A stretch of DNA of 51,125 nucleotides, taken from positions 1-51,125 of the IMG/VR virus record IMGVR_UViG_3300042851_000008, one strand, 5' to 3'. A model generated the notes under the pieces. The model saw only the letters and a list, made by a program, of their open reading frames with translations, made no database searches and had not been told where the DNA came from. Position 1 is the first letter of the stretch. Every line of letters starts with the position of its first letter. Below, in pieces: positions 1 through 51,125 of the stretch. The stretch is from a virus (taxonomy: Duplodnaviria; Caudoviricetes). A program made the translations under genes and the position numbers.

Positions 1-127
1 CTAGGCACTGCAACGGAAGGACGGACTGATGCCCTGGGCCGCGCTTGACGATCAGTTCCACGCGAACCCGAAGGTAGTCGCCGCCGGCCTCGACGGCGCC
101 GGCCTGTACGCGCGCTCGATCAGCTAC
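1..127. repeat. Terminal direct repeat, left copy (circular overlap)
   Basis: Bases 1-127 are identical to 50999-51125. 127 is a common assembler k-mer, so this indicates a complete circular or permuted genome rather than a biological terminal repeat. Confidence 0.93.
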
Positions 128-556
128 TCGGCGAACTACCTGACCGACGGCTTCGTCCCCGAAGGATGGGCTCGCGAGACAGCCCCGAAACGCTTGCATT
201 CTCGCCTCGTGTCCGTCGGGCTGTGGGACAGAGACGACGACCTCGGCGGCTACTGGATCCACGACTACCTCAGGTTCAACCCCACCCGTGTGGATATCGA
301 GAAGAAACGCCTTGAGGCAGCCGAAAGGAAGCGAAAGTCACGCGAGCGTCACGACGGTGTCACACCGTCCGTCACGCGTGACAACCCACGTGACTCACAC
401 GAGAGTCACAGCGAGGCTCGCGCGCAGTCGCGCCCGGGCGCGCGGCCCACGCCCCTTACCCCAGAAGAGCCAAAAGACTTTGAGGATGAAGAACTATTAG
501 AGAGCGGCGTACACGAGATCAGCCGACTCGCCCAAGACATCGGACGGAAGCTATGA
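29..556 (+). CDS. Phage replication initiator / replisome-organizer-like protein
   Basis: N-terminus MPWAALDDQFHANPKV...GLYARSISYSANYLTDGFVP and LVSVGLW...YWIHDYLRFNP followed by 'AERKRKSR' is typical of actinophage Rep-like wHTH proteins; internal DNA repeats present. Confidence 0.7.
   Translation: MPWAALDDQFHANPKVVAAGLDGAGLYARSISYSANYLTDGFVPEGWARETAPKRLHSRLVSVGLWDRDDDLGGYWIHDYLRFNPTRVDIEKKRLEAAERKRKSRERHDGVTPSVTRDNPRDSHESHSEARAQSRPGARPTPLTPEEPKDFEDEELLESGVHEISRLAQDIGRKL
337..409. repeat. GTCAC/GTGAC iteron-like cluster inside the rep gene (candidate origin)
   Basis: GTCAC at 337, 348, 359, 371 and 405; GTGAC at 378 and 390. The first four are spaced 11-12 bp apart. Lambda-type origins lie inside the initiator gene. 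Confidence 0.55.
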
Positions 557-648
557 GCGACCCCACCCCGGATGCGGAAGCTCGGCCGGAAGCTCGGTGA
601 GCGCCGCCTTCTCTACAAGCCAGCTAACGAGAAACCGCCCCGCCGACC

Positions 649-677
649 TTGACAGCGGGTAGGATGAGAGCTATACG
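649..677 (+). promoter_or_regulatory. Candidate sigma70-type promoter
   Basis: TTGACA(649-654)-N17-TATACG(672-677). The -10 is imperfect and overlaps the inverted repeat TATACGCC/GGCGTATA. Confidence 0.45.
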
Positions 678-696
678 CCACGGCGTATAAAGGTAG

Positions 697-763
697 TGGA
701 CCGCAGGGGAATTGAACCCCTCACCGGCCGGATCCAGTGTCCTTCGGTGATCCAATGCGGCCC
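697..763 (-). ncRNA. 67-nt tRNA/tmRNA-like RNA lacking a D-stem, with Ala-type acceptor
   Basis: Minus strand: acceptor GGGCCGC/GCGGTCC with a G3-U70 pair, discriminator A, T-arm AGGGG-TTCAATT-CCCCT, central stem CACCG/CGGTG. Followed by CTA rather than CCA. Confidence 0.65.
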
Positions 764-769
764 GCGCAA

Positions 770-816
770 GAGGCCCAGGGAGGGAACTCAGACAAGGTTT
801 CTCCGCCCTGGGCCTC
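770..816. other. Long hairpin (possible terminator or RNA element)
   Basis: GAGGCCCAGGG...CCCTGGGCCTC arms with inner pairing; TTTT lies 5 nt downstream on the + strand. Confidence 0.5.
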
Positions 817-1098
817 GGCCTTTTCCCTAGGTCAGTCGCGCTTCGCGGCTTCGTCCTGGACCTGCAAGAACCTCGGGTTCACCACCGCCCAACTACTAGC
901 CGACCACCGCTTCAACGTCCACGGAGAAGACACAGCATGACGGGGGCACCCCCCACAACGGAAAAGCACGATCAACCTACGCCCTCGCCCGTTTCCGCGA
1001 GAAACATTCGTGATGGGGCGCAGGGTGGGTAGAGCGTGGTGCGTATTCTGCAAGTGGGCTGGCTTGTGGGCTGGCTACTATGCCGTGCCGGTGAGTGC

Positions 1099-1341
1099 AT
1101 GAGCGAGGAGCACGTTGCGGCGGTGTTCGGGCCTGCTTGGGTGCGGGAGGCGCGCGAGTCGGATCGGCTGATGCTCGGCGAGTTCGAGTGGCGGCTGCTG
1201 GCGATTCGTCATCGGATGCGCGCTCTTGACCTGTCGTTGCCGTGGTACTTCGATGGTCCGGCTTGGCATGAGCTTGAGGTGGAGTGGGAGGCTGTTCGGC
1301 AGGCTGAGCTCGAGGAGCGTCGCGTGGCGGCGTCACCATGA
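1099..1341 (+). CDS. Hypothetical protein
   Basis: ATG at 1099; ATGA overlap with the next gene. Confidence 0.6.
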   Translation: MSEEHVAAVFGPAWVREARESDRLMLGEFEWRLLAIRHRMRALDLSLPWYFDGPAWHELEVEWEAVRQAELEERRVAASP

Positions 1342-1994
1342 CGTTGCTTTCGAGCCCGCTTGCTCTTCACGCCTTCGAGTGCCCGGAGGCGCGCTGTTCC
1401 TGTGGCCCGGTGCGTGACGTGGAGGCGCTGGTCAGGTCGGCGGTGCGGGCTCATCACAGGGGTGGTCTGGGCCCGGAGGGTGGCCGGGAGACGGAGGATT
1501 TGCTGGCGGAGCTCTTCTTTCAGGCGGCGAGGGCGGCGTCGCGTCCGCGGTCGGCGGGGTGGGTGTCGCGGCCGTTTGTGGATTTTGTGGTGGCGTTGGT
1601 TCATGACCGGATCACGGATTGGTATCGGGCGCGGTATCCGGGGTCGCGGTATGGTCGGGCGCTCGAGCTGGTGGGTTATGAGGTGGCGCCGGAGGAGCGG
1701 TGGTCGGGGGACGTGTCGGATTCGGTGGATGTCGGGCGGCTGTCGGTGTCGGGCCGTTGGACGTACTTTTCGATTGCGGTGCCGATGGCGCGGGAGGGTT
1801 TGGATGTGCGGGACGTTGCGGCGCTTAGGCGGCCGGCGGGGGAGGAGCATCCGCGGTTGCGGTTTGCGCGTGGTGGCCGGGCCCGGATCGTGGAGCGGCT
1901 TCTGGGGGAGCTCAGGGCGGAGTTGGAGTTGCAGGGGGTGCGGCCGACGGTGCGGGCCGAGCCGTCGGAGGTCGGGGAGGCGATGTCGGCGTGA
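1338..1994 (+). CDS. Sigma-70 region 2-like protein (putative phage sigma factor / late activator)
   Basis: ETEDLLAELFFQAARAASR...PFVDFVVALVHDRITDWYR resembles the region-2 pattern 'AEDL.QE.F....RA...F.......RNR..D..R'. Lies just upstream of the packaging genes. Confidence 0.55.
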   Translation: MTLLSSPLALHAFECPEARCSCGPVRDVEALVRSAVRAHHRGGLGPEGGRETEDLLAELFFQAARAASRPRSAGWVSRPFVDFVVALVHDRITDWYRARYPGSRYGRALELVGYEVAPEERWSGDVSDSVDVGRLSVSGRWTYFSIAVPMAREGLDVRDVAALRRPAGEEHPRLRFARGGRARIVERLLGELRAELELQGVRPTVRAEPSEVGEAMSA

Positions 1995-2482
1995 CCGGAG
2001 TTCGGACTTTTCGGCAATACCTGAGCGACAAGGGAACTGCGTACTACTCCGATCACTTGTTCTGCGGCTCATGCGCTCGTCTCATCCGCACGCCCCACGA
2101 CTTTGAGCGCACGCCGGCGGACTTGGATGATCGTGGGTCATTTCCGCTCGGCAGTTGCCACACGCACCTTCACTACGCCTTCTGCCCCTGGTGCGGCGTC
2201 GAGTTCGAGGACGACTGGTGGCGCGAAACTATCGTCGAGAACGAGCGTGCCATCGACCACTACGACCAACCGGGCACGCACAAAGGAGACACCCACGAGT
2301 TTCGCGGCAGCGGCCCCGACTGTATTGCCGGTCACGTTCTCGCATCGTCTGATCATTCACTTTGCTGGTGCAAGCCGACGGTGGAGCCGGGGATCCTGGG
2401 CTGCCGGATCATTCACAACGATGTCGAGCGGACGCCGCCTGCTCTTCCGTCCTGGGATGACGACGGTTGGGCCGACGAATGA
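1991..2482 (+). CDS. Cys/His-rich (CxxC) hypothetical protein
   Basis: CGSC and CPWC motifs; GTGA/ATGA coupling on both sides. Confidence 0.65.
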   Translation: MTGVRTFRQYLSDKGTAYYSDHLFCGSCARLIRTPHDFERTPADLDDRGSFPLGSCHTHLHYAFCPWCGVEFEDDWWRETIVENERAIDHYDQPGTHKGDTHEFRGSGPDCIAGHVLASSDHSLCWCKPTVEPGILGCRIIHNDVERTPPALPSWDDDGWADE

Positions 2483-2730
2483 CCGCAGACGAGTTCGAGC
2501 GCGCCTATGCCGAACGCAGCGGCCTGTCCGTCGCCGGACTACGTGGCCTGGGCCGCATCGTCGTCGCCTGCCGCTGCGGTGGGGACGATTGCGAAGGCTG
2601 GGCCTCCGTGTCGAAGGAGAACGCGGTGGACTACGAGCCAGGCGAAATCTACGGGCCGCCGGAGACCGACGCTCTCCACAGAACCCTTGCAGCTGCGGCC
2701 ACTCCGCCTGGAAGCTGGCCTGTCCGCTGA
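2479..2730 (+). CDS. Hypothetical protein
   Basis: ATGA-coupled; MTADEFERAYAERSG...CRCGGDDCEGW. Confidence 0.65.
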   Translation: MTADEFERAYAERSGLSVAGLRGLGRIVVACRCGGDDCEGWASVSKENAVDYEPGEIYGPPETDALHRTLAAAATPPGSWPVR

Positions 2731-3113
2731 TGCCGTCGACGGTGTGTATCGGCTGCATGCAGATCGTCGACAAGGTCGAGCCCGCTTCCAGGCGTTGCCT
2801 GGTGAACGGCTGCCATAAGCGGTGGGAGGATGCCAGGAACGCGCAGCCCGCCGGGCAGGCCAGAAGGGCGATCACGAAGCAGCGGCGGCAGCGGATCTAC
2901 CGCCGCGACGGGTTCAAATGTGTCCGCTGCGGGGCCGGGAAGGACTTGACGGTCGGGCATGAGCCGCCGTTGGCTGAGCAGCTGGATCCGCGCAGGCACT
3001 ATGCGGATGAGGAGTTGGTGACGGAGTGCCAGTCGTGCAACTCGAAGGCTGGGGCGACGGTGCGTCGGTCGGTGCCGGTTGAGTCTTCGTCGTCTGAGCC
3101 GCTGATCGCATGA
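2730..3113 (+). CDS. HNH endonuclease (terminase-associated type)
   Basis: RQRIYRRDGFKCVRCG...LTVGHEPP...ECQSCNSK. Likely start is ATG 2730 within the 2103-3113 ORF. Confidence 0.85.
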   Translation: MPSTVCIGCMQIVDKVEPASRRCLVNGCHKRWEDARNAQPAGQARRAITKQRRQRIYRRDGFKCVRCGAGKDLTVGHEPPLAEQLDPRRHYADEELVTECQSCNSKAGATVRRSVPVESSSSEPLIA

Positions 3114-4333
3114 GCGACGCGCCCTCCATCTTCGGCGAGCCGATCGACCAGCGGGCGTTGCAGCAGATCGAGAACTGCCTGCGCGACGACCGTGCTGTGG
3201 CCGGTGCGCTCATGGCCGACCATCATCTCGGCTACTCGATGCCGATCGGCGGAGTCGTTGCCTACCGGGACGCGATCTCCCCGTCCGGCGTCGGCTTCGA
3301 CATCGCCTGCGGAAACAAGGCCGCGCGGACAGAGCTCGAAGTGGACTTCGGCATCAAGTACGACCTTGGGCGGCTCATGGGTGACATTCGCAAGCAGATC
3401 GCGTTCGGGATCGGCCGCTCGAACGCGGAGCCGATCGACCACGACCTGTTCGATGATCCGCTCTGGTCGGAGATCGACAAACTCGTGCCGGGCTTGCAGG
3501 AGAAGGCGCGGGCACAACTCGGCACGGTCGGCTCAGGCAACCACTACGTCGACTTGCTCGTGGATGAGGATGGGCGGCTCTGGGCCGCTAACCACTTCGG
3601 CTCGCGCGGCTTCGGGCACACCGTCGCCACGACGTTCCTGAACCTCGCCGCGGGACGCGCGCCAACCGAGCGGGCGAAGGACGAAGAAACCCCGGCCGTG
3701 CTCGACCTCGGCACCGAGACGGGCGACCTCTACATGGAAGCGATGAAGCTAGCTGGGCGGTACGCCTACGCCGGCCGCGACTACGTCATGGATCAGGTGC
3801 TACGGATCCTCGGCACTAAGACGACGTTCGAGGTTCACAACCACCACAACTTCGCCTGGGAGGAAGACGGCCTAATCGTCGTCCGCAAAGGTGCGACACC
3901 GCTCACCGAAGACCCCGCGTTCATCGGCGGCTCGATGGGCGACGTGTCCGTGATCGTTCGCGGTACGGGCGAGGACATCGGAGCGCTCGCCTCTGCCCCA
4001 CACGGGGCGGGCCGTGTGATGAGCCGCACGCAGGCGGCAGGCAAGTGGATGAAGCAGCGGGTGACGCGCACCGCGCCGGACGGGACGACCTACGAAAAGA
4101 AGATCCGGGTCCGCAACAAAGCGACCGCCGCGATCGACTGGGATGCGGTACGAGCCGACCTGGACGAGCGCGGGATCGTCGTCCTCGGCGCTGGCGCGGA
4201 CGAAGCGCCAGGCGTCTACAAGAGCCTCGAAGCGGTCCTATCGCACCATCCGAACATCGAAGTGCTGCACCGACTCGAACCGCTCGGTGTGGTCATGGCG
4301 GGCGAGGACGAGTTCGACCCGTACAAGGATTAG
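3110..4333 (+). CDS. rtcB: RNA-splicing/repair ligase RtcB
   Basis: MADHHLGYSMPIGGV, GVGFDIACG, LGTVGSGNHY, HFGSRG, HNF, RKGATP, GSMG, SAPHGAGRVMSR, DEAPGVYK. Confidence 0.96.
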   Translation: MSDAPSIFGEPIDQRALQQIENCLRDDRAVAGALMADHHLGYSMPIGGVVAYRDAISPSGVGFDIACGNKAARTELEVDFGIKYDLGRLMGDIRKQIAFGIGRSNAEPIDHDLFDDPLWSEIDKLVPGLQEKARAQLGTVGSGNHYVDLLVDEDGRLWAANHFGSRGFGHTVATTFLNLAAGRAPTERAKDEETPAVLDLGTETGDLYMEAMKLAGRYAYAGRDYVMDQVLRILGTKTTFEVHNHHNFAWEEDGLIVVRKGATPLTEDPAFIGGSMGDVSVIVRGTGEDIGALASAPHGAGRVMSRTQAAGKWMKQRVTRTAPDGTTYEKKIRVRNKATAAIDWDAVRADLDERGIVVLGAGADEAPGVYKSLEAVLSHHPNIEVLHRLEPLGVVMAGEDEFDPYKD

Positions 4334-4442
4334 CCCGGCGCCCCTCGGCACTTGTCGTTCAAGGCCCCTCCCGTCTCCGCTTTCGCGGTAGGCGTGGACT
4401 GACGCCTCGTTCGTCAACGGGAGCAGCCGAGGAGCACCAGGC
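4333..4442 (+). ncRNA. Candidate structured intergenic RNA (branched)
   Basis: Nested stems CCTCGGC(4343)/GCCGAGG(4426) and CTCCCGT(4368)/ACGGGAG(4417) enclose the hairpins CCGC-TTTC-GCGG and AGGCGT-GGACTG-ACGCCT. Confidence 0.4.
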
Positions 4443-4467
4443 GGCGGCACGTTAGCAGAGTCGCCGC

Positions 4468-4477
4468 GCCGACAGTC
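4468..4477 (+). promoter_or_regulatory. Late-promoter-like motif GCCGACAGTC
   Basis: Variant of GCCGATAGTC, 9 nt before the terminase GTG. Confidence 0.6.
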
Positions 4478-4486
4478 CCTCGGCGC

Positions 4487-6106
4487 GTGACCACCACGAC
4501 CCAAACCCGCACCCCCTTCACCCTCGAGCACTTCACCCACTGGGCCGCCGAGCTCGTCCTCGACAACGGCAACCCCTGGAACCTCGAACCATTCCAGCAA
4601 GCCTTCGCCGCCGACCTCTTCACCGGCATCCCCGAATGCTGGCTGATCGTCCCCGAAGGCAACGGCAAGACCACCCTGATCGCCGGGCTGGCGCTCTACT
4701 ACTGCGCCTTCGCACCGATGCCCGCCGAAATCCCCGTCGCCGCGAGCTCCAGAGAACAGGCCGGCATCATCTACCGCCAGGCCGAAGGCTTCATCCTCCG
4801 CTCCCCCTGCCTCTACGACCTCGTCCACTCGAAGTCCCGGGAGGCGAAAGGGAAACGCAAACTCGAAGTGCCGCGGTTCGTGGCCCTCGACGGCTACCGC
4901 CGCATCAACCACTACACAGGCAGCCGCATCCAGGTGTTCGCCGCCGACGAGCGGACCGGCGACGGCGTGATCGCGCTACTCGCGATCCTCGACGAGCTCC
5001 ACCGGCACAAGCACCTTGGCCTGTACCGGACCTGGGCGGGGAAACGGTCGAAGCGGGGCGGGCAGATCATCGCGATCTCGACCGCTGGCGAGCCGGGCGG
5101 CGAGTTCGAGGAGACCAGGGAGAAGATCCGGCAGTCCGCAACCGACGTTGCGAGGACCGAGACGTTCGTTCGCGCCGCCTCCGAAGACATCGTGCTGCAC
5201 GAATGGGCAGTCCCCGCCGACGGCGACGTCGAAGACCTCGACCTCGTGGCGCGGGCGAACCCGCTCAGCCAGATCACCGCCGACACTCTCGCCGCCAAGC
5301 GCAGGTCGCCGACGATGACCTTGCCGCACTGGCGCCGCTTCACCTGCAACCTCCCGACCCGCGGCGAGCATGCGGCGATTCAGGAGTCGGAGTGGTTCGA
5401 TGCCGCCACGACCGAGGAGATCCCGGTCGGGGTGCCGGTCTGGCTCGGCCTCGATGTCGCGTGGAAGTGGGACACGACCGCGATGGTGGCGCTGTGGGTG
5501 CCGCTCCGCCGCCGCCCCGACCTGCGCGCCGTGGTCGACGGTGAGCCAGTCTCGGAGCCGCGGCCTGCGCAGCCCGACCTTGCCGCCGAGTTCCTCGACC
5601 GGCTCAACCTGAACGAGGGCGAGTACCGCCTCTTCGGGCCCGCCACCATCCTCGAGCCGCCCCGCGACGGCCGCTCGCTGAACCCCGAAGCGATCGAGCG
5701 GGCGCTCGTCCTCATCCACCAGCGGAACCCGCTGGACACCGTCGTGATGGACACGTCGCAGGCGCAGGACATCGCCTTCTGGATCGAGTCCGAGCTCGGC
5801 GCCCGCGTTGTCGAGCGGACGCAGTCGCCGAAGTTCTTCGCCGACGACTACGAACGTTTCATGGAGGCGCTCCGCAACGGCTGGCTGCACCACCAGGGCG
5901 ATGCTGGTCTGACCCGGCATGTGCTGAACGCCGTGACGCACATCATGCCGTTCGGCGACGCGCGCTTCGACCGGCCGTCGCAGACCCGCCGGGGCGGCGA
6001 CCAGGACCGCCGGGTGATCGACGCGTTGACGGCGGCGTCGATGGTCAACGCTGCCGCCGCTGGTGAATTCGGCACTGGCCTCGAGCCACTCGTGGCGTGG
6101 GGTTAG
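4487..6106 (+). CDS. terL: Terminase large subunit
   Basis: LEPFQ adenine-binding motif, Walker A PEGNGKTT, Walker B ILDELH, ISTAG coupling motif, nuclease GLDVA and IDALTA. Confidence 0.95.
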   Translation: MTTTTQTRTPFTLEHFTHWAAELVLDNGNPWNLEPFQQAFAADLFTGIPECWLIVPEGNGKTTLIAGLALYYCAFAPMPAEIPVAASSREQAGIIYRQAEGFILRSPCLYDLVHSKSREAKGKRKLEVPRFVALDGYRRINHYTGSRIQVFAADERTGDGVIALLAILDELHRHKHLGLYRTWAGKRSKRGGQIIAISTAGEPGGEFEETREKIRQSATDVARTETFVRAASEDIVLHEWAVPADGDVEDLDLVARANPLSQITADTLAAKRRSPTMTLPHWRRFTCNLPTRGEHAAIQESEWFDAATTEEIPVGVPVWLGLDVAWKWDTTAMVALWVPLRRRPDLRAVVDGEPVSEPRPAQPDLAAEFLDRLNLNEGEYRLFGPATILEPPRDGRSLNPEAIERALVLIHQRNPLDTVVMDTSQAQDIAFWIESELGARVVERTQSPKFFADDYERFMEALRNGWLHHQGDAGLTRHVLNAVTHIMPFGDARFDRPSQTRRGGDQDRRVIDALTAASMVNAAAAGEFGTGLEPLVAWG

Positions 6107-6108
6107 GG

Positions 6109-7506
6109 ATGGGTCTCCGCTCCCGCGTCGGCCGAGCGCTCGCCCGCTCCGACAACCCCGCCCTCGGCTTCGACGAATGGGTCAGCTACTTCAGCTACGG
6201 CGGCCTCGGCTACCCGTTCATGCCGACCCTCTCAACGATGGGCTCGAACAAGCAGGAAGAGCCCGCCCCCAGCTTCGAGGGCTACCTCCAGGCCGCCTAC
6301 AAATCGAACGGGGTCGTGTTCGCTTGCATGCTCGCCCGGATGATGCTGTTCAGCGAGGCCCGGTTCCAGTTCCGGCAGCTCCGCGGAGGCCGCCCCGGCG
6401 ATCTCTTCGGCAGTCCGGCACTCGCACCGCTCGAGAACCCGTGGCCGAACGGCACCACCGGCGACCTCCTCACCCGCACGATCCAGGACGCCGACATCGC
6501 CGGCAACTTCTACGCGGCGATCCGCTACGTCGACGGGCGCCAGCAGATCCGGCGGATGCGCCCCGACTGGGTCACGATCATCCTCGGCTCAGACCAGCCG
6601 CCCGACACCACCGAGGCGCAGCTCGACGCCGACGTGATCGGCTACCTCTACCACCCCGGCGGACCCCACTCGAGCTACGAGCCGCTACCGCTACTCGTGG
6701 AGGAGGTCGCGCACTTCGCGCCCATTCCCGACCCGGCCGCCCGCTTCCGCGGCATGAGCTGGCTGACCCCGATCATCCGCGAGCTGATGGGCGACCAGGC
6801 GATGACCGAGCACAAGCTGAAGTTCTTCGAGAACGGTGCCACGATCAACCAGGCCGTCACGCTCGACCCGTCGGTGAAGCAGGAGGGCTTCGACGCGTGG
6901 GTCGCGAAGTTCAAGGCGAGCCACGAGGGACTCGACAAGGCATACAAGACGCTGTTCCTCGGCGGCGGCGCCGCGATCACCTCGGTCGGTGCGGATCTCC
7001 AGCAGGCGACGTTCAAGGAGCTGCAGGCGATCGGCGAAACACGGATCGCGGCGGCGTCGGGAATGCACCCGGTGATCGTCGGCTTCTCCGAAGGGCTGCA
7101 GGGATCGAGCCTGAACACCGGCAACTTCCAGGCCGCCAGGCGGCTCACGGCCGACAAGACGCTCAGGACGCTCTGGCGGCAGGCCGCCGGCGCGTTCGCG
7201 TCGATCATCACCGTGCCATCGGGAGCGGAGCTTTACTTCGATGACCGCCACATCGCTTTCCTCCAGGACGACGTCCGTGACGCCGCCGAGTTGCAGCAGA
7301 AGCAGGCGTTCTCGATGAAGGCCCTGGTCGAGGCGGGCTACACGCCGGACTCGGTCGTCGACGCGGTCGTGGCCGGCGACATGCGCAGGCTCGTCCACTC
7401 CGGCATGTTCAGCAAGCAGCTCCAGCCGCCCGGCCTACCCGACAGCGGGGCGAGCGCGAACGGCAAGCCCGACAACGAGCCAGCCGCGTTGCCGCCCGGC
7501 CAGTAG
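6109..7506 (+). CDS. Portal protein (HK97 family)
   Basis: Follows terL; VFACM, LENPWPN, GNFY, RPDWV, GMSWL, KFFENGA. Confidence 0.93.
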   Translation: MGLRSRVGRALARSDNPALGFDEWVSYFSYGGLGYPFMPTLSTMGSNKQEEPAPSFEGYLQAAYKSNGVVFACMLARMMLFSEARFQFRQLRGGRPGDLFGSPALAPLENPWPNGTTGDLLTRTIQDADIAGNFYAAIRYVDGRQQIRRMRPDWVTIILGSDQPPDTTEAQLDADVIGYLYHPGGPHSSYEPLPLLVEEVAHFAPIPDPAARFRGMSWLTPIIRELMGDQAMTEHKLKFFENGATINQAVTLDPSVKQEGFDAWVAKFKASHEGLDKAYKTLFLGGGAAITSVGADLQQATFKELQAIGETRIAAASGMHPVIVGFSEGLQGSSLNTGNFQAARRLTADKTLRTLWRQAAGAFASIITVPSGAELYFDDRHIAFLQDDVRDAAELQQKQAFSMKALVEAGYTPDSVVDAVVAGDMRRLVHSGMFSKQLQPPGLPDSGASANGKPDNEPAALPPGQ

Positions 7507-7510
7507 TCGC

Positions 7511-7520
7511 GCCGATAGTC
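7511..7520 (+). promoter_or_regulatory. Late-promoter-like motif GCCGATAGTC
   Basis: 8 nt before ATG 7529; one of six copies ahead of structural or lysis genes. Confidence 0.7.
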
Positions 7521-7528
7521 CCGCGACG

Positions 7529-9193
7529 ATGACCGACACCGCTCGGCCACCCCGAGACAACCTCGTCCGCGCCCTCCCCGGCAACTGCGAGCTCCGCTCC
7601 GCCAACGGCAAACCCGCCAAGCTCGTCGGGCACCTGCTCGTCTTCAACGAGTGGGCCGAGATCGACTCGCTCTACGAGGGGCACTTCATGGAGCGAAACG
7701 CGCCCGGCTGCGCCGCGAAGACGATCCTGGAGAACCGCGACCGGATGAGGGCGCTGTTCCACCACGGGAAGGACGCGCAGATCGGCTCGAAGCCTCTGGG
7801 CCCGATCGCGGTGCTGCGCGAAGACGGCGACGGTGTCTACTACGAGGTCGACCCTCTGCTCGACACGGCCTACAACGCCGAGCTGCTGCCAGGTCTGCGC
7901 GCCGGCGTCTACGGCTCCTCTTACCGCTTCGAGGTCATGCAGGACGAGTTCGAGCTCCGGCCGAAGCGGTCAGACCACAACCCGCAAGGTCTTCCCGAAA
8001 GGACGATCACCGAAGTCCGTATCCGGGAGTTCGGGCCGACACCGTGGCCCGCCTACCTAGGCGCGACGGCGAGCGCCCGCTCCCTCACCGACGAGGTCGC
8101 GTTCCGCGGTGCCGAGCCCGAACGGCGCGCGCAACTCCTCGGTGAGACCGACCTGGAACAACGAGACGTGAAGACCCGGCTGTACGAGCGGACATCGGAG
8201 GTGGTCGGCGACACAATCTGGGCGATCCACCCGGCCGCCCTCGCGACGATCGTCCAGATCATCGGCGAACGCCGTAGCGGCTACAAGCCGAGCCCGGAGG
8301 AGATCCGCGAGCGGATCGGCGCCCGCGACGAGCAGCCGACCCCCACATCAAGCTCGGTCGCTGTCATTCCGATCGTCGGGACGATCCTGCCCCGCGCGGA
8401 CTTCTTCTCCGAGGTCAGCGGCGGCGCCTCGATCGAGACCGTCCAGGCCGCGCTCCACGACGCGCTCGCCAACGACGACGTGCAGGCGATCCTGCTCAAC
8501 ATCGACTCGCCCGGCGGCTCCGTCGCCCTCGTCCCGGAGCTCGCGTCCGAGATCCTCGCCGCCCGCGGCTCCAAGCCGATCGTCGCAATCGCGAACACCT
8601 GGGCAGCCTCCGCCGGCTACTGGATCGCCAGCGCCGCAGACGAGCTCGTCGTGTCTCCGAGCGGCGAGGTCGGCTCGATCGGAGTCCTCACAGCCCACGA
8701 CGACATCTCCGCGATGCAGGAGAAGCTCGGCGTCAAGACCACCCTGGTGTCCGCCGCGAAGTACAAGGTCGAGCGGAACCCCTTCGAGCCGCTCTCCGAA
8801 GAGGCGCAGGGTGAGATGCAGCGGACGGTTGACTCTTACTACCGCATGTTCGTCGACGCCGTCGCGAAAGGCCGCGGCGTCACCGCGAAGGAGGTTCGCG
8901 CCGACTTCGGCGAAGGCCGCATGGTCATGGCCGTAGACGCTGTCGAGCGTGGCATGGCCGACAAGGTCGCGACGTTCAACCAAACCCTTGCCCGCCTCGA
9001 GAAGCAGGCGCGCACAACCCGAACCGAGCCGGAGCCCCCAGCGGCCACCACTCACGATATGCAGGAGCCGGAGCCGCCCGCGGCCACCGCTCCCGCAGCA
9101 GCACGCACGGAGCCGGAACCATCCGTGGTCACCACTCCAGTCCCCAGACCGCGCCTTCAGGGCGCAGACAGAGAGGAGTGGAGGCTGCCATGA
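7529..9193 (+). CDS. Prohead protease: HK97-type (S78) domain fused to S49/SppA-type peptidase
   Basis: N-half: LVGHLLVFN, ALFHHG, GSSYRF, REFGPTPWPAY. C-half: LNIDSPGG, AASAGYWIASAAD, GSIGV. Confidence 0.9.
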   Translation: MTDTARPPRDNLVRALPGNCELRSANGKPAKLVGHLLVFNEWAEIDSLYEGHFMERNAPGCAAKTILENRDRMRALFHHGKDAQIGSKPLGPIAVLREDGDGVYYEVDPLLDTAYNAELLPGLRAGVYGSSYRFEVMQDEFELRPKRSDHNPQGLPERTITEVRIREFGPTPWPAYLGATASARSLTDEVAFRGAEPERRAQLLGETDLEQRDVKTRLYERTSEVVGDTIWAIHPAALATIVQIIGERRSGYKPSPEEIRERIGARDEQPTPTSSSVAVIPIVGTILPRADFFSEVSGGASIETVQAALHDALANDDVQAILLNIDSPGGSVALVPELASEILAARGSKPIVAIANTWAASAGYWIASAADELVVSPSGEVGSIGVLTAHDDISAMQEKLGVKTTLVSAAKYKVERNPFEPLSEEAQGEMQRTVDSYYRMFVDAVAKGRGVTAKEVRADFGEGRMVMAVDAVERGMADKVATFNQTLARLEKQARTTRTEPEPPAATTHDMQEPEPPAATAPAAARTEPEPSVVTTPVPRPRLQGADREEWRLP

Positions 9194-10674
9194 AAACGGC
9201 AACCGGCACCGAAGACGAAGGCGAGCGTCCCAAGACGCTCGACGAGCACAAGATCAGGCTCGGCGAGATCGAGACCCGCCAGAAGGAGCTCGACGCCGAA
9301 TACGCCGGGCAGGCGTTCCCCGACGACGTCAAGGCCGAGTTCGAGAAGCTCCAGCAGGGCAAGAAGGAAGCGGAGCGAACGATCGCCGAGCTCGAGACCC
9401 GCCGGTCGTGGGTCGAGGAGTCGGCCGCCAAGGAGGACAGCACCGAGGACGGCGCGTCGTTTCTGACCGCCCGTCCCGGCGTCGTCCGCGGCGACGACAT
9501 CTGGGACCTCAGCACCATCCGCGGCAGCATGGGCGGAGACCGCGATGGGATGCTCAGCGAGCTCCACGATCGCGCGAAGCGGGCGATCGATATCGCGACC
9601 TTCCCCGACGAGCGCGTCCGCAAGGAAGAGGCGCAGACGCACATCGAGCGGCTGCTCCAGCGTGACTCGGCCGACGGGGAGCTCGGCCGGCGGATCCTCG
9701 TCACGGGACGGCCCGCATACCGCAAGGCGTTCGCGAAGTGGGCGGCCGGGCAGCCGATGACGAACGAGGAACAGCGCGCGTTCTCACTCGGCACGACCGG
9801 CATCCCGATCCCGTACGTCCTCGACCCGACCGTGATCCCGGTCTCGTCGAGCGTCGTGAACCCGCTCCGGGCGATCTCGAACGTCGAGCAGATCGTCGGG
9901 TCGAACGAGTGGCGGGGCGTCACCGCCGCGGCGATCACCGCCGCGCGCGCGTCGGAGGGCACCGAGGCATCCGACAACACGCCGACCCTCGCGCAGCCGA
10001 CGATCGTCTGCTCGAAGGTGCAGGCGTTCGTGCCGTTCTCGATCGAGTCGCAGCAGGACTGGTCGAGCCTCGAGGCGAACATGGGCAGGCTCTTCGCCGA
10101 CGCGAAGGACGACGAGGAAGCGACCGCGTTCGCGACCGGCAACGGCACCCCGCCGAACCCGTTCGGCGTCCTCACCGGCGCCTCCGGCACCACCGCCGCA
10201 GCGACCGGCCTGACGGTCACGGCCGCGAACCTGTACTCGCTCGAAGGGGCGCTCGCCCCACGGTTCCGGCCCCGGGCGCAGTTCGTCGCGAATCGGGCGA
10301 TCTACAACATCATCCGGGCACTCGACACCGCCGGCGGCGCCCAGCTGTGGCTCCGCATCGGCGAGCTCATGGCGAACCAGCCGGCCTCCGACGGAGGCCG
10401 CGGCAACACGGGGCTGCGGCTGCTCGGCTACCCCGTCAACGAACTGTCGACGATGTCCGCGACGGTCGTGAACACCACGAAGATCATGCTGATCGGTGAC
10501 TTCTCGATGTTCAAGATCATCGACCGGGTCGGCATGACCGTCGAGCTCGTCCCGCAGTTGTTCGGGGCCACGTCCCGGTACCCGACGGGCCAGAGGGGCC
10601 TGTACGCGTACTGGCGCAACGGCTCGAAGGTCATCGACGCAGTCGCGTTCCGCGCGCTGACCGGCACCACGTAA
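9190..10674 (+). CDS. Major capsid protein (HK97 fold, N-terminal delta domain)
   Basis: Position, coiled-coil N-terminus, ASEG, GNGT...P.GVL, LLGYPV, IGDFS...IIDR. Confidence 0.93.
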   Translation: MKTATGTEDEGERPKTLDEHKIRLGEIETRQKELDAEYAGQAFPDDVKAEFEKLQQGKKEAERTIAELETRRSWVEESAAKEDSTEDGASFLTARPGVVRGDDIWDLSTIRGSMGGDRDGMLSELHDRAKRAIDIATFPDERVRKEEAQTHIERLLQRDSADGELGRRILVTGRPAYRKAFAKWAAGQPMTNEEQRAFSLGTTGIPIPYVLDPTVIPVSSSVVNPLRAISNVEQIVGSNEWRGVTAAAITAARASEGTEASDNTPTLAQPTIVCSKVQAFVPFSIESQQDWSSLEANMGRLFADAKDDEEATAFATGNGTPPNPFGVLTGASGTTAAATGLTVTAANLYSLEGALAPRFRPRAQFVANRAIYNIIRALDTAGGAQLWLRIGELMANQPASDGGRGNTGLRLLGYPVNELSTMSATVVNTTKIMLIGDFSMFKIIDRVGMTVELVPQLFGATSRYPTGQRGLYAYWRNGSKVIDAVAFRALTGTT

Positions 10675-10687
10675 ACCGAACCTCGAA

Positions 10688-10713
10688 GGGGGCGGGCCAG
10701 CGAGCCCGCCCCC
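10688..10713 (+). terminator. GC-rich hairpin after the capsid gene
   Basis: GGGGGCGGGC-CAGCGA-GCCCGCCCCC, a 10-bp stem with no U-tract. Confidence 0.55.
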
Positions 10714-10738
10714 ACCTCGCGCAACAGGGAAGGACCAG

Positions 10739-10981
10739 ATGCCCAAGAAGAAGATCGAGTACTACGAGGCGACCGAGGCGTTCGGCACCATGCTCGACGG
10801 CGAGCAGATCACCGTCCACGCCGGCGAGCTCGTCCCGGCGGGGCATCCGCTGCTGAAGCGTCGGATGGATCACTTCAAGCCGGTGTCGTCGTTCGGCCGC
10901 TTCGACGTGCCAGTCGCGGCGGAGGAGCCTGAGGTGGAGCAGGCCACGAGCGAACCTGGCGAGAAGCGCGGCGGCAAGTGA
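10739..10981 (+). CDS. Small capsid-associated hypothetical protein
   Basis: GGAAGG RBS; 'VEQATSEPGEKR' C-terminus resembles actinophage post-capsid proteins. Confidence 0.75.
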   Translation: MPKKKIEYYEATEAFGTMLDGEQITVHAGELVPAGHPLLKRRMDHFKPVSSFGRFDVPVAAEEPEVEQATSEPGEKRGGK

Positions 10982-11073
10982 TCGCCGCCGGTCAGCTGAC
11001 CCTGACGTGGGTGGACGCGCTGGTCGTCGTGTGCATCGCGTTCGTCGTGTCCCTGGTGGCGCGGCGGCTGTGA
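10978..11073 (+). CDS. 31-aa single-TM peptide
   Basis: MIAAGQLTLTWVDALVVVCIAFVVSLVARRL; GTGA-coupled on both sides. Confidence 0.55.
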   Translation: MIAAGQLTLTWVDALVVVCIAFVVSLVARRL

Positions 11074-11366
11074 CCGCGGGGGCTCAGGGGGCTCGCGCCG
11101 TCCTCGGCGGTGTCGCCACCGTCCACTGCGTCCATGACCGGCAGAAGCGGCAGGTCGTGACGGAGGCGCAGGTCGCACGGCTGGCGCTGGTCGCTGGCAT
11201 CGTCTACGACCCCAAGCAGCACCGGATCCACCGCTGCGCCTGCTGCGCCAACCTCTTCGTCGACCCGTCCGACGAGCCCCGCTACTGCAGCTTCTGCACG
11301 GTGAAGCCGCTCGCGCACCCTCTCGGCGGGCCGCTCGCCGCACCGCTCGGAGAAGTCGATGCGTGA
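11070..11366 (+). CDS. Zn-ribbon hypothetical protein
   Basis: CACC...CSFC; GTG at 11070. Confidence 0.6.
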   Translation: MTAGAQGARAVLGGVATVHCVHDRQKRQVVTEAQVARLALVAGIVYDPKQHRIHRCACCANLFVDPSDEPRYCSFCTVKPLAHPLGGPLAAPLGEVDA

Positions 11367-11376
11367 GCCGATAGTC
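11367..11376 (+). promoter_or_regulatory. Late-promoter-like motif GCCGATAGTC
   Basis: 10 nt before ATG 11387. Confidence 0.7.
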
Positions 11377-11386
11377 GGAGGGGACG

Positions 11387-11677
11387 ATGGCTAAAGACCA
11401 GATCCTGTACGTCTGCAAGACCCCGACCTGCGCGCTCGGCACGCACGCGCAGCTCGGCAGGTTCACGAGCGGCCTCCACGCCCTGACGCGGCACCTCCGC
11501 ACTGGGGAGCCGCTCGAGTCGCTCGTCGAGGGTGAGCATTACGGGGAAGGCTTCTGCCCCGAGTGCATGCAGCCCGGCGAGAAGTTCGACCCGGCGAAAG
11601 CGAAGGCCGCAGCGAGCGCCGACGCGAAAGCTCAGCACGCCTTGCACCTGAAGGCGATCGAGGAGGGGGCGGGGTAA
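11387..11677 (+). CDS. Hypothetical Zn-binding protein
   Basis: CKTPTC...CPEC; GGAGG RBS. Confidence 0.7.
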   Translation: MAKDQILYVCKTPTCALGTHAQLGRFTSGLHALTRHLRTGEPLESLVEGEHYGEGFCPECMQPGEKFDPAKAKAAASADAKAQHALHLKAIEEGAG

Positions 11678-12109
11678 ATGGCGCAGATCATGCCCGACGA
11701 GGGCTTGGACATCGTCCTCGGCCAGTTCCCGTTCAACACCGCGAAGTACACGTCGCCGCTCAACTGCGGCCTGTTCAAGTCGCAGACGAACACGACCGTC
11801 ATCACGCACGCGCAGACGCTGTCGAGCATCACCGCCACGACCTACACGAGCTACGCGGTGCAGACGCTGGCAGCCGCCACCTGGGGCGCCGCGGCGGAGC
11901 GGCCGACGAACCTCGGCCGGCAACAGACGTATCCGCAGCTGACTTTCCCGACGTGCGGCGCGACCGGCGACACGATCAACGGCGCGTACATCATGGACAA
12001 CGCGTCCGCGAAGGCGATCGGCCAGAACAACTTCGACGACGGCCTCGCCGTGGTTCTCGCGCTCAACGACGTCCTCAAGTACACGCCCACCATCGCGTAC
12101 CTCCACTAG
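11678..12109 (+). CDS. Virion structural protein (fibre-associated)
   Basis: Thr/Ala-rich beta-type sequence (YAVQTL...TW...LTFP...TING) resembling phage fibre-attachment proteins. Confidence 0.6.
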   Translation: MAQIMPDEGLDIVLGQFPFNTAKYTSPLNCGLFKSQTNTTVITHAQTLSSITATTYTSYAVQTLAAATWGAAAERPTNLGRQQTYPQLTFPTCGATGDTINGAYIMDNASAKAIGQNNFDDGLAVVLALNDVLKYTPTIAYLH

Positions 12110-12116
12110 GGGTCAG

Positions 12117-13994
12117 ATGGCTGGCGAGAGTCTGCGGGCCCTGATGCCAGAAGGGTCGGGGACGCACATCTACTACGTGGACTCGCTCAACGGGTCCGAC
12201 GGCAACGCGGGGTCGCTCGCAGCTCCTTTCCAGTCGATCACGAAGGCGATCTCTGTGTTGGTCGCCGGGGATTTCGTCTATCTCCGTTCGCACCAGGGTC
12301 AGGTCTACCGTCCCGCCCCCGGCAAGCTCGTGATCGGCGCTGGCACGTCGAGCCTGACCTTCACCGAGGTCGCCAGCCCGTCCGGGCCGGTGACGCGGAT
12401 CCGTCTGCGCCAGTCAGGAGCGGGCGTCACCGTCACCGTCTACGGCAATGACATCGACATCGCTTTTGCGGCTGGGCAAACGGCGAATCAGGTCAAGACC
12501 GCGTTCGACGCCGTCGGCGCGGCCACCGCTCTCTGCTCCTGCGCGTCGGGCGGCGCGGGCGCGGTTTCGGCCGTGGCCTGGATCGGGGCCGACACGGGTG
12601 CGATGAAAGACCCCTACGCCACGAGCCCCAACGTGCTCATCTACGGCGTCCATTCCCACGCGATCTACGTCGGCGGCAGCCTGGGAGGCACCCCGCCGTC
12701 GACTTGCAACCCGATCACCATCGAGACCTATCCGGTCGACCTCGCCAACGGTTTCAGCAGAGCGATCATTTCGCCGCGCGCCGGAATGTCCAGCCCGACA
12801 CCCAAGAACGAAACCGGCTCGGACGGTGTCACCGCCGCGACCCTGTTGGGCACGAACGTCCCCGGCGGCACCGGGCAGATCACATTGGTCAAGGCGAGCC
12901 ACTGGCCTAGCCAGGGCACCTTCACGCTCGCCGGGATCACCGGGCTGATCCACTACACCGGTCGCACCGGCGACACGCTCACCGGCCTCCACGACGGCGG
13001 AACCGCGATCTCCGGGACCGTCTCGGCGAGCGGCCTCGCCACCCACAGCGGACGGCTGAGCGACGTCTACTGCATGCTGCACCAGAAGGGCGATCTCACC
13101 TACCCGGACGCGTCTCGCGTCAGAAACGTAATCATCACAGGCCAGACCGGCAACCGCGGCACCGCGATGTGGTTCGGCGGCAACGGCACAACCGACGGCA
13201 CAACGTATTGCGAGTACTACGGGGTCGAGGCGTACGGCAACTACTACCAGGCTTTCAGTTGCGACAACGCGAGCGCCAACAACTACCTGATCAACTGCTA
13301 CTCGCACGACAACGGGACGGGGCAGGCCAGCTCTCCGTCCAACCTCCTGACCGCACCCGACTCGCAGCAGCACGGCTCTTACATGGAGGGCAACAACCAT
13401 CTGATCCTGAACTGCGTTATCCGGGACAACCCTTGGGGCTGCGGATTTCAGCAGCGCGTGGCGGGCTCCGGGACGATAGTCGCGCACTGCACGATCGTTC
13501 GCAACGGCTGGGGCACCGGATCAACGATCGGGGACGGGATCATCCTCGACTCGATCACCAACATAACGATCAAAAACTGCGTCATCTACGACCAGTGGCG
13601 CTACTCGATGCACGAGAACACGCTGCTCCCAGCGAACGCGGTCACCGAGGACCACAACATCCTCTCCCAGCTCGGCGCGCTCGGCGTGAACAACAACTAC
13701 TACGCCGACAACACCGGTACCGGGCAGAGCACACCGTTCGCGGCTTGGGACGAGAGCGGCGGCGGCGTGACGCGACTCACCAGCGACCCGGGCTTCGCGA
13801 ACTACGCGAGCCGCGACCTGCACCCGGTCCCGCGCAGCGCGATCGATCTACAGTCGGTCGACACACGCTACTCGCCCGCCGAGGACTTCGACGGCGACAC
13901 CAGGACCAGGTACACCGCGGGCGCATTCGAGGTCGCGCAACTCGACCGGCCCGACTACGCCGCGTTCCCGAAAGCGCTACCTGGGAGGCTCTGA
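12117..13994 (+). CDS. Right-handed beta-helix (pectin-lyase-like) virion protein / depolymerase candidate
   Basis: YYVDSLNGSDGNAGSLAAPFQSITKA start, Asn-ladder repeats, DPGFANYASRDLH...DFDGDTR...AGAFE end. Confidence 0.8.
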   Translation: MAGESLRALMPEGSGTHIYYVDSLNGSDGNAGSLAAPFQSITKAISVLVAGDFVYLRSHQGQVYRPAPGKLVIGAGTSSLTFTEVASPSGPVTRIRLRQSGAGVTVTVYGNDIDIAFAAGQTANQVKTAFDAVGAATALCSCASGGAGAVSAVAWIGADTGAMKDPYATSPNVLIYGVHSHAIYVGGSLGGTPPSTCNPITIETYPVDLANGFSRAIISPRAGMSSPTPKNETGSDGVTAATLLGTNVPGGTGQITLVKASHWPSQGTFTLAGITGLIHYTGRTGDTLTGLHDGGTAISGTVSASGLATHSGRLSDVYCMLHQKGDLTYPDASRVRNVIITGQTGNRGTAMWFGGNGTTDGTTYCEYYGVEAYGNYYQAFSCDNASANNYLINCYSHDNGTGQASSPSNLLTAPDSQQHGSYMEGNNHLILNCVIRDNPWGCGFQQRVAGSGTIVAHCTIVRNGWGTGSTIGDGIILDSITNITIKNCVIYDQWRYSMHENTLLPANAVTEDHNILSQLGALGVNNNYYADNTGTGQSTPFAAWDESGGGVTRLTSDPGFANYASRDLHPVPRSAIDLQSVDTRYSPAEDFDGDTRTRYTAGAFEVAQLDRPDYAAFPKALPGRL

Positions 13995-14824
13995 TGCTCA
14001 ACCTCGTCGCGACAACCGACAAGCTCCAAGTCATCACCGGCCAGGCAGGCACCGTCGACGTTCACACCTCGTTCGTCGATCTCCCTGCCGGTGCGAGCCC
14101 GGTGCCGGTGCCGGGGAAACAGAACACCGCCGCGATCGCAACGGCGACGACAACCGACGTCGTGGCGGCCCCCGCAGCCTCCACGTTCAGGAACGTCAAG
14201 ACCCTCCACGTCTGCAACACCCACGCGACCGTCACGAACGACATCACCGTCCAGTACAACCAGAACGCCACCCTAATCCAGCTTTACAAGGTAACGCTCG
14301 CCCCCGGCGACGCGCTCGAGTACATCGAGGGCGTCGGCTTCTTCGTCTCCCGCGCCGCCACTAAGCTCGACGCGAAGCTCCGTGCCGGTGCCGACGTCAT
14401 CAACGCGACGACTTCGTTCGCTGACATCACCGGCCTCACCTGCCCCGTCGTGTCGGGGAAGCACTACTGTTTCGAGGCGCACCTCTACCACATCGAGAAC
14501 GCGTCCACGACCGGCGCGCAGTTCGCCATCGGCGGGGTCGCGATGACCGCCATGCGGCTCCAAGAAATGGGCGCTTTCGCGGGGTCTATCACGGCCCAGA
14601 CGATGCAGGGCAACCTCGCGGACGTGACAGCGATCAACACGGCGGCCCTCGTCGCCACGTCCTCGGCAGCAACGCCGCAAGTGGTGCTCGCGATCCTCTC
14701 GGGCTGGTTCAACCCGTCCGCGACCGGCACGTTTGCCGTGCGATGCGCGTCAGAGGTAGCCGTCGCGGCAGGGATTACGGTCAAGCAGGGATCGTGGGCG
14801 AGAGTCTGGGAAACGGATAACTAG
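13994..14824 (+). CDS. Virion structural/fibre protein
   Basis: ATG at 13994 (TGATG coupling); TTSFADITGLT...GTFAVRCASE-type fibre domain. Confidence 0.7.
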   Translation: MLNLVATTDKLQVITGQAGTVDVHTSFVDLPAGASPVPVPGKQNTAAIATATTTDVVAAPAASTFRNVKTLHVCNTHATVTNDITVQYNQNATLIQLYKVTLAPGDALEYIEGVGFFVSRAATKLDAKLRAGADVINATTSFADITGLTCPVVSGKHYCFEAHLYHIENASTTGAQFAIGGVAMTAMRLQEMGAFAGSITAQTMQGNLADVTAINTAALVATSSAATPQVVLAILSGWFNPSATGTFAVRCASEVAVAAGITVKQGSWARVWETDN

Positions 14825-14827
14825 ACC

Positions 14828-16216
14828 GTGCTCGGGACGTTCGATTCCGAGCTCCACCCTGAAGCCTGGTACGACGATGTCATTGTCCCGGTCGGCTGGT
14901 TCGACCCCGAGCTCATTGATCTCACAGCAGCAGGGACGACCTATCAGAAGACGGGCGCGATCATCGCGGGTGCGCTTCTCGCCGGCGCCGACGTTGCCAC
15001 ACACGCCGAGACAGGTGCGGTCACGACGGCCGGGAGCACATCCGGTGCGGACGCGGCGACGCTCAACCGGGCCGGATCCGTAACCACATCCGGCCTGGTG
15101 TCGGGTGCGGACGCCGCTACGCTCGGCCGCGCCGGCTCGGTCACAACCGGCGGGTACATGAGCGGCGCGGATGTCTACACCTCCACCGAGGCGGGCAGCG
15201 TCACCACCGGCGGGCTCCTAGCGGGGCCGTCGCAGAAGATCCCCGGCGGCAAGACCGGCGCGATCACCGCCGGCGGCTCGGTGTCCGGGGCCGATGTCGC
15301 GGAGCACACCGAAACCGCCGCCCTGATCGCAGGCACGTTCGGCAGCGGCGCCGACGTCGCGGAGCACGCCGAAGCCGGGAGCCTGACCGCGAGCGGCCTC
15401 GCCTCCGGCGCCGACGCGGCCACCCTCAACCGGACGGGCAGCCTGACTCCCGCGGGACTCGTCTCCGGTGCGGACGCGCGCACCGCCGCAGAGACCGGAA
15501 CTGTCTCGGCCGCCGGCAGCGTGTCGGGGGCCGACGCGACCGAACACAGCGAAACCGGGACAGTCCAGGCCAGCGGCCTCTCGGGCGGAGCCGACGCGGC
15601 CGAGCACACTGAGTCGGGCGCCATCGCCGCCGGCGCTCTCGCTAGCGGCGCCGACACGTACATCAGCACCGAGACTGGAGCGATCACCGCGGGCGGGCTC
15701 CTCGCCGGGGCGGATGCGCGCACGGCGGCCGAGTCCGGCACCATCAGTACGCAGGGACTTCTCAGCGGCGTCGCGAACAAGGCGGGCACGCAGTCGAAGA
15801 CCGGGTCGATCACCGCAGGCGGCTTCGTCGCGGGCGCGGACGCCGCAGCGCTCGGAAGGTCGGGCGCCGTCACCGCCGGCGGGCTCCTGTCGGGCGGCAG
15901 GATCCGCGAACGCGCCAAGACCGGCGCTGTCACGGCGGGCGCACTGCTCTCCGGCGCCGACGCCTACACGAGCGCGGAGACCGGCACGGTCGCCGCCGGC
16001 ACCCTGCTGTCGGGCAGCCGCGCCAAGGTCTCGACGAAGTCGGGGGCGGTCACCACGTACGGGTACTTCAGCGGTGCCAGTCTGCGTGTCGGCGCCGCGG
16101 GCCTCCCCGGCGATGTGGAGCTCGCGGACCGGGCGACCGCGACGGTCACCTTCACGAGCAGTCCCGCTGCGGTCACCGTGACCGAGAACCAGGCAGGCTC
16201 CGTCACCGTCGCTTAG
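14828..16216 (+). CDS. Gly/Ala/Thr-rich ~19-aa repeat protein (fibre-like)
   Basis: About 20 tandem units resembling ETGAVTAGGLLSGADAATL. Confidence 0.8.
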   Translation: MLGTFDSELHPEAWYDDVIVPVGWFDPELIDLTAAGTTYQKTGAIIAGALLAGADVATHAETGAVTTAGSTSGADAATLNRAGSVTTSGLVSGADAATLGRAGSVTTGGYMSGADVYTSTEAGSVTTGGLLAGPSQKIPGGKTGAITAGGSVSGADVAEHTETAALIAGTFGSGADVAEHAEAGSLTASGLASGADAATLNRTGSLTPAGLVSGADARTAAETGTVSAAGSVSGADATEHSETGTVQASGLSGGADAAEHTESGAIAAGALASGADTYISTETGAITAGGLLAGADARTAAESGTISTQGLLSGVANKAGTQSKTGSITAGGFVAGADAAALGRSGAVTAGGLLSGGRIRERAKTGAVTAGALLSGADAYTSAETGTVAAGTLLSGSRAKVSTKSGAVTTYGYFSGASLRVGAAGLPGDVELADRATATVTFTSSPAAVTVTENQAGSVTVA

Positions 16217-16219
16217 AGA

Positions 16220-16229
16220 GCCGATAGTC
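16220..16229 (+). promoter_or_regulatory. Late-promoter-like motif GCCGATAGTC
   Basis: 7 nt before GTG 16237. Confidence 0.7.
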
Positions 16230-16236
16230 CACGGTC

Positions 16237-17154
16237 GTGGCGCTCCCGCATCACGACATCGGCGACCTCATCCCGGTCAGCGCCACCTTCAAGAACGCCG
16301 CCGGCACGGCGACCGACCCGACCACGATCACCTTCAAGCTCCAAAGCCCCGCCGCCGTGGTCACCAGCTACGTGTACCCGACCGACGCGCAACTCGTCCG
16401 CGACAGCGCCGGCGTCTACCACGTCGACGTTCCCCTAGCGGCTGCCGGCGTCTGGTACTACCGCTTCGAGGGCACAGGCGCAGTCGCCGCAACCGAGGAC
16501 GGCGTCCTCATCGCCGACCCGTCACCGTTCTACGCCACAGGCCTCTCCACCCGCGCCCTCTGCACACTCGAGGACGCGAAGCTGTACGCGAAGGTCGCCC
16601 TCAACCAGACCGACGCCGACAGCGAGCTCATCAACCTCATCAACGCGGCGTCCGACGCGATCCTCGACCTGGCCGACCGCGAGTTCAAGGTCGACGGCAC
16701 GAACCCGCAGACGAGGAAGTTCGACTTCCCCGAGGCGCTCACGCCGCTGCGGCGCGCGCACCTGCTGACGCTCGGCGACCTCACCACCCGCACCTCCGTC
16801 ACGATCAAGAACCGCATCGACGGCACCACCGTCCAGTCGATGCTCACCGCCGACATCGACGACCTCCCGCGCGTCCGCCGCTCCTGGCAGCCGATCACGT
16901 CGCTGCGGCTGCGCAACCTCTCCTACTCGGACGACTACTACGCCGAGGTCGTCGGCAACTGGGGCTTCCCACTGGTGCCACCGAAGATCCGGCAGGCGTG
17001 CAAGGTCACGGTGGCGACGTGGTTCGACCGGGACATCCGCACGTTCAGCGAGACGTTCTCGATCGAGGAAGGCCGGATCGAGCTGCCGCGGGAGCTGCCC
17101 CGGCAGGTGTACGACACGGTGATCGGCTACCGAACCCGGGCGCTCGTGGCCTGA
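16237..17154 (+). CDS. Head-tail adaptor with N-terminal Ig-like domain
   Basis: LCTLEDAKLY...LINLINAASDAI and WGFPLVPPKIRQAC (gp6/gp15-like) preceded by a beta domain. Confidence 0.8.
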   Translation: MALPHHDIGDLIPVSATFKNAAGTATDPTTITFKLQSPAAVVTSYVYPTDAQLVRDSAGVYHVDVPLAAAGVWYYRFEGTGAVAATEDGVLIADPSPFYATGLSTRALCTLEDAKLYAKVALNQTDADSELINLINAASDAILDLADREFKVDGTNPQTRKFDFPEALTPLRRAHLLTLGDLTTRTSVTIKNRIDGTTVQSMLTADIDDLPRVRRSWQPITSLRLRNLSYSDDYYAEVVGNWGFPLVPPKIRQACKVTVATWFDRDIRTFSETFSIEEGRIELPRELPRQVYDTVIGYRTRALVA

Positions 17155-17579
17155 TGCCGCCGCTGTCCGTGAAGGTCGAGGTCTCGCCGAAGCTGCTCGG
17201 CCTCGCGAATGAGCTGCAGAAGCGGACGCCCCGGCTGTACGCGGAGGCGGCGAAGGGGATGCGCGATGAGGTCGCCCGGAAAGCGCCGGGCGGTCCTGCC
17301 GGGAAGATCGGCCGGTCGTTCCGTGCGGTCGGGCCATTGGTCGTTTCGTCGAGTCCTGCCGCCCATGCGCTCGAGGGGGGCGCGTACATCAAGGCCAAGA
17401 ACAACCGTCGGACGACGGGTGGCCGCCGCGGCGTGATCCGGTTCCAGGGGGATGACGGGCCCGTGTACCGCATGGGGGTGAAGATCCCGGCGAAGCACTA
17501 CGTGCGGAAGGCGCTGGTGCGTCGCAAGTCGATCATCGACAAGGCCGTCCGGAAGGTGTACGGGGACCTGCTCGGATGA
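17154..17579 (+). CDS. Tail completion / HK97 gp10-like protein
   Basis: Basic protein with AHALEGG and IPAKHYVRKAL; position in neck module. Confidence 0.7.
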   Translation: MPPLSVKVEVSPKLLGLANELQKRTPRLYAEAAKGMRDEVARKAPGGPAGKIGRSFRAVGPLVVSSSPAAHALEGGAYIKAKNNRRTTGGRRGVIRFQGDDGPVYRMGVKIPAKHYVRKALVRRKSIIDKAVRKVYGDLLG

Positions 17580-18052
17580 GCTACGACCCGGCCTCCACCC
17601 TCGACATCCTCGTCCCGGCAGTCGCGGCCGCGTTCGCCGCCAAGGTGCTCTCCGCCGGCGTGGCGGCCGTCGACCCGATCGAGGGGACCCGCGTGCCGAG
17701 GCAACTGCCCGCAGCCCAGCTCGTGCAGACGCAGATCACCGGAAGCCACGAGGACGAGACGGGCCCGATCGGCCTGACCGAATGGCGGATCAGCTGGCGC
17801 GTCGACCTCTACTTCCAGCTGAAGGACTACGAGGCCGCCTACGCCGAGCTCGGGGCGGTCGTGCCACGGATCCTTCATCTGCCGGTGCAGGAGCGTGCGG
17901 GTGACGGGGAGATCCTCCCGGACGCGGCCGGGAGCGGAACCTGCGACTGGTGGGTGATCGTCGATGCGGGCGACGACCCGAACCCCGGCGATGACCGGGA
18001 GTTGCTCGTGAAGAAGCTGGTGTTGCAGGCTGTGCTGACGACGCGGCCGTAA
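17576..18052 (+). CDS. Putative tail terminator
   Basis: Size, acidic character and position between neck and tail tube genes. Confidence 0.6.
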   Translation: MSYDPASTLDILVPAVAAAFAAKVLSAGVAAVDPIEGTRVPRQLPAAQLVQTQITGSHEDETGPIGLTEWRISWRVDLYFQLKDYEAAYAELGAVVPRILHLPVQERAGDGEILPDAAGSGTCDWWVIVDAGDDPNPGDDRELLVKKLVLQAVLTTRP

Positions 18053-18060
18053 ATCCGTTC

Positions 18061-18089
18061 TTGCACACGCCACTCGAACCTGCTACGTT
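18061..18089 (+). promoter_or_regulatory. Candidate sigma70-type promoter
   Basis: TTGCAC-N17-TACGTT at the start of a 416-bp intergenic gap. Confidence 0.5.
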
Positions 18090-18091
18090 CC

Positions 18092-18445
18092 CGCGCGTCC
18101 GTCGGAGGGTCGCCCCCGATGATGGACACGCAGTGACCGACTCGAAGGCCCGCGAGTACACCACTCAACGGATGTAGAGAAGGTGCTGGGAAGCTGGACG
18201 ACAAGGGTTCAGCTCGGAGCCGTGTAGCAAGCGGTCGCCGAGGAACCTCGCGCCCCGGTAAGAGGGGGGAAGGCAGCCAGCGACGGGACCTCAAGCCCCC
18301 GACACCCAGGCAGGACGCAGAGCTCATGCTAAAAGCCATGGTGAGCGTCCTTGAGGGTAGGCAACCCCTCCTGCGCCCCTTCGGGGGTGAGTCTCTGAAA
18401 CACGGAGGCTGACCCCCGAAGTCGGCTCGCCTCGCGCGCGGCGTC
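18092..18445 (+). ncRNA. Candidate ~350-nt structured ncRNA
   Basis: No credible ORF. Stems AGCTGGAC/GTTCAGCT, AGGACGC/GCGTCCT and a long hairpin at 18379-18421 (CTTCGGGGGT/ACCCCCGAAG). Confidence 0.5.
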
Positions 18446-18449
18446 CCCC

Positions 18450-18459
18450 GCCGATAGTC
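18450..18459 (+). promoter_or_regulatory. Late-promoter-like motif GCCGATAGTC
   Basis: 9 nt before ATG 18469. Confidence 0.7.
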
Positions 18460-18468
18460 CCCGCCTGA

Positions 18469-18702
18469 ATGGCGAAGCCGAAGACAGCCGCGTACGTGCT
18501 GCCCAAGGACGCATCCACGTCGGCCGAGCCGCAGCACTTTGGCGCCGCGTTTCCCGGTCTCCACACGCCTGGCGTGGGCAACGCTGTCGACGCTATCGGC
18601 GACGAGTCCTTCGGCGAGAGCGAGGCCGACGAGCGGATCAAAGCGCTCAGCCTGCCGCTCGAGAAGACCGGGGCGGCCCACCCTGCGGAGGGTGACGAGT
18701 AA
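18469..18702 (+). CDS. Hypothetical protein
   Basis: Follows the promoter motif; TAATG coupling to the tail tube gene. Confidence 0.7.
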   Translation: MAKPKTAAYVLPKDASTSAEPQHFGAAFPGLHTPGVGNAVDAIGDESFGESEADERIKALSLPLEKTGAAHPAEGDE

Positions 18703-19958
18703 TGGCGACGCTGTCTTCGTGCATCCAGCTCGCGCTCGAGGAATCCCCGCGCTACGAAGGCGCGGCCGCGACGACGCCTTACCGGGTCGGCACCGACGTC
18801 GGCTACCTCCCGATCACCTCCTGCGCGCTCAGCCCGGGCCCGTCATGGATCGACCGGTCGGACGAGATCCGCGCGATCGAAGGCGGAGTCGCGCAGCTGA
18901 TCGAAACCTACGACGTCGCCGGCAACATCGCGATCCGCAACTACCTCAACGCCCTCCCCTGGCTCTTGGTCTGCTCCGGTTTCACCGCGACACTCACCGC
19001 CGGCGGCGCGACCGTCGGCGACCCGGACACCACCACGGCGACCGGCGTGAACGCGCTGAACTCGACAACGCTCAACGTCGGCGACACCTCCCTGTTCCCC
19101 GCCTCCGGCAACGCGCTCCTCGGAGGCGTCTCGTTCACCTACACGGGCAAGACGTCCACGTCGTTCACCGGCTGCGGCAACCATGCCGCCACCACCGGTG
19201 GCGAGCTGATCAGCGGCAACATCCCGACCGGCGTGTCGAAGTGGGTGTTCACGAAACGTTCGGGCGTCGCGGCACGCACGATGCAGGTCCTCCAGAACTT
19301 CGTCGACGCGCAGACCGCCGCGAACAGCCTGTTCGTGAAAGCGCAAGGCGTCGGCGTCAGCGGCCTCTCCCTCACCTCGACCGGAGAAGTGTCCGCGGAT
19401 CTGATGGGCCTCGTGTACCTGACGCAGTCCGACCCGAACCTGACCCCGGCGTATGACACGCAGGCGATCCCGTTTGGCCGCCGCGGCGACATGACGTTGA
19501 CTTGGCTCGCCGGCTCCGCGATTTTCGACGACTTCTCGTTGGCGATCGCGAACAGCTTGATCAAGCACAGGTCGATGGGCGTCGCCTCGTATTTCCCGGA
19601 TACGATGTCGCAGGGCGACGACCGGGTCAGGATCACCGGGTCGGCGCCGAAGTACAACACGGCCGCAGCCGACATCGCCGCTGAGCTTGCCGGGACAACG
19701 TTCGCGGCTAAGGCCCGCTGGAAGCTCCCGAAGGTCGTCGGCGCCACGACGTACCCGTACTCGATGTGGTTCGAGATGCCGTCGTGTCAGTACACGGGTG
19801 GTGGCCCGGATGCGGTCACGAACGCCCGCCGCCGCGGCTCCTCCTTTGATTTCTGGGCGGCGTGGGACGAGACGGCCGGGTACGACTGCCGCATCACCAT
19901 CGCGAACGCGCTCACGTCGATGGGCGCCCCGTTCAACTCCACGAACGTCGGGCTCTGA
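18702..19958 (+). CDS. Major tail tube protein (with inserted domain)
   Basis: IQLALEESPRYEG start, DDFSLAIANSL, RVRITGS; lies before the chaperone and tape measure genes. Confidence 0.8.
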   Translation: MATLSSCIQLALEESPRYEGAAATTPYRVGTDVGYLPITSCALSPGPSWIDRSDEIRAIEGGVAQLIETYDVAGNIAIRNYLNALPWLLVCSGFTATLTAGGATVGDPDTTTATGVNALNSTTLNVGDTSLFPASGNALLGGVSFTYTGKTSTSFTGCGNHAATTGGELISGNIPTGVSKWVFTKRSGVAARTMQVLQNFVDAQTAANSLFVKAQGVGVSGLSLTSTGEVSADLMGLVYLTQSDPNLTPAYDTQAIPFGRRGDMTLTWLAGSAIFDDFSLAIANSLIKHRSMGVASYFPDTMSQGDDRVRITGSAPKYNTAAADIAAELAGTTFAAKARWKLPKVVGATTYPYSMWFEMPSCQYTGGGPDAVTNARRRGSSFDFWAAWDETAGYDCRITIANALTSMGAPFNSTNVGL

Positions 19959-20152
19959 TGCTGATCTCGACTTTGCCCGGCTTCGAGCTCACGACCGATG
20001 GGCGCATCGTCTACACCGGTCCGCGCTTCGACAACTGCGCGGCAGGCGCCTATCCGGTCATCGTTCCGTTCCAGTTCGTGGACAACGCTGCGGCGGTTCC
20101 TCAGCCGAAGTTCCCGTCTCCCGCGAACAACGCCGTAGCGCAGGGCTGGTAG
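19958..20152 (+). CDS. Hypothetical protein
   Basis: TGATG-coupled ATG at 19958. Confidence 0.55.
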   Translation: MLISTLPGFELTTDGRIVYTGPRFDNCAAGAYPVIVPFQFVDNAAAVPQPKFPSPANNAVAQGW

Positions 20153-20156
20153 TCCG

Positions 20157-20390
20157 GTGGCCGAGGTCGCTGAGCGGCAGGAGCGAGCGCACTACCCGGA
20201 CGTCGAGGTTCACGTCGAGACGCACGAGCAGCCGCAGACCGACGGAGAAGCCGACTTCCCGCGCAGAATCTTCGTGGACGGTCAACTCTGGCCTGTCCTC
20301 GGGTTCACCTACGAGATCACGAACGAGCGACACGGCGCGGTAATCACCCTGAAGGTCCGCGGCAAAGTTCGGATCGTCGAGGACGAGTAG
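20157..20390 (+). CDS. Hypothetical protein
   Basis: Fills the operon gap; protein-like composition. Confidence 0.6.
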   Translation: MAEVAERQERAHYPDVEVHVETHEQPQTDGEADFPRRIFVDGQLWPVLGFTYEITNERHGAVITLKVRGKVRIVEDE

Positions 20391-20394
20391 CGCC

Positions 20395-20580
20395 GTGTCT
20401 CGGTGGGTGAAGCGGCGCCTGGCCCGCTGGCTCGCGCCAGAGATCCGCGCCGAACTCATCCGCGAGGCCGGAGTCATGGGTCTCGGCTCGCAGATCTACT
20501 ACGCGTCCTCCGGCTTCCCCGGCGCCATCACCTTCAGCGGCGGTGGCGGTGGCATCGGCGGGTTGAAGAACGATGGCTGA
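20395..20580 (+). CDS. Hypothetical protein
   Basis: Fills the operon gap. Confidence 0.5.
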   Translation: MSRWVKRRLARWLAPEIRAELIREAGVMGLGSQIYYASSGFPGAITFSGGGGGIGGLKNDG

Positions 20581-21187
20581 TCCGGTCACCCTCAACTTCA
20601 AGGAACGCCGCCGCCCCCTCATCATCCTCCAGCTCGACGAGGGCGACTTCGAGATCGACCCGAACCTCGAAGTCGAGGACATCGGCGAGGGAGCGGTAGC
20701 CGAGGAGGCCGTCAACCGGGCGTTCGCCGCGCTCGCACAGATGGACATTCGAGACAAGCAGTCGATCAAAGCCGCCCGCTCCGACGCCAAAGCCGCCGCC
20801 GCGATCGCCGGAGACTTCATCCACTACCTGATCAAGCAGCGGCAGCCGAAAGCGAAGAAGCCACGCCTCGGCGGCCACGAGATCCTCGAGATCTTCCAGG
20901 TCGTCTCCGGCAACAAGGACGGCTTCAGCGGCGAGGTCATTGAGGCGCTGACGACGCTGCTGGCGAACACCGAGGCCGAGCTCGCCGCCGCCGCAGCCGC
21001 GCACACGACGGAGGGCGAGGATGAGCAGGAGGGTGAGCAGGGCGACCCTTTAGCCTCGAAGAAGCCCTCACGCAAACGATCCTCGCGCTCGGCCGGCGAC
21101 ACCAGTGGGGGCCGTTCTACTGGCAAGGGCTCCCGTGGCGCGTCTTCAAAGCGTACGTCGCCGCAGCCCGAACCAGCGACGGTGTAA
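20573..21187 (+). CDS. Tail assembly chaperone (gpG-like)
   Basis: Upstream of tape measure; contains the slippery heptamer C CCT TTA. Confidence 0.75.
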   Translation: MADPVTLNFKERRRPLIILQLDEGDFEIDPNLEVEDIGEGAVAEEAVNRAFAALAQMDIRDKQSIKAARSDAKAAAAIAGDFIHYLIKQRQPKAKKPRLGGHEILEIFQVVSGNKDGFSGEVIEALTTLLANTEAELAAAAAAHTTEGEDEQEGEQGDPLASKKPSRKRSSRSAGDTSGGRSTGKGSRGASSKRTSPQPEPATV

Positions 21188-21333
21188 CGGTGCCCGGCGA
21201 GTCCGGGCCGGAGCCGTTGACCGCCTTCGGCCCTGACGGGTCGCCGTTCGCGATTCGGCATGGGGAGCCGCCGCCGCGCGGCTTGTTGAACCTGTTGCGG
21301 AACGCGCAGGGCGGCATCGGCGGGGACATGTGA
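21046..21333 (+). CDS. -1 frameshift extension of the tail chaperone (gpT-like)
   Basis: CCCTTTA at 21046-21052 is in the correct phase. The -1 frame reads FSLEEALTQTILALGRRHQWGPFYWQGLPWRVFKAY... to TGA 21333, which overlaps the tape measure ATG. Confidence 0.75.
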   Translation, partial: PFSLEEALTQTILALGRRHQWGPFYWQGLPWRVFKAYVAAARTSDGVTVPGESGPEPLTAFGPDGSPFAIRHGEPPPRGLLNLLRNAQGGIGGDM

Positions 21334-24300
21334 TGTCGGCTCCCGAGCGCGTCTACATCAAGATGGGCGGGGACGAGCGGGACCTCGTCCGGGCCGCGAA
21401 GAAATCGGATGAGGCGCTCGCGCAGATGGTCACGCGGGCCGAGCAAGTCACGAAGACCACCGTCGAGGGCGCCGCCCGGGAGAGGCAAGCACGGGAGCAG
21501 CTGCTGCACGGGTATCGGGCGCAGGCGCAGGCGGCGGAGCGCGGGTCAGCGCAACAGGCGGCCGCGTTGCAGCTTGTGCAGCGGGAGGAGCGGAAACTCG
21601 GGGTCGAGACGGCGGAGAACACCCGCCGGATGAACCTGTTCGGCCATTCGATCGACAGGTCCGCGCGTGGCGCGATCGCCGGGTCGGGCGCGTTCCGAAG
21701 CATGGGCCGGTCGCTGGTGTTCGCGTCGACGGCGTTCCTCGGGGCGGCCGGGTTCACCACCGTCATTCGCCAGTCGATCACCGCCGCCTCGGATCTGCAC
21801 GAGCAGGTCAACAAGTCGAACGTCGTGTTCCGCGACAACGCCGGCGTGATCCGTGCCTGGGCGAAAACCACGGCGACCAGCCTCGGCCTCGCAGACGCGG
21901 AAGCGATCAAGTTCGCCGGCACGTTCGGGAACATGCTGATCCCGATGGGCATCGCGCCCAGGCGGGCGGCGACGATGAGCGTCGCGCTCGTGAAGCTGGC
22001 GGCGGACATGGCGTCGTTCAACAACATCCCCGTCGACGTCGCGCTCGAGAAGATCCAGTCCGGCCTAGCCGGGATGCCGAGGCCGTTGCGTGAGGTTGGC
22101 GTGTTCCTCGACCAGACCCGCATCAAGGCGGAGGCCCTGACGTCCGGCCTGGTGAAGGGGAACGTGGATCTCGGGAAGGTCCGGGACGCTGAGACACAGG
22201 TGGCTATCGCGACGGCGAACCTGGCCGAGGCGCAGAAGAAGTACGGGGAAGGGTCGACGCAGGTCGCGTCGGCGACGGTCACCTTGCACAAGGCTCAGGG
22301 CGCTCTAAAGGACGCAGTCGGCGGAACGATCCCGCCGCTCACGACCGCCCAGAAGACGATGGCGGCCTACCAGATCATCATGAAAGACACCGCCATCCAG
22401 CACGGCGACTTCGCCCGCACCAGCGACGGGCTCGCGAACCGGCTGCGGATCTTGCACGCGCAGGTGCAGGAGCTCGAGGCGTCGTTGGGTGAGGCGCTGA
22501 TGCCGACCGTGCTGGAGGTCATCGGTGGCATGACCGACTGGCTCGGCCAGACCGAGAACCAGGAGCGCGTCACGAAGGATCTGCATTTGGCGGTCGATGC
22601 GGTCACTACGACGCTTGACGGTCTTGTCGGCGTCGTCAGGACAGTCGACAAGGTCACGGGCGGGTTCAAGCAGACGATGGAGCTGCTGATCGGCTTGTCG
22701 GTCGCGTCGAAGCTCTTGAAGTGGGCCGCCGCGTTTGACGTGCTCGGCGCGTCCGCTGGGGGCGGCGTCGGCGCTACAGGGAAGGTGACGCGACTCCACG
22801 GTGCGTTGCGTGGTCTCGCCGCGATGGGGGCGGTCACGATTCTGATCGAAGTGCTGCTGAACAAGAAGGCGATCGACAACATCGGCAACCAGCTCGACGG
22901 GATCCTCAACGACGCGTTCAGCCACATCCCCGGCTTCAAGGGGTCGTGGCTGCACGGGAAGCTCACCGACACCGGAGTGTTCGGCAACACCGGCACCGCC
23001 GCGCAGCGTCCCGGTGCCGGTGCGCAGTCGGCTCAGCAGGGAATGCCCGCCCAGAAGGCCAGCCGGGCGCAGCAGAGCCTGGTCGCGACCGCAGAGAAGG
23101 TCGGTGTCGGCTCCGGCATCACCTACGTCTGGGGCGGCGCTAGCCCGCAGAGCGGCTTCGACTGCAGCGGCTACCTCCAGTGGGTGTACGCGCAGCACGG
23201 CATCAAGATCCCGCACAACACCGTCGCCCAGTTCAACGACCCGAACGCGATCATCGTCCCGTCCGGCCAGGAGCAGCCCGGCGACGGCGTCTACTTCGAA
23301 ACCAGCGGCCCCGGCGCGCGGCCGCAGCATGTCGGCTTCTACCTCGGCGGCGGCCGCTTCATCGAATACTTCTCAAAGGGGAAGCCGGCGAAGTACAACA
23401 CGATCGCGGCGAAGGGCGGCTACATGGGTGCGCGCCGCTGGCTCAAAGTCCAGGCCACCACCGGCGGCGGAGACACGGGCGGAACGGGAGCCGGGGCCGG
23501 CGCCGGCGCAGGGACGGGTCTGCACGTCGGTGCAACGCCCAAGAAGGCCACCGGGGTCGCTCTCGTGCCTCTGGCTCTAACCGAGGGCCTGGAGCGCGCC
23601 AAGCTCACGAGAACGCTCGACGACGACCTCGCCGCCCTCGAGAAGATCAACACGTACCTAACCAAGCGGGTCAAGGGCGAAAAGGACCGCAAGAAGCGGA
23701 TCGAGCTGCTGAAGGAACTCGTGTCCGTTCGCGGCCAGATCGCCGGGCTGCACAAGCGGATCAAGCCTGCACCGACAGCGGCGGCGGTCGGGGACGAGCT
23801 GAGCCAACTCACCGGCTACATCTCGGGGCTGCCCGATGATCTCCGCGCCGACCTCGCCCCGAAACTCGCCGCGGTCGGGAAGCTATTCGAGAAGATGGTC
23901 ACGGCCGAGAACCGCCGGAACGTGATGAAGGAGCTCGGCAAGCTCAAGACCGAGGTCATCAAGCAGCTGCAGACCTTCGAGGACGCGGCGTGGGCGTCGA
24001 TTCGCGACACGATCCTGAAAGCCTATGACGAGCAGGTCGTCAACCGGGTCGCGAACAACCGGGCGTTCATCTCGACGCAGCTGACGCAGGCGCAGGCCGC
24101 GAAGAAGGCAGACCGCGCCCGCGGGCAGATCGCCACCGCCGGCGCTGCGGGTCTCACCCCGGCGATGCAGACGATCAAGGAGAAGGGCGATGCCGTCCTG
24201 GACGCGTGGGAGAACGTGTTCGCCGCCACGGCCGGGTCGGTTGCAAGCAACACCGATGAGATGCAGCGGGCGGCCGGAAAGCTCGCGGAGGCACAAAACC

Positions 24301-24941
24301 AGTTCGAGGGGATCAGCGGTGACCTGACCGACGCCGAACAGGCGTACCTCGCCGCCTACCAAGCGCTGATCGAGGCGAAGCAGACGCTCGGCGAGGGGAT
24401 CCTCGACAAGTGGCAGAAGACCACCGAGCAGCAGGCGCAGCTGAAGCGGAAGAGCGTCGAGAAGCAGCTCACCAAGGTGTACGCCGATCTGCGAGCCGGG
24501 AAGATCACGGTCACGCAGGCGCAGCAGCAGCTGTCCGACATCCTCGCGTCGGTCGGGCTGACCCTGGCGGACCTCGGCGACGCCCTCGACAACACGGACC
24601 TGCAAAACGCGCTGGCGGACTTGACGTCGGCGATCCAGTCGTTGACGCAGCTGCTCGGCGGCGGCGGCGGCCCGTCGGGGCCGGATCCGCGGGCGACTCC
24701 GGCACCCGGCCGTCCGGGCGGTGTCCAGGCCCCGGAGGTTTACCCGTCGCAGCTCGTTGGCGGCGGCGGCGCGCAAGTTGCGCCGATCATCGTGAACGTG
24801 TACGCGTCGGCTGGTGAGGTGCGCATGGATGGCGCCCCGGTCGGTGTCATCACGGCACCGACGGTCGTGACTGAGATCGCGAAGCTCGGCTCGGTCAACG
24901 GCGGGACCGTGCCCGGCTGGCGCGGTGTGGTGACCCCGTGA
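21333..24941 (+). CDS. Tape measure protein with NlpC/P60 peptidase domain
   Basis: ~1200-aa helical protein with ASDLHEQVNKSNVVF, LAADMASFNN and YVWGG...FDCSG...HVGFYLGGG. Confidence 0.93.
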   Translation: MSAPERVYIKMGGDERDLVRAAKKSDEALAQMVTRAEQVTKTTVEGAARERQAREQLLHGYRAQAQAAERGSAQQAAALQLVQREERKLGVETAENTRRMNLFGHSIDRSARGAIAGSGAFRSMGRSLVFASTAFLGAAGFTTVIRQSITAASDLHEQVNKSNVVFRDNAGVIRAWAKTTATSLGLADAEAIKFAGTFGNMLIPMGIAPRRAATMSVALVKLAADMASFNNIPVDVALEKIQSGLAGMPRPLREVGVFLDQTRIKAEALTSGLVKGNVDLGKVRDAETQVAIATANLAEAQKKYGEGSTQVASATVTLHKAQGALKDAVGGTIPPLTTAQKTMAAYQIIMKDTAIQHGDFARTSDGLANRLRILHAQVQELEASLGEALMPTVLEVIGGMTDWLGQTENQERVTKDLHLAVDAVTTTLDGLVGVVRTVDKVTGGFKQTMELLIGLSVASKLLKWAAAFDVLGASAGGGVGATGKVTRLHGALRGLAAMGAVTILIEVLLNKKAIDNIGNQLDGILNDAFSHIPGFKGSWLHGKLTDTGVFGNTGTAAQRPGAGAQSAQQGMPAQKASRAQQSLVATAEKVGVGSGITYVWGGASPQSGFDCSGYLQWVYAQHGIKIPHNTVAQFNDPNAIIVPSGQEQPGDGVYFETSGPGARPQHVGFYLGGGRFIEYFSKGKPAKYNTIAAKGGYMGARRWLKVQATTGGGDTGGTGAGAGAGAGTGLHVGATPKKATGVALVPLALTEGLERAKLTRTLDDDLAALEKINTYLTKRVKGEKDRKKRIELLKELVSVRGQIAGLHKRIKPAPTAAAVGDELSQLTGYISGLPDDLRADLAPKLAAVGKLFEKMVTAENRRNVMKELGKLKTEVIKQLQTFEDAAWASIRDTILKAYDEQVVNRVANNRAFISTQLTQAQAAKKADRARGQIATAGAAGLTPAMQTIKEKGDAVLDAWENVFAATAGSVASNTDEMQRAAGKLAEAQNQFEGISGDLTDAEQAYLAAYQALIEAKQTLGEGILDKWQKTTEQQAQLKRKSVEKQLTKVYADLRAGKITVTQAQQQLSDILASVGLTLADLGDALDNTDLQNALADLTSAIQSLTQLLGGGGGPSGPDPRATPAPGRPGGVQAPEVYPSQLVGGGGAQVAPIIVNVYASAGEVRMDGAPVGVITAPTVVTEIAKLGSVNGGTVPGWRGVVTP

Positions 24942-24946
24942 CCGGA

Positions 24947-25720
24947 CTAACTCTTGCGGAGCACGATCAGCGGATACGCGGCGATCTGGACGGTCACGGC
25001 GGGCAGCCGCTCCTCGAGCGTTGTCACGGCGCGGAGCACGGGGGCGAGCGCCCGCTCGGGGATCTTGCCGCTCTGGTCATGCCTGAGCACCGCGAACGGC
25101 AGAACCGTGACGGCGGCGACGCCGGCGAAGCGGCGCCACCAGCGGAGCGGGTGCGAGTAGACATACAGGCTCGGGGGTGGCTGGCCGCGCAGCCGGCGTT
25201 TGACCGGCCGCAGCAGCGCCCGGAGCGGCGCGAGCGGATCGTGCGTGTAGACGATCAGCACTGGCGCGCCCGGGCGTGTGACTCGGAGCATTTCCCGGAC
25301 GGCCCGGTCCTGGCCGGCGGCGCCGACGTGGTAGAGGACGTGCGAGGACACGGCGGCGTCGAAGTGGTCGTCAGGGAACGGCAGCTCGAGCAGGCTGGCC
25401 TGCACGTACTCGCCACGGGCGCCGAGACGTGCTTGGGCGCCTTCCAATGCGCGGGCGGAGATGTCGACACAAACGTGCCGGTCGAACCGCTGCCCGTACT
25501 CGACGTATTCGGGCAGCTGCACCGGACCGGAGCCGGCGTCGAGCAGCCGCTTCCCCGAGGCGGGGAGATGGGCGAGGAGCCTGCGGCGGGTCAGCGTGCC
25601 GTACGCGCGGGCGGCAGGTCGGGGGTCGGTGAAGAGCCGCTCGTCGACGGTGCGGCCGTCGGCGTCGACGGCCCAGCCTTCCTGGTCGTAGAAGTCGCGG
25701 ATCGAGTCCTCAACCGTCAC
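24947..25720 (-). CDS. Class I SAM-dependent methyltransferase (moron, antisense to the tail operon)
   Basis: LLDAGSG, CVDIS, LPFPDDHFDAAVSSHVLYHV, EMLRVTRPG. GTG 25720 chosen as start to avoid overlap with the next gene. Confidence 0.88.
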   Translation of the reverse strand: MTVEDSIRDFYDQEGWAVDADGRTVDERLFTDPRPAARAYGTLTRRRLLAHLPASGKRLLDAGSGPVQLPEYVEYGQRFDRHVCVDISARALEGAQARLGARGEYVQASLLELPFPDDHFDAAVSSHVLYHVGAAGQDRAVREMLRVTRPGAPVLIVYTHDPLAPLRALLRPVKRRLRGQPPPSLYVYSHPLRWWRRFAGVAAVTVLPFAVLRHDQSGKIPERALAPVLRAVTTLEERLPAVTVQIAAYPLIVLRKS

Positions 25721-25734
25721 CGGATCGGAGTCTA

Positions 25735-26805
25735 GTGGCAACGAAATTCTTTTTGACGGATGCGGCGCCGTCGACGCTGACGCTCGGCACGGGGACACGC
25801 GCCTGCGACATCGCGGCCGGGTCGGCGCAGGTGAACTCGGACGCGACCGCCACCGCTCTCGGTCCGACCACGCTCAACGTCAAGAAGGGCGGCCAGCAGC
25901 TGCTCTGGACGTCGAAGCCGGTGAACGCGTTCACGATCAACGGGACGCTCACATTGAACATCTGGATGCTCGAGTCGAACTTGGCAGCGAACGCGGGCGC
26001 GCGGGTGTCGGTCGACATTTTCAACCAGGCCGGCGTCTTTCTTAGCAACGTGATCGGCTCGTCGAAGGGAACCGAGCTCCCGACGACGGTGGCGGCGCAG
26101 AACTGGACGCAGGTGCCGTCCGGCGGCGGCGGGATCGCCGTCCCGCAGGGCGCGATCATCGTCATCTCATTGGCCTTCGCCGACGCGGGCGGCACAATGG
26201 CCGCCGGCAACACGGTCACCGGCTCCTACAGCGGCCCCACCGGCGGCGCGAACGGCGACTCGTACGTGACGTTCGTGGAGAACATCACCTTCGTCTCGAG
26301 CGGGGCACCTGCGAACACGACGCCGCCATCGATCACCGGCACCCCCCAGGTCGGCAGCCTGCTCGTCGCGAACAACGGCGCCTGGACGGGCGACCCCACT
26401 TTCGCCTACCAGTGGAACAACAACGGTACTCCGATCAGCGGGGCGATCGCGTCGACGTACACGCCGGTCACGAACGACCTGGCCGACAACCTCACGGTCA
26501 CCGTCACGGGCACGAACGCGAGCGGCTCCGCGGCGGCAACCTCGGCGGCGGTAGGCCCGGTCACGGCCGCCTCCACCGGCAACACGGTGGCGCCCGTGGT
26601 GTCCGGTTCGGTCACGGTCGGCGGTGTCCTCAGCTGCACGACAGGCACCTGGTCGCCGACCCCGTCGAGCTTCGCCTACCAGTGGCAGACCTCCGCGGAC
26701 GGGGCGACGAATTGGACGAACATCGCCGGGGCGGCCGTCAACACGTACACGGTGCAAGCCGGGAACGTGGGCCTGTACATCCGCTGCGCGGTGACGGCCA
26801 GCTAG
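25735..26805 (+). CDS. Minor tail protein with two Ig-like repeats
   Basis: PANTTPPSITGTPQVG...FAYQW and NTVAPVVSG...FAYQW. Confidence 0.8.
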   Translation: MATKFFLTDAAPSTLTLGTGTRACDIAAGSAQVNSDATATALGPTTLNVKKGGQQLLWTSKPVNAFTINGTLTLNIWMLESNLAANAGARVSVDIFNQAGVFLSNVIGSSKGTELPTTVAAQNWTQVPSGGGGIAVPQGAIIVISLAFADAGGTMAAGNTVTGSYSGPTGGANGDSYVTFVENITFVSSGAPANTTPPSITGTPQVGSLLVANNGAWTGDPTFAYQWNNNGTPISGAIASTYTPVTNDLADNLTVTVTGTNASGSAAATSAAVGPVTAASTGNTVAPVVSGSVTVGGVLSCTTGTWSPTPSSFAYQWQTSADGATNWTNIAGAAVNTYTVQAGNVGLYIRCAVTAS

Positions 26806-26827
26806 CCGGATGGCCGCGTCGGGAACC

Positions 26828-27010
26828 TCAAGGGCGATCCTGTCCGCCCCAGCGAACTATGGCCGCTGGGGCTATCGGCGTGTGGACGCCGAAATGAGCC
26901 TCGGGCTCTGCACGGTCGGGGATCGCGTTCAAGTCTTGCGCCACGTAGGCGACGATTCCCTCGTAGGTCTTGCCGTCGATCTCGAAGCGGACGGGTTGGC
27001 CCTCATGCAT
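26828..27010 (-). CDS. Small hypothetical protein (antisense)
   Basis: MHEGQPVRFEIDGKTYEGIVAYV is beta-rich and protein-like; an alternative + ORF spans 26810-27025. Confidence 0.5.
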   Translation of the reverse strand: MHEGQPVRFEIDGKTYEGIVAYVAQDLNAIPDRAEPEAHFGVHTPIAPAAIVRWGGQDRP

Positions 27011-27028
27011 CGCGGAGTAGCTTAGCCG

Positions 27029-30000
27029 ATGGCTAACGCGCTCTCACTCGGGTTCTCAACGCACGTCCTGAAGTACGGGGCCAGCGCCGGCAGCTACGTT
27101 CAGCGGCTTGCCGCAACCGGCGTCGACACAATCCGCGACGACCTTTCCTGGTCGACGTTGCAGCCGGGCGGACGCGGCTCCGCCTTGGTCACCGGCCCGG
27201 TCAACACCCTCTGCGGCCTGTGCCGCACCAACAACCTGAAGCTGATCCCGATCGTCGGCTACTCCCCCGCCTGGGCGAACGGCGGCCGCGACGACAAGAC
27301 CGGCCCGGTCCTCGCCGCGGACTTCGGCGACTACGTGGCGACGCTCGTCACGTTCCTGCAGGCGAACTGGTCGGACGTTGTGATCGCGATCGAATACTGG
27401 AACGAGCCCGACATCGGCTTCCTCAAGAACCCGGCCACCGGCGCGCAGGGCGACGCCGCCTACTACGCCTCCCTCGCCGCGGACGCGTACGGCAAGAAGC
27501 CGGGCGGCACGACGATCAAATACTGGGGCGGCGCCTCCTCCGGGGCGGCCCCCGACTGGGCCTGGAACGTCATCACGGCGATGGGCGGTGTCGGCAGCCT
27601 CGACTTCGACGAGTGGTCGTTCCACGCCTACCCGGCCTACAACCGCGCGCTTGGCACCCCGACGAAAACGGCGGAGCAGATGCTCGACACCACGGTCGCG
27701 TCCGCCTGGTCGGAGGCGTTTTGGCGGCCGCAAACCCACGGCACCTTGCTCGACGTCCTCAACCACTTCGGCTACGGCGGGCAGATCCACAACACCGAAG
27801 CCGGTGTGCCGACATTGCCTCCATCGGGCGCCGATGTCGTCGACTGCCACCCGGAAGCGCAGCAGCGGCGGTGGCTCGAGCTGCTGTGGCCGATATGGAC
27901 CGCCCAGCCGCGCACGGGCCTTTTCATGATCTACACGGGCCAGGACGACGACACGAACACCAGCGCGAGCCCGCCCGGACGGGAGGCGCACTTCGGCGGC
28001 TTCCACACCGACACGACCGCGAAGCCGATCATCGCCAGCCTTCAGGCGCTCACCGCCGGCGGGGTGACCGCCTACTCGAACGTCGTCGGCCCGATTGTCG
28101 CGCTGATCGGCACTGCCTACTCCAACGTCGTCGGGCCGGTCGTGGCCGCTGACACAACCGCGCCGACCGTGAGCCTGACCGCGCCCGCGAACGGCGCCGC
28201 CGTGTCCGGTCCCGTGACGATCTCCGCGACCGCGGCAGACAACGTGGCGGTCGCGCAGGTTGATTTCCTCGTCGACGGGATCGTCGTCGCCACCGACGTG
28301 TCCTCCCCGTACTCGGTCTCGTGGAACTCTGCGCTCGCCTCGAACGGCAGCCATACGATCACCGCCCGGGCGACCGACACGTCCGGGAACGTCACCACGA
28401 GCGCCGCCCGCACCGTCACCGTCAGCGGCGGCATCGCCACAGCCACGCACCTCGCCGAACCGTTCCCCACCCTGCTCTTCGACATCGACTTCCCCGACAA
28501 CATTCTTGCGATCCCGTACGCGGCCCAGGTGCTCTCAACCACCGGAGATCAGGCGCAGCATCCGCTCCCGCTCGGCTACTACCGCCACCAGGCCGCCTCT
28601 GGGACTGTCGCGGCGGAAGCCCAGGGGAAGACTGCGGGCACGTACGGCGGCACCATCAGCGCCTACCACGTCGCGTCCCCGGTAGCCGCCGACGACTACG
28701 CAGTCACCCTAGGCTCGTCAGGCGTGTTCTACGCTGGCGTCCCGTACTCGTCGAACGCTGGTGACATCACCCCGTACGGGATCACGATGTGCGGCTGGTT
28801 CAAGGCCGGGACGATTCCGGGTGGGGTTCCCTGGGTCGGGCTGTTCACAAGGGCGACCGCAGTCGAGCTGTTCCTCTCGCCCGGCGGCCTGCTGTCGATC
28901 GGAGCCGCCGACAATAACCCACAGAGAGGCACGACCGCGATCGCGGCTGGCGAGTGGTTCTTCGCCGCCCTGACGATCTCCGGCACGGCGCCGCCGGACG
29001 ATCCGAACCAAGACCCGACCGGGTTCGCCTCCGTCTACCTGATGAAGTTGTCCGACCTTGTCCTCCGCAAGGAGGTGACTGCCGGGCAGCGTTTCAGCGA
29101 TCAGTGGGCTGGGGCGGCACCGACCACGGTCGGCTACAACGCCGGCGGCTTGTCGATCGACGAGACCGCCTACTGGGTCGGGCAGCTCACGCCTCAGCAG
29201 CTCTCGGACATCGCCGGACGCGCGAACCCGAGCAGCTTCGTCTACCCGAACTACGTGTGGACGGCAATGGACGGCGGCACGGTGTCGAGCCCGGTTCCTC
29301 GTCTCGCGCAGGGCCTCTCAACCGCCCGCGGCCGGCAGACCGAACGGGAGCAGCCGACAGCCGGGCAGGTCAGCGCCACCGTCGAGGACACCCTTCGCGC
29401 ACTCGAGCCGGACTACCCGGCCTCCCCGTACTACCCGAACGTCATCAACAACCGCTACGCCCGCCTCCGCGCGACCGTGAGTCCGACGACGTACGACCTG
29501 ATGCGGTTCTTCATCCCCGACTGGAACCCCGGCTGGACCTTACGCCGCGCCTACCTCACCTTGGCCGGCACCGACCTGCTCGGCGTGCTCGGCACCTGGC
29601 CGCTCTCAGGATCGTTCCAGCAGCAGCAGACCGGCGCCCGCATCAACGCTGTCCTCGACCGTGTCGGCTGGCCTACCGCCGCCCGAGCGATCGACGCAGG
29701 CACGCAGACCGTCGCCGCGGAAACCGTTGTCGGCGGCGGCACCCTCACCTACCTGCAGCTGATCGCCCAGTCCGACAACGGCCTCTTCTTCATCGACGCC
29801 GCCGGCAACGCCGTCTTCCACGACAGCGCCCACCGCACCACCGCCACCCGCTCCACCGTGCCGCAAGCCGTGTTCGGCGACGGCGGCCCCTCAACCACCG
29901 AGCTCCCCTACGTGTCCGTCGCGTACAACAAGCCCGCCGACGAGATTTGGAATCAGGTGACAGTGAAGTACGGGGCGGCCGGGGATCAGTCGGTCACGGT

Positions 30001-30340
30001 GAGCGACTACGTGAGCCAACGACGCGGGGTCAAGGTGCTGCCTGACCGTGAAACCAGGCTGGTCACGGCGGCAGCTGCGACATCGCTCGCGACGTTGATC
30101 CTGGCCCGCTACAAGGATCCTGCCGCACGGTTCACGCAGGTCGTGATCGAGCCTGCCCGCTACCCAGGCCTGTGGGCGAAAGCACTGGGCCTGGAGATCA
30201 GCGACCGAGTGATCATGAAGGCCCGCAGGCCCGGCGGTGGCGCGGCGATCTCGAAGGACTGCTGGATCGAAGCGGTCGGGCATCAGATCAGCTTCGACCC
30301 GAACAAGTGGGTCACGACGCTGGCCCTGACAACCGTCTGA
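27029..30340 (+). CDS. Multidomain tail protein: clan GH-A glycoside hydrolase + Ig-like + LamG-like + tail hub
   Basis: IEYWNEPD, SFHAYP and HNTEAG; DTTAPTVSLTAPANGA Ig; WFFAALT/IDETAYW LamG; RGRQTEREQPTAG and TGARINAVLD tail domain. Confidence 0.85.
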   Translation: MANALSLGFSTHVLKYGASAGSYVQRLAATGVDTIRDDLSWSTLQPGGRGSALVTGPVNTLCGLCRTNNLKLIPIVGYSPAWANGGRDDKTGPVLAADFGDYVATLVTFLQANWSDVVIAIEYWNEPDIGFLKNPATGAQGDAAYYASLAADAYGKKPGGTTIKYWGGASSGAAPDWAWNVITAMGGVGSLDFDEWSFHAYPAYNRALGTPTKTAEQMLDTTVASAWSEAFWRPQTHGTLLDVLNHFGYGGQIHNTEAGVPTLPPSGADVVDCHPEAQQRRWLELLWPIWTAQPRTGLFMIYTGQDDDTNTSASPPGREAHFGGFHTDTTAKPIIASLQALTAGGVTAYSNVVGPIVALIGTAYSNVVGPVVAADTTAPTVSLTAPANGAAVSGPVTISATAADNVAVAQVDFLVDGIVVATDVSSPYSVSWNSALASNGSHTITARATDTSGNVTTSAARTVTVSGGIATATHLAEPFPTLLFDIDFPDNILAIPYAAQVLSTTGDQAQHPLPLGYYRHQAASGTVAAEAQGKTAGTYGGTISAYHVASPVAADDYAVTLGSSGVFYAGVPYSSNAGDITPYGITMCGWFKAGTIPGGVPWVGLFTRATAVELFLSPGGLLSIGAADNNPQRGTTAIAAGEWFFAALTISGTAPPDDPNQDPTGFASVYLMKLSDLVLRKEVTAGQRFSDQWAGAAPTTVGYNAGGLSIDETAYWVGQLTPQQLSDIAGRANPSSFVYPNYVWTAMDGGTVSSPVPRLAQGLSTARGRQTEREQPTAGQVSATVEDTLRALEPDYPASPYYPNVINNRYARLRATVSPTTYDLMRFFIPDWNPGWTLRRAYLTLAGTDLLGVLGTWPLSGSFQQQQTGARINAVLDRVGWPTAARAIDAGTQTVAAETVVGGGTLTYLQLIAQSDNGLFFIDAAGNAVFHDSAHRTTATRSTVPQAVFGDGGPSTTELPYVSVAYNKPADEIWNQVTVKYGAAGDQSVTVSDYVSQRRGVKVLPDRETRLVTAAAATSLATLILARYKDPAARFTQVVIEPARYPGLWAKALGLEISDRVIMKARRPGGGAAISKDCWIEAVGHQISFDPNKWVTTLALTTV

Positions 30341-30350
30341 GCCTGCGTGA

Positions 30351-30360
30351 GCCGATAGTC
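30351..30360 (+). promoter_or_regulatory. Late-promoter-like motif GCCGATAGTC
   Basis: 7 nt before ATG 30368, at the head of the lysis cassette. Confidence 0.7.
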
Positions 30361-30367
30361 GGTACCG

Positions 30368-30544
30368 ATGGCAACGCAAGCCGACGAAGAGGCCGACGCC
30401 TGGATGGAGTACCTGCAAGCGTGCCGTGACGCGAAGCTGAAGCGCGGCCGGTACGACGAGTTGGAGTCGCGGGCGTGGGCGAGGCTGCGCGCCCGGCTGC
30501 ACGCGCTCGAACTGCGCCGCGAGAAGAACCTGGTCGCCGCGTGA
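30368..30544 (+). CDS. 58-aa hypothetical protein (below ORF-track cutoff)
   Basis: MATQADEEADAWMEYLQAC...NLVAA; GTGA overlap with the amidase gene. Confidence 0.7.
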   Translation: MATQADEEADAWMEYLQACRDAKLKRGRYDELESRAWARLRARLHALELRREKNLVAA

Positions 30545-31254
30545 GGATCGACTACGAAGGCCGCGCGCTCGTTGCCTCCCACGGCTCGCACACTCCGCGT
30601 CGGATCGTCTGGCACGACACCGAATCGCACGACGCAAAAGGCATCCGTGACCTCGCCGGGATCGCGACCTACTGGCACGGCATCTCCTGGGGGCCTGGCG
30701 CGCAGATCGGCGTCGACTCCGAGGGGTTCATCGCCCGCTACGTGGACGACTTAGAGATCGCGTATCACGTCGAGAACCACAACACCGGCTCGCTCGGCAT
30801 TGAGATCGTCGGGTTCGCCCGCTTCGTCCCGAGCGTGTGGCTGCTCCGGCGCGTCCAGCTCGAGACGGTGGCTCAGGCGACCGCGGAGTGGTGCCGGAAG
30901 TACGCCATCCCGGCAACGCTTGACGTGGAGCGTGGCATCTCGACTCACAAGATGCAGAGCCAGGCGTATCACGGCAGCCATTACGACCCCGGCCCCGGAT
31001 TCCCCGTGCGACGGACATTGCGGCGCGTGCAGGCGATCCTTGGCGGCGCCGAGCCGAAGCCACCACCGAAGAAGCTCTACACGGAGAAGGCGTACTGGAC
31101 GTGGGTGCGCTGGTATCTGGGCGAGGGCGAGTTCAGGACATCCGGCCCGCACAATAAGACCGTCCGGCCCGTGACTCTCCCGGCGACGATTCCTGCCGCG
31201 TGGTGGCCGCGACTACAGGCGTTCGTGGCGCAACGATCCAAGGCAGAGCGATGA
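30541..31254 (+). CDS. Endolysin, N-acetylmuramoyl-L-alanine amidase (Amidase_2)
   Basis: IVWHDTE, AYHVENHNTGSLGIEIVG, STHK, HYDPGPGFP. Confidence 0.9.
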   Translation: MRIDYEGRALVASHGSHTPRRIVWHDTESHDAKGIRDLAGIATYWHGISWGPGAQIGVDSEGFIARYVDDLEIAYHVENHNTGSLGIEIVGFARFVPSVWLLRRVQLETVAQATAEWCRKYAIPATLDVERGISTHKMQSQAYHGSHYDPGPGFPVRRTLRRVQAILGGAEPKPPPKKLYTEKAYWTWVRWYLGEGEFRTSGPHNKTVRPVTLPATIPAAWWPRLQAFVAQRSKAER

Positions 31255-31628
31255 CCGTCACCTATCTAGCCGTCGGCGCGGCCCTTCTCGCGCCGCTCCT
31301 CTCCTACCTCGGTGTCGTCCGCAAGCTGAGCGGCAAAGTCAAGACGACGGACGCGTCTCAGCTCTGGCAAGCGGCCAAGGAGATGCGGGAGGAGCTCGCC
31401 GCGCGCAACGAGGCGCTGAACCGAAAGGTCGACCAGTGCAACCAGCGGATCGACCGGCTCGAAACGAACGCCGACCGCCTCGACGAGATCAACGACGAGC
31501 TCCGAAGCAAAAACAAGGCGTTGGAGGACCTCGTCCGTGCCCATGAGGCGACGATCACACATCTGACCGCCGAGAACGAGGCTTTGACGAGGCGTGTGGC
31601 GGAACTGGAGGCAGCGAATGGAACGTGA
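31251..31628 (+). CDS. Membrane-anchored coiled-coil protein (lysis cassette)
   Basis: N-terminal TM followed by a long coiled coil. Confidence 0.75.
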   Translation: MTVTYLAVGAALLAPLLSYLGVVRKLSGKVKTTDASQLWQAAKEMREELAARNEALNRKVDQCNQRIDRLETNADRLDEINDELRSKNKALEDLVRAHEATITHLTAENEALTRRVAELEAANGT

Positions 31629-31935
31629 CCCCTTGACGGCGTTCGCCAGGACGCTGAACCGGATAGCGATCGCGACCGTGGTCCTGTACGTGCTCCTCTG
31701 CGTCGCAGGGGTTGCGGTCTACTTGCAGATCAGGATCTCGGTGCGGGAGAACGAGACCGCCCGCAAAGGGTTGTGCGCCCTTCGCGCCGACCTGGGGCGC
31801 AGGCAGCTTTCGTCGCTTGAGTTCCTGAAAGCGCATCCGAACGGCATCCCCGGCATCCCCGCCTCGGTGATCCGTAACGGCGTCGACAACACGGCCCAAA
31901 CGTTGGAGGCGTTGCAGGTCGTGAAGTGCCCGTAA
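31618..31935 (+). CDS. Membrane protein (lysis cassette)
   Basis: One TM segment, IAIATVVLYVLLCVAGVAVYL. Confidence 0.7.
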   Translation: MERDPLTAFARTLNRIAIATVVLYVLLCVAGVAVYLQIRISVRENETARKGLCALRADLGRRQLSSLEFLKAHPNGIPGIPASVIRNGVDNTAQTLEALQVVKCP

Positions 31936-32273
31936 TGACCGACCCGCGCAAAGCCGATGTGCCCGACGAACTCATCCGGGCGCTCCGCTCCGCGCCGCTC
32001 ATCAAGGAGCATCAGGTTGAGGAGCACGCGCGCCGCCACCGGATCGGGTTCGCAGGCCGGTGGACCTATGACTTCAACGACAACCCCACCTTCGCCGAAC
32101 TGACCGTCCTCGCGTTCCTCTCGCACGGGCTGACGGTCCCGATGATCGCCGACACGTTGGAGATCAGCATCCACACGGTCAAGTCGGAGGTTCGGAGCGC
32201 CCGGTACAGGCTGAAGGCGAAGAACACCACTCATGCGGTCGCGATCGCCGTCCGCCGCGGACTCATCCACTAA
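31935..32273 (+). CDS. LuxR/GerE-type HTH protein
   Basis: AELTVLAFLSHGLTVPMIADTLEISIHTVKSEVRSARYRLKAKNTTHAVAIAVRRGLI. Confidence 0.88.
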   Translation: MTDPRKADVPDELIRALRSAPLIKEHQVEEHARRHRIGFAGRWTYDFNDNPTFAELTVLAFLSHGLTVPMIADTLEISIHTVKSEVRSARYRLKAKNTTHAVAIAVRRGLIH

Positions 32274-32286
32274 GGAGGCTGAAACG

Positions 32287-32493
32287 ATGACCGCCCATCC
32301 GAACGCAGTAGCCGCCGGAGCATCGACCGGCCCGTCTGTGTTCCTCGTCTGGATCCTCGGCTACCTCGGCGTCGACGTCAGCCCCGAGGTTGCCGTGGTG
32401 ATCGCGGGCGGCATCGCAGCGGCCACACTGCTCGTCGGCCGCAAAGGCTTGCGCGGGATCGCCCGCACACTCTGGCGAGGCTCCGACGCGTGA
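32287..32493 (+). CDS. Putative holin
   Basis: 68 aa, two TM segments, basic C-terminus, AAGGAGG RBS. Confidence 0.65.
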   Translation: MTAHPNAVAAGASTGPSVFLVWILGYLGVDVSPEVAVVIAGGIAAATLLVGRKGLRGIARTLWRGSDA

Positions 32494-33080
32494 AAGCCTG
32501 CTGGATCGACGAAGGGCAGGACGCCGACTATTCCAGGCTGACCCGGCACGGAATCGGCCGGCTCCTGTTCTCCCCCCGTGTCAACCAAGGGCACTCCCGG
32601 GCGCAGATCGACGAGGCCCGCGCCAAAGGCTTCGAGGTCGGCATCTACCGGGTCCCCGAATGGGACCCCACCCTGGAGGGGGCCGCGTGGGCGACGATGC
32701 TGAGCAAGGACGTGACTCGTTTGGGCGGTGATGGGACGCAGGTGCATGTTCAGGCGGACATCGAGACGCACAACACGGTCTGGCTGGCCGCGTTCCTCCT
32801 GCAGTGGCGGAAGCATCGGGCCAAGCGCGACACGTCCGTCACGACGGAGGGGTTCCAGGGCGGCCTGCTCGTCAAGATCCGCCCGCAGATCCTCGACTCG
32901 AACGTGACACTGGTGCCGCAGGCGTATGGCGGGGACATGCAGCCGTGGGACACGCACGGCACCGTCCTCGACCTGATCGCCTACGGGTTCCCGCTCGAGA
33001 AGATCCTGCCGTTCTACGACGCCGCCGACCTACGCCGCGGCTGGTCCGGCTATTGCTTTACGCAGCAGCGGCTGCCGTGA
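32490..33080 (+). CDS. GH25-like / TIM-barrel muramidase candidate
   Basis: ARAKGFEVGIY and VQADIE (DxE) resemble GH25 motifs. Confidence 0.5.
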   Translation: MKACWIDEGQDADYSRLTRHGIGRLLFSPRVNQGHSRAQIDEARAKGFEVGIYRVPEWDPTLEGAAWATMLSKDVTRLGGDGTQVHVQADIETHNTVWLAAFLLQWRKHRAKRDTSVTTEGFQGGLLVKIRPQILDSNVTLVPQAYGGDMQPWDTHGTVLDLIAYGFPLEKILPFYDAADLRRGWSGYCFTQQRLP

Positions 33081-33439
33081 TTCCCGGCTTCACATGGCGG
33101 ATCCCCGCCCGCGTCGCCCGCGTGATTGACGGCGACACCGTCGTCCTCAAAGACCTCGACCTGGGGTTCCTCACCAGCCGCGCCAGCCTCCCCGGCGATG
33201 AGCAGCACGTCCGCCTCCTCGACCTCTGGTGCGCCGAGCGCTACACGGATGAAGGCAAAGTCGCGAAGGCGTTCGTCGAGAACCTGCTCCCCCCGGACAC
33301 CGTCGTCATCTACCACAGCGTCGTCTGGAAGCAGACGCTCGGCCGCGCGTTGGGCTACATCGAGCTGATGGACGGCACGGACCTGTCGACGCTCGTCAGA
33401 GACGCCGGCCTCGGCACCCTCACGAAACCGACGGTGTGA
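33077..33439 (+). CDS. Thermonuclease (SNase-fold) protein
   Basis: VARVIDGDTV, VRLLDLWCAE, LGRALGYI; GTG at 33077. Confidence 0.85.
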   Translation: MIPGFTWRIPARVARVIDGDTVVLKDLDLGFLTSRASLPGDEQHVRLLDLWCAERYTDEGKVAKAFVENLLPPDTVVIYHSVVWKQTLGRALGYIELMDGTDLSTLVRDAGLGTLTKPTV

Positions 33440-33620
33440 CCCGCTCCTCCCGCCTGGGCAGCAACGCGATCACGATGACGCCGAGCCAGCCGAGGATGAA
33501 GCCCCACGCCCATCCGTACGGACGATGCTTCGACTGACCGATCTGGTGCGCGATGTAAATCGGGAGCAGCCAGACGATCGTGACGAGGAACAGGATCCAG
33601 ATCCAGTACAGAAGGCTCAT
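33420..33620 (-). CDS. Small two-TM membrane protein (possible superinfection exclusion)
   Basis: Hydrophobic, WGFILGWLGVIVIALLP; co-oriented with the repressor. Confidence 0.75.
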   Translation of the reverse strand: MSLLYWIWILFLVTIVWLLPIYIAHQIGQSKHRPYGWAWGFILGWLGVIVIALLPRREERVTPSVS

Positions 33621-33771
33621 GCGGTCCTTTCGTTGGCGGGGAAAACTTTACGTTGTCTTTCGGAGGTGGCCGGTATAGATTCCCTGCCAACGATCTGCGG
33701 CCCCCCTAGCGGACATATCCATCGGCGAGAGAGGGGCAAGGTCATGGGAGAAGTAGCGGTTGAGGAGCTGG

Positions 33772-34173
33772 TCACGGCTCCGATCCGTCCGCGCGTCCAG
33801 CAGTTCTGCCAGTTCGTCGACGCTCTAGTTGAGCGATCCGGTTGCCCAGATCAGCTAGGGCGACCTCGGTCGCCTCTGTTAGTGCGTCAACCGATGCTTC
33901 GAGTCCTCGTAGGCGGGACTCATGGTCATCCGACAGACGACGTACCTCCTGAGCGAGCGTCTCTTGTACGAGTCGTTTAGTCAGAGCGTCCTCATCGGCG
34001 TCTAACGCGTGCGCGAGCACCCGCGCGTTCGAGTCGTGGATGCCGTGTCTGGCGTTCGGCGATTCCCACGCTGAGATCCGTTCACGCTCGTAGCCGGCCT
34101 TTTTAGCGAGCTGTGCCTGAGTTAAGCCCGCCCGCAATCGAAGCAACCGGAGCACCTCTCCTTGCAACGTCAC
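33772..34173 (-). CDS. Xre-family immunity repressor
   Basis: LRLLRLRAGLTQAQLAKKAGYERERISAWE; divergent from the cro-like gene. Start uncertain (34155/34173/34191). Confidence 0.85.
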   Translation of the reverse strand: MTLQGEVLRLLRLRAGLTQAQLAKKAGYERERISAWESPNARHGIHDSNARVLAHALDADEDALTKRLVQETLAQEVRRLSDDHESRLRGLEASVDALTEATEVALADLGNRIAQLERRRTGRTAGRADGSEP

Positions 34174-34219
34174 GGCACAAGTTTGCGACACGTGTGGTTT
34201 CCCCGCTAGAGGGGATTTA

Positions 34220-34248
34220 TTGACACGGCGCGCAACGTGTCGTAATAT
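34220..34248 (+). promoter_or_regulatory. Early lytic promoter with overlapping operator
   Basis: TTGACA-N17-TAATAT; the inverted repeat GACACG...CGTGTC (34222-34241) overlaps the -35 and spacer. Confidence 0.8.
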
Positions 34249-34257
34249 CGCCACATC

Positions 34258-34545
34258 TTGGACGCAACAAGGGATGAGCTTCAGGAGCGGATCCGTCAGG
34301 CCCCAGCTGCGCTCGTAGCGGCGCGGATCCGGAAGGCGCGACGTGAAGCGAATCTCTCGCACGACCGACTGGCGGAACTCGTGCAGGGCACAAGCCGCTC
34401 GCACCTCATCAAGCTCGAGAAGGCGATGCATCGGCCGCGCGCGGCGATGCTGAGTCGGATCGCGGAGGCGACAGGTCGAGAGATCGACTGGTTCCTGGAT
34501 CCCGAGGTGGATCCGAGTCCCTTTCCGGAAGAGGCAGCCGCATGA
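34258..34545 (+). CDS. Cro-like Xre HTH protein
   Basis: RIRKARREANLSHDRLAELVQGTSRSHLIKLEK. Confidence 0.85.
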   Translation: MDATRDELQERIRQAPAALVAARIRKARREANLSHDRLAELVQGTSRSHLIKLEKAMHRPRAAMLSRIAEATGREIDWFLDPEVDPSPFPEEAAA

Positions 34546-34618
34546 GGATGAGTTGGCGGATGCGCTCATCGCAGCCTTGCAGGAGTTCAAACGTGCCCAT
34601 GACTGAGGAGGAGACAGC

Positions 34619-35278
34619 GTGATCGAATGGGACGAATACGAGGCGACGATTCGCTTCGAGGACAGGCTCATCGGCGGCATCCCGGTGATGCCCGCCGGGA
34701 GTGACCCGCAGGCTTACGAGGGCTGGCTTCGAGGGCAGAAGGTCGAGAACGATCCGAGCTTCGAGAAGGGCCTGGCGGAAGTCCTCGCAGCCGACTCCGA
34801 GATGCCGGTCGCCGTTGCGGAAGATGCGCCGACCGAGCAGGGCTTCCGGCGCGGCAAGGACGGCCTGTATGTCGAGGCCCGGCAGGTGAAGGCGGCGATC
34901 AAGGAAGGGTCACAGCGGCTCGGCCTGCTCAAGTCGGTGCGAGGGATGCGGCAGGTGATCCAGCACGACATCCACGTCCGGGCGTTGGACGGGACGCAGC
35001 GTCTCTACCTCGCCCGGGCCGAGCCCGACGGGAAGGACGCTAGGCCGATCTCGGTGCTCACGCCGCAGGGGCCTCGCCAGTCGATCAAACGGTTCGAGTA
35101 CGTGAACCAGCCTGAGATTCGCTTCGTCGTCCGCGTCCTCAAGGGCGGGATTGGCGAGGGGATGATGACCGAGGACTTGCTCCGCGATGTTCTCGAGCTC
35201 TGCGGTTCGCTTGGCCTCGGCGCCGACCGCTCGCAGGGCGAAGGAACCTTCGTGCTGGAAGAGCTGAAGCGGATCTAA
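34619..35278 (+). CDS. Stand-alone Cas7-like RAMP protein
   Basis: N-terminal strand YEATIRFEDRLIGG, LYVEARQVKAAIKE helix, thumb-like PISVLTPQGPRQSIKRFEYV, C-terminal G-rich loop LGLGADRSQGEGTF. GAGGAG RBS. Confidence 0.82.
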   Translation: MIEWDEYEATIRFEDRLIGGIPVMPAGSDPQAYEGWLRGQKVENDPSFEKGLAEVLAADSEMPVAVAEDAPTEQGFRRGKDGLYVEARQVKAAIKEGSQRLGLLKSVRGMRQVIQHDIHVRALDGTQRLYLARAEPDGKDARPISVLTPQGPRQSIKRFEYVNQPEIRFVVRVLKGGIGEGMMTEDLLRDVLELCGSLGLGADRSQGEGTFVLEELKRI

Positions 35279-35581
35279 CCGATGCGACGTCCCGCGACGC
35301 GCCCTTCCGAACAGCGCCCTCCCGAGCCGCCCCAATGAGACGAACCGTTCCTGGCCCTCCCGACCCGTGCCGATGCGACATCTCGTGCCATTCCGGCACC
35401 GAGCCGCGCCGATGCGACGATTCGCTCCCTTCCCTTCCCGCCCGGGCCGAGCCAACGCGACGAGCCTTTCCCGCCCGCGCCGTCCCATGCCGATGCGACT
35501 CGCCACCCCGGGCCAGCTCCGCCCGGCCCCGTCCGAGCCGATGCGACGAGCCTTCCCAAGCCCTCCCGTGCCCACGGCGAC
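35279..35581 (+). repeat. Array of seven units: 8-nt handle + (NNN-CC)5-9; putative guide-RNA array
   Basis: Handles at 35281, 35334, 35372, 35411, 35454, 35492, 35540 and 35574; spacings 53, 38, 39, 43, 38, 48, 34. 42 of 47 pentamers end in CC. Confidence 0.9.
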
Positions 35582-35606
35582 CTCTCACCATCTGGAAAGG
35601 CATCGC

Positions 35607-35813
35607 GTGACGCCCTGGAGCTACACCGGCCGCGCCCGCCAACTCCTCACCATCGTGCAAGACGACGAACGCACCCGCGCGGCAGACGAACTCCTCGCCG
35701 AAGTGCGCGACCGCAAAGACCAGGCGATCGAAGACCAGCAGTACGAGAAGGCGGCGTCCTATCGTGACGCCGAGCGGAAGGTCACCCACATCCTCCGCGA
35801 GGGCGCGGCGTGA
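35607..35813 (+). CDS. 68-aa UVR-domain protein resembling ClpC fragments
   Basis: DELLAEVRDRKDQAIEDQQYEKAASYRDAERKV matches the UVR/ClpC M-domain motif; GGAAAGG RBS. Confidence 0.8.
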   Translation: MTPWSYTGRARQLLTIVQDDERTRAADELLAEVRDRKDQAIEDQQYEKAASYRDAERKVTHILREGAA

Positions 35814-36133
35814 CCCCGGACCCGCCCGGGATGCTGGTCGTGATCGTCAGCCGCCACGCGCTCGAACGGGCCCGCGACCGCTACCGCGACCCCGCGATCA
35901 CGAAACAGAGCATCGCCCACGACATCCGCGAAGCCCTCACAGCAGGGCGCTACGCGAAGCATCATCCGGGCAACCACTCCGACCATCTGCCGCACGGTGC
36001 GACGTTCGCGTGGACGGGGGCGGGGCACCGCGTTTACATCTTCGCCAGGCAGCGGCATCGTGAGACCGGGAAGCCGTGCGTGGTTGTCCGGACGGCCGTG
36101 CTGGCCGGGCCCCGGCAGGTGGCGGCGGCGTGA
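35810..36133 (+). CDS. Hypothetical protein
   Basis: GTGA-coupled; VSRHALERARDRY motif. Confidence 0.65.
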   Translation: MTPDPPGMLVVIVSRHALERARDRYRDPAITKQSIAHDIREALTAGRYAKHHPGNHSDHLPHGATFAWTGAGHRVYIFARQRHRETGKPCVVVRTAVLAGPRQVAAA

Positions 36134-36410
36134 TCGACGAGTTCCCCCCGGATCTGACCCCGCGCGACGTGCTGGTCATCATGGCCGTCTGGGTCGTGGT
36201 CGCGTTCGTCGCGGCGGTCGTCATGTGCAAGTGGTGGCTGAGGTGACCGCCTCGAGGCGTCCTGATCGTTTGGGGATCCCGGAAACGACGGGCGGGGCAA
36301 CCCCTGGCAAGGGCAGCCTCGGTGACGCTCTCATCGTCGTCGCGTTTCTGGTCGTGCTGCTGGCGTGCGTCGGTGTTGTGTTCCTCGTCGCGTCGGGTCG
36401 GTTCTAACCC

Positions 36411-36767
36411 GTGGCGTCGTTGGCAGGCCAGGCTTCGCCGCGTCGCTCGCAGGTCGACCGGATCCTCGCTCTGCTTGCCGATGGTGACTGGTGGACGACG
36501 GGTCAGCTGCTGGCGAACGTGCCGTGCATCGTTCATTCGCGGATCGCGGAGTTGCGGTCGCGCGGCCATGTGATCGTGCATGAGCGGACGGGGTTCGGGG
36601 CTGCGGGGCATCGCTACCGGCTGTTGGGTGAGCCGTGTCCTACCGCGTCCCTTGGGGGCGACCCTGTCGCGGCTCGCTCGGTTTCTCTGGAGGGCGGCGC
36701 CGCGGTTGAAGCAGCGGGGGCATCGCCGCCCTCCGAGCCTGAGCAGCTGACCTTGGCGGTCGCCTGA
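36411..36767 (+). CDS. Winged-helix DNA-binding protein
   Basis: SQVDRILALLADG...SRIAELRSRGHVI...YRL. Confidence 0.7.
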   Translation: MASLAGQASPRRSQVDRILALLADGDWWTTGQLLANVPCIVHSRIAELRSRGHVIVHERTGFGAAGHRYRLLGEPCPTASLGGDPVAARSVSLEGGAAVEAAGASPPSEPEQLTLAVA

Positions 36768-36949
36768 TGTCCGCGAGGTGTGAGGAGTGTGGGAAGGCCA
36801 ACGCGATCATCCGCGAGCGGACCGACCCGAAGAACTTCCGGGCGATCCGCCGCCTGCTCTGCGGGCCGTGCGGGACGCGCCTCGGGTTCGCGTTGCCGTA
36901 CCCGCACAACGAGCGCGGCAGCGTCCTGAAAGTGAGCCGACCCGGATGA
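36767..36949 (+). CDS. Small Zn-finger protein
   Basis: CEEC...CGPC. Confidence 0.55.
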   Translation: MSARCEECGKANAIIRERTDPKNFRAIRRLLCGPCGTRLGFALPYPHNERGSVLKVSRPG

Positions 36950-37185
36950 CCGCCGTCGCCCTCGCCCGCGAGTACCGCCGCGCAGCCGTCACGACCGGCG
37001 AATGGGCCCGCACCCACGCCCTCACCTGCCCCCACTGCGGCAGCGACCAATGGAACATCACCCTCGTCGGCCGCCGCACCATCGACGCCCTCTGCGAGAC
37101 GTGCCGGCAGCCGTTCGAGCTCGACGAAGCCAGCGCGCTCGCCACGGTCCGGCGGCTCCATCCCACTCTCAACGAAAGGACGTAG
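36946..37185 (+). CDS. Small Zn-ribbon protein
   Basis: CPHC...CETC; ATGA-coupled. Confidence 0.6.
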   Translation: MTAVALAREYRRAAVTTGEWARTHALTCPHCGSDQWNITLVGRRTIDALCETCRQPFELDEASALATVRRLHPTLNERT

Positions 37186-37457
37186 TGCGCCGCATCCTGA
37201 CCGTCTACCTCGAGACCGTCGCCGACCTCAGAGAACCCACCTGGGCTGACCTGCTCGAAGCGATCCGCATGGGCCACATCGACAAGGCGGCCGTCCTCGA
37301 CAGCCTCGTCCCGAACCTCCAAGACATCACCGACGCCCGCGCAATCCTCGAAGGCACCGCCACCGTCGCCACACGACCCACCGCATACCGGCCCGGAACT
37401 GGCGGCGGCTTCGTCGGCGAGATCATCGACGAACTCACCGGAAGGACAAAGGTATGA
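37185..37457 (+). CDS. Hypothetical protein
   Basis: TAGTG-coupled start after GAAAGGA. Confidence 0.6.
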   Translation: MRRILTVYLETVADLREPTWADLLEAIRMGHIDKAAVLDSLVPNLQDITDARAILEGTATVATRPTAYRPGTGGGFVGEIIDELTGRTKV

Positions 37458-38563
37458 CCGCCCAGCCCGGCACCGCCCTCGAACCCCGCGACGCCGCCCG
37501 CGACCTCGCCAACACCATCCGCGGCGACCAGTTCAAGCAGCAGGTCGCCGTCGCGCTCCCCGAAGGGGTCAACCCCGACCGGTTCGTCCGGATCATGGCG
37601 ACGGCGCTGCTCGACAAGCCCGAGATCGCCGTTCAGTGCGACATCAACTCGATCTTCCAAGCCGGGTTGAAGGCCGCGCAGGACGGGCTCCTTCCTGATG
37701 GACGCGAGGCCGCGTTCGCGGTGTTCGGCGACCAGTGCGTCTACATGCCTATGGTCGGCGGGTTCCGCAAGATCGCTGCCGAGTACGGCTGGTCGCTCCG
37801 CACCGCCGTCGTGTACGCCAACGACGCGTTCGAGTACGAAGAGGGGGAAGAGCCGCACCTCATCCACCGGCCCGTCCGGCCGGGTGCGGAGCAGGGCGCG
37901 AAGATCGCTGCATACGCGGTCGCGCAGCACAAGGACGGCCGCCGACTGTTCGAGGTCATGGATGCCGCCGCCGTTTTGAAGCGCAAGGCGGTCGCCCGCA
38001 CGAAGAAGGTGTGGGACCAGTGGGAAGAGACGATGTGGGAGAAAACGCCTGCGAGGCGGCTCTTCGGAAAACTGCCTTTGGATGAGGCCGACCGGGCGCG
38101 TGTCGAGCGTGTGCTCCAGGCGTCCGCGCTCGAGCCTGGCGAGGCGGCCCGCACCATGTACGGCGACGAGGACCGAACGCAGCTTCCGCAGATTCCGCCG
38201 GCCTCTGACCCCGAGCCGGTGGACGGCGAGGTCGGCGCAACCGGCGGCGAGGAGCACTTCCCCGAAGACGCTCCCGCCGCCGCGACCCCGCCCGCCGACT
38301 TCGCAGACGACGCACCCACCAGCACGTTCGAGCCGCCCGCGTCCGTCCGCCAACAGACGGAGCCGTCGCAGACCGACCTGCTCACCGCCCAAGCCGGCGA
38401 GGTCCGGTTCCACGCGAACACGAAACAGCACGGCGGCAAGACGATCGCGGAGGTGTGGCACGACGACCCCATGTTCATCCGGAAGACAGTTGAGCAGGCG
38501 ATCCGGCCCGAGTTGAAGGAGGCGGCGCGCACGTACCTGGCGGCGATGGAGGCGAAGGCGTGA
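37454..38563 (+). CDS. recT: RecT-family ssDNA annealing protein
   Basis: PDRFVRI, AAQDGLLPDGREA, YMPMVGG, VYANDAF, WETMWEKT. Confidence 0.9.
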   Translation: MTAQPGTALEPRDAARDLANTIRGDQFKQQVAVALPEGVNPDRFVRIMATALLDKPEIAVQCDINSIFQAGLKAAQDGLLPDGREAAFAVFGDQCVYMPMVGGFRKIAAEYGWSLRTAVVYANDAFEYEEGEEPHLIHRPVRPGAEQGAKIAAYAVAQHKDGRRLFEVMDAAAVLKRKAVARTKKVWDQWEETMWEKTPARRLFGKLPLDEADRARVERVLQASALEPGEAARTMYGDEDRTQLPQIPPASDPEPVDGEVGATGGEEHFPEDAPAAATPPADFADDAPTSTFEPPASVRQQTEPSQTDLLTAQAGEVRFHANTKQHGGKTIAEVWHDDPMFIRKTVEQAIRPELKEAARTYLAAMEAKA

Positions 38564-38913
38564 GCGTTCCGACCGCGCAAGTCAGCTTCCTCCGCATCCC
38601 GATCTCGCTGCCATGCCCCGTGCCAGTCCTGCCTGGCACACCGACAACGATGGACGAAGAGGGAGAGCCGATCCCGGTGGCCGAGCGCACCGAGAAGTGT
38701 GCCGTGGACGCCTGGTGGATGATCGGCGCCCAGGTCACCTGCGACGTGCATCTCCGCGAAGCGTGCGGCCTGCTCGACCTCGACTTCGACGGCATCGTGG
38801 AAGAGGCGACCTGCGGGCGCGGCCTGAACATGCGCGAGCTGCAGCCGTGGGGCGAGCGGCACCGGTACGCGCAGGATGATCCGGCGCTCAAGACGGCGGA
38901 GACCGGGGCGTGA
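38560..38913 (+). CDS. Hypothetical protein
   Basis: GTGA-coupled on both ends. Confidence 0.65.
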   Translation: MSVPTAQVSFLRIPISLPCPVPVLPGTPTTMDEEGEPIPVAERTEKCAVDAWWMIGAQVTCDVHLREACGLLDLDFDGIVEEATCGRGLNMRELQPWGERHRYAQDDPALKTAETGA

Positions 38914-39086
38914 GCGACTTCGAGCAGGCCGGGGAGCAGCACTCCTCAGTGGCTGTCTCGATGACCGCAAAAGGCGAAGCGACCGTCACCGTCAAGGCGT
39001 ACACCCATGACCTCGACACGCTCGACGCGGCCCGGGAGAAGGCCGTGCAGGTCTACAACGACACCGTCCGGCAGGTGCGCTCATGA
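38910..39086 (+). CDS. 58-aa hypothetical protein
   Basis: MSDFEQAGEQHSSVAVSMTAKGEATVTVKAY...; coupled on both ends. Confidence 0.65.
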   Translation: MSDFEQAGEQHSSVAVSMTAKGEATVTVKAYTHDLDTLDAAREKAVQVYNDTVRQVRS

Positions 39087-40381
39087 AGATCCTCTGCACC
39101 GGCGATCTCCACCTGGGCGCGGGCGCGGATTATGGGCGTGAGCCCAGCGACCGCCTCCGCGACCAGGAGAACGTGCTCGTGAGCATCGCCCAGGTCGCAC
39201 GGGAGGAGGACGTCGACGTCGTTCTGATCGCCGGCGATGTGTTCGACCGGCCGCGTCCTGACCCGGACGTGCTCCGCGTGTTCGACCGTTTCGTTGACCG
39301 TGTGACGGACGATTCGCTCGGCATCGACTGCGACGTGCTCGCCATCACTGGCAACGCCGGCCACGACGTCAGGAACGCGGAGACGTACGCGGCGCTCGAG
39401 CTCTTCGCGCGTCGCATCGACGTTCGCCGGATGCCCGCCCTGTGGCAGACGCGCGGCTTGGCGGTCGCGACGCTTCCCTCGGTGCCGGTGTCCCGACTGG
39501 TCGCGAGCAGGAACGGCGGCGACCGCTCAGCGATTCATCAGGACGCCGCCGACTACCTCGTGCAGGTCGCCAGGGATCTGCGCGCGGAGATCCCCGAAGG
39601 CACACCGGCCATTCTGCTCGGCCACTGGAGCGTGTCGGGTGCGAGCCTCCCGAACGGGCTGCCCACCGACGCACTGAACGAGCCTGTGCTGCCCCTGGAG
39701 GATCTCGCTGGCCTGGGCTTCGATGCCATCGCGCTCGGCCACATACACCGCTCGCAGATGCTCTACCGCCGCCCCGAGATCTTCTACGTGGGCTCACCGA
39801 TGCCGCTCAACTTTGGCGAGGTCGAGCCTGCGACCGTCATGCCCGGGTCGTACCACGGCGTCACGATCCTCGACAACGCGCACGGCTATTTCGAGGCGCG
39901 ACATGTGGCGATCGAGTCGCGCGCGTTCGTGACCATCGCCGCCGACCTCACCCGTGCGCACGAAGCTGATGCTTCCCCGGTCACGCATGACGGTCAGTTT
40001 GACACTTCCGATTTCGGCCCCTCAAATGAGGGAGCAAAACCGGAAGGGCTCGAACCGACCAACATCATCGCGGCCGCCTGCGAGGAGCATTTCCCGCTCG
40101 ACGAGGCGATCGTGCGCCTGCGGGTCAAGGCGACGGCCGAGCAGTGGCGCCGAGTCGACCAGGCGGCTTTGCGACGTTTGTGCATCGACGCGGGGACCTC
40201 GAAGATCTATGCCATATCCGCTGACGTGGTTCGCGAGGACCGGGCGCGGGTGGCGGGGTTGGACGAGTCGATCGACGAACTCGGCGCCCTGGACGCCTAT
40301 ATCGAGGCGAACCAGCTGAACGGGAAGGCTGACGCGCTCAGGGAGCGGACGGCCCGGTATCTCGAGGAGACGCGCGCGTGA
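39083..40381 (+). CDS. sbcD: SbcD/Mre11-family nuclease
   Basis: GDLHLG, IAGDVFD, GNAGHD, ALGHIH, YVGSP...FGE. Confidence 0.92.
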   Translation: MKILCTGDLHLGAGADYGREPSDRLRDQENVLVSIAQVAREEDVDVVLIAGDVFDRPRPDPDVLRVFDRFVDRVTDDSLGIDCDVLAITGNAGHDVRNAETYAALELFARRIDVRRMPALWQTRGLAVATLPSVPVSRLVASRNGGDRSAIHQDAADYLVQVARDLRAEIPEGTPAILLGHWSVSGASLPNGLPTDALNEPVLPLEDLAGLGFDAIALGHIHRSQMLYRRPEIFYVGSPMPLNFGEVEPATVMPGSYHGVTILDNAHGYFEARHVAIESRAFVTIAADLTRAHEADASPVTHDGQFDTSDFGPSNEGAKPEGLEPTNIIAAACEEHFPLDEAIVRLRVKATAEQWRRVDQAALRRLCIDAGTSKIYAISADVVREDRARVAGLDESIDELGALDAYIEANQLNGKADALRERTARYLEETRA

Positions 40382-40545
40382 GCGAGTACCTGCCCGTCGA
40401 CGAGCGCGACCCCGTTCTCCTGTTCGCCTACGGCCTCGTCGCCCTCTCTACGTTCGTCTCGTCTTACAGCCAGCACAGGAACACGATCGAGTTCAAGACG
40501 AGCGACGGTGGCGAATACCGCATCACGATCGAGGCGAAGAATTGA
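40378..40545 (+). CDS. 55-aa hypothetical protein
   Basis: Fills the sbcD-sbcC gap with 4-nt overlaps. Confidence 0.6.
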   Translation: MSEYLPVDERDPVLLFAYGLVALSTFVSSYSQHRNTIEFKTSDGGEYRITIEAKN

Positions 40546-42812
40546 ACCCGCTCAGGATCCGCTGTGAGAACTACCGCAGCTTCCACGACCTCGACCTGCA
40601 GCTGCCGACCGGCACCCTCGCTATCCTCGGAGCCAACGGCGCCGGAAAATCGAGCATTGTGAACGTGCTCGAGCTGGCGTTGTTCGGCCCGCCGTCCCGC
40701 AACCTCGGCGACTACCTCACGGATGGGGCGGTCGGGGATCTGATGGTGGAGCTGGAGCTGGAGCATCGCGGCGACCTGTACCGGGTGCGGCGCAGCTACT
40801 CGGCGCGCGGCCGTGGCTCGGCCAAAGTCGACTTCGAGTACGTCATGCCTTTGATCCCGGACCCCGATGAGGAGTACGACGAGGGTGTCGTACCTGGCTC
40901 GCATTGGGCACCGCTGACGCGCGAGACCGCCGCCGAGACTCAGGCTCTGATCGAGCAGACGCTCGGACTCTCCCGCGCCACCTTCCGGGCCAGCGCGTTC
41001 CTCGCGCAAGGCGACGGCGCCGCCTTCACGGAAGCCAGCCCCCGCGACCGCAAGGCGATCCTTGCCGAGTGCGTCGGCCTCGACCAATGGGACCGCCTCC
41101 ACGCCCGCGTCAAAACCGACCGTGCCGCCGCCGAATCCGAAGTGAGCCGCGGCACCCTCGCGATCGAGCAGGCCACCGAAGAACTCACCTACCGCAAAGA
41201 CACGATCACGGAACGCGACGCCGCCGACAGCGCCCGCGGCCTCCTTGCCGCCAAGCTCGACGCCGACCTCCAGAACGTGCACACCTGGGAAGAGCGGCTC
41301 AGCACGGCGCAGGTCGCACGGGAGAAGCGGGCGGCCGTGGAGGAGCGATGCCTCGCCGCCCGCGCAGCCGTCGCAGCCGCTGAGAGTCGAGAAACGAAGC
41401 TCGCTGTCGAGCGGGAGCATGACCTCCTCTACGCCCTCGCCCGTCGCCCAATGCTCGCAGAGCGGGCAGAGACGCAGGGAGCGCGCGAAGCCGAGCACGC
41501 CGACCTCGTCAAAGCTACGCACGAATACGCGAGCGCCGAACGGGAAGTCGCGCAAGCCGTAGCCGAACACGAGCGCCTCACCATCGAACGAACCCGCCTC
41601 CTCGACGAAGCGAATGCCCTCGACGAAAAGGCCCGCGCGGATAGCGCCGCAGCCGAGCAGATGCTCGAAGCCGACGCCCCGACCTGCCAGACCTGCGGAC
41701 AGGAACTCGAAGGCGACGCGCGCGGCCGCGCCGTCGACGCGCTGATCGAGGCGGCCGCCACGGGCGAGGCTCGCGCTGTCACCCTCCGGTCGCAGGCGCA
41801 CGACCTCGAAGCGTTCATCAACGAGCAGAAGCCCATCGCCGGCCGGGCCCTCACCCCGCCCGACCCGGAACGCACAGCCACGGCCCTCGCTCAACTCCGT
41901 GCCGCCCGCGACGCAACCACCCAGCTCGCCGCCCTCGACGTGAAAGCCGAGCGGCTCGCGGTCGTCGACGCTGCCCTCGTCACGCTCCGCGACGAGCGGC
42001 CAGCCCTCGACACAGCGCTCGCGCAGGCCACCGCCGACCTTGAAGCCCTCGGCGCCGCCCCCGCGATCGCCGCCGTCCAAGCCAGCCTCGACGAAGCCAA
42101 GGAAACCACGAACCGCCGCCGCACCGAACTCGCCCAGGTCGACCGGCAAATCGCCCGCTGCGACGAACGCCTCGAACGCTACGCCACCCTCACCGCCCAA
42201 ATCGTCGAACGCCGCGAAGGCATCGCAGCAGCACAAGCCGAGCTCGACCTCTGCCTCACCCTCGAGAAAGCGTACGGCCGCGACGGCATCCCCGCCCTCA
42301 TCGTCGAGAACGCCGCCATCCCGCAGATCGAAGCGGAAGCGAACCGGATCCTGCAGGAGCTCGGCACCGACTACCGCGTCGAACTCCAAACCCAGCGGGC
42401 GCTCAAGAGCGGGGAGGGCTTCAAGGACACGCTCGACATCGTCGTGTGGGCAGGCAGCGCCGCACGGCCTTACGAGACGTTCAGCGGCGGCGAACGGACC
42501 CGTCTGAACCTGGCTTTGCGGATCGCGCTCGCCAGGCTGCTCGCGCACCGCCGCGGCGCCGAGGTGCGCATGCTTTGCATCGACGAGCCCGAGTTCCTCG
42601 ATGAGCAAGGGACGGCCGCCCTCGCCACGATGCTCCAAGGTCTGGCCGGCGACTTCGACCGGATCCTCCTCGTCTCGCACCACCCCTCTCTACGTGACGC
42701 GTTCGAGCAGTCCCTCGAAGTGGTGAAGGACGGCGACCGGTCCCGTGTTGTCGGCGCTGACAGGGAGCCAGTGTCGGCGTTTCTGCGGGGCGAGAAAGCA
42801 CAGGCAGCATGA
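40542..42812 (+). CDS. sbcC: SbcC/Rad50-family ATPase
   Basis: GANGAGKSS, Q-loop FLAQG, Zn hook CQTC, FSGGE, CIDEP, VSHH. Confidence 0.93.
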   Translation: MNPLRIRCENYRSFHDLDLQLPTGTLAILGANGAGKSSIVNVLELALFGPPSRNLGDYLTDGAVGDLMVELELEHRGDLYRVRRSYSARGRGSAKVDFEYVMPLIPDPDEEYDEGVVPGSHWAPLTRETAAETQALIEQTLGLSRATFRASAFLAQGDGAAFTEASPRDRKAILAECVGLDQWDRLHARVKTDRAAAESEVSRGTLAIEQATEELTYRKDTITERDAADSARGLLAAKLDADLQNVHTWEERLSTAQVAREKRAAVEERCLAARAAVAAAESRETKLAVEREHDLLYALARRPMLAERAETQGAREAEHADLVKATHEYASAEREVAQAVAEHERLTIERTRLLDEANALDEKARADSAAAEQMLEADAPTCQTCGQELEGDARGRAVDALIEAAATGEARAVTLRSQAHDLEAFINEQKPIAGRALTPPDPERTATALAQLRAARDATTQLAALDVKAERLAVVDAALVTLRDERPALDTALAQATADLEALGAAPAIAAVQASLDEAKETTNRRRTELAQVDRQIARCDERLERYATLTAQIVERREGIAAAQAELDLCLTLEKAYGRDGIPALIVENAAIPQIEAEANRILQELGTDYRVELQTQRALKSGEGFKDTLDIVVWAGSAARPYETFSGGERTRLNLALRIALARLLAHRRGAEVRMLCIDEPEFLDEQGTAALATMLQGLAGDFDRILLVSHHPSLRDAFEQSLEVVKDGDRSRVVGADREPVSAFLRGEKAQAA

Positions 42813-42945
42813 CCCGCTACTTCGATCCTCTGACGCACAACGGACGCTGGGTCGGCCGTTGGATCGAGGAGGCCGCGATCGCGGTTGAGCGCGGGGCGAT
42901 CTGGGTTCAGAAGGGGGCGGCATGGCTTCGATGGCGACGCTGGTG

Positions 42946-42979
42946 ACGCTCTCAATGGCCCCGGTTGCTTTTCACACGG
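42946..42979 (-). repeat. ~34-bp dispersed site, copy A
   Basis: Reverse complement CCGTGTGAAAAGCAACCGGGGCCATTGAGAGCGT. Confidence 0.8.
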
Positions 42980-43111
42980 AGCCCCACAGGGGCGACTCCT
43001 AATGCTGTTCGCCCTTCCCGCCGTGCTGCTCGTGGTCGGCTTCCTGGCTTACGTTCTCGGGCGGGCGGATGAGCGTCGAAGGTATTTGGGGCGTCGTGGG
43101 GGGATGCTGCC

Positions 43112-43441
43112 ATGACACGGAACGAGCTTTCGGAGGCGGCAGAGCCGCCCGTGTCAAAGGCAACCGGGGCGGAGGAAGGCAGGGGCTCTAAGCGCGCGCT
43201 TTGCCTGAGCTTGGCGGCGGGCATCGTTGGGACCCTCAGGCGGTCAAACGCGGCCTGGGCGGAACGTACCGGCGAGCCTTCTACCGTCTCCGAGTGGGAG
43301 TACGTCAAGGCACAAGACGAAATCGAAGCCAAGCTCCTGAAGCTCGCTGGTCTTGACAAGGAGCGGAGGGCGACACAGCCCGCAGCGACTCTTGGTTCAG
43401 ACTCTTCTGGTTCTGCTGCTGGTGGGGGGATGCTGCGATGA
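43112..43441 (+). CDS. Hypothetical protein
   Basis: ATGA-coupled on both ends. Confidence 0.55.
   Translation: MTRNELSEAAEPPVSKATGAEEGRGSKRALCLSLAAGIVGTLRRSNAAWAERTGEPSTVSEWEYVKAQDEIEAKLLKLAGLDKERRATQPAATLGSDSSGSAAGGGMLR
43149..43182 (+). repeat. ~34-bp dispersed site, copy B
   Basis: CCGTGTCAAAGGCAACCGGGGCGGAGGAAGGCAG. Confidence 0.75.
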
Positions 43442-44424
43442 GCGCCCTGGCCGTGGACTTGCCGGTTATTGAGCGTGCCCCGATGATGCGGGAGCTTGAA
43501 CGGCTCGAGGCGCAACAGGTGAAGGACAAGTCGTATCAGCGGTCGCCGGTCGGCCGTGAAGTGGGTGCCTATCTGCGGTCGCGGCGATGGGAGGACAAGT
43601 CGACGAACACGCTGTCCGCCGACGAGACGGTGTTGGCGCGGCTCGCGATCCGTCACGCCGACTTCGACTCCTTGAGTGAGTTCTGCTCGCCGATCGGCAC
43701 GGCATACGTTCGCGAGTTCCTCGAGACGGAGTGGGGGGGAGCGGCGCCGGCCACGAAGGCGCAACGCACGAGCCTCGTCCGTTCGTTCTTCAAGTGGGCC
43801 GTCGACGAGGAGAAGATCCCGTTCAGCCCGGCCGCGAAGCTGAAGGGGCCGAGGGCCAAGAACCGAGACAGGCTCGCGTACGAGCGGACAGTACGGATCC
43901 GTCTGATTCAGGCGCAGGACAGCCTGCGGGACCAGTGCGCGTTGCAACTCGTGTCCCGCATGGCGCTCAGGAAGAACGAACTGCGCGTCCTTCGCATCCG
44001 CGACATCGACCTGACCCGGAACCTACTCGTCGTTCACTCGAAGGGCGGCGACATCGACATTCTGCCGTTGGCGCTCCCGGACCTCCGCGACGACCTTTAC
44101 CTGCACATCAACGGTGAGCAGCGGCGGCTCGACGAGTACCTGATCTACCCGCGCTCCGACCGGACGCGACCGATGGACAGCTCGAGCGTGCATCGCTGGT
44201 TCAAGCGGTGCCTCGAGCGGGCCGAACTGCCCGCGACGATGGAACTGCACGAGATGCGCCACTCAGCCGCCGACGAGCTCTGGCGCGTCACCGGCAACAT
44301 CGTCCTCGCGCAGCAGCTTCTGCGCCATGAGTCGGTCGGGACGACACAGACGTATTTGCATCCCACACGAGACGATCTCGCCGCTGGCTTGGCGCAGGTC
44401 GCTGCGGTCTGGGCGGAGGGCTAG
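43438..44424 (+). CDS. Tyrosine recombinase (Xer-like, no arm-binding domain evident)
   Basis: ALRKNEL (R), SKG (K), LHEMRHS (HxxR), LLRHESVGTTQTY (H, Y). Confidence 0.93.
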   Translation: MSALAVDLPVIERAPMMRELERLEAQQVKDKSYQRSPVGREVGAYLRSRRWEDKSTNTLSADETVLARLAIRHADFDSLSEFCSPIGTAYVREFLETEWGGAAPATKAQRTSLVRSFFKWAVDEEKIPFSPAAKLKGPRAKNRDRLAYERTVRIRLIQAQDSLRDQCALQLVSRMALRKNELRVLRIRDIDLTRNLLVVHSKGGDIDILPLALPDLRDDLYLHINGEQRRLDEYLIYPRSDRTRPMDSSSVHRWFKRCLERAELPATMELHEMRHSAADELWRVTGNIVLAQQLLRHESVGTTQTYLHPTRDDLAAGLAQVAAVWAEG

Positions 44425-44426
44425 GC

Positions 44427-44963
44427 GTGCGTTCGACCTTGGCTCAGGGAGCGGCCTGTGACCTCGAATGCACGATAACCGGTGGACCATTGCGTTTGGC
44501 CTACGCCGCTGGATTGTTCGAGGGCGAAGGGTCGGTTGCGATCACCCACCGACTGGGTCGGAACGCCAGGCCGCAGTACATGCTGGTCGTTGCGGTCAAG
44601 ATGGGCGACCCGGAACCGCTCGCGGTGCTTCAGTCGCTTGTCGGTGGGAGCGTTCACTACTACAAGTTCGAATCGGCCACGGAGCTCGGTCGCAAGCCGA
44701 TGCATCTGTGGCAGGTCAGCGCACGGATCGCGGGACAGTTCCTCGAAGGGATCGAGCCGTACCTTCAGAGCGAGCGTGTGCGCGGGAAGGTCAAGCTCGG
44801 CATCGCGTTCCAGGCGCAAAAGCGAAACGTGGGCCGTGTCGTCCCGACTGAGTACCTGGTACGGCAAGAGCAGTTCTACGGGGCGATGCGGCTACTCAAC
44901 AAGCGGGGCCTCGAGAGCCTGACGATCGCCGAACGCCGCGCGATCCTTGAGGCGGTGGCGTGA
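44427..44963 (+). CDS. LAGLIDADG-family endonuclease-like protein
   Basis: LAYAAGLFEGEGSV; FLEGIEPYL. Start uncertain. Confidence 0.85.
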   Translation: MRSTLAQGAACDLECTITGGPLRLAYAAGLFEGEGSVAITHRLGRNARPQYMLVVAVKMGDPEPLAVLQSLVGGSVHYYKFESATELGRKPMHLWQVSARIAGQFLEGIEPYLQSERVRGKVKLGIAFQAQKRNVGRVVPTEYLVRQEQFYGAMRLLNKRGLESLTIAERRAILEAVA

Positions 44964-45259
44964 TGGCCGCCGCGGAGTACAGACTGCGCGCGGGCCACCC
45001 GGACTTCGGCCCGTGCTGCCCTTCGTGTGCGGGCCCGAAGAACCTGCAGGCCCGCCGGTGCGTGCGCTGCTACCGGGAGAGCCTGCGGACCGTGCGGTTC
45101 TGGCTGCTGCGGACGTGCGGGTGCGGCGGCCCAAAGTCGAACCACAGCGAGCGGTGCCTGCAGTGTGAGCATCAGGCGCGGCGCGTGGACGGCTCGAGGT
45201 TCGCGGTGTCGTTGCCGCAGCCTGTGTCGCATCCGTGGCGGGACCGGAGGGCGGCGTGA
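44960..45259 (+). CDS. Cys-rich Zn-finger repeat protein
   Basis: Two C..C.GPK.....RC..C units. Confidence 0.65.
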   Translation: MMAAAEYRLRAGHPDFGPCCPSCAGPKNLQARRCVRCYRESLRTVRFWLLRTCGCGGPKSNHSERCLQCEHQARRVDGSRFAVSLPQPVSHPWRDRRAA

Positions 45260-45373
45260 CTCGTCTCGTCGCTGCCCCACCAGAGCAAACCCTTTTGGGT
45301 GCGACCTTGCGGTCGCTGGTGTGGCAGAGCGCATTCGTTTGTGGGCTAACGACTAACGGAGGAGGAAACTGAG

Positions 45374-46036
45374 ATGGATCTGCCCGTCATAGAGATGGAG
45401 CGCGAGGCTGCGCAAGAAGCGTTCCGCACGTACCAGGCCGCAGTTCGGGAGCCGCGGCGCAAGGAACTGAACGCGGTGCGACGCAGGGTCGAGGCGGAAG
45501 ACCGGGCAATGATGCGCGGCTACCGCGAACTCGCTGCGGGACGTCAGGTAATCGAACTCTCCAAGGCCATCGCCGCTGGCGGCACCGAAGACTTGGAGTG
45601 CGAGACGCAGGGCTATCGCAAGGGCGAGTGGAGGACGTTCACCGTGACGTTGCGCGTCCCGAAGATCGCGGTCGTTCGAGCGGACGCCCAGCGCGTATTC
45701 ACCCGCGGGGTTGATCGCGACGGAGGCGTTCTCTTCAGAGCCGACTCAGAGAACGCTGCGAAGAAGGTCGACCGTGTGTCGATCAACGACGGTGTTTTCG
45801 ACCGCTATCAGAACTCCTGGGGCGTCTACGCCCGCGCGACCACGCCCTCGATCCCGCCCCCGTTCCGACCGCCGCACAACCTCGCGGGTTACCACCTGCT
45901 CTTTGAGGCGGAGTGGAACGCATTCGCACCGATCGACCCGGCGCTGCTGAAGCATCTCGGCGGCGACCTCTACGCCGTTCTCGCAGTGTGGGATTTGACG
46001 GATCTGGAGCGGGCCGTCCTGAACGGAAGGTCTTAA
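45374..46036 (+). CDS. Hypothetical phage protein
   Basis: Strong GGAGGAGG RBS; C-terminal DPALLKHLGGDLYAVLAVWDLTDLERAVL. Confidence 0.8.
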   Translation: MDLPVIEMEREAAQEAFRTYQAAVREPRRKELNAVRRRVEAEDRAMMRGYRELAAGRQVIELSKAIAAGGTEDLECETQGYRKGEWRTFTVTLRVPKIAVVRADAQRVFTRGVDRDGGVLFRADSENAAKKVDRVSINDGVFDRYQNSWGVYARATTPSIPPPFRPPHNLAGYHLLFEAEWNAFAPIDPALLKHLGGDLYAVLAVWDLTDLERAVLNGRS

Positions 46037-46068
46037 CGCTTTCAATGGCCCCGGTTGCTTTTACACGG
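46036..46068 (-). repeat. ~34-bp dispersed site, copy C
   Basis: Reverse complement CCGTGTAAAAGCAACCGGGGCCATTGAAAGCGT. Confidence 0.8.
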
Positions 46069-46578
46069 CTGGCTTTTGCCAGCCTCCTGCTGTTGTTGTT
46101 GAACGCTCAGCCGGTTCAGGGCGAGTGGGTCCGTCAGCCCCCTTGGAGAATCATGGAGGCGAAGATCGTGCGGGAGCGGGCTTGGAGTTGTCAACGGAGC
46201 TCGGGGTTGTCGTTGTCGGCGTACCCGCAGGTCAGGTGGCGCCTCGAGGTGAAGGCCCGCCGATATCGGACGCTCGGATACTGGCGGCAGGAACTGAACC
46301 GCTGCAACGAGGCGCGATCTGCTTCGCCGGCGACGATCATCTGCCGCATCTTCGGCTCTGAGTGCTCGAACGCGATCCGGGTGGCCCGCTGCGAGTCGCA
46401 CTTGTACGTCGGCGCTCATAACGGCCAGTTCCTCGGGCTCTGGCAAATGGGCAGTTGGGCTCGAGCCCGCTACGGGCATGGCCCTGACGCGCTGACACAG
46501 ACACGGGCTGCCCATCGGTACTTCCTTGATGCGGGTTGGGGACCGTGGGAGTGCGCACGGATCGTGGGAGTCATCTGA
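46045..46578 (+). CDS. Secreted lysozyme-like / lytic transglycosylase (Rpf/SLT-like)
   Basis: Signal-like LAFASLLLLLL; VARCES, GLWQ and WGPWEC motifs. Confidence 0.75.
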   Translation: MAPVAFTRLAFASLLLLLLNAQPVQGEWVRQPPWRIMEAKIVRERAWSCQRSSGLSLSAYPQVRWRLEVKARRYRTLGYWRQELNRCNEARSASPATIICRIFGSECSNAIRVARCESHLYVGAHNGQFLGLWQMGSWARARYGHGPDALTQTRAAHRYFLDAGWGPWECARIVGVI

Positions 46579-46805
46579 TGCGCGAGTTCGGCCCCGTCGA
46601 GGAAGCCGAACTGGTCACCGCCGTTGTCGCGGACTTCCAAGGCAAGCATCCCGGCGCCCAGGTTGCCTCCGTTGAGGTTCACGACCTTGCCGAGATGGAG
46701 TGTCGTACCGCGTGCTGTCTCGACTGCGGGGAGCCGATCGCCGTGTGCTACTGGATCCAGAAGTGCGACGCGTGTCTTGAGGCAATGAAGGAAGGATTGG
46801 CGTGA
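46578..46805 (+). CDS. Hypothetical Zn-ribbon protein
   Basis: CLDC...CDAC; ATG at 46578. Confidence 0.55.
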   Translation: MREFGPVEEAELVTAVVADFQGKHPGAQVASVEVHDLAEMECRTACCLDCGEPIAVCYWIQKCDACLEAMKEGLA

Positions 46806-47086
46806 CTGGTCTTGCTCGTATAAGTGCCCGAGCGGAACACCTCGAAGGGATCGCCCGCAATCACGCCGTGGGCTTCGACGCCCGCGGGTCCGTCATTGAA
46901 CTGGCTGATGCGGTGCAGCGTCTCGTAGCAGTCGCAGCCCAGCAGGATGACCTACTTCGACGGCTCTCCGAATGGGACGTGCTGAACCTCACTCCAGGCA
47001 GCGGGGACGACGGCCCCTACTGGCAAGGAGAAATCGCGGGAGTCCGTGCTGCTCTTGCCGGTCTGGACGAAGGCGAACAAGCATGA
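46802..47086 (+). CDS. Hypothetical protein
   Basis: Translationally coupled ORF. Confidence 0.6.
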   Translation: MTGLARISARAEHLEGIARNHAVGFDARGSVIELADAVQRLVAVAAQQDDLLRRLSEWDVLNLTPGSGDDGPYWQGEIAGVRAALAGLDEGEQA

Positions 47087-47508
47087 GCCATCCCCTCACA
47101 GAAGAAGCACGGCGGCTGATCCATGAAGCGCGGCTCGCAGATACTCCCGACCAGCTCTGGCAGGCGCTTGTTGTTCCTTTCGTGGACGACCCTGATCCCC
47201 TGGAAGTGATCGCTGACGCTTTGGATGCTTCGGAGGCTCAGGTCGTAGAGCTACGACGCCTGCTCACCGAATCTCTCGGCTGGATAGAGGGAGTCGAGCC
47301 GAAGCCAGCACCATCGTTCATCGCAGCCGTCCGCACTGCTCTTTCTGCTGCTGGTACAGAACCGGCCGAGCACCCGTTGATGCAGGAGTGGCTTGACGCT
47401 CAACATGAGCCGGGGAGCCGCCTGTATGGGCTGACGTGGAACCAGGCGCTTGGAGTCGGGCAAAAGCCCGACGTTGTCAAAAGCAACCGGGGCGAGGGAA
47501 AGCGATGA
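47083..47508 (+). CDS. Hypothetical protein
   Basis: ATGA-coupled; starts MSHPLTEEARR. Confidence 0.6.
   Translation: MSHPLTEEARRLIHEARLADTPDQLWQALVVPFVDDPDPLEVIADALDASEAQVVELRRLLTESLGWIEGVEPKPAPSFIAAVRTALSAAGTEPAEHPLMQEWLDAQHEPGSRLYGLTWNQALGVGQKPDVVKSNRGEGKR
47472..47505 (+). repeat. ~34-bp dispersed site, copy D
   Basis: CGTTGTCAAAAGCAACCGGGGCGAGGGAAAGCGA. Confidence 0.75.
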
Positions 47509-47759
47509 GCGTTCAGCGCACCTACTACTGCGACGGGCCGCACAACACGGACATTCCGAACCAGGATCACGGCGACCGTTGCCCCGTCCACGCTTCGACC
47601 GTTGCCATGCATCTGCCGGGAGGATTCCTTCGCGTAGTCCGTCACGAGGAGTCCGCGCTCCACTTCTGCTCTTGGGACTGCGTGCTGCGGTACGCGAGCA
47701 ACGTCGAGCCGGTCGAGGTCATTCCGTTCCACGATGAGCGAGAGGAGGAACCCGGGTGA
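47505..47759 (+). CDS. Hypothetical Zn-binding protein
   Basis: YYCDGP...C and HFCSWDC. Confidence 0.6.
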   Translation: MSVQRTYYCDGPHNTDIPNQDHGDRCPVHASTVAMHLPGGFLRVVRHEESALHFCSWDCVLRYASNVEPVEVIPFHDEREEEPG

Positions 47760-48061
47760 GCGGCTCTTACGAATATGAGTGGCGGCGCACCAAGGCTGTC
47801 CCGCGGTCGCTTCTCGACCGGTTGCTGCGACGCCCACGCCGGTACGTCGAGACGGTTATCCGTCGTCAGCCGACGTACGTCATACAGCCGGGTCCCGAGG
47901 GGCTCCCCGAGGATGTGGCCGCCGAAGTGGAACGGCTGCGAAGTGACCCTGATGCTTTGGAGCTCGCGCGGGTCACGTTCGACAACGACGGTCTACCACA
48001 CGAGCCTGGCGACTGCGCGACCTGTGACGCCGTGCGCGTTCTGGACGACGGACCCGAATGA
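47756..48061 (+). CDS. Hypothetical protein
   Basis: Translationally coupled ORF. Confidence 0.55.
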   Translation: MSGSYEYEWRRTKAVPRSLLDRLLRRPRRYVETVIRRQPTYVIQPGPEGLPEDVAAEVERLRSDPDALELARVTFDNDGLPHEPGDCATCDAVRVLDDGPE

Positions 48062-48270
48062 GCAAGCTGGCCGGATTCGTTGCAAAGCGGCGGTCGTTGC
48101 GAGACGAGTACCAGCGCATCCTCGCTGTGCAGATGCAAGCCGTGTACCTCGTGGAGGAGCTTCGGCGTCGCCGTGATGGTGAGGCTCACCGCTATCTCGA
48201 CCTGCCGCAGCTTGCAAGGGCGTTGGACGAAGTCGCTGCTTCCCCGGTCAGGGTGGAGGAACCCGAATGA
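48058..48270 (+). CDS. Hypothetical protein
   Basis: Translationally coupled ORF. Confidence 0.55.
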   Translation: MSKLAGFVAKRRSLRDEYQRILAVQMQAVYLVEELRRRRDGEAHRYLDLPQLARALDEVAASPVRVEEPE

Positions 48271-48473
48271 GCGCGGCGGCACGACGGGTCGAGTACGCCT
48301 GGGAGAACTTGCGCGGCTGGCTTCCGAATGGTCGCGGAGTGCCGAACTGGACGCGCGAGATGGACCGCGCGGTCGCTGCTCTTCACAAGGAGCGGAGGCC
48401 CGTACAGGGCCGAAGCGGCAACCCGGTTGAAAGCCCGGCGGCTGCTTCTCTGGACTCCCAGGAGAACAAATGA
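48267..48473 (+). CDS. Hypothetical protein
   Basis: Translationally coupled ORF. Confidence 0.5.
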   Translation: MSAAARRVEYAWENLRGWLPNGRGVPNWTREMDRAVAALHKERRPVQGRSGNPVESPAAASLDSQENK

Positions 48474-48784
48474 GCCAGTCGCTCTTCGACCCCGGCCCGC
48501 CCAAGCTCACCGACCGGCAGCAGCACCTCTACGACGCGGTCCGCTCGAGCGAGGACGGCCTGACCGCCGACGAGGCCGGCGCGGTCCTGCATGAGGCGCG
48601 CGCGCTCCGCCCGCACAGCCGCGATGCCAGGTGCGCGTACTGCACGCTCGACGGTCGCAGCGTGCTCGCCGCCCTTCGGCGCAAAGGGCTCGTGACTCGC
48701 AAGAGGTCGGGCCAGTGGCACGCGTTGGCCGGGCAGACGCTTGAAGCTACGGAGAGCCTCCAGACGGACGAGATCCCGTATTAG
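48470..48784 (+). CDS. Winged-helix-like protein
   Basis: LTDRQQHLYDAVR...LAALRRKGLV...SGQW. Confidence 0.65.
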   Translation: MSQSLFDPGPPKLTDRQQHLYDAVRSSEDGLTADEAGAVLHEARALRPHSRDARCAYCTLDGRSVLAALRRKGLVTRKRSGQWHALAGQTLEATESLQTDEIPY

Positions 48785-48787
48785 CCG

Positions 48788-49168
48788 ATGCCACCCTACG
48801 AGCTAACAGAGAAGGAATGGGACCAGCAATTGTTCGACCGCAAGACCGGGCTCGCCACCATGCTCGGATGGAACACCTGGCACGTATTGCGACCGAAGGG
48901 GTCACCGGCTGGCTTACCGGACCGGCTGTGCTGGCGCGACCGCATCATCTACGTCGAGCTCAAGCGCGAGAAGGGGAAACTGTCGGACGCGCAGGTCAGA
49001 GTGCTGACGGCGCTTGCGCGTGCTGGCGGCGAAACCTACGTGTGGTTTCCGGCTGATCTTGAGGCGGCGCGGGATGTATTGCAGGCCCGGTCTTTCCAGC
49101 ATGACAATCCGTCCAGGTGGCTGGCTGCCGGCTGCCGGATGGACCAGCTCACCGAGGCGGCAGCATGA
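48788..49168 (+). CDS. VRR-NUC-family nuclease
   Basis: AGLPDRL, YVELKREKGKLSDAQ. Confidence 0.88.
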   Translation: MPPYELTEKEWDQQLFDRKTGLATMLGWNTWHVLRPKGSPAGLPDRLCWRDRIIYVELKREKGKLSDAQVRVLTALARAGGETYVWFPADLEAARDVLQARSFQHDNPSRWLAAGCRMDQLTEAAA

Positions 49169-50037
49169 CCGAGATCGACCTCACGACCCGCAACTGCATC
49201 GCCTTCGCCTGTCCGAACGACGCCGAACACGATGAGTGGTGCGATCACTGCTGGCGCACCATGCGCCGCGAACAGCGGGCGGCGATCTGCGCCAGCCTCG
49301 CCGAAGATCACGGCGGCGAGCAGGCGGCGAAGCGGCTCAGGATCGCCTACTCGACGCTCCGCTCCTACATCAGCGACCCCGACGGGTCAAAGGACCGGGC
49401 GCGCAAGGACAGCTACAGCGGCACCTGCGACAACTGCGGGGCGAAGACGGATGGCTCGAACGGCGCCGCTAACGCACCGAGGCTCTGCCTGAACTGCGCT
49501 ATCGAACGACAGACCGACCAGCGTAAATGGACGCGCGCGGTCGTAATCGACGCGATCCAACGCTTCGCGCAGCAACACGGCCGGCCTCCTACAGCGAGCG
49601 ACTGGGACCACGCCGACCCCGCGAACGGCTACCCGCCAAAGTCAGCAGTCTACGGGCGGCATTCAAATACCCCGTCGGCGCCATTCGACTACTGGGCCGA
49701 CGCGATCGAAGCCGCAGGCTTCCCACGTCCCGAAGTCGGCGGGTACGAACGAACCGCGCTAGTCCGCGAGCGCTTAAGCGCAGGAATGCGCCACAAGAAA
49801 GGAGGAGCGCAAATGGCCGACACTAAACGCGGATACATTGTGCTCCACGAACGCCCCGACGGGGCCTGGGAAATCATCACGACGACGGGGGCGCAGGCAG
49901 AGAACGCCGCCCTCAACGAGGCCCTGAACGGCTCCGAGCCGACCGGCCGTTACGTCGCCGTCCCGGCCAAATACTTCATCCCTCGCGGCGTCGTCCCGCA
50001 GACCGTCTGGACCTTCGAGGAGGCAGCCGTTGCGTAA
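49165..50037 (+). CDS. HTH/Zn-finger protein with homing-endonuclease-associated repeat; probable internal gene from ATG 49813
   Basis: KWTRAVVIDAIQRFAQQHGRPPTASDW...WADAIEAAG; AAAGGAGG RBS before ATG 49813. Confidence 0.7.
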   Translation: MTEIDLTTRNCIAFACPNDAEHDEWCDHCWRTMRREQRAAICASLAEDHGGEQAAKRLRIAYSTLRSYISDPDGSKDRARKDSYSGTCDNCGAKTDGSNGAANAPRLCLNCAIERQTDQRKWTRAVVIDAIQRFAQQHGRPPTASDWDHADPANGYPPKSAVYGRHSNTPSAPFDYWADAIEAAGFPRPEVGGYERTALVRERLSAGMRHKKGGAQMADTKRGYIVLHERPDGAWEIITTTGAQAENAALNEALNGSEPTGRYVAVPAKYFIPRGVVPQTVWTFEEAAVA

Positions 50038-50118
50038 TCGCTGACCGTCGAAGGGCCTCTGGGGAGAGCAGCCCGCCACCGTCCAGTCCTATGACGACCA
50101 CGAGTCGAAGGAGAACCC

Positions 50119-50508
50119 ATGAGCGCCACCGCACCAACCGCAGCAGCCGAACCACAAACCGACGAAGAGCCGCAGACCCCCGAGCCCGACCCGGGGAAGG
50201 GCGAGCTGTTCGACCGCAGCCAGTACGACCGCGAAGACCTCGCCATCCGCAAGGTCGACGACCAGCAGATCGACAAACTGAGGGTCAAGTTCGGGGGAAG
50301 CATCCTCCTCGACAGGTCCGACCCCGCCGACGTCAGCCTCTACAACAAACTCACCCTCGGCCGGGCCGTCGAGCTCCGAGTCGCCGGCACCGTCGCCCAC
50401 TCAGGCACCGGCTACACCACCAACCGCGACGGCGATTTGGATGCCATAGTCGGAGAACGCAGCGTGAAGGTCGAGACCGTCTGGGTCTTGGATCCCGAGG
50501 CTCTCTGA
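50119..50508 (+). CDS. Hypothetical protein
   Basis: AAGGAG RBS; coding-like. Confidence 0.7.
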   Translation: MSATAPTAAAEPQTDEEPQTPEPDPGKGELFDRSQYDREDLAIRKVDDQQIDKLRVKFGGSILLDRSDPADVSLYNKLTLGRAVELRVAGTVAHSGTGYTTNRDGDLDAIVGERSVKVETVWVLDPEAL

Positions 50509-50801
50509 TGGCGGAAGAGCCGATCACGCCCAAGGCGAAGGGCAGCACGTACGTCGTCCTCTGCTTCCACGCCAGGCCGCAGTCGACACGGCCCGACGCC
50601 AGCTCGACCGACACCGTCCTCATCGGTGAGCTCTGGGAGCACTGCGGGTCGTTCGCCGGCTCAGCGGCACAGGCGATGAAGCAGGCCGCTGAGAAGCGGC
50701 GCGAGGATCTCCAGACCGGCCGCTACGTGGCTATCCCGGTGCGATCCTTCCAGCCGAGGAAACTCACCGCCAAGACCGAGACCAGGGTCACGCTCACCTG
50801 A
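50508..50801 (+). CDS. Hypothetical protein, paralog of 49813-50037
   Basis: Shared YxVL...WE...TGRYVA(V/I)P..xF.PR pattern. Confidence 0.65.
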   Translation: MAEEPITPKAKGSTYVVLCFHARPQSTRPDASSTDTVLIGELWEHCGSFAGSAAQAMKQAAEKRREDLQTGRYVAIPVRSFQPRKLTAKTETRVTLT

Positions 50802-51046
50802 TGCCACCATCCGCCGCCGAGAAGCAGCAAGCCCACAAACGCGACAAAGCCCTCCGCGACAGGACGACCCTGCCGTGCGAGCTCGGCTGCGGCACCACCG
50901 TCCCCTACTACGACTTCCCCGCCAACCCGTTCCACCCTGTCGTCTGCGACTCCTGCGCCCGCGCGGCTATGGCCCACCTCGAGGCTCAGCGTGCCGCACT
51001 AGGCACTGCAACGGAAGGACGGACTGATGCCCTGGGCCGCGCTTGA
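50801..51046 (+). CDS. Hypothetical Zn-binding protein
   Basis: CELGC...CDSC; runs into the terminal overlap. Confidence 0.6.
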   Translation: MPPSAAEKQQAHKRDKALRDRTTLPCELGCGTTVPYYDFPANPFHPVVCDSCARAAMAHLEAQRAALGTATEGRTDALGRA

Positions 51047-51125
51047 CGATCAGTTCCACGCGAACCCGAAGGTAGTCGCCGCCGGCCTCGACGGCGCCGG
51101 CCTGTACGCGCGCTCGATCAGCTAC
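50999..51125. repeat. Terminal direct repeat, right copy
   Basis: Identical to 1-127. Confidence 0.93.

Follow-up and report, generated by a model that had tools for sequence, protein, structure and literature searches.

The closest described systems are those of VIPR (Viral Interference Programmable Repeat), which was first described in 2026 (bioRxiv 10.64898/2026.04.26.720920 and 10.64898/2026.04.26.720927). According to the preprint texts, Vipr is a minimal phage-borne RAMP protein, and its vrRNAs consist of 9-16 YNNGG repeats and a 3' tail, which is long and structured on the vrRNAs of phage SUSP1; the NN bases of the vrRNA read double-stranded DNA with a one-base skip, and competing phages and satellites are silenced in a nuclease-free manner (10.64898/2026.04.26.720920). 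One protomer is bound per repeat, with guanine-specific contacts, and the constant bases are sequestered (10.64898/2026.04.26.720927), and the Viprs characterised in these two texts all bind GG in RNA (10.64898/2026.04.26.720920, 10.64898/2026.04.26.720927). Seven types are distinguished (10.64898/2026.04.26.720920), a few of which have been characterised experimentally (10.64898/2026.04.26.720920, 10.64898/2026.04.26.720927). The text of the former preprint further lists the alternative repeats NNNGG, YNNNG and NNNNG, all of them GG- or G-based, as well as back-to-back "staggered" arrays and ribozyme-spaced arrays; it reports that degeneracy inside vrRNAs is frequent in working systems, and that vipr is "typically", not always, part of a two-gene operon with a vap (vipr-accessory) gene (10.64898/2026.04.26.720920). 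Non-canonical 5-mer arrays beside Vipr-like folds are the matter of another preprint text (10.64898/2026.10.21.760802), and the conflict between SUSP1 and its satellite is the subject of a further one (10.64898/2026.10.15.759431). In the texts of the VIPR preprints there is no mention of a CC constant or of antisense arrays. The first-pass annotation of the locus described here had named VIPR, and the system is indeed in print, the preprint texts giving one protomer per pentamer, sequestered constant bases, a gapped DNA target and nuclease-free silencing.

The window, i.e. the whole stretch of DNA analysed, is a complete phage record of 51,125 bp with terminal repeats and a GC content of 67%. 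Nearly all of its genes are on the plus strand, and Pfam matches include large terminase, portal, prohead protease, capsid protein, a tape-measure-like protein with an NlpC/P60 domain and an amidase, as well as RecT, an SbcCD-like pair, a tyrosine integrase and RtcB. A cI-like HTH_31 gene (33772-34200, minus strand; Pfam) and a cro-like HTH gene (34258-34545, plus strand; Pfam HTH_3, E 1.3e-9) form a divergent pair that, judged from the sequence, looks like a cI/cro switch. The cro-like gene is the first gene of a rightward operon and is preceded by a sigma-70-like promoter site (TTGACA-17-TAATAT, 34220-34248, plus strand), which is a consensus match only and the sole promoter-like site on both strands of positions 33600-36600 (shuffles: mean 0.2). 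The second gene of the operon (34619-35278, plus strand) encodes a stand-alone RAMP protein of 219 aa, hereafter called vipr-like, and ends with the stop codon TAA at 35276-35278. The array begins 2 nt past this stop codon, and 26 nt beyond its closing handle starts the next gene (35607-35813, plus strand), which encodes a 68-aa protein with a UvrB/UvrC (UVR) motif (Pfam UVR, E 4.5e-7). The placement of the array locus just after cro in the first-pass annotation holds because the upstream HTH_3 gene (E 1e-9) follows the sigma-70-like site at 34220-34248. Its description of a solo RAMP in a genome devoid of cas genes is likewise sustained: a Pfam scan of 47 ORFs of the window turned up no cas family, and Tandem Repeats Finder detected no CRISPR-like array there.

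The 219-aa ORF was recovered with both motifs quoted for it at first pass, LYVEARQVKAAIKE and LGLGADRSQGEGTF, and the GC contents of its three codon positions (0.72/0.41/0.86) are those usual for a genuine gene at 67% GC. Landmarks of the protein are helix-1 (residues 87-100), a thumb hairpin (approximately residues 138-163) and a G-rich loop (residues 199-209). Pfam, RAMP models included, gave no match at E <= 1, and PHROGs yielded just two function-unknown families (E 0.048 and E 0.29). NCBIfam and PADLOC returned solely sub-threshold Csm4 matches in the region of the G-rich loop (residues 183-217), a PDB sequence profile search returned chance ribosomal matches only, and megablast of the locus against phages gave no match. 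An AlphaFold2 model built from 29 relatives (pLDDT 89.7, pTM 0.82) was matched over its full length by type VII Cas7, Cmr4, Cas7-11 and Csm3 in Foldseek (E ~1e-7), and the earlier assignment to Cas7/RAMP proteins thus agrees with a Cas7/Csm3-type RAMP fold in the predicted structure. Among predicted viral structures the top matches were uncharacterised phage proteins, including one (E 2e-12) that bears the label RAMP superfamily protein. The family comprises 582 representatives at E <= 1e-3 in a 50%-identity library and is mostly viral (Atlas neighbours 72-100% viral).

For comparison with VIPR, the SUSP1 Vipr was located as a 195-aa ORF at 28474-29061 (minus strand), in which residues H17, E71, M72, R138, D177, W178 and R179 fit the published numbering. 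By sequence-profile comparison the window protein is a distant member of the Vipr family, and it is filed as such because profile-profile alignment with hhalign, with 191 relatives on the side of the window protein and 119 on that of SUSP1 Vipr, gave a probability of 94.2% (E 1.1e-7). The match extends over 133 columns, from helix-1 through the G-loop. Weaker tests linked the two non-significantly (profile versus single sequence, E 0.32; plain HMM, E 0.36).

The array consists of seven units on the plus strand, each composed of an 8-nt handle and 5-9 pentamers, with handles starting at 35281, 35334, 35372, 35411, 35454, 35492 and 35540. The handle reads GATGCGAC in five units, AATGAGAC in one and AACGCGAC in one. 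Unit 1 (35281-35333) carries GATGCGAC and nine pentamers, seven of them ending in CC; unit 2 (35334-35371) carries AATGAGAC and six NNNCC pentamers; unit 3 (35372-35410) carries GATGCGAC and six pentamers with one extra base, four of them ending in CC; and unit 4 (35411-35453) carries GATGCGAC and seven pentamers, six ending in CC. Unit 5 (35454-35491) has AACGCGAC followed by six NNNCC pentamers, unit 6 (35492-35539) has GATGCGAC followed by eight pentamers, seven ending in CC, and unit 7 (35540-35572) has GATGCGAC followed by five NNNCC pentamers. The array is closed by what reads as a degenerate terminal handle, CACGGCGAC (35573-35581, plus strand), after which no unit follows. A recount of the unit lengths (53, 38, 39, 43, 38, 48 and 33-34 nt) agrees with the first count, in which the last unit had been given 34 nt; the dominance of CC was also reproduced, with 41 of 47 pentamers instead of the 42 of 47 stated before.

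The 5-nt periodicity is far above chance. Base autocorrelation of the array amounts to 0.49, 0.45 and 0.40 at lags 5, 10 and 15, respectively, and lies between 0.22 and 0.38 at every other lag up to 30. CC runs of at least four contain 31 pentamers, whereas 2000 shuffles of the array stretch gave 2.3 on average and never more than 20. Six of the 12 such CC runs in the window fall within 35317-35572. Likewise, five of the seven exact copies of GATGCGAC in the window are on the plus strand within the 267 nt from 35281 to 35547; allowing up to one mismatch, this 8-mer is not enriched genome-wide (68 matches versus 92 expected). Adjacent pentamer repeats as used to recognise VIPR (at least four units with constant and hypervariable positions) are therefore present at the locus. 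That the array is instead translated as a proline-rich repeat protein, from ORFs 35335-35610 or 35367-35813 (plus strand) or from long minus-strand ORFs, has in our estimation a negligible probability: open frames do traverse the array on both strands, but at 67% GC spurious ORFs of such length are to be expected, a 5-nt period is incompatible with a fixed reading frame, the handle falls in all three frames because of the unit lengths, and the units of relatives measure 8+5n nt, which is not a multiple of three.

With VIPR type II (Escherichia phage SUSP1 and a Pseudomonas fulva prophage) the window locus shares a phage-borne stand-alone RAMP of approximately 200 aa with RRM core, thumb and G-loop, the lack of cas genes, flanking 5-nt repeats made of a constant dinucleotide and hypervariable bases, the position of the array directly upstream or downstream of the gene, and homology at the profile level. 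However, the gene-sense strand carries GG in SUSP1 and CC in the window and its relatives, and because of this difference we regard the window clade as inverted. Canonical GGY/NN repeats are absent from the vipr strand at the window, where the gene-sense strand reads NNNCC; the first-pass claim that CC on the gene-sense strand and discrete short handles set the locus apart from the published GGY/NN proved correct when checked against the SUSP1 locus. The third constant base, Y, of the SUSP1-type repeat is not kept in the window clade, and on the opposite strand any base can come after GG, with C at 36-40% and G at 26-32% of triplets. Whereas SUSP1 has 9-16 repeats and a long structured 3' tail, the window has 5-9 pentamers per unit with only the 8-nt handle between them, and an invariable structured 3' tail after the repeats is absent. 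The G-loop reads GLGADRSQGEG in the window protein and GVGDWRPRFG in SUSP1 Vipr. No vap gene was recognised at the window locus, whose neighbours are the HTH_3 and UVR-motif genes, and no vap-like accessory gene is conserved beside the genes of relatives.

The Cas7 proteins of class 1 CRISPR systems (Csm3, Cmr4, type VII Cas7 and the Cas7-11 domains) resemble the window protein in their G-rich loop, and the sub-threshold Csm4 matches to residues 183-217 are a further likeness. In contrast to these systems, the locus comprises a single RAMP with neither a CRISPR array nor other cas genes, and it displays a 5-nt step, not a 6-nt one. The 8-nt handle, which ends in ...AC and precedes the guide on the plus strand, recalls the 8-nt 5' tag of crRNAs. 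As far as the preprint texts describe them, the NNNGG, YNNNG, NNNNG and staggered variants and the non-canonical 5-mer arrays resemble the locus in that the constant part departs from GGY, units succeed one another without spacers and Vipr-like proteins stand alongside; by analogy, the locus possibly belongs among the NNNGG or staggered-array variants. The novelty of the system implied at first pass finds no support, since the kind is already published and the preprint text mentions NNNGG repeats and back-to-back staggered arrays.

To place the locus within its family, we gathered 114 loci, to which IMG/VR contributed 30, genomes 4 and metagenomes 80; 112 of them contain the gene and 94 are distinct. 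At least eight pentamers in CC runs were found beside the gene in 53 of the 94 distinct loci, compared to 13 of 94 after block-shuffling of the flanks, and GG runs reached the same threshold in just three loci (L001, L005 and L015). Periodic arrays next to homologs, for which the first-pass annotation had proposed to look, were thus found in these 53 loci. Many of the 41 array-less loci are short contigs. CC is always gene-sense; 16 loci have the array solely upstream of the gene, 33 solely downstream and three on both sides. Loci of 30-60% protein identity, some of them of only 30-40%, share a handle ending in (C/G)GAC, which the cultured Microcystis phage Mae-JY09 carries as well; a terminal handle closes the arrays of relatives too (L002, L022 and L033). 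Unit lengths follow 8+5n in 145 of 266 units (modes 28, 33 and 38), with 4-6 pentamers typical of the family, and the 347 distinct units are all unique save between near-identical contigs, a hypervariability that would be expected of guides.

No neighbouring gene is common to the loci of relatives, which lie in unrelated phage backbones, and neither the UVR-motif gene nor the cro-like HTH gene of the window is kept beside the vipr-like genes there. These observations bear on the possibility, to us a very improbable one, that the array acts as DNA, in the form of iterons (replication origin, partition or packaging site, operators), next to a RAMP-like protein that is unrelated or DNA-binding. 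The locus does lie in the early/replication region, by the cI/cro-like pair and upstream of RecT, its short conserved handles at variable spacing are iteron-like, and the strand of any array RNA is a matter of inference. Yet the array accompanies the RAMP gene in 53 of 94 loci across backbones without a common neighbour, the combination of hypervariable triplets with fixed CC and handle is the signature of guides and not of operators, and profile comparison relates the protein family to an RNA-guided protein.

Our main reading, to which we give a probability of roughly 55%, is that the locus represents a VIPR-family system of a temperate soil phage with sense transcription, guides cut at the handles and CC as the constant. 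From the anatomy of the locus, the array would be co-transcribed with vipr on the plus strand from the early promoter at 34220, within an operon of HTH gene, vipr, array and downstream gene. Cleavage at the ...GCGAC handles would release from the transcript seven short guides, each with 5-9 pentamers, and the 8-nt handle would serve as a crRNA-like tag that replaces the long structured 3' tail of SUSP1 vrRNAs. Sense transcription and handle cutting would therefore make CC, not GG, the protein-bound constant of the clade. By analogy with the published homologue, protomers would line up as a polymer on the RNA, with a single protomer for each pentamer, so as to hide the constant dinucleotide and offer the variable bases to the double-stranded DNA of a competing element, and DNA binding would lead to silencing without cutting. 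We are more tentative, at somewhat below even odds, about the specific form of sense CC guides with a crRNA-like 8-nt 5' tag in place of a structured 3' tail and with three free bases per protomer. Counting against the main reading, every characterised Vipr binds GG, and the window array read on the minus strand is exactly NNNGG; the 4-6-pentamer units of the family are shorter than the published 9-16 repeats; and neither a conserved vap gene nor a natural target emerged from the searches run.

With respect to the transcribed strand, we lean towards sense-strand guides with CC as the constant, given how tightly the arrays are fitted into the vipr operon; on the premise of a working VIPR system the sense reading becomes fairly probable. 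In its favour, array orientation is constant whether the array is upstream or downstream of the gene. Among the 19 upstream arrays, ten stop no more than 58 nt away from the start codon, and several of these reach the ribosome-binding site; among the 36 downstream arrays, 13 begin no further than 27 nt past the stop codon. Both counts favour sense. In the window and in L033 the next plus-strand gene follows directly after the array. Sigma-70-like sites on the plus strand before the array (window, L006, L002, L043 and L051) point the same way, and no such site was found on the minus strand behind any of 61 arrays. Further evidence for sense comes from L005, where a GGC/NN array, a SUSP1-like Vipr gene (BLASTP E 5e-9, G-loop GIGRWRPR), a second GGC/NN array, a gene of the window family, an NNNCC array with GCGAC handles and a third GGC/NN array succeed one another in this order on one strand, so that the NNNCC array stands between canonical arrays, all on the plus strand. 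In Mae-JY09, all 13 CDS listed at the two record ends are on the plus strand and the array comes after the last of them, CDS 37713-38459 of record PP395641.1, which again counts for sense; no consensus promoter or terminator sites were found in this phage.

The alternative of minus-strand transcription, which we consider unlikely, supposes the same VIPR family with canonical chemistry, in which antisense vrRNAs of the form (GGNNN)n with a short 3' GUCGC tail would equal the NNNGG of the preprint. As far as the preprint texts go, GG is the bound constant in all studied Viprs, with guanine-specific contacts, and both NNNGG repeats and staggered arrays are named. Moreover, on the minus strand the GUCGC pentamer of the handle continues the register of the pentamers on its 5' side, which gives the published order of repeats followed by a 3' tail, and the C (36-40%) and G (26-32%) beside GG amount to a faint echo of GGY. 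Of 61 arrays, 7 have T-rich hairpin terminator-like sites on the minus strand at the end nearest to vipr, and one has such a site on the plus strand at the far end; from their sequence, the minus-strand sites would fit antisense transcripts, and at L003 the T-run consists merely of vipr Lys codons. Tallies of promoters and terminators over the 61 arrays (P+ 3, P- 0, T+ 1, T- 7) conflict in direction, and the strongest hairpins flanking 31 arrays showed no preferred side.

Antisense transcription would, however, require a minus-strand promoter within the downstream gene (window, L033) or else, in loci whose arrays reach up to the ribosome-binding site (L019, L022, L102 and L036), within the 5' part of vipr, and the absence of minus-strand sigma-70-like sites behind all 61 arrays speaks against this. 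It also leaves the constant antisense polarity of both upstream and downstream arrays unexplained, and the antisense RNA would be strongly self-structured (-159.3 kcal/mol, z -1.0). The weak folding of the sense RNA (-96.6 kcal/mol, z +1.4) counts for sense. In Rfam the window array had no match above noise, and neither strand shows a significant fold. Parts of the operon are contained in four soil metatranscriptome runs, and one contig leads from vipr into units 1-2 (35019-35360); these are unstranded assembled contigs of low depth with possible DNA carry-over, in which uncovered bins prove nothing.

Natural targets were sought with 60 guides of at least six pentamers on both strands of approximately 0.5 Mb of collected DNA under 10 rules (triplet bases 1-3, 1-2 or 2-3; skip 0-3), and the guides were no different from shuffled guides. 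Exact scans of IMG/VR with the joined triplets of units 1 and 6 at skip 0 and skip 1 gave 0 matches each and are uninformative on the pairing rule because exact matching is a weak test. Among the triplets, stop triplets are depleted in the sense direction (50 versus 78.8 expected; 0 of 2000 permutations as low) and close to expectation in the reverse complement (48 versus 51.5); the sense deficit, mainly of TAA and TAG, may reflect plain TA avoidance. The codon-usage log-ratio of the triplets yielded no signal (positive in 26 of 53 loci, mean 0.02 bits), the codon tables being contaminated by antisense ORFs. The triplet statistics are no more than suggestive.

The failure to find a target also enters into the very unlikely case that gene and array are a decayed or idle relic of a VIPR-family system that no longer works in the window phage, as do the six of 47 pentamers without CC, the extra base in one unit and the degenerate terminal handle. 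Against such decay, the ORF is intact with normal codon bias, and operon parts are contained in RNA libraries. The protein also has all 22 family-invariant residues, which it keeps by construction because invariance was defined on an alignment that included the window protein itself. In addition, internal degeneracy of vrRNAs is said in the preprint text to be frequent in working systems (10.64898/2026.04.26.720920).

Taken together, the locus is a new member of an already published kind, not a categorically new system, and it may represent a variant with respect to the polarity and chemistry of its guides. With approximately 50 relatives it forms a clade characterised by inverted array polarity and by short units split by an 8-nt handle. 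If antisense GG vrRNAs were true, the locus would be an ordinary further member and the chief gain would be annotation. The presence of the same system in the cultured Microcystis phage Mae-JY09 makes the strand question testable. If sense CC guides were true, the family would comprise at least two orthogonal chemistries of protein-RNA recognition, and Viprs would have changed their base specificity and, perhaps, the rule by which they read (e.g. triplets versus dinucleotide plus skip). The clade would then hold a second orthogonal programmable code, in an architecture nearer to class 1 crRNAs than to the published VIPR types, and L005 would be a natural pair of orthogonal systems, canonical GGC/NN and CC-type, on one strand. 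This would bear on the evolution of the code, on the proposed link from VIPR to CRISPR and on orthogonal programmable repressors.

Among the collected loci encoding relatives of the window's Vipr-like RAMP protein, L003 carries an exceptionally long array of about 1.6 kb (L003:3126-4714) of the same NNNCC type as the window array, that is, units of an 8-nt handle followed by pentamers ending in CC on the gene-sense strand. This array comprises 156 pentamers in CC runs with 49 unit-length intervals, and lies downstream of a relative sharing 34% identity with the window protein. The related contigs L051, L053 and L054 have just part of their array units in common (3 and 1), while contigs that are almost identical have the majority in common, a hint that arrays turn over unit by unit.

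Across the arrays of all loci, stop triplets were fewer than expected among the variable triplets read on the gene-sense strand (50 observed versus 78.8 expected), the deficit concerning chiefly TAA and TAG. The reverse complement of the variable triplets displayed no such deficit. The sense-strand deficit may mean that the guides arose from codon-like sequence, or may reflect plain avoidance of TA.

The IMG/VR contig L005 harbors two differing Vipr-type genes in tandem on the same strand (L005:2011-3890). One resembles the characterized SUSP1 Vipr and is flanked by GGC/NN arrays. The second is a member of the window protein's family, and downstream of it lies an NNNCC array whose handles are GCGAC. 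These genes may represent a natural pair of orthogonal systems.

The window further encodes, unrelated to the vipr-array locus, an RtcB-type RNA ligase (window 3110-4330, + strand; Pfam E 1e-64). As RtcB-type ligases repair cleaved tRNA, this enzyme might act against anticodon nucleases of the host. What looks like a phage SbcCD pair, made up of a calcineurin-like phosphoesterase and an AAA_23/SMC_N ATPase (window 39083-42809, + strand), adjoins RecT (window 37454-38563).

In the cultured Microcystis phage Mae-JY09, the last annotated CDS encodes a relative of the window protein (31% identity). Behind it come an NNNCC array and then a strong GC hairpin (L117:3196-3600, corresponding to PP395641.1 about 38459-38860). 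The array consists of ~11 units with CCGAC handles and is unannotated in the deposited record. Mae-JY09 provides an experimental handle on whether the guides are sense-strand CC or antisense GG RNAs.
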